64,000 nt of DNA from Macrostomum lignano (Eukaryota), in contig NIVC01000399.1 of the NCBI GenBank assembly GCA_002269645.1, forward strand, positions 124,001-188,000, given 5' to 3'. Shown piece by piece: positions 1 through 64,000 of the stretch. Position 1 is the first letter of the stretch, and the number at the start of each line of letters is the position of its first letter. The notes beneath the pieces were generated by a model. The model was given only the letters and a program-made list of their open reading frames with translations. It was not told where the DNA came from and did no database searches. A program made the position numbers and the translations under genes.

Positions 1-12714: not shown

Positions 12715-13483
12715 GGGGGCGCTATGAGGAAACCCAGAGCCAAAGGCATTTAGAGCAGTTTGACAATAATTGCTTTAAATAAATGCAGATTTTTTCGCTT
12801 TCGCAGATCTATTCGCTCTCTGAATATCGCGATTCTCGAACTCGGTTAAACCGCCGCTCCTCCAACCCACTCCCAATGGGGCCCGTCAGCCGACAACGGA
12901 ATAAATTAGCTGGCTAAATGGTTTTAATACGACGCCAAGGCAGCCTCCCAAAAACGAGTTGTAGCGGCTCAGGCTGAGCAAACAGCCGAGAATGATCTGG
13001 GACCCAGCCATGGGTCATCAGAGGCCAATCTTCCTCTAAAGCTTGGCTTGGCATTCCCCAAGCTCCAATTGAGCTGCTGCTCAAAAAAGACTCGAGATTA
13101 CGCCCCCCTCCTCCTCCTTCTCCTCCCAATTTCTGGGAAATTTCCCTGATAAGAATTTATGGCTCGGGGACGGGTGTCTACGTCGTCCTTATCTCCCCGC
13201 CATGGAGTCGGTGCGCATTTTTTCTGCTCGCAACGTAAATTGCAAAAGCGTCGTAACTCGGACGCTGTGTTTCTTTCCACAGCGACCGACTGGCCGTTTT
13301 GCTGTGATAAGCAGACGGATGGAATTAATTACAGGACTCGACTGTGTTATCTGACTTGGCGGATGATTTTGTTTGAATTCTTTGAAATTATGCTAAACGA
13401 AGAACTGTGTCCGCTAAGGGTCTGATTATTGCGCCCAGAGGTCCGGGGTTCGACTCCGAGGGCTGTTGTCACGCGGATCCGCG

Positions 13484-13793
13484 TATTAATAACACTAATT
13501 GATACCACCTACCCTAATTGGGCCAGATGGGCAACCGACAGCTCAGCCGCAGCTATTGCGCGTCGCATCTGAAGGCTGCGTACGGCTGTTCAGTCCAAGG
13601 ACTGGGGGGGGGGGGAATCACCACACACACAGCCTCAACTACCCCAGCTAATGCTGGCACCCATTTTACAGCTGGGTGAACTGAAGCAATGCAGAGTTAG
13701 GCGTCTTGCTAAAGGACACAAATTGTTCCGAGTAGGTCGGGAATCGAACCCCCGACTTTTCAGCCGTGAGTCCGACGCTCTGACCACTAGGCT
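13484..13793 (-). mobile_element. tRNA-derived SINE family A, copy 2
   Basis: Reverse complement gcctagtggtcagagcgtcggactcacg..ggttcgattcccg..tgtgtcctttagcaagacgcctaac..cttcagttcacccagctgtaaaatgggtgc..ccttcagatgcgac..gctgtcggttgc aligns along its length with 4031-4303. Confidence 0.85.
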
Positions 13794-14308
13794 TCAACTC
13801 CCTGCAGAGTCTAAAGCATAAAACTATGCTTGATAATATTGCCTACGATACATATCGGCTGTCGAGACTTTCTCCTCTGCATCTCTGATAGAGAACAAGC
13901 GTCAAGCCACCCTCCCTCAGGCCAAAGCAACGGGTTGCGTCATCAGAAACTGTTCTCTAGAAACTGCTTCATTTGCGGCGATCGTGTCGATTCTTATCGG
14001 GAAAAAACGAAAATGGAAATTGAGTAGAGAGAACGGAGCAGGAGAGAGAGCGCGAACTGGGGACCTCGCGGCTCGTGGTGTTTTAACCTATATGGGGAAC
14101 GTGGAACCCGGCAGCGAAATCACGCAATGAGAGAGAGATGAAGAAGTGGATTATTCCCGGTGGTCTCCGCGGTGCTGATTGATTGCTCACTTCCCTCTAC
14201 CAAGGAAACCAAATGCCAGCTTAGCATATACGGAAGATGAATATATAAGGGAGAATTATCCCCAAGTTCATTGACTGAAAAACGAGCGAATACTTGAAGC
14301 TTAAGCAG

Positions 14309-14381
<73 letters not shown>

Positions 14382-14409
14382 ATATATTTATATATATATC
14401 TATCTATCT
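14309..14409. repeat. (CTAT)n microsatellite
   Basis: ctat run with a short ta-rich interruption. Confidence 0.97.
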
Positions 14410-14967
14410 GTGTGTCTGTCTAAGCTACATAAACTAACTAGTTATGAGCATCTGTTTGCCACAGTTGTTCTAAAAACAGCAAAGGATTCTGAATAATAGG
14501 AGGCAGAGGAGGAGCCAGAAGGGAGTCGCAATTTCCGGTGACAAAGATGAAAGACTATCGCAGCTTCAAAGGGCTGAAGGAATCCAATTCTGGCTAGCTC
14601 GTTATTTATTAATCTTTCAGAGCCCAAACAGAGGCTCAAAAATGAAAGAAGCGACTTGCAAGAAGAGTCGTCTTTGAGTTTGCTTGGCCGGAATGTCAGG
14701 CCTCCTTTGTGTATCGGAGTCTTTTCGCCTCATCCGCAGTGACCTGCCTCATCAGTACGGCATGTCTGAGAGTTGGGGTCGGCTGATTGCAAAGGTGAAT
14801 CGACATGTTTGAGAAGGCAGTTAGGATTAACAAGGACTATCTGAATTGATATCCGGTATGAAAAAAGTTTTGGAAAGCTAAATTATTTTTTAGTCGACTC
14901 AATTCTGCTCAATTTTCAGGCCTGCTGGGTCAGTCAGGCGACCTCCTCTAGCAAATAGCCCTGTGTA

Positions 14968-14994
14968 TGACGTCATTACGCTCCTATGACGTCA
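14968..14994. promoter_or_regulatory. Tandem pair of perfect CRE palindromes (TGACGTCA x2)
   Basis: TGACGTCA at 14968-14975 and 14987-14994; sequence match only. Confidence 0.4.
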
Positions 14995-15274
14995 CAAAGA
15001 CATGGAAGTTTGTGGGTTCCTCTAATGAAGATAAGTAGCGACACTCGAGTATCCTATTTGTACCAGGTACATGCAGTGCGCCAGCAATGGTATCCATTAC
15101 AAATATGGAAATCCATTAGTTGATCTGTGAATCTATCAATTTATCAAGTTCGTGTTAGTTAAATCAGGGCGCCCTTTAAGCGAAATTGTCGCACAACCGG
15201 AGAGAGGCATTACTGCCCATTCCGCCGACTCCCCTGAGCAGGCACACAAGCGCGCGGATACGTACGCAGTCATA

Positions 15275-15506
15275 CGCACAGGCACACACTCACACAGGAG
15301 TGTACAGCGGCCCTCACTTTATTTATCGTTAGGCATGTACACTTCACTGCGCCTTGGGGGGTCGGTCCTCAATGACGTTAATTGCACGAGCAGAGCCAAG
15401 CTGAGATTTCAATTTAGCTCCAAGTAAATGATACTGCATTTGGAATCGAGCCTGGGCTGCTGGGACATCAGAGGGCCGCGCCAGACCACTGGGCTACGGC
15501 CCAACC
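15275..15506 (-). mobile_element. tRNA-derived SINE family B, copy 1
   Basis: Minus strand has A box TAGCCCAGTGG and B box GGCTCGATTCC. The ~230-bp body is clearly homologous to 63039-63272 and ends in a TG-rich tail. Confidence 0.75.
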
Positions 15507-16394
15507 TATCAATGCATGAATAAACTATTCTATCAATATATCAACCCTATCAACCAAACAAAAGTCATTAACAGATTAATAAAACTGCAGTTGCAGCAAA
15601 AAGATGAGTCGGTCGGTCGGTCGGTCCGTCAGGACTTGACTCCACTGATATGATCAGGTCACAACTGAGAGACCAATCTTGGAGACCAAGGCAACCATAA
15701 CGAGAGCTGGGCAAACAAGCGGCTTGTCTCAAAAAAAGCCACTCAAAGTTGGCCAAGCCAGCCTCCTCTCTCTTTTTCGAGTTGCTATGCGCTCGGAGGC
15801 GGCTCAGCAACCTGAGCCGAGTTTTGCCTACTCTCATATTTCTACAGCCTCGTTAATCCCTCACCCCTCAACTCTGCTTAAAGCTCGGTCACTTTTCTCC
15901 CCAACCAATTTAGGCCAGGTCTCATGGATGCCTGTCAAAAATCCCTCCCCCCCCCCCTCGAAAGGAACTTTGGCCTAGCAACCAACTACCCAAAGCGGTT
16001 ATTCGGATCCATCATTGAGCTGGTTTTACGGATAGCCAGCCCCGACCACTTCTGTTCCTCTCTCTGTCGTCTCAGTCTCAGCAGCCTTGAGATTCTGCCA
16101 GCCTGTCTGCTTTAAGAATTTCTTCAAGATTGGGCAGCCCCTGTTGCTCAGGCTCTCAGCTCCTCCCAGTTCGGCTTCTCAGAAATTAATGAATTGAATT
16201 TTGGCCAATGAGGGAGGGCACTTGAGCACGTTCTTGTTTTACTTTTCTTTGCATGAATTTTAGTCCAGCTCTCCGCAAACTGAACACCTGGTCGGTCCTT
16301 TATTCCCGAGCCGCGACTTTGATCCCGAAATTTGATGCATTTTAGTGAAAGTTTCTAAAACCTAATTCCCGATAACAATCCTTGTCCATTGCTC

Positions 16395-16900
16395 AATCCC
16401 ATAATTGATCCCAAATCCCACTTTTTATCCCCAATCCCATAATTTATCCCAAATCCATAATCGATACCAAATTCCATAATTGATCCCAAATCACATAATT
16501 GATCTCAAATCCCATAACTGATCCCAATCTCATAATTGATCCCAAATCCCATAATTGATCCTAAATCCCATAATTGATCCCAAATCCCATAATTGATCCC
16601 AAATCCCATAATTGATCCTAAATCCCATAATTGATCCCAAATCCCATAATTGATCCCAATCCCATAATCGATACCAAATCCCATAATTGAGCCCAAATCC
16701 CATAATTGATCCCAAATCCCATAATTGATCCCAATCCCATAATTGATACCGAATACCATAACTGATCCCAAATCTCATAATTTATCTCAAATCCCATAAT
16801 TGATCTCAAATCCAATAATTGATCATAAAATCCTATAATTGGTCATAAATCCCATATTTGACCATAAATCTCGTAATTGACCCCCAATCCCATAATTGAT
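16395..16900. repeat. ~19-bp minisatellite
   Basis: ccataattgatcccaaatc. Confidence 0.96.
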
Positions 16901-17642
16901 CTTACCCCAGTTTTCTAATAATAGAAAGCAGACTCAAAAAACGATGTTTATTGTCAAAGGAAATGCTTACTGAGGCCTGTGTGTCTGGCAGGCACCTATG
17001 GGACTGGAATCGCGACAATCCCCATCTAAAATCATGCATCATTCTCCGCACTTGAGAATCGGGACAAGGCAACACTGCGGCTGGCACCAAGCCCTCCCCA
17101 TTCCACACTAATTCTGTTGCTGTGGGGACTTCTGACACAACTTCCATCGGCTGGCCAGAGCTGAACTCTACCTACCACCCATAACGGGGCCTAATACCAA
17201 TTAAACTGACGTCAAAGTCCATCCCCCCTCCACTATGCGATCCTTTCAACGATTCCGCCATCCCAGAAATAATATCCTGCCGCAGCGGTTGTCAGCGGGT
17301 TGTCAAACTTCCACACTGGCTGAATACGCGACTGCAGTTGGTTGGCTGGGTGCACCATGAAAATGCCAGGGGGAGCCACACAGCCTCCATGCTATCGGCC
17401 TCTTCTCTCCTCATGTGCAGCCAGCAACCAGCATTGCTTGCAAACTGCTGCTACTGCAGCAGTCCGCACTGAAGTTCAGCGATTTGAGGACAGTGAGGGG
17501 GAGGCTGTGGCTTCCCCACTCCTTCATCATGCACTTCATCATTGTAAAAAACCTTTTGATAGGAATCTACGGGCGTGTATATAAAAAAGAATTTTCGATT
17601 GTTTAAACGTTGACTGTCGGACAAGCTACGCAAATACTGTGC

Positions 17643-17909
<267 letters not shown>

Positions 17910-18148
17910 GTTTAATAAATATCTATGTTTTCTCGGTAGTTGCACGTACTCTTTTGCACTACTTGAGTAGTCTGATTTTCGTTCGGCATGGCTGGTTCCA
18001 GCAGGTAGTTCCTCTGGATAAAAGCGCTTACCGCGCCCATTGGCTTTCCAGCTGCCTTAATCGTTTCCGGTGATCTTGTGTGCGTGCTTTCAGCTTGATT
18101 GGCTGCGGCAAGCAAGCTCGAAAGAGCTCGCTTCGCTCGCTCTTTCTC

Positions 18149-18149
18149 G

Positions 18150-18195
<46 letters not shown>

Positions 18196-18196
18196 G

Positions 18197-18282
<86 letters not shown>

Positions 18283-18310
18283 CATCTACCTATCTATCTA
18301 TCCATCTATC
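18149..18310. repeat. (CTAT)n microsatellite
   Basis: ctat run with few variants. Confidence 0.98.
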
Positions 18311-19554
18311 GTATTACTACTTGTATAGCCAGGTAAAATTAGATATAACAGTCCTACTATATAACCAACCAAGTCATTACATTTCTATTATACAGCGTGT
18401 TAAAAACTGCACGAAGGCTACAACGACAGTCTGCTTATTAATTAATCCCTCATTGCAACAAAGCTCAGGTGTGGGGCAAAGACTTGCCTCCGTTAAAACC
18501 TTCGAGTCCGCAGGCAGAGGAGAGCGCGGGTGGCAGCGCCACAGATTACAGGCTAGGAAGGCTGAGCCTCAGACAAAGCTGTCCCATTCCCATATGGGAT
18601 TTCTATAAAGCTCGCCAAACTAAATTATCCCCCATTTCGGTCACGACTGCCAAATTTTATTCGCCGACAAACGGAATGAAAAACTAGAGAAGCAGCGGCC
18701 TTGAAAACATCAGATGGAGAAGGAGGAGCGGCCCCTCTGCCCGGGCGATCAAAGAACAAAGTCATACGCAGACAGAGGGCCCCCACGAAAGGCCCTACAC
18801 GAGCTCTCCACTGTCTACGGTGGCTCAAGTTTCAAGGGCGGCCCGTTGAGTAAAATTCGGCAGAAATACCCGATCCCTTTTTTTCTTTCTAGTATATAAG
18901 ATAGACATTCGCATGAATTTGCTCTCGCCACAGCTTAAATCTATCAAGCCGCCCACGGTTACGTCATCATTGGGGGTAGGTGGGACTCCAGCCTCCCTCG
19001 GATATAATTATCCCAGTGGCTAGCTGTATTTGGCGTCTTTCATCTCCCCCCTGTTTTCGCCCCTTTCACTCTCCAGTCAACCGTAAAGAAGCATTCTTCT
19101 ACTGAGGGTAAAGCACTGTTGAAATTCTCCCTTGATGAGTAGCCAAGGGCAGTTGAATCCCCCCGTCAGTTCTTGAAGCTAATAGAACCTGATAGGAGAG
19201 TTGGACAGGATTTGCAAAAATATTCTTGACTCAATGTACTCGAGTCTCCACTGATAGCCTATTATATAGCAATACTAATTTTTATTTCAACTTTAATTAA
19301 CCTTATTAATTAGTGATGACGTCATCAAGAGATCGCAACAACTTAGCGACTATTAGTATCATAAATTTCGTCATCTAAAAAGCAACATACATTTTAATTA
19401 AACTCACCTTTTGCCGTGTCGGCGAGGGAAAATGTGCAAACAGGGCTGAATCAAAGGCGAAGTGTCTTCTGGTGCCTGTGGGGGTGAGAAATTGATATGA
19501 CAACTTATGTACCTCATAGAATCCTGAGTGAGGTGGTGGTATATTAAACAAAAA

Positions 19555-20880
19555 ATAGCACCCTAATAGCACCCTAATAGCACTGGAATTAGCGCCTTAA
19601 AATAGCACTGGAATTAGCACCCTTAATAGCACTGGAATTAGCACCCTAATAGCACTAACATTAGCACTCTAATAGCACTGGAATTAGCACCCTAATAGCA
19701 CCTTAATAGCACTGGAATTAGCGCTTTAAAATAGCACTGGAATTAGCACCCTAATAGCACCCTAATAGCACAGGAACTAGCGCCTTAAAATAGCACTGGA
19801 ATTAGCACCCTTAATAGCACTGGAATTAGCACCCTAATAGCACTAACATTAGCACTCTAATAGCACTGGAATTAGCACCCTAATAGCACTGTAGTTAGCA
19901 CCCTAATAGCACTGACATTAGCACCCTAATAGCACTAACATTAGCACTCTAATAGTACTGGAATTAGCACCCTAATAGCACTGGAATTAGCACTCTAATA
20001 GCACTGGAATTAGCACCCTAATCGCACTGTAGTTAGCACCCTAATAGCACTGACATTAGCGCTCTAATAGCACTGTAGTTAGCACCCTAATAACACTGTA
20101 GTTAGCACCCTAATAGCACTGAAATTAGCGCTCTAATAGCACTGTAGTTAGCACCCTAATAGCACTGACATTAGCACCTTAATAGCACTGGAATTAGCGC
20201 CTTAAAATAGCACTGGAATTAGCACCCTAATAGCACCCTAATAGCACTGGAATTAGCGCCTTAAAATAGCACTGGAATTAGCACCCTTAATAGCACTGGA
20301 ATTAGCACCCTAATATCACTAACATTAGCACTCTAATAGCACTGTAATTAGCACCCTAATAGCACTGTAGTTAGCACCATAATAGCACTGTAGTTAGCAC
20401 TCTACATGTAATAGCACTGGAATTAGCGCCACAATAGCACTGTAGTTAGCACTCTAATAGCACTGGAATTAGCGCCACAATAGCACTGTAGTTAGCACCC
20501 TAGTAGCACTGTAGTTAGCACTCTAATAGCACTGGGATTAGCACCCTAATAGCACTGTAGTTAGCACCCTAATAGCACTGACATTAGCGCTCTAATAGCA
20601 CTGTAGTTAGCACCCTAATAGCACTGACATTAGCACCCTAATAGCACTAACATTAGCACCCTAATAGCACTGTAGTTAGCACCCTAATAGCACTGGAATT
20701 AGCACCCTAATAGCACTGGAATTAGCACCCTAATAGCACTGTAGTTAGCACCCTAATAGCACTGTAATTAGCACCCTAATAGCACTGGTATTAGCACCAT
20801 ATAATAGCACTGGAATTAGCACCCTAATAGCACTGTAGTTAGCACCATAATAGCACTGGTATTAGCGCCACAATAGCACT
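19555..20880. repeat. ~23-bp minisatellite with higher-order structure
   Basis: aatagcactggaattagcaccct / aatagcactgtagttagcaccct; contains ATTAG-CACC-CTAAT hairpin. Confidence 0.97.
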
Positions 20881-21685
20881 TGTAATTTTCATCAAGAATG
20901 AGGGAAAATAGCCACACTAAAAGAAATAGCTCTTTCTTTTCAAAAAATAGCATTCCAAATAAAGCCGGAGGGAAACTCCAAGAATGAACTACAATAAAAG
21001 GTTTCTAATCCTTTACTCCTAAAGCCATTCTTTTTAACCAAGCATGGAATAGATGCCATTCCTATGACTAAGATTGCGCTTAACACTACTGTTTATGCCA
21101 TTCTTAGGGCTTGACTTCGCGGACTAAATTTGTTATATATGCGGTGACCAAGATCGCTGTTGCTAGCATCTGGAGTCTGGACTGGGACAGTCTGGCAAGT
21201 AAGAAGATAACTGCTTCTAAAAGAAGCAAAAAAGCACAATCATGTTCCGACTCCGATAAGAAAAGAAGTTTTATTTACTTTTTTGTTGCACTGGAATTTA
21301 TTGCAGGCCTATAATATAACGCGCACTCTGATACCAGTAACTCCACAGCACTGAGACACCATGCATATACTGATATGCATGCAGAGTAGTGGTGCATGCT
21401 ACAGCTTGTAAAAAATCAATAATTCTTCTGCAACCTTGCAGTTGCAAAGGCGGGTTCTCAGTTCTCATTTGTAAAGACCCTGACCTGGAGGGTGCGCGGA
21501 CATTAAAGGAGTACCAGAATCTTTGAACATACTGGGGTCTGGAGATTTCAATTTTTTAGGTTGTATTTGTTTTAGCGCCTTGAATTGCCTTCAAATAGGG
21601 TTTGCAATCTCTTAGCCCCAAATTTCCTCTCAAATCTCTCTCTTCTGCTATCTCTATTCTCTAATCTAACATTTGTATACTCTCC

Positions 21686-22045
21686 TCTCGTTTCTATTCT
21701 CTTCCTCTACTCTACCCTCTACTCTCGCATCTCTATCCTCTACTCTCGCATCTCTATCCTCTGCTCTCGCATCTCTATCCTCTGCTCTCGCATCTCTATC
21801 CTCTACTATCGCATCTCTATCCTCTGCTCTCGCATCTCTATCCTCTACTATCGCATCTCTATCCTCTGCTCTCGCATCTCTATCCTCTACTCTCGCATCT
21901 CTATCCTCTGCTCTCGCATCTCTATCCTCTACTCTCGCATCTCTATCCTCTGCTCTCGCATCTCTATCCTCTACTCTCGCATCTCTATCCTTTACTCTCG
22001 CATCTCTATCCTCTACTATCGCATCTCTATCCTCTGCTCTCTCAT
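21686..22045. repeat. 21-bp pyrimidine-rich minisatellite
   Basis: ctctcgcatctctatcctcta/tg. Confidence 0.96.
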
Positions 22046-22928
22046 CTTCGTATCTCTATCTCCTCTAGGATTTAGGTTTTCTCCCTCTAGGTCAGTCTGT
22101 CTCTCATGGTATCTTGCAAAAGAAACATTCTGTGCTTTTCTGACTGTACTCAACAAATAAGTAATAACTGACTGACCAAAACTTCTCTAAGTTCTTTTTA
22201 TTTCGTGCCTTCTCCCCTCTCCCCTCTCCCTCTAACGCCCCCCCCCAGATCTCACCCTCATATCCCCACGATATGGGAAGTTTGCTAAAGAATTTCTGCT
22301 GGTAGGTCAGTCAGGTTAGTAAAGTTATGAGACGGTAGGGTGAAGTCATGGAATACCAATGCTAGTTGGATAGAACAACTTGCTTGACTCATTTCTGTTA
22401 GGGATTTTTTAAATCAAATCCAGACACTAATTAGAGAGAGTCGCTTAGTAGTCCATGGTTGAGTTGAATTTGAATTGGAGACTCACTTAGCTTGCTTGCA
22501 ATGGGGTTCTGTGTGCAGCTTTGTAATGTATATGTGTGCAGTAAGTCTTAGAAACTAAATGTGGCTCTCTGGAATTTCACATATAATACCGTATTTTCGA
22601 TACAGATACAATGCCAAACAATTGGTAGTTTGGGGATCATTATGGAGAATGGATTATCAGTGTGTTGGGGTGGGGGTTGTATACACCATTCAGCCACTTG
22701 GCTGCCCCGGAGCTATGGATCAAGAATGGCTTCGGGAGAGTCAAAAGGAACAAGTTGAGTAAGTGTGAGTAAGGTGGGCTGATAGCGCTGGACTCAGTGA
22801 GCTCAAACAAGGAAGAGAGATTGGCTCGCAACACAACGGCTCTTAAGACACTGGGAATTAACTACTGCCGTTGTGGCTCTTCTGTAGCGAGCTGGGCAGC
22901 GAGTGGCACTCAGTGTGGGAGTGGGGAG

Positions 22929-23595
<667 letters not shown>

Positions 23596-24282
23596 ATAGA
23601 ACACAGAATATAATTAGCACACCTAAGCTGGTTGGCATGGTAGGAAACCTTTGAATAGCTGCTAATAGATTAAATTGTAGGTTATTACCTACTGAAGCCG
23701 TGAGTAAGAGCTGAGCGAAGCCAAACGAGAGAGACTATCGCAGTGAGCAGTTTCTAGCCCAAGATACAATGAGTGAACAGCCTGAGACGATTCTCAGCAA
23801 ACAGAATTGGAATCAGCCAGCGGCTACATTACTTGCCTGTCAGCCATCGCAGAGTGCTCATCAGAGTGCTCATCAGAGTGCTCATCAGAGTGCTCATCAG
23901 AGTGCCGTCCTAATACGCAAGCCGGCATTTTGTCTTACTGAAGGTTCAACGATTTTAGCAGGGGAGTTAGTTATCCCCTCAAGCCACTCACCTCCTTTTC
24001 GGGAGAGATTTGCCCTGAGTTTGCAGATGTTTGCCGTGCTTAAATATTGAATGAGTTGAGGAAATCCGTATTCTGTAACCACATGGTCGCCGCGGGTTTC
24101 GTGCATGCGCGCGTATTAAAAAGGGAAGCCTTCGTGTACAAGCGGTACTGTGTGTCAGTCGCGTTCTCAACCAGCCCGCTCAACTTAATTATCAATTATG
24201 GAAGCTCAAGCTGGGCGCTACTGGGAGTTACTGAGGCCTTGATAAGTAATAGCATGAGCTGCCCCACTAAGATCTCACGCTC

Positions 24283-24283
24283 T

Positions 24284-24315
<32 letters not shown>

Positions 24316-24848
24316 AGATCTCTCTGCTCAGTCGCCACCTCTTCTCTCCATCTCTCTGCTCAGTCTCCACCGCTTCTCTATCTCTCTGCTCAGTCTCCAC
24401 CTCTTCTCTCCATCTCTCTGCTCAGTCTCCACCTCTTCTCTCCATCTCTCTGCTCAGTCTCCACCGCTTCTCTCCATCTTTCTGCTCAGTCTCCACCTCT
24501 TCTCTCCATCTCTCTGCTCAGTCTCCACCTCTTCTCTCCATCTCTCTGCTCAGTCTTCACCTCTTCTCTCCATCTCTCTGCTCAGTCTCCACCTCTTCTC
24601 TCCATCTCTCTGCTCAGTCTCCACCTCTTCTCTCCATCTCTCTGCTCAGTCTTCACCTCTTCTCTCCATCTCTCTGCTCAGTCTCCACCTCTTCTCTCCA
24701 TCTCTCTGCTCAGTCTCCACCTCTTCTCTCCATCTCTCTGCTCAGTCTTCACCTCTTCTCTCCATCTCTCTGCTCAGTCTCCACCTCTTCTCTCCATCTC
24801 TCTGCTCAGTCTTCACCTCTTCTCTCCATCTCTCTGCTCGATCTCCAC

Positions 24849-24935
<87 letters not shown>
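24283..24935. repeat. 32-bp CT-rich minisatellite flanked by (CT)n
   Basis: ctctctgctcagtctccacctcttctctccat. Confidence 0.97.
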
Positions 24936-24937
<2 letters not shown>

Positions 24938-25443
24938 AATACCCTAGTGTGCTTCAAGTGTCAATACGGTCGTATTCCCATACAATATCTACCGAAACAA
25001 GCCAAGCCAAACACACGTGCTCACTTAGTTACTCACTTATTGAATTAAAATCTGCAACCAGCTCGTAGTTCCAGCTTGTAGCCGCATAGCAATAAACGAT
25101 TTTGGTCTCGTCAGATTAAATCTATTGTCTTAAAAGTATTGTCTTTTTAAACTCCTATTAATCTGAGTTTAATAAACCTTAAGCCGAGCGGCAAGAACAC
25201 AGGAGGAACCTAATAAAGATAAGTTTGTCTATCTGGTTTGTGCAGGTTGAAATTCGTTCGTTTCAAAGTTTTTTATTCTCTAATATTCTCAAGCAGATTG
25301 TTGTAAATGTCTTTGCCGGTTCTGGGCCCGCTGTACTGGTCTGCTGACTTGAGCTTTATCGTAAAAAGGCTGGTCAGTCCAACCCCCCTCTGACACTGCC
25401 GCCCTCCCTTTGCCCAGGAATCACCCACCCCAACCCCAACAGG

Positions 25444-25495
25444 GCCGCCATTTTGGATCTTAGGCCTATTCTCATTGGCTGAGATTCTAGCCAAT
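25444..25495 (-). promoter_or_regulatory. Promoter-like module: YY1 consensus plus inverted CCAAT pair
   Basis: GCCGCCATTTTG at 25444-25455 and ATTGGCT-N8-AGCCAAT at 25474-25495. Confidence 0.35.
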
Positions 25496-25726
25496 AGGAA
25501 TCCGAGGAGAAGAGAGTAACGATTACTAGTAGAATGGGAACTATTGCGACTAAAATGCAGACTAGACTTTTTTGGTTATTCATTCTGGATAATTTAATTT
25601 GTCTAATTGTATTGTCCGATGACATTTATTAAGTATTCGAAAATTTAATAAAAACTCTCTCAAGTTGATAGTACACTTTCTTTGATACTGCAGCTGCTGA
25701 GTCAGTAATCCTAATCCGTCAAAATA

Positions 25727-26625
25727 TTTCAGAATCATTCAGAGTCTTTCAGAATCATCCAGAATCTTTCAGAATCATTCAGAGTCTTTCAGAATCATCC
25801 AGAATCTTTCAGAATCATCCAGAATCTTTCAGAATCTTTCAGAATCTTTCAGAATCATCCAGAATCTTTCAGAATCATCCAGAATCTTTCAGAATCATCC
25901 AGAATCTTTCAGAATCATCCAGAATCTTTCAGAATCATCCAGAATCTTTCAGAATCATCCAGAATCTTTCAGAATCTTTCAGAATCATCTAGAATCTTTC
26001 AGAATCATCCAGAATCTTTCAGAATCATCCAGAATCTTTCAGAATCATCCAGAATCTTTCAGAATCATCCAGAATCTTTCAGAATCATCCAGAATCTTTC
26101 AGAATCATCCAGAATCTTTCAGAATCATCCAGAATCTTTCAGAATCATCCAGAATCATCCAGAATCTTTCAGAATCATCCAGAATCTTTCAGAATCATCT
26201 AGAATCATCCAGAATCATCCAGAATCATCCAGAATCTTTCAGAGTCCTCCAGAATCTTTCAGAATCATCCAGAATCATCCAGAATCTTTCAGAATCATCC
26301 AGAATCTTTCAGAATCATCTAGAATCATCCAGAATCATCCAGAATCATCCAGAATCTTTCAGAATCATCCAGAATCTTTCAGAATCATCCAGAATCATCC
26401 AGAATCATCCAGAATCTTTCAGAATCATCCAGAATCTTTCAGAATCATCCAGAATCTTTCAGAATCATCCAGAATCTTTCAGAATCATCTAGAATCATCC
26501 AGAATCATCCAGAATCATCCAGAATCTTTCAGAATCATCCAGAATCTTTCAGAATCATCCAGAATCATCCAGAATCATCCAGAATCTTTCAGAGTCCTCC
26601 AGAATCTTTCAGAATCATTCAGAAG
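25727..26625. repeat. 10-bp satellite with two alternating decamers
   Basis: agaatctttc / agaatcatcc. Confidence 0.98.
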
Positions 26626-27236
26626 CTCTCAGAATTTTTTATAATATTTCGGAAATTTTTAGAAAATTTCAGAATCTGGCTGACAATTTCAGAATCCCAG
26701 AATTCAGAATCATAATGAAACCAAATCTTAGCGAAATAAAACAAAAAAAACCTAACAGACCAAAACGGATACATCAAAAGGCTATAAAATCTGCGTTAAG
26801 ATATCGTGTTGCAGAAGTTGTTGCTAGGGTTGATCATAAAAAAATCAGGAATCATACAGACAGATTTACAGCTCCCGGCTTCAGACTCGGAACCCATATT
26901 TAATATTTCATAATAATGTTTTGACACTGAAAAACTGTCTGCGTTCTCTGACTCTATACTTTGCCCCCAGGTGTCATCGCAGGCTTCCCAGGTATTCCTC
27001 TCGTGTCACACACCAGTTCAGGCAGTGGCTGGAGCTCGATACAGGAGACTCCACTCGGAGTCCGGATGTGTGTCAAGTTCGCTTTTTGTTGCTGGGCTGC
27101 TTGGGGAAGGTTAGGTAAAGCGAAATTAAATGTAGAAATTCGATCATTATGAAACCATAAAGTTGTCACACTGCAATGGCTAGAAAAAATTGACAGCTTT
27201 CCAGGATGCTATTCTTGAAGCCAGACCCCAGCTTCA

Positions 27237-27491
27237 GGACTTGACTCCCTGAAGGTCTTGACTCCCTGAAGGACTTGACTCCCTGAAGGTCTTGACTCCC
27301 TGAAGGACTTGACTCCCTGAAGGTCTTGACTCCCTGAAGGTCTTGACTCTCTGAAGGTCTTGACTCCCTGAAGGACTTGACTCCCTGAAGGTCTTGACTC
27401 CCTGAAGGTCTTGACTCCCTGAAGGTCTTGACTCCCTGAAGGACTTGACTCCCTGAAGGTCTTGACTCCCTGAAGGTCTTGACTCCCTGAA
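27237..27491. repeat. 17-bp minisatellite
   Basis: g(a/t)cttgactccctgaag. Confidence 0.97.
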
Positions 27492-27944
27492 AGATTTGGG
27501 TTTCTATGAGGAACTCTGAGGACTTATTCTTCAGAGAAACCGCTAGTTGAAGGCTAAACGAAATAGACAGCTGCCTTCAGATGAGTAAGTGCTTCCGGCC
27601 CCGCCCTCAGCCTGGCTGAGAATGCAGGCATCGGTTGAGAAACCGATTTTGATTGCGCAACAAGCCGCGCAACCAGCTGAGCCCTGAAACAGAGTCTGAG
27701 GGGTTTAAAGATGGGATTTTTCAGTTCTCCGAATGCTGAAAACTGCCTGAATAGTGAGGAGAAACGTAACTCTGGTGGATAAGGGGAGAAAGGATAATTA
27801 TCTCAGCTCAGAGTCTGCTCGATTGGTGATGACGCAAGCGAGCAGTGTTTAGAATGGCTTGGATCAGATGTCTGAGGCTTTCATTCTAGTGCTGTTCGCA
27901 CCTTTTTTATTATTTTTCCTATTATTTTTATGATCATATTTTTC

Positions 27945-28400
27945 ATCATTTGTATGATCATTTGTAAGTTCATTGTAATCCCTTGTATGATCATTTGTAT
28001 GCTCACTTGTATGATCATTTGTATACTCACTTGTATGATCACTTGTATGATAATTTTTATGATCATTTGTATGATCATTTGTATGATCACTTGTACGATC
28101 ATTTGTATGATCACTTGTATGATCATTTGTATGATCACTTGTATGATCATTTGTATGATCACTTGTATGATCATTTGTATGATCACTTGTATGATCATTT
28201 GTATGATCACTTGTATGATCATTTGTATGATCACTTGTATGATCATTTGTATGATCATTTGTATACTCACTTGTATGATCACTTGTATGATCACTTGTAT
28301 GATCATTTGTATGATCATTTGTATGATCACTTGTATGATAACTGGAATGACCATCTTTATGATCATTTGTATGATCATTTGTATGATCAATTGTCTTGAT
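27945..28400. repeat. 12-bp minisatellite
   Basis: ttgtatgatca(t/c), with palindromic ATGATCAT core. Confidence 0.97.
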
Positions 28401-29129
28401 CATAACAAAATAATGTCAATTATTGTCAATCATTAAAAAAATGACATCAGCAAATACAAACTGAAAGGGTTTTTGAGCAGTTTGCAATTGAGAAGATGAG
28501 TTTGGTTCCCTGTTCCACTAATCTTTCAACTTAGTCATTTCTGTCCCCTGAGAGAGGACATGGAGCTGCGGTTGTAACCCAGACTGTTACATCAGCTCCT
28601 GTCGTTGCTGTTGCCTCACCAATAATCGTCTCAGCTGGCATTCCGCAGCTTTCAGGGAAAAATGTCTGTCCCCAAATGCAAAAACACTGCACTGGAAAGT
28701 ATTACGTCAGAGTCTCTCGCCCTGGTTAAGCCGGTTTTTAAGAGACTTATTCAGCGTGATGGTGGCTCCGCGTTTTGGAGTTTGATGGATGCAGCTTGAA
28801 GTGGGGATAACCTCTGTAGAGGAGTTGACCCGGTTGACCTCCGGGAGGTGAAACTATAACCGAGAACTGATCCCTCTGGGAGCTCTCCAAGAGAGGACCC
28901 CTGTGCCTTAACTTCTGAATCTGGAGTTTCTCCATCATCATCACGAAGATTCCCCGTCATCAACAAAATACGCTGTCAGTGAGTCGGTTAACCGGGTCGG
29001 TCGGTATGGACAACCGCTTAGCATTCAACAGAATATTTCTCACCGAATTTCAGAATTCCCCGTGAATTGCCATTGCGAGAAATAGCACTCCTTCTTCACA
29101 GACTCGCATCCGTGAATTTCCTATCAATA

Positions 29130-29558
29130 ATCCTTAATCCCTAATCCCTAATCCTTAATCCCTAATTCCTAACCCCTAATCCTTTATCGCTAATCCTTAA
29201 TATTCAATACCTAATCCTTAACCCCTAATCTCTAATCCCTAACCCTAAATCTTTAATCCCTAATCCCTAATCCTTAATTCATAATCCCTAATCCCTAATT
29301 CCTAATCCCTAATCCCTATTCCCTAATCCTTAACCCCTAACCCTAATACATTTTCCCTAATCCATTTTCCTTAATCCATAATCCATAATTCCTAATACCT
29401 AATCTTCCTAATCCCTAATCCCTAATTCCTAATCCTTAATCCCTAACCCTAATACATTTTCCCTAATCCATTTTCCTTAATCCATAATCCATAATCCCTA
29501 ATACCTAATCTTCTTAATCCCTAATCCCTAATTCCTAATCCTTAATCCCTAATCCCTA
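29130..29558. repeat. Degenerate telomere-like (CCCTAAT/CCCTAA)n interstitial array
   Basis: ccctaat heptamers with ccctaaccctaa segments and a ~106-bp internal duplication. Confidence 0.85.
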
Positions 29559-30716
29559 AAGCACTAAAAATGTCCAGATTGCAACTGACCACTTCTAAAC
29601 GTTGCCAAGATCAATTTATAATTCCAAGTTAATTGGCACCAATAGATGCATATCGGAGTCGGCAGGTGATGCAGGCATCAGCTATCATTAAGGCGGACAG
29701 GTCTCTTCCCAGCTGCAAATTGAATACCAGTAGGCAAGCTTCATCTGTGAGTCCTCGTGCATCCCGGGCCCATCCAGGATGAGGACCCCCATCGCTTGAT
29801 TGCATCCCAGTCTAAGGGTGGGATAACTGTTGTTAGGGTAGTGGGGCGGGGGATTTGCTGTTTAACCCACTCCCTCCACCCAGCATGGCAGAGGCTGATT
29901 AATTATTAATGAGCAGAGTGGGCCACGCTCTGAGGCCTGTGTGGGGGTGGAGTAAATATCTAGATAGATATTTTTGAAAGCTTTTTCTTCCAGCTAAGCT
30001 AAATTATATCAAGCATCCCACAAGGATTGATGAGTAAAGGTGACGCGCGCTCGCGATGAAGCTGGGGAAGGGGGGGCGATGAGGATCACTACGGGAAGCT
30101 GGACACTGAGCGGCGGTGCCTTCTGATGAGAGCTCACGCGACAATCGGAGGGAGGAACTTATTCCCGCGTGCTTGGGGGGAGATATTTAAATGAGCGCGG
30201 CGATACAATGTATCTCTGCAATTGAAGGAGAATATCATTGTTTGATGGCGATATGTATCGAAAATATAATTTGCAAATCATGAATTATCCAGTGTGAATA
30301 TTACCATTAATTCATTCAACCAATGCAAAAACACTGAGCCGATATGTATCGAAAATCAACTTTGGAAATCATGTGTTATTCTTTGTATAGTGTGAATAAA
30401 TCACTAAATCAAGACAAATTTAATTTGCCGATATGTATCGAAAAAATAGTTTATGATGGGTGAATAATCGAAAACGAATGAAAAATGGTGGCAGATAATT
30501 AGTAAATTATTGACTTTTTAATCTATTTGCAAGCCTGCAAAGAATTAACTGCTGATGGAATTTCTGCCAAAAACGTCAAGTGCCATTTTAATTCATTTAT
30601 CCTGACCTCTGACCTCTCAAATCCCAATAGATCTCGTTTAAGGATGATGAGGATATTGCATTTAGAGGATTTTCGCCATTAGGGAATTCTGTTCCACTCC
30701 CACCCGCCCATCCCTC

Positions 30717-30765
<49 letters not shown>

Positions 30766-31014
30766 TCTCTCTCTCCGTTCTATCTGTCAGTCTTGAATGA
30801 CAGGTGAAAAAGGTGACAGAAGGCACATGCCCTATTCCACAACGTTTACTACTCCGAAATAACAGGTCCAATTGTGAGACAGATCTTGATGAAGCTCTGC
30901 GGGATGCTGTGCCGGAAAACTTTGTGCTGAAATAAAGAAACTAATTTGTTAAAGTTTTGTTACGAATTATCTAGTTGTTAATTACTAACGAATAGTTAAT
31001 TTATCTAGATGTTA

Positions 31015-31480
31015 CAGATCATAAACCAGATATCAAAGATCATAAACCAGATATTAATGATCATAGACCAGATATTAAAGATCATAAACCAGATATTAAA
31101 GATCATAAACCAGATATCAAAGATCATAAACCAGATATTAAAGATCATAAACCAGATATTAAAGATCATAAACCAGATATTAATGATCATAAACCAGATA
31201 TTAAAGATCATAAACCGGATATTAAAGATCATAAACCAGATATTAAAGATCATAAACCAGATATTAAAGATCATAAACCAGATATTAAAGATCATAGACC
31301 AGATATCAAAGATCATAAACCAGATATCAAAGATCATAAACCAGATATCAAAGATCATAAACCAGATATCAAAGATCATAAACCAGATATCAAAGATCAT
31401 AAAGATCATAAACCAAATATTAAACAACATAAACCAGATATATTACAAGCCACAAACCAGACATCAATTTCATAAACCAG
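31015..31480. repeat. 21-bp minisatellite
   Basis: aaagatcataaaccagatat(t/c). Confidence 0.97.
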
Positions 31481-31938
31481 ATAAGCCAATCATTTTAGGT
31501 AACGCTCAATTTCCATCGGTCAGAGCAAAAACTGCTCAAAACTTCTCACCCACAAAAACTAAAAAAATTCGTTGAAAAATCGGCAATAATAATGTTCAAT
31601 TGAGATGCAAATTAGTTTTTTATCCAAACGTTTTAAATCGAATTTTTATGCCTGCGAAAAACATCGGCTTGAACCCGTGCGGATGGCGAAATATTCAACT
31701 TGACAGCTGGCATAGCGATGCTGTTTTTGGCGCTGTGGGATTTCAAATTGATTCAATTCGATTTAATCTTGGAGAGAAACTTTTTTTGTGTGGTCTTTTG
31801 TGCATTCATGTGTCTCCTCCCTGCATCTCTCCCTCTATATCTCTTTCCCTACACTTTTCTCTTTGCATCTCTGCATTTTGCATCTATGTCCCTGCATCTA
31901 CCGGTATTTCCCTACATCTATATCCATGCATCTCACCC

Positions 31939-32007
<69 letters not shown>

Positions 32008-32044
32008 CGATCTCCCTGCAACTATCTAATATGTCTCTACATCA

Positions 32045-32563
32045 TGTGTCCCTGTGTCCCTGCATCTATGTCCCTAAATCTATATCCCTATATCTAAACC
32101 CCTACACGTGTCCCTCCTACAATTACGTCCCTCCCTACATCTCTGTCCCTAAATCTGTGTCCCTGAATCTGTGTCCCTACATCTGTGTCCCTGAATCTGT
32201 GTCCCTACATCTGTGTCCCTGAATCTGTGTCCCTACATCTATGTCCCTAAGTCTGTGTCCCTACATCTATGTCCCTAAGTCTGTGTCCCTACATCTATGT
32301 CCCTACATCTATGTCCCTACATCTCTGTCCCTACATCTGTGTCCCTGAATCTGTGTCCCTACATCTGTGTCCCTGAATCTGTGTCCCTACATCTGTGTCC
32401 CTGAATCTGTGTCCCTACATCTATGTCCCTAAGTCTGTGTCCCTACATCTATGTCCCTAAGTCTGTGTCCCTACATCTATGTCCCTACACCTATGTCCCT
32501 AAATCTGTGTCCCTACATCTCTGTCCCTAGATCTATGTCCCTAAATCTGTGTCCCTGCATCTC
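32045..32563. repeat. 14-bp minisatellite
   Basis: ctgtgtccctacat / ctgtgtccctgaat, preceded by (CT)n at about 31943-32002. Confidence 0.95.
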
Positions 32564-33264
32564 TCTAACATTTCATACGCCACCTTGGCCACTCATCTGA
32601 ATTCTCCCAGACTCCACCCGGCAACCGCAGGCCCGAATTACCGCACTCGAGAACGCCGAGACCCCATCCGCACCCAGCGCCAACGCCAAGTAAAAAAATG
32701 ATCCAGCAGTGTAGCGACCCCCTTGTAATTAGGTTTTCCAAGCCAGCTGATGATGGAGGCTGACGCCACGGACAACTCAGACTCAAATGACCTGCTCTAG
32801 TTGCGTCTGTGTTTTTTTGTTTAAGCTCCCAGCCTAATTTTATAAGCGAGCAGAGCACACAGCGCACGCGGGGGTTTCGGCGCTTGAATAAAAATCAACA
32901 AATTCGGAAGGTTTTTTCGGCAAGGCTGCGCTCCCCAGAGAAAGTCGGAGCACTGGACCGGGCAGCTCTCGGTGGAATTCGATTATTTCAACAGCAAAAA
33001 ACACATAGCAGAACTGCTGGGGGGTTTCTGCCCCCCGAACTCTAACCCGATCCCTGCTTGACATCTGTTTGCAGTTTGCACAGCTCAATAACGATAGATC
33101 AGCCAAACCAGACTCTGGCTTGACTAGGTTTTGGTCATTTGGAAAATTTTACAGAACTGATGAACCATGATGAGCATCTGGGATCTTCTGCTGATAATTG
33201 GATTAAATTTCAAGTGACAAGTTTGTTGTGTGCTGTCCTCAGTTGAACTCGACATGAGACTGTA

Positions 33265-34003
33265 CTAACACACTGATTCTGTGGTTCATGACCCCATACT
33301 GACACACTGATTCTGTGGGTTATGACCTCATACTGACACACTGATTCTGTGGTTCATGACCCCATACTGACACACTGATTCAGTGGGTCATGACCTCATA
33401 CTGACACACTGATTCAGTGGGTCATGACCCCATACTGACACACTGATTCTGTGGGTCATGACCCCATACTGACACACTGATTCTGTGGGTCATGACCCCT
33501 TACTGACACACTGATTCAGTGGGTCATGACCCCATACTGACACACTGATTCAGTGGGTCATGACCCCATACTGACACACTGATTCAGTGGGTCATGACCT
33601 CATACTGACACACTGATTCAGTGGGTCATGATGACCCCATACTGACACACTAATTCAGTGGGTTATGACCCCATACTAACACACTGATTCAGTAGGTCAT
33701 GACCCCATACTGACACACTGATTTAGTAGGTCATGACCCCATACTGACACACTGATTCAGTAGGTCATGACCCCATACTGACACACTGATTCAGTAGGTC
33801 ATGACCTCATACTGACACACTGATTCAGTAGGTCATGACCCCATACTGACACACTGATTCAGTAGGTCATGACCCCATACTGACACACTGATTCAGTAGG
33901 TCATGACCTCATACTGACACACTGATTCAGTGGGTCATGACCCCATACTGACACACTGATTCAGTAAGGTCATGACCTCATACTGACACACTGATTCAGT
34001 AGG
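33265..34003. repeat. 34-bp double-palindrome minisatellite (~21 units)
   Basis: atactgacacactgattcagtgggtcatgacccc = CACTGA-T-TCAGTG + RGGTCATGACCY. Confidence 0.98.
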
Positions 34004-34299
34004 CTATTGTCCAAGGTCAGATTCCAGGGCAGTCAGAGTGTTAACTGCGCAATATAACGTATGTCTTCTGGAAAGAATTTTCCGAAAGCTTCTGCGGTCA
34101 AAATTTAATTAAAGACTAGAAGTACTCGATTCAAGTTTGAGTCGGGTAATCCCAGCTAATTCTGAGTGTGGATTATTGAAATCGAGCTCAGAATTCTTCA
34201 ATATTGATATTGAATCTGCACCGCTGCGGTTTCTTGGTGGGAAAAATGAGAAATAAATTGAGAGGGGAAAAATGAGGGGGTTTCTCTCACAAAGGGTGA

Positions 34300-34530
34300 G
34301 AGAAAAGAGTAGAGGGAGAAGAGAGGGGAGAGAGGAGAGGGGAGAAGGGGGGAGTAAGTGAGGGGAGAAGGGAGAGAGGGGAGAAGGGAGAGAGGGGAGA
34401 AGGGAGAGAGGGGAGAAGGGAGAGAGGGGAGTAAGTGAGGGGAGAAGGGAGAGAGGGGAGAAGGGAAAGGGGAGAAGGGAGAAAGGGGAGAAGGGAGAGA
34501 GGCGAGAGTAGAGAGAAGAAATAAGGAAGG
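34300..34530. repeat. 17-bp polypurine minisatellite
   Basis: ggggagaagggagagag. Confidence 0.93.
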
Positions 34531-35064
34531 AGAGCAGAGATGAGGCAGAGTGAGTCAGTAGTGTCACGGTTAAAGATGGCTTCAGCCAAAAGTTCATCAC
34601 AGATCTGCCCCGCCCTATCAAGCAATGTGCCCCCACCAAATCCCGGAGTTTTTATAGAAATTGCAGTTTTATAGACTTCTCTCAGATACAATTCTCAGTT
34701 TTAACATCTATGACCATAATGAATTAATAAAAGCACATTCTTACAGCTCTTGCAGTCGCTCCTCATATGGGAGACCCACTGTGTAGATGTGCCGGTGTGA
34801 ATAAGTGTGTGGAATAATAGCCAAGTGTGCCAGGTGTGACAGGCGGAGACCTGCTAGGGGAGCCAACTGAAGCTGCAGAGAAGTGAGAGCTTGTTCTGGA
34901 CGAGCTGAATACACACTTTGTCAATAATAGATATTGATGGGAGAGTAAAGTGCAGGTGAAAATCGCCAGACAAGACAACGGGAATTGGTAATTAGTCTGT
35001 GAGTATGCATACACATCCCATCTGCAGAGTGCATGCTTAAATCTCCTGTGGCTGCCGAATCTCC

Positions 35065-35980
35065 CCTCTGCCTTCTCCCCTTCCCTTCTCCCTTCTATCC
35101 ATTCTCCCTTCTCTTTATTCTTCCTTCTCTCCATTCTCCCTTCTCTCCATTCTCCCTTCTCTCCATTCTCCCTTCTCTCCATTCTCCCTTCTCTCCATTC
35201 TCTCCATTCTCCCTTCTCTTTATTCTCCCTTCTCTCCATTCTCCCTTCTCCCCATTCTCCCTTCTCTCCATTCTCCCTTCTCCCCATTCTCCCTTCTCTC
35301 CATTCTCCCTTCTCTCCATTCTCCCTTCTCTTTATTCTCCCTTCTCTCCATTCTCCCTTCTCCCCATTCTCCCTTCTCTCCATTCTCCCTTCTCCCCATT
35401 CTCCCTTCTCTCCATTCTCCCTTCTCTCCACTCTCCCTTCTCTCCATTCTCCCTTCTCTCCACTCTCCCTTCTCTCCACTCTCCCTTCTCTCCATTCTCC
35501 CTTCTCTCCACTCTCCCTTCTCTCCACTCTCCCTTCTCTCCACTCTCCCTTCTCTCCATTCTCCCTTCTCTCCACTCTCCCTTCTCTCCATTCTCCCTTC
35601 TCCCCATTCTCCCTTCTCTCCATTCTCCCTTCTCTCCACTCTCCCTTCTCTCCACTCTCCCTTCTCTCCATTCTCCCTTCTCTCCATTCTCCCTTCTCTC
35701 CACTCTCCCTTCTCTCCACTCTCCCTTCTCTCCATTCTCCCTTCTCCCCATTCTCCCTTCTCTCCATTCTCCCTTCTCTCCACTCTCCCTTCTCTCCACT
35801 CTCCCTTCTCTCCATTCTCCCTTCTCTCCACTCTCCCTTCTCTCCACTCTCCCTTCTCTCCACTCTCCCTTCTCTCCATTCTCCCTTCTCTCTATTCTCC
35901 CTTCTCTCCATTCTCCCTTCTCTCCACTCTCCCTTCTCTCCATTCTCCCTTCTCTCCACTCTCCCTTCTCTCCATTCTCT
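35065..35980. repeat. 16-bp polypyrimidine minisatellite
   Basis: ctcccttctctcca(t/c)t; source of the ERRENGEKGEWREGR ORFs. Confidence 0.98.
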
Positions 35981-36607
35981 ACTGAATGAAATAACAGCCA
36001 ATTTACCCGCATTGAATTTAACAATTTCCTAAAATTATAAGTACTATATTTACACATGTATATAGAGACTTCTACCTCCACACTACAAGCTTCAAACCCA
36101 ATTCATTTCCACACAGAGAGAGAGAGAGACAAGATAAACTTTTATTGAAGACTCATTCAGTCATAAGTTTACCTGCAGGCAACTGAATTAAGTGTTTAAT
36201 CAACTGTCCACCAACACACAGAAAAGTCCAGCGACTATGTAGCTGGTGGGAAAAATTATTCTATTATCAATTTTTGTAGCTTCGGATTTGAAATTATTTC
36301 AGGGAACTCTGTTTAATAAGCCACTACTGTTTTTCAACGAGACAAATTTACTATGATTTATTAGATTCTGTAACATACTGACAGCAAAGAAAAATTATGA
36401 ATTATGAGTTTCAGGTATTTCACAAATCCGACCTGCGAGTGACAGCTAAGCATAGGTGCACGATTAGTTTAGAAGCTAAGCCGATTTGCGACTCGGTCAC
36501 CTGGTGCTGAGCATTCACCGTTTTGGCCAGCAAAATCCACTTTGAGGCTGCGATCATTTTAGAAATACTCTTGCGAAGCTAAGCTGCCACGACTGAATCT
36601 GCCTCAT

Positions 36608-37470
36608 CTATATCCCTGCTCTCCTTCCTCTCCCATCTCCCTCTCTCTCTCTGCCATCTCCCTCTCTCCTTCTCCATCTTCCTCTCCCTCTCTCCCTCTC
36701 CTTCACTCCCTCTTCCTCTCTCCCTCTTCCTCTCTCCCTCTTCCTCTCTCCCTCTCCTTCACTCCCTCTTCCTCTCTCCCTCTCCTTCACTCCCTCTTCC
36801 TCTCTCCCTCTCCTTCACTCCCTCTTCCTCTCTCCCTCTCCTTCACTCCCTCTTCCTCTCTCCCTCTCCTTCCTCTCCCCTCTTCCTCTCCCTCTCTCCC
36901 TCTCCTTCACTCCCTCTTCCTCTCTCCCTCTCCTTCCTCTCCCCTCTTCCTCTCCCTCTCTCCCTCTCCTTCACTCCCTCTTCCTCTCTCCCTCTCCTTC
37001 CTCTCCCATCTCCCTTTCTCCTCTCTCCCTTTCCTTCACTCCCTCTTCCTCTCTCCGTCTTCTTCCTCTCCCATCTCCCTCTCTCCTCTCTGCCATCTCC
37101 CTCTCCCTCTTCCTCTCCCTCTCTCCCTCTCCTTCACTCCCTCTCCCTATATCCCTCTCCTTCACTCCCTCTCCCTATATCCCTCTCCTTCACTCCCTCT
37201 CCCTATATCCCTCTCCTTCACTCCCTCTCCCTATATCCCTCTCCTTCACTCCCTCTTCCTCTCTCCTTCTCCCTCTCTCCCTCTCTCCCCCTCTCTCCCT
37301 CTCTTTCTCTCTCCTTCTCCCTCTGTCTCCCTTCTCCCTCTCCCTCGTTCCCTCCCCCTCTCTCCCTCTCTTTCTCTCTCCTTCTCCCTCTCTCTCCCTT
37401 CTCCCTCTCCCTCGTTCCCTCTCCCTCTCTCCCCCCTCCCTCTCTCCCCTCTCTCCTTTTCTGTCTTTTC
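36608..37470. repeat. Degenerate CT-rich low-complexity array
   Basis: ctccctctccttcactccctcttcctct variants. Confidence 0.93.
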
Positions 37471-37533
37471 TCCTTCTCAAAATAAATAATCTGAGCAGAG
37501 AAATAACATTTAAAAGAAACTTTTTAAAATCAT

Positions 37534-38325
37534 TTAGACTGGGCACTCCAATCATTCAGTCTGGGCACTCCAATCATTTAGACTGGGCACTCCAATCATT
37601 TAGACTGCACACTCCAGTCATTCAGTCTGGGCACTCCAGTCATTTAGACTGGACACTCCAGTCATTTAGACTGGACACTCCAGTCATTTAGACTGGACAC
37701 TCCAGTCATTTAGACTGGACACTCCAGTCATTTAGACTGCACACTCCAGTCATTCAGTCTGGGCACTCCAGTCATTTAGACTGGACACTCCAATCATTTA
37801 GACTGGGCACTCCAATCATTTAGACTGGGCACTCCAATCATTTAGACTGGGCACTCCAATCATTTAGACTGGACACTCCAATCATTTAGACTGGACACTC
37901 CAGTCATTTAGACTGGACACTCCAGTCATTCAGTCTGGGCACTCCAGTCATTTAGACTGGACACTCCAGTCATTTAGACTGGACACTCCAATCATTTAGA
38001 CTGGGCACTCCAGTCATTTAGACTGCACACTCCAGTCATTCAGTCTGGGCACTCCAGTCATTTAGACTGGACACTCCAGTCATTTAGACTGGACACTCCA
38101 GTCATTTAGACTAGGCACTTTAGTCATTTAGACTGGGCACTCCAATCATTCAGTCTGGGCACTCCAATCATTTAGACTGGGCACTCCAATCATTTAGACT
38201 GGACACTCCAATCATTTAGACTGGGCACTCCATTCATTTAGACTGCACACTCCAGTCATTCAGTCTGGGCACTCCAGTCATTTAGACTGGACACTCCAGT
38301 CATTTAGACTGGGCACTCCAGTCAT
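37534..38325. repeat. 22-bp hairpin minisatellite
   Basis: agactggacactccagtcattt; GACTGGA-CAC-TCCAGTC inverted repeat. Confidence 0.98.
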
Positions 38326-38929
38326 GTAGCCGTAAGAAGCAATCTAGTAGCAGGATCCCAGATAAAATCTACAAGCCTTGCATGCAAATTTTCACCAATT
38401 AATCCCATCCAGACATCAGTTCCACTTGCAAGTTAGCGTTTTGACCCGCTAGCAATAAGGGATCAACTGATTACCAATATTGCCCAAAGCACACTATGCT
38501 TACACATCGTGGTTACACGCTACAGATCGTAGACGTACTGCAGTAAGAAATCTATTGACAAAAAGCATCGATCTGAATCCGTAAGTTCAACTGTAGCACA
38601 AGAGTTTCTAGCAATATAATTCAACTAGTATTAAATTGACTATTTCTCTCTCCCCCCTGCCTTCACGAGCATCGCAAATTTGGCCATTGCGCAACCAGTT
38701 GGATTTTATTCACTCTTTCAGAGTGTCGGAGTTGCTTCATTTATTAATTTATGCTCTGCTCTCTGCTCAAGGAATTGTTTGCATTAATTATAACCGCCCT
38801 TAACTACACAAGCACTGCGACTTATATGCTTAACCCAATGCTGTAATCCCAACTCTCAACTGAATCTTAGCATACGCATAACTAATATTCTTGTCAATCT
38901 TGGCCCCGTCTCATCTCAGCTTTGTCTTG

Positions 38930-39300
38930 TATCACTCGTTTCTAACCTCTAGTGTCTAATCTCACTCGTTTCTAACCTCTAGTGTCTAATCTCACTTGTG
39001 TCTAATCTCTCTAGGGTCTAATCTCACTTGTGTCTAATCTCTCCAGTGTCTAATCTCACTTGTGTGTGTCTAATCTCTCCAGTGTCTAATCTCACTCATT
39101 TCAAATCTCACCAGTGTCTAATCTCAGTTTGCTCTCATCTCACCTGTGTCTCATCTCTCCAGTATCTAATCTCACTTGTGCATAATCTCTCCAGTGTCTA
39201 ATCTCACTTCTGTCTAATCTCTCTAGGGTCTAATTTCACTTTTGCCTAATCTCTACAGTGTCTAATCTCAGTAGTGCCTATTCTCAATCGTGTCTAATCT
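38930..39300. repeat. 16/32-bp degenerate minisatellite
   Basis: tctaatctcacttgtg / tctaatctctccagtg. Confidence 0.88.
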
Positions 39301-39799
39301 GACCAGTGTATAATATACAATCTTATCCGTATCTTATCTCGACTATGCCTAATCTCAATCCTATTTTTATAATCTCAGCCCTGCAACTTTTATCTTGGCA
39401 ATATTAAAAAAGGCGATATCATCTCCATTGAGCCGTAGTTGCAAATTTGGCAATTCGGCAGTAGTTTGAGATCAATATTCTGCTATCTTCTAAACAGTCT
39501 ACTGCAAGTAGGAATAGCGAAATATGTAGTAGAATGTGCCGATAAAAAGGAAAAAATGCAAAGATTTTTCCAAAAACGGTTTTCCTCGACAAAAACGGAT
39601 TTGCAATGTGCGTATAGGCATCAAGCTGTACTATATTCTCGTTTCAGACTAAATTAAAAGCATTACAAATGCCAGCAATCGCATTTAAAAGCTTTAACGA
39701 AACATTATTGAGTTTTCATTACGAAATAATAATTGCGTTAAACAACCTTGTCAGTCAAAAGGAACTAAGGAACAGAAAACGAAACTATAGGGATGTGTT

Positions 39800-40075
39800 T
39801 ATGGGATTTAGGAATGGGAAAATAGAACTAAGGAATGGGATAATGGTGTTTAGGAATGGGATAATGGTATCTAGGAATGGGATAATGGGATTTGAGAATG
39901 GGATAATGGGATTTGGGAATGGGATAATGGGATTTGGGAATGGGATAATGGTATTTAGGAATGGGATAATGAGATATGGGAATGGGATGATGGGATTCGG
40001 GAATGGGATAATGAGATTTGGGAATGGGATAATGGTATTTAGGAATGGGATAATGTGACTTGAGAATGGGATTCA
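39800..40075. repeat. 21-bp G-tract minisatellite just downstream of the POP1 stop
   Basis: gggaatgggataatgggattt. Confidence 0.95.
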
Positions 40076-40196
40076 AACGATGGGATAGTGGGATTTAGAA
40101 AAGGGATACTTAGGGAAGTTTATGATACAATGAGTTAGTAATAGATTAAAGATTGCCTAAATGAAATTCAATTTTGCAGATCGAATCCTCAAACGA

Positions 40197-41110
40197 TCAG
40201 TCCCACCCCGGCACTTCCAATCGGCACTTTCGCACCGCAGACGACCGCGGATTTCTGAACCCGAACCAGCCGCAGTTCAAGCCTCGGCCGCCTTGATTGG
40301 CAGATTCAATCAGACTGATTAGAGAGACCACTGCCTCCCCAGTGGCCTGACCGGTCCGGTTGGACTGCCTGCCGTCCAGCACCCGTCCCAGACGGGCCCA
40401 GCTGCCGCCGCCATCCCGACACCACGCCAGCAGTTCGCCTCCAACTCTCGGCAGTCCGGCTTCGATCGGTCTGATCCGGATTCGAACTCCGGACGTTGAC
40501 AGACTCGGCCGAAGCATCAACGCGTGGTGCGACGTGAATCTTGGCGACCCGGCCGGCAGCCGAGCTCGAACCAGCCGGTCCAAGACCGACAGCAGCCGCC
40601 GGTCGCGAACCAGATGATCCAGGCCGTCTCCCAGCGGCGCCGGCGCAGCAACCGAGTCGGGGAACCCGGCCGGAAACGACCAAGCGGACTGGGACTCGAG
40701 CTCCGCCTCGGCCAGGGCCAGTTCCCGCAGGCCGCCGACCTGAATGGGGCAGCGGGACACCAGAGAGAACCACACACGGCGAGCGGAGGACGCCGCAGAG
40801 CCTTGCCGCGGTGTCACGATGTCCCAGCTCGCCGACTGAGGACAGCGGCCTCGGCGGAGCAGGGTAAGCTGGAGCAGCTGACCTTCAGAGGCTTCAACCG
40901 CTGCTATTGACGTTGAAGAAGTCAGCGGCACGCCGAGAGCGTCGCTGACGGCGGAGGTCGCTGGCAGAGTCGGGATGTCGCGAGGTACGCGGCACTGCTG
41001 CTGATCTGGCAAGGTGGACACCAGCAGCTGCACACTGTGCAGAGTGTCGCTTGACTGACTTCGACGGTTCAACCAGCGATTCCAGTGGGACTGGGCTTCG
41101 GCTGAGAGGC
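40197..41110 (-). CDS. POP1: POP1 terminal coding exon, POPLD and C-terminal domains
   Basis: Acceptor cacaccccAG|GC. Contains SWDIVTP..VWFSLV..VGGLRELALAEAE..FPAGFPDS (POPLD motif) and GRVLDGRQSNRTGQATG..GFRNPRSSAVR. TGA at 40197; 914 nt. The upstream part of the 608-aa ORF in the track is translated minisatellite. Confidence 0.9.
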
Positions 41111-41189
41111 CTGGGGTGTGATCAGATATGGGAGTTGAGTTCTTGGGGATAGAAGTGTGTGATGATGGGATAATTATGTAAAATACTAG

Positions 41190-42207
41190 GGGACAAATGT
41201 GTGGGATATTTGAGGATAAATTTGTGGGATATTTGGGGATAAATTTGTGGGATATTTTGGGATAAATGTGTGGGGGATTAGGGATAAATGTTTGGGATAT
41301 TTGTGGATAAATTTGTGGGATATTTGGGGATAAACATGTGGGATATTTGGGGATAAACATGTGGGATATTTGGGGATAAACATGTGGGATATTTGGGGAT
41401 AAACATGTGGGATATTTGGGGATAAACATGTGGGATATTTGTGGATGAATTTGTGGGATATTTGGGGATAAACATGTGGGATATTTGGGGATAAACATGT
41501 GGGATATTTGGGGATAAACATGTGGGATATTTGGGGATAAACATGTGGGATATTTGGGGATAAACATGTGGGATATTTGTGGATGAATTTGTGGGATATT
41601 TGGGGATAAACATGTGGGATATTTGGGGATAAATGTGTGGGATATTTGTGGATAAATTTGTGGGATATTTGGGGATAAACATGTGGGATATTTGGGGATA
41701 AATTTGTGGGATTTTTGGGGATAAAAGTGTAAGATATTTGGGGATAAAAGTGTAAGATATTTGGGGATAAATGTGTGGGATATTTGGGGACAAATGTGTG
41801 GGATATTTGGGGATAAATGTGCGGGATATTTGGGGATAAATGTGCGGGATATTTGGGGACAAATGTGTGGGATATTTGGGGATAAATGTGTGGGATATTT
41901 GGGGATAAATGTGTGGGATATTTGGGGATAAACATGTGGGGATATTTGGGGATAAATGTGTGGGATATTTGGGGACAAATGTGTGGGATATTTGGGATAA
42001 ATTTGCGGGATATTTGGGGACAAATGTGTGGGATATTTGGGATAAATTTGTAGGATATTTGGGCATAAATCTGTGGGGGATTAAGGATAAATATGTGGGA
42101 TATTTGGGGACAAATGTGTGGGATATTTGGGGATAAAAGTGTGGGATATTTGTGGATAAAAGTTTGGGATATTTGGGGATAAAAGTGTGGGCTATTTGGG
42201 GATAAAA
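41190..42207. repeat. 23-bp minisatellite filling POP1 intron 2
   Basis: ggggataaacatgtgggatattt. Confidence 0.98.
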
Positions 42208-42244
42208 CTAGACTAATAAATGAACAATTATCTAGGACACCAAC

Positions 42245-42744
42245 CGTCGGGCGGTTGCGTTAAGAACTTGTCCATGATATCCTCAACGGCCGGTCCAAAC
42301 AGTCGATAACAACAAAACTGGTCTCGTTGCCAATCAACTGCCACCCGATTGGCGCTGCTCTCAGATTCCCCATCAGATCTCACAGCCGTCTCCAATTCAA
42401 CAGTCAACTGAGAGCTGAATAATGGATGACACCACAGCCAGCAGGTACCGGTGGCCAGACCGTCCAGCCGCACCGGTCCCAAGCAGTTCAAGGGATAGCT
42501 GTCCACTCGGTGTACAGTCAGGTTCATCGAGAATTGACGATCAGATAGCAGGCGGCTGCGGAGTCTGGCAGCTTCATCAGGGTCTAATAGGCGAGCCAGG
42601 ATATTGGCCAGGCTGGATGCGGGGCCTGAGAGCAGGCAGGGGTGCAGGTAGGAGGCGTCGTGAAGCAGAGCGCCACGGGCGGCTGCGCGAAGACACGGTC
42701 GGAGAACTTTGTCGGTGGGCCGCTCGGCGAGGCGGTAGCCCCAT
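42245..42744 (-). CDS. POP1: POP1 coding exon 2
   Basis: Acceptor cgcctatcgcAG|A. Reads KWGYRLAERPTDKVLRPCLRAAARGALLHDASYLHPCLLSGP..CWLWCHP (POP1 WGY..PT.K..R and HD.SY motifs). Donor G|GTTGGT; 500 nt. Confidence 0.9.
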
Positions 42745-42786
42745 CTGCGATAGGCGTGCGATTCAGGTTTTAGCTGGTTATTGAGG

Positions 42787-43095
42787 GCGTTTCTGCCGGG
42801 TTGTCAGGGGCGATTCTGCCGGGTTATCAGGGGCGATTCTGCCGGGTTGTCAGGGGCGATTCTGCCGGGTTGTCAGGGGCGATTCTGCCGGGTTGTCAGG
42901 GGCGATTCTTATGGATTATCAGGGGCGATTCTCATGGGTTATCAGGGGCGATTCTCATAGGTTGTCAGGGGCGATTCTCCCGGGTTATCAGGGGCGATTC
43001 TTATGGATTATTAGGTGCGATTCTCAAGGCTGATCAGGGGCGATTCTCATAGGTTGTCAGGGGCGATTCTCCCGGGTTATCAGGGGCGGTTCCCA
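42787..43095. repeat. 23-bp minisatellite filling POP1 intron 1
   Basis: caggggcgattctgccgggttgt variants. Confidence 0.96.
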
Positions 43096-43171
43096 TGGAT
43101 TGTTAGATGCGTTGTTAAGCAACAATTTCACAGTTTCCATACGCAATTAGTTCAGCCAAGAATGCACTCAC

Positions 43172-43590
43172 TTGGTCACCATATGAAACCGCTTGGCGTG
43201 CCACAGGTGCGTGGCCAGCCAATCAGGCCGCTCTTTCCCCAGCCTAGTCCGGTTCCGCCTTCGGAACAGTCGCTTCAAGCGTTTCTTCTGCTGCCGGCGC
43301 AGCTTCTGCTTGGCCATCAGCGCCTGGGCCTCGTTGAACGTCGAGCGCCGGAGTCGCAACGGCAACCGACGCGGATTATGACTGGCCGCCCGTCGTCGCA
43401 TTCGCCGGGGAAGCCGCTGCAGTCCGTGGACGAAGCCGCTGGACACCAGGCCCAGCTGAGACTCCAGGTGCTGCAGCTCGGCGGCTCTGGCAGCGGCGAA
43501 GTCCAGGACTCGAATCCCCTCCTGCTGAGGGTTTTCGATTTCGTCAGCTGATGCAGCGGCCGCTCCTTGGCGTCGTTGAGGTGATGAATC
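43172..43590 (-). CDS. POP1: POP1 (RNase P/MRP protein subunit), first identifiable coding exon, POP1 N-terminal domain
   Basis: Acceptor atcgcttgctctattccAG|GAT. Reads IRVLDFAAARAAEL..LQRLPRRMRRRAASHNPRRLP..WLATHLWHAKRFHM, the POP1 signature motifs. Donor AA|GTGAGT; 419 nt. No ATG precedes the conserved block. Confidence 0.93.
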
Positions 43591-43611
43591 CTGGAATAGA
43601 GCAAGCGATGA

Positions 43612-44200
43612 GGAAATCCGTGGGGAATCCCTGCTATGAAATACATTGGGAAAATCCAAGGAGAATCCCTGCTATTAAGTAAATTGGGGAAATCCCTGGA
43701 GAACCCTTGCTATGATGGACATAAGGGAAAATCGTGGGGAATCCCTGCTATGATGTACATTAGGGAAATCCGTGGAGAATCCCTGCTATGATTTACAATA
43801 CATTGAGGAAATCCGTGGGGAATCCCTGCTATGAAGTACATTGGGAAAATCCAAGGAGAATCCCTGCTATTAAGTAAATTGGGGAGATCCCAGGGGAACC
43901 CTTGCTATGATGGACATAAGGGAAAATCGTGGGAATCCCTGCTATGATGTACATTAGGGAAATCCGTGGAGAATCCCTGCTATGATTTACAATACATTGA
44001 GGAAATCCGTGGGAAATCCCTGCTATGAAGTACATTTGGGAAATCCATGGGGAATCCCTGCTATGAAGTACATTCGGGAAATCCATGGGGAATCCCTGCT
44101 ATCAAGTAAATTAGGGAAATCCGTAGGAAATCGGTGCAATGAAGTACATTAGGGAAATCCGTGGGAAATCCCTGCTATGATGTACATTGGATAGTCCGTG
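43612..44200. repeat. ~37-bp minisatellite immediately upstream of the POP1 acceptor
   Basis: gggaaatccgtggggaatccctgctatgaagtacatt, with a larger duplicated block. Confidence 0.95.
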
Positions 44201-44994
44201 CTTTGATGTATATTAGGAAAATCTATGGGGAATTCCATAAAAGTTCAATATTTGCCAGAGGGTTGACGGCACACAGATGCAATGCCAGCGGAACAGCAGC
44301 CTAGCCTGACTTTCTAAAAAAAATCCAAGCACAAAATTTTCCGCTGAGAACAGCGCGAGTGCATGGCATCAAAGCGTGAACCGATATATTTGAGTATAAT
44401 ATAAAATAAAATATATAATATAATCTTTCTACATAACTATATGCAACAAAGAAATAAAGCGAGTAATTTCAAAAGAAAACTTTTAACTCTTTTTAATTCG
44501 CAGTTTCGTCAATTCAGTGCAAGAAAAAAGAGAGGTTTTAAGATCTAAAACAGGAATAGATAGATAGATAAAACTTGCACACAAAATCATATAATCACAT
44601 TAATACACGGCAGCGAGTGTAAGAAGTTCAGATCTAATAATTTAATATCACAGAAAGAACATCTTAGAAAAATTGGACGGATTAATTCTATCACAAGAGG
44701 AAAAAACTGTGTTGAAAAAATTCGCTTGTTCAACAAGGCACGGTGGTTTGTGTAAATTTTCTTTTTTTTAGCAAAAAACGCTAATTTTGCTACTCATCTA
44801 AGTAGAGAAAAAGAGAAAAGTGCGGCGGAAAATAAATAATATAAACATCGTACTTCTTTTTTAAGAAATTTAAAGCACAAAATAACTAAGTTAACGAAAA
44901 ATCAAATTTAAACAAAAGAACAATTAAAAATGTGCTCCGTTATCTAGTAATAAGTAGAGTATATTAAAATTTGTTTCGAGTTTTACAGCGAAAA

Positions 44995-45193
44995 TTATCG
45001 CTTGTTGCTGCCAGGCCGAATCAAGCGATGCGCTGGGGCCGATTTACTGCGAAGCATCTTCTGCTGCTGGGCGGCGCTGGCGGTTGAAGAAGAGGGCCCC
45101 GCGGCCTGGCCGACAGAGGTGGGCGGCCGAGCACGAGCTTTGGCGGTGGCGGCTCGACTGGGGAGGATCGGGTGGCCGCCGTTCACCTCCATG
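44995..45193 (-). CDS. ANKAR: ANKAR terminal coding exon
   Basis: Acceptor ccacccgcAG|C (phase 2) gives [26 protein letters not shown], then TAA. Resembles the recalled vertebrate LEKNGGPSIIP segment. An AT-rich putative 3'UTR follows. Confidence 0.82.
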
Positions 45194-45235
45194 CTGCGGG
45201 TGGCGGGCCGGGCGAGGCTGGGATGCTGGGACACT

Positions 45236-45409
<174 letters not shown>

Positions 45410-45413
45410 TCAC

Positions 45414-45805
45414 AACTGGCAGGGCAGGCCGATTTTCTCGGCAGCCCGGAAGTCGGCCAGGAACTCATCGCAGATGCGGGCATCGGGCAGCGGCAGCGCG
45501 GCCTCCAGCTTGTAGAACAGGCCGGGATTCTCGCGACAGGCTTTGAGCAGCAGGCGGGCGGCGGTCCTGTTGAAGGTCAAGTAGCCCAGCACCACGGAGG
45601 CAGCCGAGCGGACTGTCCGGCTGTCCGAGTCCAGCAGCAGGCGGACCAGACGGTCGAGGCCGCCGGCCGTGATGATGGCGTCCTTCAGGCCGGAGCGCGA
45701 GTGCGCCAGGGAGGCCAGGTAGGCGCAGGCGGTTTCCACCAGCTCTTCGGCGGCGGCGGCGCTCTGCTGCTGCGACACTGGCAGTGCCGAGGACGAGCGC
45801 GGAGT
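45414..45805 (-). CDS. ANKAR: ANKAR coding exon, final armadillo repeats
   Basis: Acceptor gctcaaacAG|A. Reads [78 protein letters not shown]. Donor TT|GTGAGT; 392 nt. Confidence 0.92.
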
Positions 45806-45942
45806 CTGTTTGAGCAGGGTTGGGGGCGAGGGATGCTTCGATTTTAAACCTTTCTGAGAAGTTCCAGTCTCTCTGTGAATACGCTTCATCAAGCATATCT
45901 AAATACATGGTAAATTCATGCCTATATGAAAGTCTGCAGAAA

Positions 45943-46815
45943 TCCCATTTAGAGAGATCCCATTTACAGAAATCTCAATTAGAAAAATCCCATTTAGAGA
46001 AATCCCATTTAGAGAAATTCCATTTAGAAAGATCCTATTTAGAGACACCCCATTTAGAGAGATCCCATTTAGAGAGATCCCATTCAGAGAGATCCCATTC
46101 AGAGAAATCCCATTTAGAGACACCCCATTTAGAGAGATCCCATTCAGAGAGATCCCATTCAGAGAAATCCTATTTAGAGAGATCCCATTTAGATAGACTC
46201 CACTTAGAGAGACCCCATTTAGAGAAATCCCATTTAGAGAGATCCCATTTACAGAAATCTCATTTAGAGAAATCCCATTTAGAGAAATCCCATTTAGAGA
46301 AATCCCATTTAGAAAGATCCTATTTAGAGACACCCCATTTAGAGAGATCCAATTCAGAGAGATCCCATTCAGAGAGATCCCATTCAGAGAAATCTCATTT
46401 AGAGAGATCCCATTCAGAGAAATCCCATTTAGAGACACCCCATTTAGAGAGATCCAATTCAGAGAGATCCCATTTAGAGAGATCCAATTCAGAGAGATCC
46501 CATTCAGAGAGATCCCATTCAGAGAAATCCCATTTAGAGACACCCCATTTAGAGAGATCCCATTCAGAGAGATCCCATTCAGAGAAATCCTATTTAGAGA
46601 GATCCCATTTAGAGAGACCCCACTTAGAGAGACCCCACTTAGAGAGATCCCATTTAGAGAAATCCCATTTAGAGAGATCCCATTTACAGAAATCTCAATT
46701 AGAAAAATCCCATTTAGAGAAATCCCATTTAGAGAAATCCCATTTAGAGAAATCCCATTTAGAGAGATCCCATTTACAGAAATCTCAATTAGAAAAATCC
46801 CATTTAGAGAAATTC
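45943..46815. repeat. 15-bp minisatellite in ANKAR intron
   Basis: cccatttagaga(a/g)at; source of the HLERS and GISLN ORFs. Confidence 0.98.
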
Positions 46816-46863
46816 CACACATAGAAAGAATAAGTCCTAATTCTTCAAAGTCCTCAAGCCCAC

Positions 46864-47075
46864 CTTCAGCAGTCCGACCAGAATTTGAATGCCCTTGGCG
46901 GTCAAGGACACCGGATCGGCGTACACAATGTCCCTGGTGAGCACAACGGATTGGAAAGCGGCGTGACACCTGGCGGCGGGATCTGAGCTGGCCAGGAACT
47001 CCTCCAGAGCTGCAATGCTGATTCCGCCAGCTTCACGGATGGCAAACTGTTGCCGGGTGTTGTTGAAAGCGAACA
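46864..47075 (-). CDS. ANKAR: ANKAR coding exon
   Basis: Acceptor ccaccctgcAG|TG. Reads VFAFNNTRQQFAIREAGGISIAALEEFLASSDPAARCHAAFQSVVLTRDIVYADPVSLTAKGIQILVGLLK. Donor AAG|GTGGGC; 212 nt. Confidence 0.92.
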
Positions 47076-47194
47076 CTGCAGGGTGGGGTGGTTTCGTTGA
47101 AAATGCTGACACATTCTTGCACGCTACTTACAGTAGCTAGTAGGCTAATCGAATTTATTAATTAACTTTAAGGCATCGTAAAACTGACAATGGC

Positions 47195-47438
47195 CAGTGA
47201 CATTTAAAGTGACATTTGACAGTCAGTGACATTTGGCTGTCAGTGACATTTGACTGTCAGTGACATTTGACTGTCAGTGACATTTGACTGTCAGTGACAT
47301 TTGACTGTCAGTGACAATTGACTGTCAGTGACATTTGACTGTCAGTGACATTTGACTGTCAGTGACATTTGACTGTCAGTGACATTTGACTGTCAGTGAC
47401 ATTTGACTGTCAGTGACATTTGACTGTCAGTGACATTT
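47195..47438. repeat. 17-bp palindromic minisatellite in ANKAR intron
   Basis: cagtgacatttgactgt; TGTCA-G-TGACA and TGAC-T-GTCA. Confidence 0.97.
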
Positions 47439-47582
47439 GAATTTGAGCGACATTTAACCGTCATGATTACATGTAGATTAAATATGGGGATTTAAAGATT
47501 TGTTAGGAAATATTTGTATCATATTTATTCCAGCAAAAAATTGCAACTACACTACTGAAAGCAGTAGTCACACTAGTTTTAC

Positions 47583-48008
47583 CAGCCAAAGCTTGACATC
47601 CTCGCAGACGAATTTTCGGCGTCTCGGCATCCAAAAGTGCCAGCAGAAGAGAATAGGAGAACTGCGGCAGCTGCTTCAGTTGCAGCTGGTTGTCGCCATT
47701 GCGCAGCACAAGGCAGCCCAGGCTGTAGGCGGCTTCAGCTTGCACCTCAGGCACTGGCGAATTAGCTAACAGTTCAGTTAGCAACTCGATTGCACCTTCC
47801 TCGGCTAGGCGGCTCTGCGTTGCCGGATTGTTGCTATGGGCAACGCCGACGCACAGGGCGGCCAAGCATTGCACGGCGTATAGAAGAACCCGTTGACTGG
47901 ATTTGGGCGATTTCATGATGCGAACCAGAGGCTGCAGACCGCCCTCCTTAGCCACTTCGTTCTGCCTGGTGACGCTGTCTCGGGCCAGGGCTGTCAGGGC
48001 CACGCACG
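47583..48008 (-). CDS. ANKAR: ANKAR coding exon, armadillo repeats
   Basis: Acceptor ccccgaactcAG|CG. Reads ACVALTALARDSVTRQNEVAKEGGLQPLVRIM..LCVGVAHSNNPATQ..AEAAYSLGCLVLRN..IRLRGCQALA. Donor G|GTAAAA; 426 nt. Confidence 0.92.
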
Positions 48009-48631
48009 CTGAGTTCGGGGAGACACACGAGATTTCTATGTACTTTTAATCTAGCGTCTACTTAAAAAGTGCAAGTGTGTACTTTAGAAGTGCAAGTGTA
48101 CTTTAAAAGTGCAAGTGTACTTTAAAAGTGCAAGTGTGTACTTTAAAAGTGCAAGTGTATTTTAAAAGTACACATAGACACACAGAAAGTACAATTGAAC
48201 TTTAACTGATAGATGAAAATGTACTTTAGCATGCCTTATCAAAGTTGAATTTAAGTACACGTAAACTTTAAAAAAAGTACAATTGTGTACAGGCAAATAG
48301 CTACAAATACTTATTGTACTAAAGAAGCTTATTAAAAACATTCCCGTTAAAACGTTACCCTGACAAGAATCGCTAAAAGAGTAATTACAAACAACTCAAC
48401 TCAAACAAGTGACTGTAGCAACTCTTTAGTGAACTGCAGAATCGTAAAAAGTCGCGAAGAAGTCATCTAAGAGTCGGTGTGTTAGCGCTTAACTTTCTAC
48501 TAACTCAAGTAGACTGAATAGAGTGTTATAAATGCGAAATGCGATTCTAATTCATTCTTCGATTCTTGCGATTCTTGCGATTCTAATGCGATCCCATATT
48601 TAAATTTGAATTTAGAAATCACAGATCTTAC

Positions 48632-48785
48632 CAACAAACTGCAACTTCTCAGACTTGGTCATGAGTATCTCTATGAGCTGCTGGATGCCAATTCTCTCAG
48701 CTATGGCCCTCTGCTGTACATGCGTGGCACCTGCCAGAGCCCACAGTGCCAGGGCGCCCTGCTCTTTCACCTCCAGCGACCAAAC
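48632..48785 (-). CDS. ANKAR: ANKAR coding exon, armadillo repeat
   Basis: Acceptor tactccgcAG|G. Reads VWSLEVKEQGALALWALAGATHVQQRAIAERIGIQQLIEILMTKSEKLQFV. Donor G|GTAAGA; 154 nt. Confidence 0.93.
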
Positions 48786-49059
48786 CTGCGGAGTACAGCA
48801 GAGAAATATTTTGAATGCCTCAACAGGAGCTACATAAGTATTGAAGCGACATGGATAGTCAGTAAAGCTACTATTGCACTTACTGAATGTATGCACGATA
48901 CAAAAGGCTGCTATGGCCTAAAATATTTCATTTCATTTATTCACTCACTCATTCATAATGACTCTCAAATGTACTTTGTTGATCATTCTCTCATCCACGC
49001 ACTTTATCATCTCACTGTCTATATCATTGTCTTACTCCCAATCTCATTGTCTACTCCTG

Positions 49060-50088
49060 ATCTCATCATCTCACTCCTAATCTCATAATCTCACTCCTAA
49101 TCTCATAATCTCGCTCCTAATCTCATAATCTCACTCCTAATCTTATCAGCTCACTCCTAATCTTATCAGCTCACTCCTAATCTTATCAGCTCACTCCTAA
49201 TCTTATCAGCTCACTCCTAATCTTATCAGCTCGCTCCTAATCTCATCATCTCACTCCTAATCTCATCATCTCGCTCCTAATCTCATCATCTCACTCCTAA
49301 TCTTATCAGCTCACTCCTAATCTTATCAGCTCACTCCTAATCTTATCAGCTCACTCCTAATCTTATCAGCTCACTCCTAATCTTATCAGCTCACTCCTAA
49401 TCTTATCAGCTCACTCCTAATCTTATCAGCTCACTCCTAATCTCATAATCTCACTCCTAATCTTTTCAGCTCACTCCTAATCTTATCAGCTCACTCCTAA
49501 TCTTATCAGCTCGCTCCTAATCTCATCATCTCACTCCTAATCTCATCATCTCGCTCCTAATCTCATCATCTCACTCCTAATCTTATCAGCTCACTCCTAA
49601 TCTTATCAGCTCACTCCTAATCTTATCAGCTCACTCCTAATCTTATCAGCTCACTCCTAATCTTATCAGCTCACTCCTAATCTTATCAGCTCACTCCTAA
49701 TCTTATCAGCTCACTCCTAATCTCATAATCTCACTCCTAATCTTTTCAGCTCACTCCTAATCTTATCAGCTCACTCCTAATCTCATCATCTCACTCCCAA
49801 TCTCATTGTCTACTTCTAATATCACCATCTCACTCGCTATCTCATCATCTCACTCGCTATCTCATCATCTCACTCGCTATCTCATCATCTCACTCGCTAT
49901 CTCACCATCTCACTCGCTATCTCATCATCTCACTCGCTATCTCATCATCTCACTCGCTATCTCATCATCTCACTCGCTATCTCATCATCTCACTCGCTAT
50001 CTCACCATCTCACTCGCTATCTCATCATCTCACTCGCTATCTCATCATCTCACTCGCTATCTCATCATCTCACTCGCTATCTCATCAT
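49060..50088. repeat. Two adjacent related 20-bp minisatellites in ANKAR intron
   Basis: tcactcctaatcttatcagc (49060-49800), then ctcactcgctatctcatcat (49826-50088). Confidence 0.97.
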
Positions 50089-50594
50089 TCCACTCCAAGT
50101 AGAGCAAAAGTAGCAAAAATGATACTTCCTGATAAACTGACATAAACTACTAAAAGTAACATTAACACTAAGTAGGTCGGCATTTTATTACACGAAACTG
50201 ATAACAAGAGCAAAAAAACCTGTTTTCTCCAGAGCAGCCGAGCTTTGTTCATAAATTAGCAAGCGAAAGCGAATTTAAACGTACTAGACCTGCGACTAAA
50301 CTAATTTTTATACTCCGATTGAACTAAGCTAAGTATATGTGCACATTGTCCATAATACCAGGAATTGTCTAACACAGACAACTATAAATATTGAACAGAA
50401 AAATTCTGCTTTAAATTTGATGTTCGCACATGGATTCCGAAACAAACTTACGCTGACTTCATGAATGAGTGACGGAAACATCTATAAAAATTCATTTCGG
50501 AAAAAAGCTCAAAATATTAGCAAGACTAATGCGTTCTGTAAATAAATTGTGACAGAAAGTGTGTGTCATTATGAAAATAAGATTTTGATCCCAA

Positions 50595-52110
50595 TGATAC
50601 ACCACAGACAAAATCTCTCTACCCCGATGTACACCACAGACAAAATCTCTGCCCCAATGTACACACCAGACAGAATCTCTCTGCCCCAATGATACACCAC
50701 AGACAAAATCTCTTTGCCCCAATGTACACCACAGACAAAATCTCTCTGCCCCAATGTACACACCAGACAGAATCTCTCGGCCCCAATGTACACACCATAG
50801 ACAAAATCTCTTTGCCCCAATGTACACCACAGACAAAATCTCTCTGCCCCAATGTACACACCAGACAAAATCTCTTTGCCCCAATGTACACCACAGACAA
50901 AATCTCTCTGCCCCAATGATACACCATAGACAAAATCTCTTTGCCCCAATGTACACCACAGACAAAATCTCTCTGCCCAATGTACACACCAGACAGAATC
51001 TCTCTGCCCCAATGATACACCACAGACAAAATCTCTCTGCCCCAATGTACACCACAGACAGAATCTCTCGGCCCCAATGTACACACCAGACAGAATCTCT
51101 TTGCCCCAATGTACACCACAGACAAAATCTCTCTGCCCCAATGTACACACCAGACAGAATCTCTCGGCCCCAATGTACACACCATAGACAAAATCTCTCT
51201 GCCCCAATGTACACACCAGACAGAATCTCTCTGCCCCAATGATACACCACAGACAAAATCTCTTTGCCCCAATGTACACCACAGACAAAATCTCTCTGCC
51301 CAATGTACACACCAGACAGAATCTCTCTGCCCCAATGATACACCACAGACAAAATCTCTCTGCCCCAATGTACACCACAGACAGAATCTCTCGGCCCCAA
51401 TGTACACACCAGACAGAATCTCTTTGCCCCAATGTACACCACAGACAAAATCTCTCTGCCCCAATGTACACACCAGACAGAATCTCTCGGCCCCAATGTA
51501 CACACCATAGACAAAATCTCTCTGCCCCAATGTACACACCAGACAGAATCTCTCTGCCCCAATGATACACCACAGACAAAATCTCTTTGCCCCAATGTAC
51601 ACCACAGACAAAATCTCTCTGCCCCAATGTACACACCAGACAGAATCTCTCGGCCCCAATGTACACACCATAGACAAAATCTCTTTGCCCCAATGTACAC
51701 CACAGACAAAATCTCTCTGCCCCAATGTACACACCAGACAGAATCTCTCGGCCCCAATGTACACACCATAGACAAAATCTCTCTGCCCCAATGATACACC
51801 ATAGACAAAATCTCTTTGCCCCAATGTACACCACAGACAAAATCTCTCTGCCCAATGTACACACCAGACAGAATCTCTCTGCCCCAATGATACACCACAG
51901 ACAAAATCTCTCTGCCCCAATGTACACCACAGACAAAAACTCTCTGCCCCAATGTACACACCACAGACAAAATCTCTCTGCCCCAATGTACACACCACAG
52001 ACAAAATCTCTCTGCCCGACTGCACTCACCACAGACTAATTCTCTCTACCCCTATGTACAACAAGACTAAATCTCTCTACCCCAATGTACACAATGTACA
52101 CCACAGACTA
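50595..52110. repeat. 32-35-bp minisatellite with higher-order repeats in ANKAR intron
   Basis: gccccaatgtacac(a)ccagacaaaatctctct variants. Confidence 0.98.
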
Positions 52111-53074
52111 AATCTATTTACCATTAACATACACAAGGGGATTAAAATTTGCCTGGAAATATATTAATTGATCCTAGCACTTTAATTTATCTTGCGCCTA
52201 ACGCTTAAACGAAACAGGAAAGTACCAAAATCTGTTTATGCTAATGAACAAATTAATGAAAAATTCATAATAAAAATTTTGTTTTACTATAGATACAATT
52301 ACCTAAAAAAGATGCACTTCAATAATATTTTTTGGTTATCGCAAAACATGCTATGCAATGTCGTATAATTTAAAAATGGACCAAATTCATGCACTTCAAG
52401 CGGTGTAACATGCTTGCTGGGAGTAAAAGCATATCAAAATAGGAATTATAGCACCTTAATGAAAATGGATTCAATAAACGACCAACTGCATAATCCAATT
52501 ATATAAAAATACAAATTTATTAGATAACTTAACAATAAAAACGTGCATTAAAAAAATCATGCAAAATTTAATTAATAAAAAAGTTTTGTGTCAATAATTT
52601 GGAAACCAATTATAAAATACTTACACCAAAATCGACTCCCTGAAATTAGCGAAACATTCATTTTTAATTCGCTAAATAATACAATAACTCCCATGCTATA
52701 TACAACAGTAAATTGCCTGTGTTGCTCGCCGCGGTTACTACTGAGTAGTATAGAGTGCGTGTGGAGTTCAGAAAAACAACATTTGGTGCAACAATTAGTG
52801 CAATATTTCAATATTCATGGGTGCGAATAGCCAAAGTATAGCCAAGGCTGTCAAGGAAACAAAAACAATTGGTAGAGATGCTAGGACGAGGTAGTTGTCA
52901 AGGGTGCAAAATGGTTGCTAAGGACGCCGGTTGTTATTTAAATTATGTTTTATAGGGAGCCTAGCCATCTAGAAAACTATAATAATGGAAAAATATTTAT
53001 GGCTATTAGAAACCATTAAAATATGGAATACTAAAATCTACATATGATGGTTGCCAAGGACGCCACAAATAAGT

Positions 53075-53445
53075 CACCTGGGAGACCATTAGAATAGATG
53101 GTTACCAAGAGTCAAGGACGCCACAGTCACTAGGGATACCATTTGAATGGTTGGTTACCAAGGACGGCACAAATAGTCACTAGGGATACCATTTGAATAG
53201 TTGCCAAGGACGCCATAAAATTGTCACTAGGGAAACCATTAGAATGGATGGTTGCCAAGGACGCCACAAATAAGTCACTAGGGAAACCATTAGAATGAAT
53301 GGTTTCCAAGGACGCCACAAATAAGTCACTAGGGAAACCATTAGAATGAATGGTTTCCAAGGACGCCACAAATAAGTCACTAGGGAAACCATTAGAATGA
53401 ATGGTTTCCAAGGACGCCACAAATAAGTCACTAGGGAAACCATTA
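53075..53445. repeat. 51-bp hairpin minisatellite in ANKAR intron
   Basis: ggacgccacaaataagtcactagggaaaccattagaatgaatggtttccaa; GGAAACCATT-N6-AATGGTTTCC. Confidence 0.95.
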
Positions 53446-53583
53446 GAATACATGTACATGTTTGCCAACCAAGGACGCTAGAAATGGCATCAAATGAAGC
53501 CGCTGTTGTTACGGACGCTAATTATGGTTGCTAAGATGCAGAATAATAATTGGTGACAGAATCAAAGCCCAAGGCATTCTCAC

Positions 53584-53734
53584 CTTGAGCAATTTAAGCA
53601 GGGCTTTATCAGTTTCCAATCGAATGAAAGCCTTCTGCGACATCGGGTTGCCTTCGGACAGGGCCTCAACAGCACTGGCGGCTTTCACTTGCACATTGAT
53701 ATTGCCGCGGCTTTTCAGCAGATTGACCAACGGT
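53584..53734 (-). CDS. ANKAR: ANKAR coding exon, armadillo repeat
   Basis: Acceptor attcactcAG|A. Reads PLVNLLKSRGNINVQVKAASAVEALSEGNPMSQKAFIRLETDKALLKLLK. Donor AAG|GTGAGA; 151 nt. Confidence 0.92.
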
Positions 53735-54259
53735 CTGAGTGAATAAAAACAGATTTTTTGTAAGCACCTACAATACCACTTATTGTGATATACCACAAAT
53801 ACAAAAATAACTAGATGGGCCACTCAGGCATATACATAGTAAAACAGCTTTCTACTTTCAGTTCAGTATCAAAGAAGAATATATAAGCTATTTTATAAAA
53901 TAAAGGCAGCTGGAATGACTGTGATAAGTTTAGAAGCCAAAGCTTGCAGGCGTAAACAACTTGCTAATTGGTTCAGCTACAATGTACATTGGCCAGTCCA
54001 CTGAAATGTACATGGCAGCTTTAGGCTGGAATTCCGAGAAAGGCAATAAAAATTGGGGTGGGCGGTAGATAATGAAAAGACGCGGGTGGAGGGTTTAAGC
54101 GGGGGGGGGGTAAGAGCTAATAAATGAGCCTTGGCTATTTAAATGCTTCAGTTTAACTTACTACTGAACTGAAAGTAGCTTACACGGCAAATGTGCTGAG
54201 TGGCACATCTAGTAACTTTAGTCTCTGTGTATAATATACTAAAAAACATTTCGACTTAC

Positions 54260-54353
54260 TCAACAGCTTTAGCCTTGAGCACCAGTTCCTGATTATCTGG
54301 ATTCCGTTTCGTGATGGCAGCCAAAGCGGCCGCGGCGTTGGTTTGCAGAATTT
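54260..54353 (-). CDS. ANKAR: ANKAR coding exon (94 nt, absent from ORF track), armadillo repeat
   Basis: Acceptor accacAG|AA. Reads EILQTNAAAALAAITKRNPDNQELVLKAKAVE. Donor GA|GTAAGT. Phases 1 and 2 fit both neighbouring exons. Confidence 0.88.
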
Positions 54354-55544
54354 CTGTGGTGGTTTTTTAAGAACCGTACATGTATATTAGTAATGACAAA
54401 ATGCTTATATTTCTACTGAAAGTAGAAAAATGAGGACATACTATGCTTGTTGGATTTTAGATTTAAAACTAAATAACTTTCTCACTGAGAAGGACAAGTA
54501 ATGCAAATATCCATCCTTTTACTAAATTATATATAAAAAAGCCTAAAAGTTATAAACTAAATTATTTAGTATATTTAATTACCTACTTGCTACACTTACT
54601 AAAGTACATTTACACAATTTACCTGCTGACAACAGTCAGTGGATATCTTTTCAATATCGCGAAAAGTTAATAAGTGAGATCATGCAAACTTTTTTACACT
54701 TATTATTAAAGTGCACGGCTTTTTTCATTCAGTGATGCCAGACTAGATTTTTTTCTTGTCTAAAAGGAACGGATGAACTTTAAATAAAACAGTGTTGTGT
54801 GATAACTTTTGTGCAGTGAGGATTGAGGAATCTTGACTTTTATTGCGCGCAGGCCTGCTAAAAGGTTGTTCGCGTGAAGTAAGCAAAAAACGTTTCCACC
54901 GGATCTCTGCCCCCGTCCCCCAATGTACACGCTAGACTAGGGTCTAATGTACATACCCCGGCCGGATAAACATCCCCTTCCCCCTAAATGTACAGTGTAG
55001 CAGACTCTACCCACGATGTCCGTACACTCAATTTAATTTAGACTGCAAGCATACTATTAGAACAACATAGCCTTTTTGAACTGCCGCTAGATTTTTTATT
55101 TGATGATTTTTAACAAAAGCTAAGCAAAACTGTTTTGAGACTAAGCTCTAGCGATAGCACAACGAATAACAAAACTACTTCTGATCCATTTAACTGTAGT
55201 CAATATACTAGGTAATTAAAAAAGTTTCTTTACATTCATTCAATCTTTCTCGGGCAGGATTAGAAATGATCCGTTGCGTAAATAAGCATCCGACAATAGT
55301 TATTTTCACTTTCGCTTCGATCGAAATGCATTACCAATATAAGAATTATGCACTTCCAAATATTATTTAAAGTCACCATGTGCATTGTGCAAGATGGTTT
55401 TATAAATTCATCAACGTTGATTTTTTGTAAAAAGTGTAATTATAAACAAAATCACACTTTTTCCTATGACTCCAATGTACAAGCTGTATTTATTCAAAAT
55501 TGATCTTTTTAAGTTGAACCAGTGACTAGTAAGAGATTTTGATG

Positions 55545-57175
55545 ATTTAAAGTTTTGAGCTAATCAAGTTTCGGGTTGATGCAGCTTCGAGCTAATCAAG
55601 TTTTGAGTTGATTAAACTTCGAGCTAATCAAGTTTCGGGTTGATGCAGCTTCGAGCTAATCAAGTTTTGAGTTAATGCAGCTTCGAGCTAATCAAGTTTT
55701 GAGTTGATGAAGCTTCGAGCTTATCAAGTTTTGAGTTGATGAAGCTTCGAGCTTATCAAGTTTTGATTTGATGAAGCTTCGAGCTTATCAAGTTTTGAGT
55801 TAATGAAGCTTCGAGCTTATCAAGTTTTGATTTGATGAAGCTTCGAGCTTATCAAGTTTTGAGTTAATGAAGCTTCAGGCTTATCAAGTTTTGAGTTAAT
55901 GAAGCTTCGAGCTTATGCAGTTTCGATTTGATGAAGCTTCGAGCTTATCAAGTTTTGATTTGATGAAGCTTCGAGCTTATCAAGTTTTGATTTGATGAAG
56001 CTTCGAGCTTATCAAGTTTTGAGTTAATGAAGCTTCGAGCTTATCAAGTTTTGATTTGATGAAGCTTCGAGCTTATCAAGTTTTGAGTTGATAAAGCTTC
56101 GAGCTTATCAAGTTTCGGTTGATGCAGCTTCGAGCTAATCAAGTTTTGAGTTGATGAAGCTTCGAGCTTATCAAGTTTTGATTTGATGAAGCTTCGAGCT
56201 TATCAAGTTTTGAGTTAATGAAGCTTCAGGCTTATCAAGTTTTGAGTTAATGAAGCTTCGAGCTTATGCAGTTTCGAGTTGATGAAGCTTCGAGCTTATC
56301 AAGTTTCGGTTGATGCAGCTTCGAGCTAATCAAGTTTTGAGTTGATGAAGCTTCGAGCTTATCAAGTTTTGAGTTGATAAAGCTTCGAGCTTATCAAGTT
56401 TCGGTTGATGCAGCTTCGAGCTAATCAAGTTTTGAGTTGATGAAGCTTCGAGCTTATCAAGTTTTGAGTTGATGAAGCTTCGAGCTTATCAAGTTTTGAG
56501 TTGATTAAACTTCGAGCTTATCAAGTTTTGAGTTAATTAAACTTCGAGCTTATCAAGTTTTGAGTTGATGAAAGCTTCGAGCTTATCAAGTTTTGAGTTG
56601 ATTAAACTTCGAGCTTATCAAGTTTTGAGTTAATTAAACTTCGAGCTTATCAAGTTTTGAGTTGATGAAGCTTCGAGCTTATCAAGTTTTGAGTTGATGA
56701 AGCTTCGAGCTTATCAAGTTTTGATTTGATGAAGCTTCGAGCTTATCAAGTTTTGATTTGATGAAGCTTCGAGCTTATCAAGTTTTGAGTTAATGAAGCT
56801 TCGAGCTTATCAAGTTTTGATTTGATGAAGCTTCGAGCTTATCAAGTTTTGAGTTAATGAAGCTTCAGGCTTATCAAGTTTTGAGTTAATGAAGCTTCGA
56901 GCTTATGCAGTTTCGATTTGATGAAGCTTCGAGCTTATCAAGTTTTGATTTGATGAAGCTTCGAGCTTATCAAGTTTTGATTTGATGAAGCTTCGAGCTT
57001 ATCAAGTTTTGAGTTAATGAAGCTTCGAGCTTATCAAGTTTTGATTTGATGAAGCTTCGAGCTTATCAAGTTTTGAGTTAATGAAGCTTCAGACTTATCA
57101 AGTTTTGAGTTAATGAAGCTTCGAGCTTATGCAGTTTCGATTTGATGAAGCTTCGAGCTTATCAAGTTTCAAGCT
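55545..57175. repeat. 32-bp hairpin minisatellite (~50 units) in ANKAR intron
   Basis: tcgagcttatcaagttttgagttgatgaagct; TTGAT-g-AAGCT-TCG-AGCTT-ATCAA. Confidence 0.98.
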
Positions 57176-57991
57176 TCTAGGTTGTAAAGTTTTGAGATAA
57201 TGAGAGGCCTCCATAAAATCTTTCTGCGTACGAGAATTAGAATTTCAGCTACGAATAGAAGTTGCCAATTAAGGATACATGAGGAAGCTAAATAATTCCT
57301 ATTTCGCCAATGCATTGCAAAGCGAAGCTTAACGTTCAAATAGTTCATAAAGTGGTCCTTTTAAAAAGACAAGCCCCCGTGACAACAACGCTGACGCAAA
57401 GCACACAGTAAAAGCATTTCGCCAATGCAACAAATCTGGGGTAAATTCTCAAGGCAAGGCAATGGCTGGCTTTTAGTCTGCCATGAAAAAGAAAATATTA
57501 CACTACCATGACACTCTGGCGGATAATGCTGCTTATAGAAGCAGTATCTTCTTAGCAGAGATTCGAACAGATTCACCGGATGGCACTGAGGATAATCGTG
57601 CACACATCCTGGATGATCTGCTTTTGCAGATTTTGCTGCTGCTGCTGATTCTGTTGCAGAATCTGATGACGAACTTTGCGCTGCGAATTAATATACGTTT
57701 TCAGTTGATTAATCAGTCAAAATTCTCTCTTGCACTACTTGCAGGCAGTAAAGTCTGTCTTTTAGTAAATCGTAAAAAAGAGTTTATAAAACAATCGAAA
57801 AGAACTTTTCTGCAACAAAAAACTTATTTTAGATGGAAGTAAATCAGGATTAGTAAAAGAAAGCAAATTCAATAGAACTAAACAAATAGTCATCACGTAC
57901 AACTCAAGAGATTAAAAAAGGCTTATGATAAATAATGTTAATAATCATACGATTCAAAAACATTTAAATAGGACTTGAGAATGCCAAACGG

Positions 57992-58392
57992 CCCAGCAAC
58001 AGGATCTGGGAGGCTGGCCCAGCAACAGGATCTGGGAGGCTGGCCCAGCAACAGGATCTGGGAGGCTGGCCCAGCAACTGAGGATCTGGGAGGCTGGCCC
58101 AGCAACTGAGGATCTGGGAGGCTGGCCCAGCAACAGGATCTGGGAGGCTGGCCCAGCAACAGGATCTGGGAGGCTGGCCCTGCAACTGAGGATCTGGGAG
58201 GCTGGCCCAGCAACTGAGGATCTGGGAGGCTGGCCCAGCAACTGAGGATCTGGGAGGCTGGCCCAGCAACTGAGGATCTGGGAGGCTGGCCCAGCAACTG
58301 AGGATCTGGGAGGCTGGCCCAGCAACTGAGGATCTGGGAGGCTGGCCCAGCAACTGAGGATCTGGGAGGCTGGCCCAGCAACTGAGGATCTA
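57992..58392. repeat. 28-bp minisatellite in ANKAR intron (same family as 7066-7813)
   Basis: gaggatctgggaggctggcccagcaact, plus two degenerate units to about 58456. Confidence 0.98.
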
Positions 58393-58480
58393 GTATATAG
58401 TATATAGGGCAGCCCAGCAACAAGGATCTAGTTAGTGTATTGGGCAGCCCAGCAACGAGAGACACAATGCCATCACCCAC

Positions 58481-59217
58481 CCGAGGCGCCGGCAGCCAAG
58501 AACTGCACCAGCGGCGGCACCGCTCCGCACTCGGCCACCCGCAGCTGGTTGGCCGAGTTGCCGGTGCACAGAACTCGCAGCGCGTTGACAGCGTTGCTCC
58601 GGACGTCCTCAGCAGGGGAGTCGAGCACAGCAACCAGAGGCGCCAGGCCGCCAAGCTCGGAGATGAGCGCCCTGGACTCATCGATGCAGGCCATGTCGCT
58701 GAGTACCAAGCTGGTGTTGGCCAGGATCTGAGCAGTGCCAGACGACAGCAGCTGGATAAGAATTGGCGCGGCATTGGCATCGGCTAGCGCACTTTTCACC
58801 CTGTCGTGATCGGAGATGTTCCGCAGCACCGATGTGGTGTCGCGGACCAGTTCCAGACTCTCCGAGCTAAGCGACAACAGTCGGACTAGAGCTGACACGC
58901 CGCCAGCTTCAAGGATGCAGCGCCAGTGAGTATCGTGCGATACAGACAGGCAAATCAAGCATTTGACAGCTGAGCACATGTGCTCAAGCCGGTTGCTAGC
59001 AAGCATTTCCACCAGGGTTGGCCAGACTGGCAAGTCTTCGTATGGTGATTGGATGAGCTGCTTCAGAATGTTGGTGTGCAGGTTTATAGTGGCCAGCTCG
59101 ATCACTCCGTTGCCCTCTTCATCGTGCCAGGCTCGATTTGAGCCGAGTTCGAATAGCGTCAGCAGAGACTGGAGGGCGCCCGAAGTTGCTGCTAGCAGAG
59201 TCGGCGTGGAGCGGAGA
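58481..59217 (-). CDS. ANKAR: ANKAR coding exon, last ankyrin repeats and first armadillo repeats
   Basis: Acceptor ccctctgccAG|T is phase-compatible and gives ..TKNSLRSTPTLLAATSGALQSLL..LPVWPTLVEML..WRCILEAGGVSALVRLL..; motifs match vertebrate ANKAR as recalled (TPLLLAATSGAL, LPVWKTLVEML, WRCILDAG). Donor G|GTGGGT at 58480; 737 nt. Confidence 0.93.
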
Positions 59218-59349
59218 CTGGCAGAGGGGACCGGGTCAATTGATGCGACTAATTGTTGATAATAATTCAGTTTGAGCACAGCTCTTTGCTGATTATCAAT
59301 AGTAGCTATTTTAGAAAAGAGATTAACAAAGCTCTATTATCATAGATAT

Positions 59350-60020
59350 CTACGATAATCACTGAGGATAATATACGATAATCATTGAGGATAATCTACG
59401 ATAATCACTGAGGATAATCTACGATAATCACTGAGGATAATCTACGATAATCACTGAGGATAATCTACGATAATCACTGAGGATAATCTACGACAATCAC
59501 TGAGGATAATCTACGATAATCATTGAGAATAATCTACGATAATCATTGAGAATCGATCTACGATAATCACTGAGGATAATCTAGGATAATCACTGAGGAT
59601 AATATACGATAATCACTGAGGATAATCTACGATAATCATTGAGAATAATCTACGATAATCACTGAGGATAATCTAGGATAATCACTGAGGATAATCTACG
59701 ATAATCACTGAGGATAATCTACGATAAACACTGAGGATAATCTACGATAATCACTGAGGATAATGTACAAGAATCTCTCAGGATAATCTATGATAATCTC
59801 TTAGGATAATCTACGATAATCACCGATTTTAATCTACAGTAATCACAAATGATAATCTAAGATGATCTCTCAGGATAATAAATGATAATCTCTCAGGATA
59901 ATCTACGATGATCTCTTGGGAATCTACGATGATCTCTAAAAATAATCCACAATAATCACTCTGGGTGTAGTCTACGATAATCTATCAGGGCAATCTGCGA
60001 CAATCACTGAGGATAACCCT
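59350..60020. repeat. 23-bp minisatellite filling ANKAR intron
   Basis: ctacgataatcactgaggataat. Confidence 0.95.
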
Positions 60021-60042
60021 AAGATTGGGGAGACAGACTCAC

Positions 60043-60244
60043 GAATTCTTGGTCAACAATTCCAGCAGTTCTTCGTGCTTCCGAATCATGAGTCTGAGAA
60101 CATTGGGGTGATTGAAATAGGCCGCGTGGTGCACCGCCGCCCAGCCCATGGCATCAGTAACGATCACGTTTGCGTAGCTGGCAAGAAGACAGGAGGCCAC
60201 TTCAAGGCTGCCGCACCTTGACGCCAGGTGTAATGCCGTTGGGC
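60043..60244 (-). CDS. ANKAR: ANKAR coding exon, ankyrin repeats
   Basis: Acceptor tcttttcatAG|GC. Reads GPTALHLASRCGSLEVASCLLASYANVIVTDAMGWAAVHHAAYFNHPNVLRLMIRKHEELLELLTKN. Donor TC|GTGAGT, phase 2; 202 nt. Confidence 0.93.
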
Positions 60245-60480
60245 CTATGAAAAGATAAAGATAAGAGAGCAAATTTGACGGGGTAATAAAACTGAGGCAG
60301 AACCCTTCTTGATTGCCCCACATTTAAATATAGAAACATTTGATATGAAATTGAAATTAGGATAAATATGAACACCAAAAGAAGCCGTCGGTACTCTTAC
60401 GGAACGACTTGTCTTAATATATCAATTTTCTTAAAAAATAAATGCCGTTAAGAAAATAATACGTGACCACACAAGCTGTG

Positions 60481-61438
60481 AACATCAAAGGAAGCCGCCA
60501 TGCCAGTATGATTTTGAGAACATCAAAAGAAGTCGCAAATTTAATCATGAGAACATCAAAGGAAGCTGCCGAGATACCACTAATTGTGAGGACATCAAAG
60601 GAAGCCGCCAAAGTAATTGTGAGGACATCAAAGGAAGCCGCCAAAGTAATTGTGAGGACATCAAAGGAAGCCGCCAAATTAATTGTGAGGACATCAAAGG
60701 AAGCCGCCAAAGTAATTGTGAGGACATCAAAAGAAGCCGCCGAGGTAATTGTGAGGACATCAAAGGAAGCCCCCGAGGTAATTGTGAGGACATCAAAGGA
60801 AGCCGCCGAGGTAATTGTGAGGACATCAAAGGAAGCTGCCGAGGTAAATTGTGAGGACATCAAATGAAGCTGCCGAGGTAATTGTGAGAACATCAAAGGA
60901 AGCCGCCAAAGTAATTGTGAGGACATCAAAGGAAGCCGCCAAAGTAATTGTGAGGACATCAAAGGAAGCCGCCAAATTAATTGTGAGGACATCAAAGGAA
61001 GCCGCCAAAGTAATTGTGAGGACATCAAAAGAAGCCGCCGAGGTAATTGTGAGGACATCAAAGGAAGCCCCCGAGGTAATTGTGAGGACATCAAAGGAAG
61101 CCGCCGAGGTAATTGTGAGGACATCAAAGGAAGCTGCCGAGGTAAATTGTGAGGACATCAAATGAAGCTGCCGAGGTAATTGTGAGAACATCAAAGGAAG
61201 CCGCCAAAGTAATTGTGAGGACATCAAAGGAAGCTGCCGAGGTAATTATGAGGACATCAAAGGAAGCCGCCAAAGTAATTGTGAGGACATCAAAGGAAGC
61301 CGCCAAATTAATTGTGAGGACATCAAAGGAAGCTGCCGAGGTAATTGTGAGGACATCAAAGGAAGCCGCCGAGGTAATTGTGAGGACATCAAAGGAAGCT
61401 GCCGAGGTAATTGTGAGGACATCAAAGGAAGCCGCCAA
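60481..61438. repeat. 33-bp minisatellite (~29 units) in ANKAR intron, TCF HMG+Helper-like unit
   Basis: gtaattgtgaggacatcaaaggaagccgccaaa, with a ~9-unit higher-order duplication. Confidence 0.98.
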
Positions 61439-61914
61439 AATAAATTAATTATTGACAATAATTGAAATGGCAATTATCAGAGTACAATTTCTTGATAAAT
61501 CTTTAGTAAATTTATGTTGACAGTAGCTTAGCAAAGGAATAAGATATATAATAACACACGAGCCTTAAACATAGCAGTGAATTCATGTATTAACATCAAT
61601 GTTCCTTCGTCTATTAAATTAATCATAGCTTCAGTACGGTGATAAAATGGGTTACCTATCCGGAGCTGCAACTCAGACCCTGCGTTTGAGTTAAAATAAG
61701 CAGAGAATGTGCGCAGTACAAATGCAAAGTCGATTGCATAAAACAAGCAAAGCACTGTTGTGCGAGGCGGTACAATGGTTTGGGATTTGTGCCTCGGTCT
61801 ATTCGATAGGCAGTAGGAAAGCGAAATCATTAAGCTTATATGCAATTTACTAGTTTGCCTGTTTACTAGTTGACACTAGACACCACACAGACACAGGCAC
61901 ACACCAGAACAGAC

Positions 61915-62280
<366 letters not shown>

Positions 62281-63038
62281 CATAGACAGAAAATGTCAAT
62301 ACATTAGATAGACCATAAAATTTTATACTAACAGAAGCAACTTTATTAAGTTAAGAGGCCAACTGCCTATAAGATAGATGATAGATTGTAAGGATTAAAA
62401 GAATATATTCAATAGCGAATAAAGCAAGCTTCTATAAGCAGAAGAGATCAATTGTTAAATAAATAAATGTAATAAATGCTTATAGATAAATAAGTACTCT
62501 GTGCAACAGAAACAAAAAATCCAAACTTACAGACAAAGATGCTAAGCAGCATACTGAATCCAAATAAGTGTTTCAACTCAAAATACAAGCATTCTCAGGT
62601 TTTTGGAGAAGAGTAGGGGATCTCATTCATAAAAAGTGCATTGAAGCATCAGTGAAGAATCCAACAATGGACTCTAAACAACATCTCGGGTTGATGATGA
62701 TGCAGATACGAATGCACACACACTTCAATAGAACAGAATATACACTAGTAAGAAAATATATATGGAAAATTATACAATATCAACTATCATATTGTATGTT
62801 TCTCACCGGTTCTATTCCTTTCGCCTAAAATTGGTTATCAAAAAATTTTAATTTGAGATTAAATAAACTAAAAACTGCATATAACTCGTAGACATAAAAA
62901 GTAGGAACAGACGCGCGATTAAAATGATTAATTTAAAACTGCAAAACAATTACTGTTGTTATTTGATAACATTGAGTTCTTAATGATGAAAACTGAAGGT
63001 ACTTTTTTGTTTTTTTATTAGCGACGGGAGGCTGTGTG

Positions 63039-63272
63039 CGCACAGGCACACACTCACACAGGAGTGTACAGCAGCCCTAACTTTATCTATCGTTCGTTAG
63101 GCATGTACACTTCACTGTGCCTTGGGGCCTGGGGGTTGGTCCTCTCCTAAGGCCGTTAATTGCACGAGCAGAGCCAAGCCGAGATTCCAATTTAGCCTCA
63201 AATTAATGTGACTACACTTGGAATCAAGCCTGGGCCGCTGGCACGTGATAGCACCGCGCCAGAGCAACGGCC
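63039..63272 (-). mobile_element. tRNA-derived SINE family B, copy 2 (in ANKAR intron)
   Basis: Shares cgcacaggcacacactcacacaggagtgtacagc..gttaggcatgtacacttcactg..gttaattgcacgagcagagccaag..ttggaatc.agcctggg with 15275-15506; head partly deleted. Confidence 0.75.
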
Positions 63273-63841
63273 CTCCTGAAGCCCCCTCCTGGGTCGAGTC
63301 TATATTAACAAGAGACGCAGAGAAAATCATTTAATTTCACGAATAAATTGTTAAGGGGGTAGGGGATAAGAGGGAAGGGAGTAGTCGATCTTTATGCTTT
63401 AGGCTGTACATTGTGTGTACAGTGACGAAGGGCAGAGAATTTTTTGGGGTGCGGCTCGTGCGTGCCTAAAAAGGGGAGTCGATTTTATAGTCCACGCGCC
63501 TAGAGTGTACATTAACGTAGTGGCAGAGAATATTGATTAATGTGGGGTGCCACTGCCAAGCTTATATGTACATTTTGTCGTGGAGTGAGAGCTAAAAATA
63601 GCCATGGGTAAGAGAAGATGCATAAGGGGCAAGGGAAACCCGCTGGTTTTCTATTTTTAGACTGCATGCTATCCCGAGTCCAAGAGTTCAAAGGCTTAGT
63701 CCAACCCTCGTCTAGATTTTGTTGGAATCCCTTCTAGGCCGTTGCAACTGCAATGCTCTGATGTTTTTAGTTTTTTTGGGATTTTCCGATGTACATAACA
63801 TACATAAAAAATAAATTAAAAAGCAGCAAGTAAGTTCTTAC

Positions 63842-64000
63842 CAGTAGACAGAATAGTATTATGCCTGCGCACATTCACGTCCATAGAGTTATGCAGCAGG
63901 AATGTCACAATATGCGGCTTATTGTGTACAGCGGCGTGGTGAATCAACGATAAGCCGCTTTCGTCCTGCTTGTTTAACTCGTTTTTGTGCTTGCGATACA
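63842..64000 (-). CDS. ANKAR: ANKAR coding exon (5'-truncated by window edge), ankyrin repeat
   Basis: Minus frame reads YRKHKNELNKQDESGLSLIHHAAVHNKPHIVTFLLHNSMDVNVRRHNTILST (ankyrin motif). Donor G|GTAAGA at 63841, phase 1, matches the next exon. Confidence 0.9.

What the first reader, a model, noticed from the sequence alone, without database searches (positions are those of the whole stretch)
43172..43680. POP1 has no genomic start codon; a spliced-leader AUG would supply it exactly in frame
Seen: the POP1 frame is closed by an in-frame TAG at 43674-43672. There is no in-frame ATG before the conserved FAAARAAEL block; the first is inside PRRMRRR and would truncate the POP1 domain. A good acceptor (ttgctctattccAG|GAT TCA TCA) lies in phase 0 at 43590, and I found no convincing ATG-bearing cis exon between it and the ANKAR stop. 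Established: flatworm spliced leaders end in a conserved AUG that can act as initiator Met. Inference: trans-splicing here yields M-DSSPQRRQG.., so an essential housekeeping protein would depend on the SL RNA for its first codon.
Basis: partly seen in the sequence, partly recalled or inferred. Interest (0 to 1): 0.85.

Follow-up and report, generated by a model that had tools for sequence, protein, structure and literature searches.

The report
Flatworm POP1 borrows spliced-leader start codon
The POP1 gene of the flatworm Macrostomum lignano has no start codon of its own, and almost certainly takes it from the AUG at the end of the spliced leader added to its mRNA; this is a real example of a mechanism already known in flatworms.

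Summary
On the minus strand, the POP1 frame is closed by TAA TAG at 43677-43672. It has no in-frame ATG until codon 64 (43401-43399), which lies inside the conserved PRRMRRR block. A good acceptor (ctattccAG|GAT) sits in phase 0 at 43590.

The window is Macrostomum lignano, identical to NIVC01000399.1 of assembly Mlig_3_7. This species' 35-nt spliced leader (SL) ends in ATG. All three near-identical copies of the locus in the assembly share the acceptor, the upstream stop and the missing ATG, so this is not an assembly error.

The GenBank annotation set mRNA 5' ends from mapped SL-containing reads. In all three copies it gives a 610-aa 'partial' protein that begins DSSPQ, the first codon after the acceptor. 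This is strong but indirect evidence that SL trans-splicing yields M-DSSPQRRQG.

I could not see any reads. One weak in-frame cis alternative remains: an ATG mini-exon in the tandem repeat with donor att|GTAAAT.

The mechanism is established: Cheng et al. 2006 reported more than 40 Schistosoma cDNAs that need the SL AUG. It has also been noted for Macrostomum. This is therefore a new member of a known kind, of modest interest.

The parts
43591..43612 (-). 3' splice (trans-splice) acceptor: the unique pyrimidine-rich tract ctcatcgcttgctctattcc followed by AG (43592-43591)
   Evidence: It is identical in all three assembly copies. It fits the M. lignano trans-acceptor motif [T/C]TNCAG.
43172..43590 (-). 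POP1 exon 1. It starts GAT TCA TCA (DSS...) with no ATG, and ends with the donor CAA|GTGAGT.
   Evidence: The GenBank CDS of PAA83870.1 starts at this base.
43672..43677 (-). In-frame TAA TAG that closes the POP1 frame 81 nt upstream of the acceptor
   Evidence: The same TAG is present in all three copies.
43474..43500 (-). Conserved FAAARAAEL motif of the POP1 N-terminal domain (codons 31-39 after the acceptor)
   Evidence: It aligns with human POP1 FAQARAAEI and with yeast Pop1. Pfam POP1_N matches at 7.6e-29.
43399..43401 (-). First genomic in-frame ATG (codon 64, inside PRRMRRR). It is a conserved internal Met, not a start.
   Evidence: It aligns with the Met of human PRHMRRR.
42245..42744 (-). 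POP1 exon 2 (donor ACG|GTTGGT)
   Evidence: The spliced product equals PAA83870.1.
40197..41110 (-). POP1 exon 3 with the stop TGA at 40199-40197
   Evidence: The gene span of 3394 nt equals that of L005.
43609..44190 (.). Tandem repeat array (38-bp unit, 195-bp higher-order unit) that fills the presumed outron just upstream of the acceptor. Its units carry acceptor-like catagcag|GG sites and several ATGs.
   Evidence: One 195-bp unit is absent in the other two copies.
43797..43841 (-). Rival cis mini-exon ATG..CAATGTATT, followed by the weak donor GTAAAT (43796). It is duplicated at 44035-43991. Spliced to 43590 it reads MYFIAGIPHGFPQCI-DSSPQ.
   Evidence: The same donor-acceptor pair is used in the old fused model UniProt A0A1I8FP40.
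44191..44994 (-). Unique, mostly AT-rich spacer: the presumed 3'UTR of the upstream gene plus the start of the POP1 outron. It has no AATAAA on this strand; ATTAAA lies 349 and 498 nt after the upstream stop.
44995..44997 (-). Stop codon TAA of the upstream same-strand ankyrin/armadillo-repeat (ANKAR-like) gene, 1404 nt before the POP1 acceptor
   Evidence: The annotated 1445-aa product has Ank and Arm Pfam hits.

Best explanation
This is the 5' end of the Macrostomum lignano POP1 gene, which encodes a protein subunit of RNase P/MRP.

The pre-mRNA is either transcribed from its own promoter in the roughly 1.4-kb spacer or read through from the upstream ANKAR-like gene. In either case it is SL trans-spliced at the AG at 43592-43591. 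The 35-nt spliced leader ends in AUG, and joining it to GAUUCAUCA... makes that AUG the first codon of the POP1 reading frame (M-DSSPQRRQG...).

The genome encodes no usable start codon. Upstream the frame is closed by TAA TAG. Downstream, the first AUG (codon 64) would remove the conserved FAxARAxE motif. Every functional POP1 molecule therefore depends on trans-splicing for its initiator Met.

Shown here: the sequence anatomy, the organism, the SL sequence (from the literature), the reading frame, and the annotated 5'-partial CDS at the acceptor in three copies. Inferred: that SL-joined reads underlie that annotation boundary, and that ribosomes initiate at the SL AUG.
For: 1.
2. The window matches NIVC01000399.1 of GCA_002269645.1 (M. 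lignano) with 0 mismatches over 13,394 nt.
3. The three copies (L004, L005, L006) all have the identical acceptor, an in-frame TAG 81 nt upstream, no in-frame ATG, and the first ATG at codon 64.
4. GenBank proteins PAA83870.1, PAA64465.1 and PAA76012.1 are all 610 aa, flagged 'partial', and begin DSSPQRRQG. In all three loci the CDS starts at the first base after the annotated position 10000, which is the G of the AG.
5. That annotation cut transcripts at peaks of trimmed SL-containing reads (the TBONE pipeline) and then ran TransDecoder (PMC5730564). A 5'-partial ORF starting exactly after the AG, although the frame stays open for 81 nt upstream, implies that the mRNA model starts at the acceptor.
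6. The M. lignano SL ends in ATG, and the trans-acceptor motif [T/C]TNCAG fits ttccag (PMC8629364).
7. In SL plus exon 1, the only ATGs in the first 300 nt are the SL ATG (nt 33) and Met64 (nt 225).
8. The region before Met64 is homologous to human and yeast POP1 and to Pfam POP1_N.
9. Orthologues place their Met 20-26 residues before the motif (Schistosoma, arthropods), compared with 31 here.
10. There is precedent: SL AUG use in S. mansoni, and the note that the Macrostomum SL ATG is a likely start codon.
Against: No SL-to-POP1 junction read or cDNA could be inspected with the tools available. The annotation boundary is indirect evidence, and I saw only CDS coordinates, not the mRNA feature.

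A cis-spliced ATG mini-exon in the tandem repeat is in frame and intact in all three copies. Its donor GTAAAT scores -0.42 on my generic consensus matrix. The donor actually used by POP1 exon 2 scores -0.94.

An older gene model (UniProt A0A1I8FP40) joins this same acceptor in cis to that donor and to the upstream gene.

Initiation at the SL AUG has not been shown for this species in anything I read.
Confidence: 0.85

Rival explanations
1. A cis-spliced alternative first exon inside the tandem repeat supplies the start codon. ATG at 43841 (or 44035) runs to the donor att|GTAAAT at 43796 (or 43990) and is spliced to the 43590 acceptor, giving MYFIAGIPHGFPQCI-DSSPQ...
For: It is the only in-frame ATG/donor/acceptor combination found in 43600-45010. 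It is confirmed in frame and is intact in all three copies. The same donor-acceptor junction appears in the older gene model A0A1I8FP40. Weak donors are used in this very gene: the exon 2 donor GTTGGT scores -0.94.
Against: The donor does not fit the species' GT[G/A]AG motif. The peptide is encoded by a minisatellite and has no homology to POP1 N-termini. The RNA-seq-guided Mlig_3_7 annotation has no such exon in any of the three copies; if it did, TransDecoder would have called a complete CDS rather than a 5'-partial one. The copies are 98-99% identical, so the fact that the exon is intact carries no weight. No protein with this N-terminus is in the 15-billion-protein collection.
Confidence: 0.06
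2. POP1 is translated from a read-through ANKAR-POP1 transcript as a fusion ORF. A cryptic donor in the last ANKAR exon (ttcgca|GTAAAT, 45047) is joined to the mini-exon 43825-43797 and then to the 43590 acceptor.
For: In the accurate sequence this path is in frame (...QQQKMLR-RIPHGFPQCI-DSSPQ...). It is the splice pattern of UniProt A0A1I8FP40. M. lignano is known to produce multi-gene precursor transcripts.
Against: A0A1I8FP40 comes from an error-prone older assembly and is full of frame switches. Gene predictors typically fuse a gene that lacks an ATG to its neighbour. The net frame match has a one-in-three chance. Both donors are weak. Mlig_3_7 annotates two separate genes, with the ANKAR CDS ending at its TAA. 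A 2,000-aa ciliary-type/RNase P fusion protein has no precedent among the POP1 homologues seen.
Confidence: 0.03
3. No start codon is donated. Translation starts either at the internal Met64, giving an N-terminally truncated POP1, or at a near-cognate codon on RNA that has not been trans-spliced.
For: Met64 is the first genomic in-frame ATG, and no other ATG in any frame lies between the acceptor and it.
Against: Residues 23-63 are homologous to human and yeast POP1 and are kept open in frame. Met64 aligns with an internal Met of human POP1. RNA that is not trans-spliced carries many upstream ATGs from the repeat array, including a long overlapping out-of-frame ORF that starts at 43646.
Confidence: 0.04
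4. The missing ATG is an assembly error, or this copy is a pseudogene.
For: None beyond the absence of an ATG.
Against: Three separate contigs agree. Models from the independent older assembly also lack a Met (P0164 and P0165 start LFQDSSPQ). The 610-codon frame is intact across three exons in all copies.
Confidence: 0.01

Closest known systems
[quoted passage not shown]
   Same: A flatworm SL ending in AUG is trans-spliced in frame onto an ORF that has no genomic start codon upstream of its conserved region. More than 40 such cDNAs were reported, and 28% of trans-spliced transcripts have the SL AUG in frame.
   Different: The species is a free-living macrostomid and the gene is POP1. SL AUG use is inferred from sequence and annotation here, and has not been shown by cDNA, reporter or translation assays. 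The Schistosoma POP1 orthologue is annotated with a Met at its start, so the dependence seems specific to this lineage.
SL trans-spliced genes and operons of Macrostomum lignano (Wudarski et al. 2017, PMC5730564; Ustyantsev & Berezikov 2021, PMC8629364)
   Same: Same organism and same SL. The acceptor fits [T/C]TNCAG. POP1 is a conserved gene, and conserved genes are enriched among trans-spliced genes. The repeat-adjusted spacer of 822 nt to the same-strand upstream gene is below the 1-kb operon threshold.
   Different: Those studies did not examine which genes need the SL ATG. This gene appears in the annotation only as an unexplained 'partial' CDS. Membership of an operon was not verified here.
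slORFs: ORFs created by start or near-cognate codons within spliced leaders (slORFfinder, PMC9851317)
   Same: The ORF begins inside the SL and exists only after trans-splicing.
   Different: In this case the slORF is the canonical, conserved protein itself. It is not a new or alternative ORF.
POP1, the RNase P/MRP protein subunit (human 6AHR chain B, yeast 6AGB chain B)
   Same: It has the POP1_N domain and matches human POP1 at E = 1e-35 over residues 23-261, including the FAxARAxE and RRRAxSHN motifs.
   Different: It is shorter (611 aa, compared with 1024 in human and 875 in yeast). The Pfam POPLD and POP1_C domains were not detected at E <= 0.01. The start codon is not genome-encoded.

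Membership tests
Flatworm mRNA whose initiator AUG is donated by the spliced leader | The organism has an SL RNA whose leader ends in AUG | tested here: met
   The window is identical to M. lignano contig NIVC01000399.1, and the protein names confirm the species. The SL is CGGTCTCTTACTGCGAAGACTCAATTTATTGCATG (PMC8629364). The SL gene itself is not in the window.
Flatworm mRNA whose initiator AUG is donated by the spliced leader | A 3' splice acceptor at the mRNA 5' end, with no strong cis donor upstream | tested here: met
   The acceptor ttccAG has a pyrimidine fraction of 0.76. No donor scores 3 or more in the 1.4 kb upstream; the best is GTAAAT at -0.42.
Flatworm mRNA whose initiator AUG is donated by the spliced leader | SL-containing transcripts are joined at that acceptor | tested here: inconclusive
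   The evidence is indirect only. The 5'-partial GenBank CDS starts exactly at the acceptor in three copies, and the annotation pipeline set 5' ends from SL reads. No reads were accessible. No transcript-derived protein of this species is in the protein collection.
Flatworm mRNA whose initiator AUG is donated by the spliced leader | The SL AUG is in frame with the conserved ORF, and there is no genomic in-frame AUG before the conserved domain | tested here: met
   with homology of residues 23-63 shown.
Flatworm mRNA whose initiator AUG is donated by the spliced leader | Translation actually initiates at the SL AUG | not testable with these tools
   This needs ribosome profiling, N-terminal proteomics or a reporter assay.
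POP1 (RNase P/MRP subunit) | POP1 N-terminal domain (PF06978) | tested here: met
   E = 7.6e-29; human POP1 at 1e-35 and yeast Pop1 at 5e-15.
POP1 (RNase P/MRP subunit) | POPLD / POP1_C C-terminal domains | tested here: inconclusive
   They were not reported by Pfam at E <= 0.01 on the 610-aa product. The C-terminal half is divergent, and no profile-profile or structure test was run.
SL-resolved operon (downstream cistron) | A same-strand upstream gene within 1 kb (repeat-adjusted), with the downstream gene SL trans-spliced | tested here: inconclusive
   The distance from the ANKAR stop to the acceptor is 1404 nt. Subtracting the 582-nt tandem array gives 822 nt, against the 1-kb threshold. 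Trans-splicing is inferred, and the poly(A) site of the upstream gene is unknown.
SL-resolved operon (downstream cistron) | A polycistronic precursor transcript spanning both genes | not testable with these tools
   The only hint is the fused old gene model A0A1I8FP40.

The most novel reading that the evidence does not exclude
POP1 is the distal cistron of a two-gene ANKAR-POP1 operon. Because none of the three genomic copies encodes a start codon, synthesis of this essential RNase P/MRP subunit is strictly gated by SL trans-splicing. That would give M. lignano a built-in coupling between trans-splicing capacity and tRNA/rRNA processing.
Probability: 0.3. Interest if true: 0.4.

Novelty: new member of a known kind. 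Interest (0 to 1): 0.3.

Why it matters
It is a clean example in a free-living model flatworm of an essential housekeeping protein whose start codon exists only in the mature trans-spliced mRNA.

In practice, it explains why GenBank lists three 'partial' POP1 proteins and why an older annotation fused POP1 to its neighbour. It also shows that genome-only gene prediction in flatworms will systematically truncate or mis-join such genes unless the SL ATG is modelled.

Biologically it adds little, because the mechanism was established in Schistosoma in 2006.

Tried and rejected
- **Word-indexed homologue search with exons 1+2.** It returned only distant POP1s, at most 39% identical, and missed the identical GenBank proteins. 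The likely cause is that low-complexity R/A-rich words filled the 8000-candidate limit. The exhaustive HMMER search found them.
- **Search with an ANKAR exon to identify the organism.** It was uninformative.
- **Contigs of the three best distant hits.** These were genomic DNA from unrelated species and gave no information about the 5' end.
- **Rfam on the whole window and a search for the SL sequence.** No SL RNA gene is in the window, as expected.
- **Look-up of the Met-initiated protein on transcript contigs.** Exact look-ups of M+610 aa (three variants), the Met64-start form and the mini-exon form were all absent from the collection.
- **Last homologue search, not spent on the N-terminus.** The 90% cluster of this protein contains only NCBI and UniRef members. 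In other clusters, fragments derived from read assemblies do cluster with their full-length protein. So no transcript-derived M. lignano POP1 is likely to be in that collection.
- **Supplementary tables of three M. lignano papers.** None contained the gene ids. Wasik et al. 2015 is not held.
- **Bacterial promoter/terminator scan of the spacer.** It is irrelevant for a eukaryote.
- **Donor scores.** They use a generic metazoan consensus matrix of my own, not a model trained on M. lignano.

Full report
**Observation.** I read 42000-45500 on the minus strand and translated the three frames of 43172-43680. The POP1 frame reads T * * QGFSLDFPNVFHSRDSPRISSSLALFQ DSSPQRRQGAAAASADEIENPQQEGIRVLDFAAARAAELQ...LPRRMRRR... 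This places TAA at 43677-43675 and TAG at 43674-43672. The first in-frame ATG is at 43401-43399, which is codon 64 counted from 43590. The acceptor ctcatcgcttgctctattccAG|GATTCATCA has its AG at 43592-43591 and puts 43590 in phase 0. Among all AG sites between 43760 and 43500 it has the highest pyrimidine content. The exon ends at 43172 with CAA|GTGAGT.

**Gene model and why the N-terminus must be translated.** Three exons give a 610-codon frame without a Met: 43590-43172, 42744-42245, and 41110-40197 with its TGA. The product matches Pfam POP1_N at 7.6e-29 and human POP1 (6AHR chain B) at 1e-35 over residues 23-261. In that alignment, FAAARAAEL pairs with human FAQARAAEI, and the Met of PRRMRRR pairs with the internal Met of human PRHMRRR. 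Yeast Pop1 also aligns from residue 26. The first genomic ATG is therefore a conserved internal residue, and about 40 residues of conserved sequence lie upstream of it. Orthologues start 20-26 residues before the motif: three unnamed species from read assemblies, and Schistosoma mansoni and S. rodhaini, a beetle and a branchiopod. A Met placed at the acceptor lies 31 residues before the motif, which is consistent with those orthologues.

**Organism and copies.** The word-indexed protein search missed the organism. The exhaustive HMMER search returned a 610-aa protein that is 99% identical and aligns 1-610 to 1-610. The cluster look-up names it PAA64465.1, 'hypothetical protein BOX15_Mlig033392g1, partial [Macrostomum lignano]'. 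It has two sister entries, PAA83870.1 (Mlig015767g1) and PAA76012.1 (Mlig015158g1), both also 610 aa and 'partial'. All three begin DSSPQRRQG. Their contigs belong to GCA_002269645.1, the Mlig_3_7 assembly. The window is identical to NIVC01000399.1 with 0 mismatches in 13,394 nt. In each locus the called CDS starts at the first base after ...ctattccAG. All three copies share the acceptor, an in-frame TAG 81 nt upstream, no in-frame ATG, and the first ATG at codon 64. Two UniRef models from the older, independent assembly start LFQDSSPQ and also lack a Met. An assembly error is therefore excluded.

**What the annotation boundary means.** Wudarski et al. 2017 (PMC5730564) built the GenBank annotation in steps. 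They trimmed SL sequences from SL-containing RNA-seq reads and mapped the reads. Their TBONE pipeline then used the resulting peaks to cut transcriptional units into mature mRNAs with exact 5' ends. Finally they called ORFs with TransDecoder. From my own knowledge of TransDecoder, a 5'-partial ORF begins at the first in-frame codon of the transcript. The genomic frame here stays open for another 81 nt upstream, yet the CDS starts exactly after the AG in all three copies. The transcript models must therefore begin at the acceptor, which is what a TBONE cut at an SL peak produces. This is strong evidence, but it is indirect. I saw CDS coordinates only and no reads.

**The spliced leader.** The M. 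lignano SL is CGGTCTCTTACTGCGAAGACTCAATTTATTGCATG. The top motif at trans-splice acceptors is [T/C]TNCAG (PMC8629364), and ttccag fits it. Joining the SL to 43590 gives ...UUGCAUG|GAUUCA, which translates as MDSSPQRRQG. In the first 300 nt of that mRNA the only ATGs in any frame are the SL ATG (nt 33) and Met64 (nt 225). The base after the AUG is G, contributed by the exon. All reported parasitic-flatworm SLs end in AUG (PMC12582326). Cheng et al. 2006 found the SL AUG in frame in 28% of S. mansoni trans-spliced transcripts and required by more than 40 cDNAs (as summarised in PMC9851317). Wiberg et al. [quoted passage not shown]

**Upstream region and rivals.** The upstream same-strand gene is annotated as a 1445-aa product with ankyrin and armadillo repeats. 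Its TAA is at 44997-44995, so 1404 nt separate it from the acceptor. The spacer consists of an AT-rich unique part followed by a 582-nt tandem array (38-bp unit, 195-bp higher-order unit; 43609-44190). The array ends about 20 nt before the acceptor.

I enumerated every combination of ATG, GT donor and AG acceptor in 43600-45010 that would read into FAAARAAELQ. No donor in the region reaches a consensus score of 3. The best in-frame option uses ATG 43841 (or its repeat copy at 44035), the donor att|GTAAAT (score -0.42) and the 43590 acceptor, giving MYFIAGIPHGFPQCI-DSSPQ. It cannot be dismissed on donor strength alone, because the donor actually used by exon 2 (GTTGGT) scores -0.94. It is intact in all three copies, but those copies are 98-99% identical, so this carries no weight.

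The same donor-acceptor pair appears in UniProt A0A1I8FP40, a 778-aa model from the older assembly. That model fuses the ANKAR C-terminus to POP1 and switches frame repeatedly. In the accurate sequence, the path from the ANKAR donor at 45047 through the mini-exon 43825-43797 to 43590 is in frame. I regard this model mainly as a predictor's way of rescuing a gene that lacks an ATG. The RNA-seq-guided Mlig_3_7 annotation contains neither the mini-exon nor the fusion in any copy. No Met-initiated form (SL-Met, Met64 or mini-exon) exists in the 15-billion-protein collection.

RNA that is not trans-spliced would carry many upstream ATGs from the repeat array, including an out-of-frame ORF that starts at 43646 and runs across the acceptor.

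**Operon question.** Ustyantsev & Berezikov classify gene pairs as operonic when the repeat-adjusted distance is below 1 kb and the downstream gene is trans-spliced. Here the distance is 1404 - 582 = 822 nt from the stop codon, and less from the unknown poly(A) site. There is no AATAAA on the gene strand in the spacer in any copy. ATTAAA occurs 349 and 498 nt after the stop. POP1 may therefore be the distal gene of a two-gene operon. This is an inference only.

**Limits.** No tool gave access to reads or transcript contigs of this species. Supplementary gene tables did not contain the ids. The donor scores use a generic matrix.

**Verdict.** The mechanism is well established in flatworms and has been noted for this genus, and the gene already sits in GenBank as an unexplained 'partial' CDS. 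It is a new member of a known kind, and I score its interest at 0.3.

Noticed in passing
window 40197-53590 (= L005); L004 and L006: The whole ANKAR-POP1 locus occurs three times in the Mlig_3_7 assembly at about 98-99% identity. The proteins differ by a few residues, and the tandem arrays differ in length (one 195-bp unit is absent in two copies). This fits the known partial genome duplication of the DV1 line.
   Followed up: partly
window 45047, 43825-43797, 43590 (minus strand): A chain of weak splice sites would fuse the ANKAR-like ORF in frame to POP1 (...QQQKMLR-RIPHGFPQCI-DSSPQ...). UniProt A0A1I8FP40, from the older assembly, uses this chain with two compensating 1-nt differences and several other frame switches. 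It is probably a mis-fused gene model.
   Followed up: partly
window 41500-42206, 42785-43101, 43609-44190, 45243-45409, and many others across the window: Both POP1 introns, the spacer and the last ANKAR intron are filled with minisatellites (23-bp, 38/195-bp) or (GTCT)n microsatellite. Most long 'ORFs' in the window are translations of such arrays.
   Followed up: no
window 43630-43671 and each repeat unit up to 44190 (minus strand): Every repeat unit carries an acceptor-like catag|cag|GG. The copies at 43671 and 43668 are also in phase 0 with POP1, immediately after the TAG. SL addition at either would give an in-frame product 26-27 residues longer.
   Followed up: no
window 43591-44994 (minus strand): There is no AATAAA on the gene strand between the ANKAR stop and the POP1 acceptor in any of the three copies; only ATTAAA is present, at +349 and +498. 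The upstream gene's poly(A) site is therefore unclear.
   Followed up: partly
window 40197-41110 (POP1 exon 3): The C-terminal half of this POP1 gave no Pfam POPLD or POP1_C hit. The protein is only about 611 aa, compared with about 790 in Schistosoma and 1024 in human.
   Followed up: no
window 7903-8811 (minus strand): This is the first exon of a cadherin-repeat protein. It has its own ATG and a signal-peptide-like start (MTTPRMQSCSIFAFLCLSAVAVNFAAS), so not every gene here lacks a genomic start codon.
   Followed up: no
tool behaviour: The word-indexed protein search did not return the 100%-identical GenBank proteins, which the exhaustive search found at once. The likely cause is that arginine- and alanine-rich words saturated the candidate list. 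Negative results from that tool on low-complexity queries should not be trusted.
   Followed up: yes
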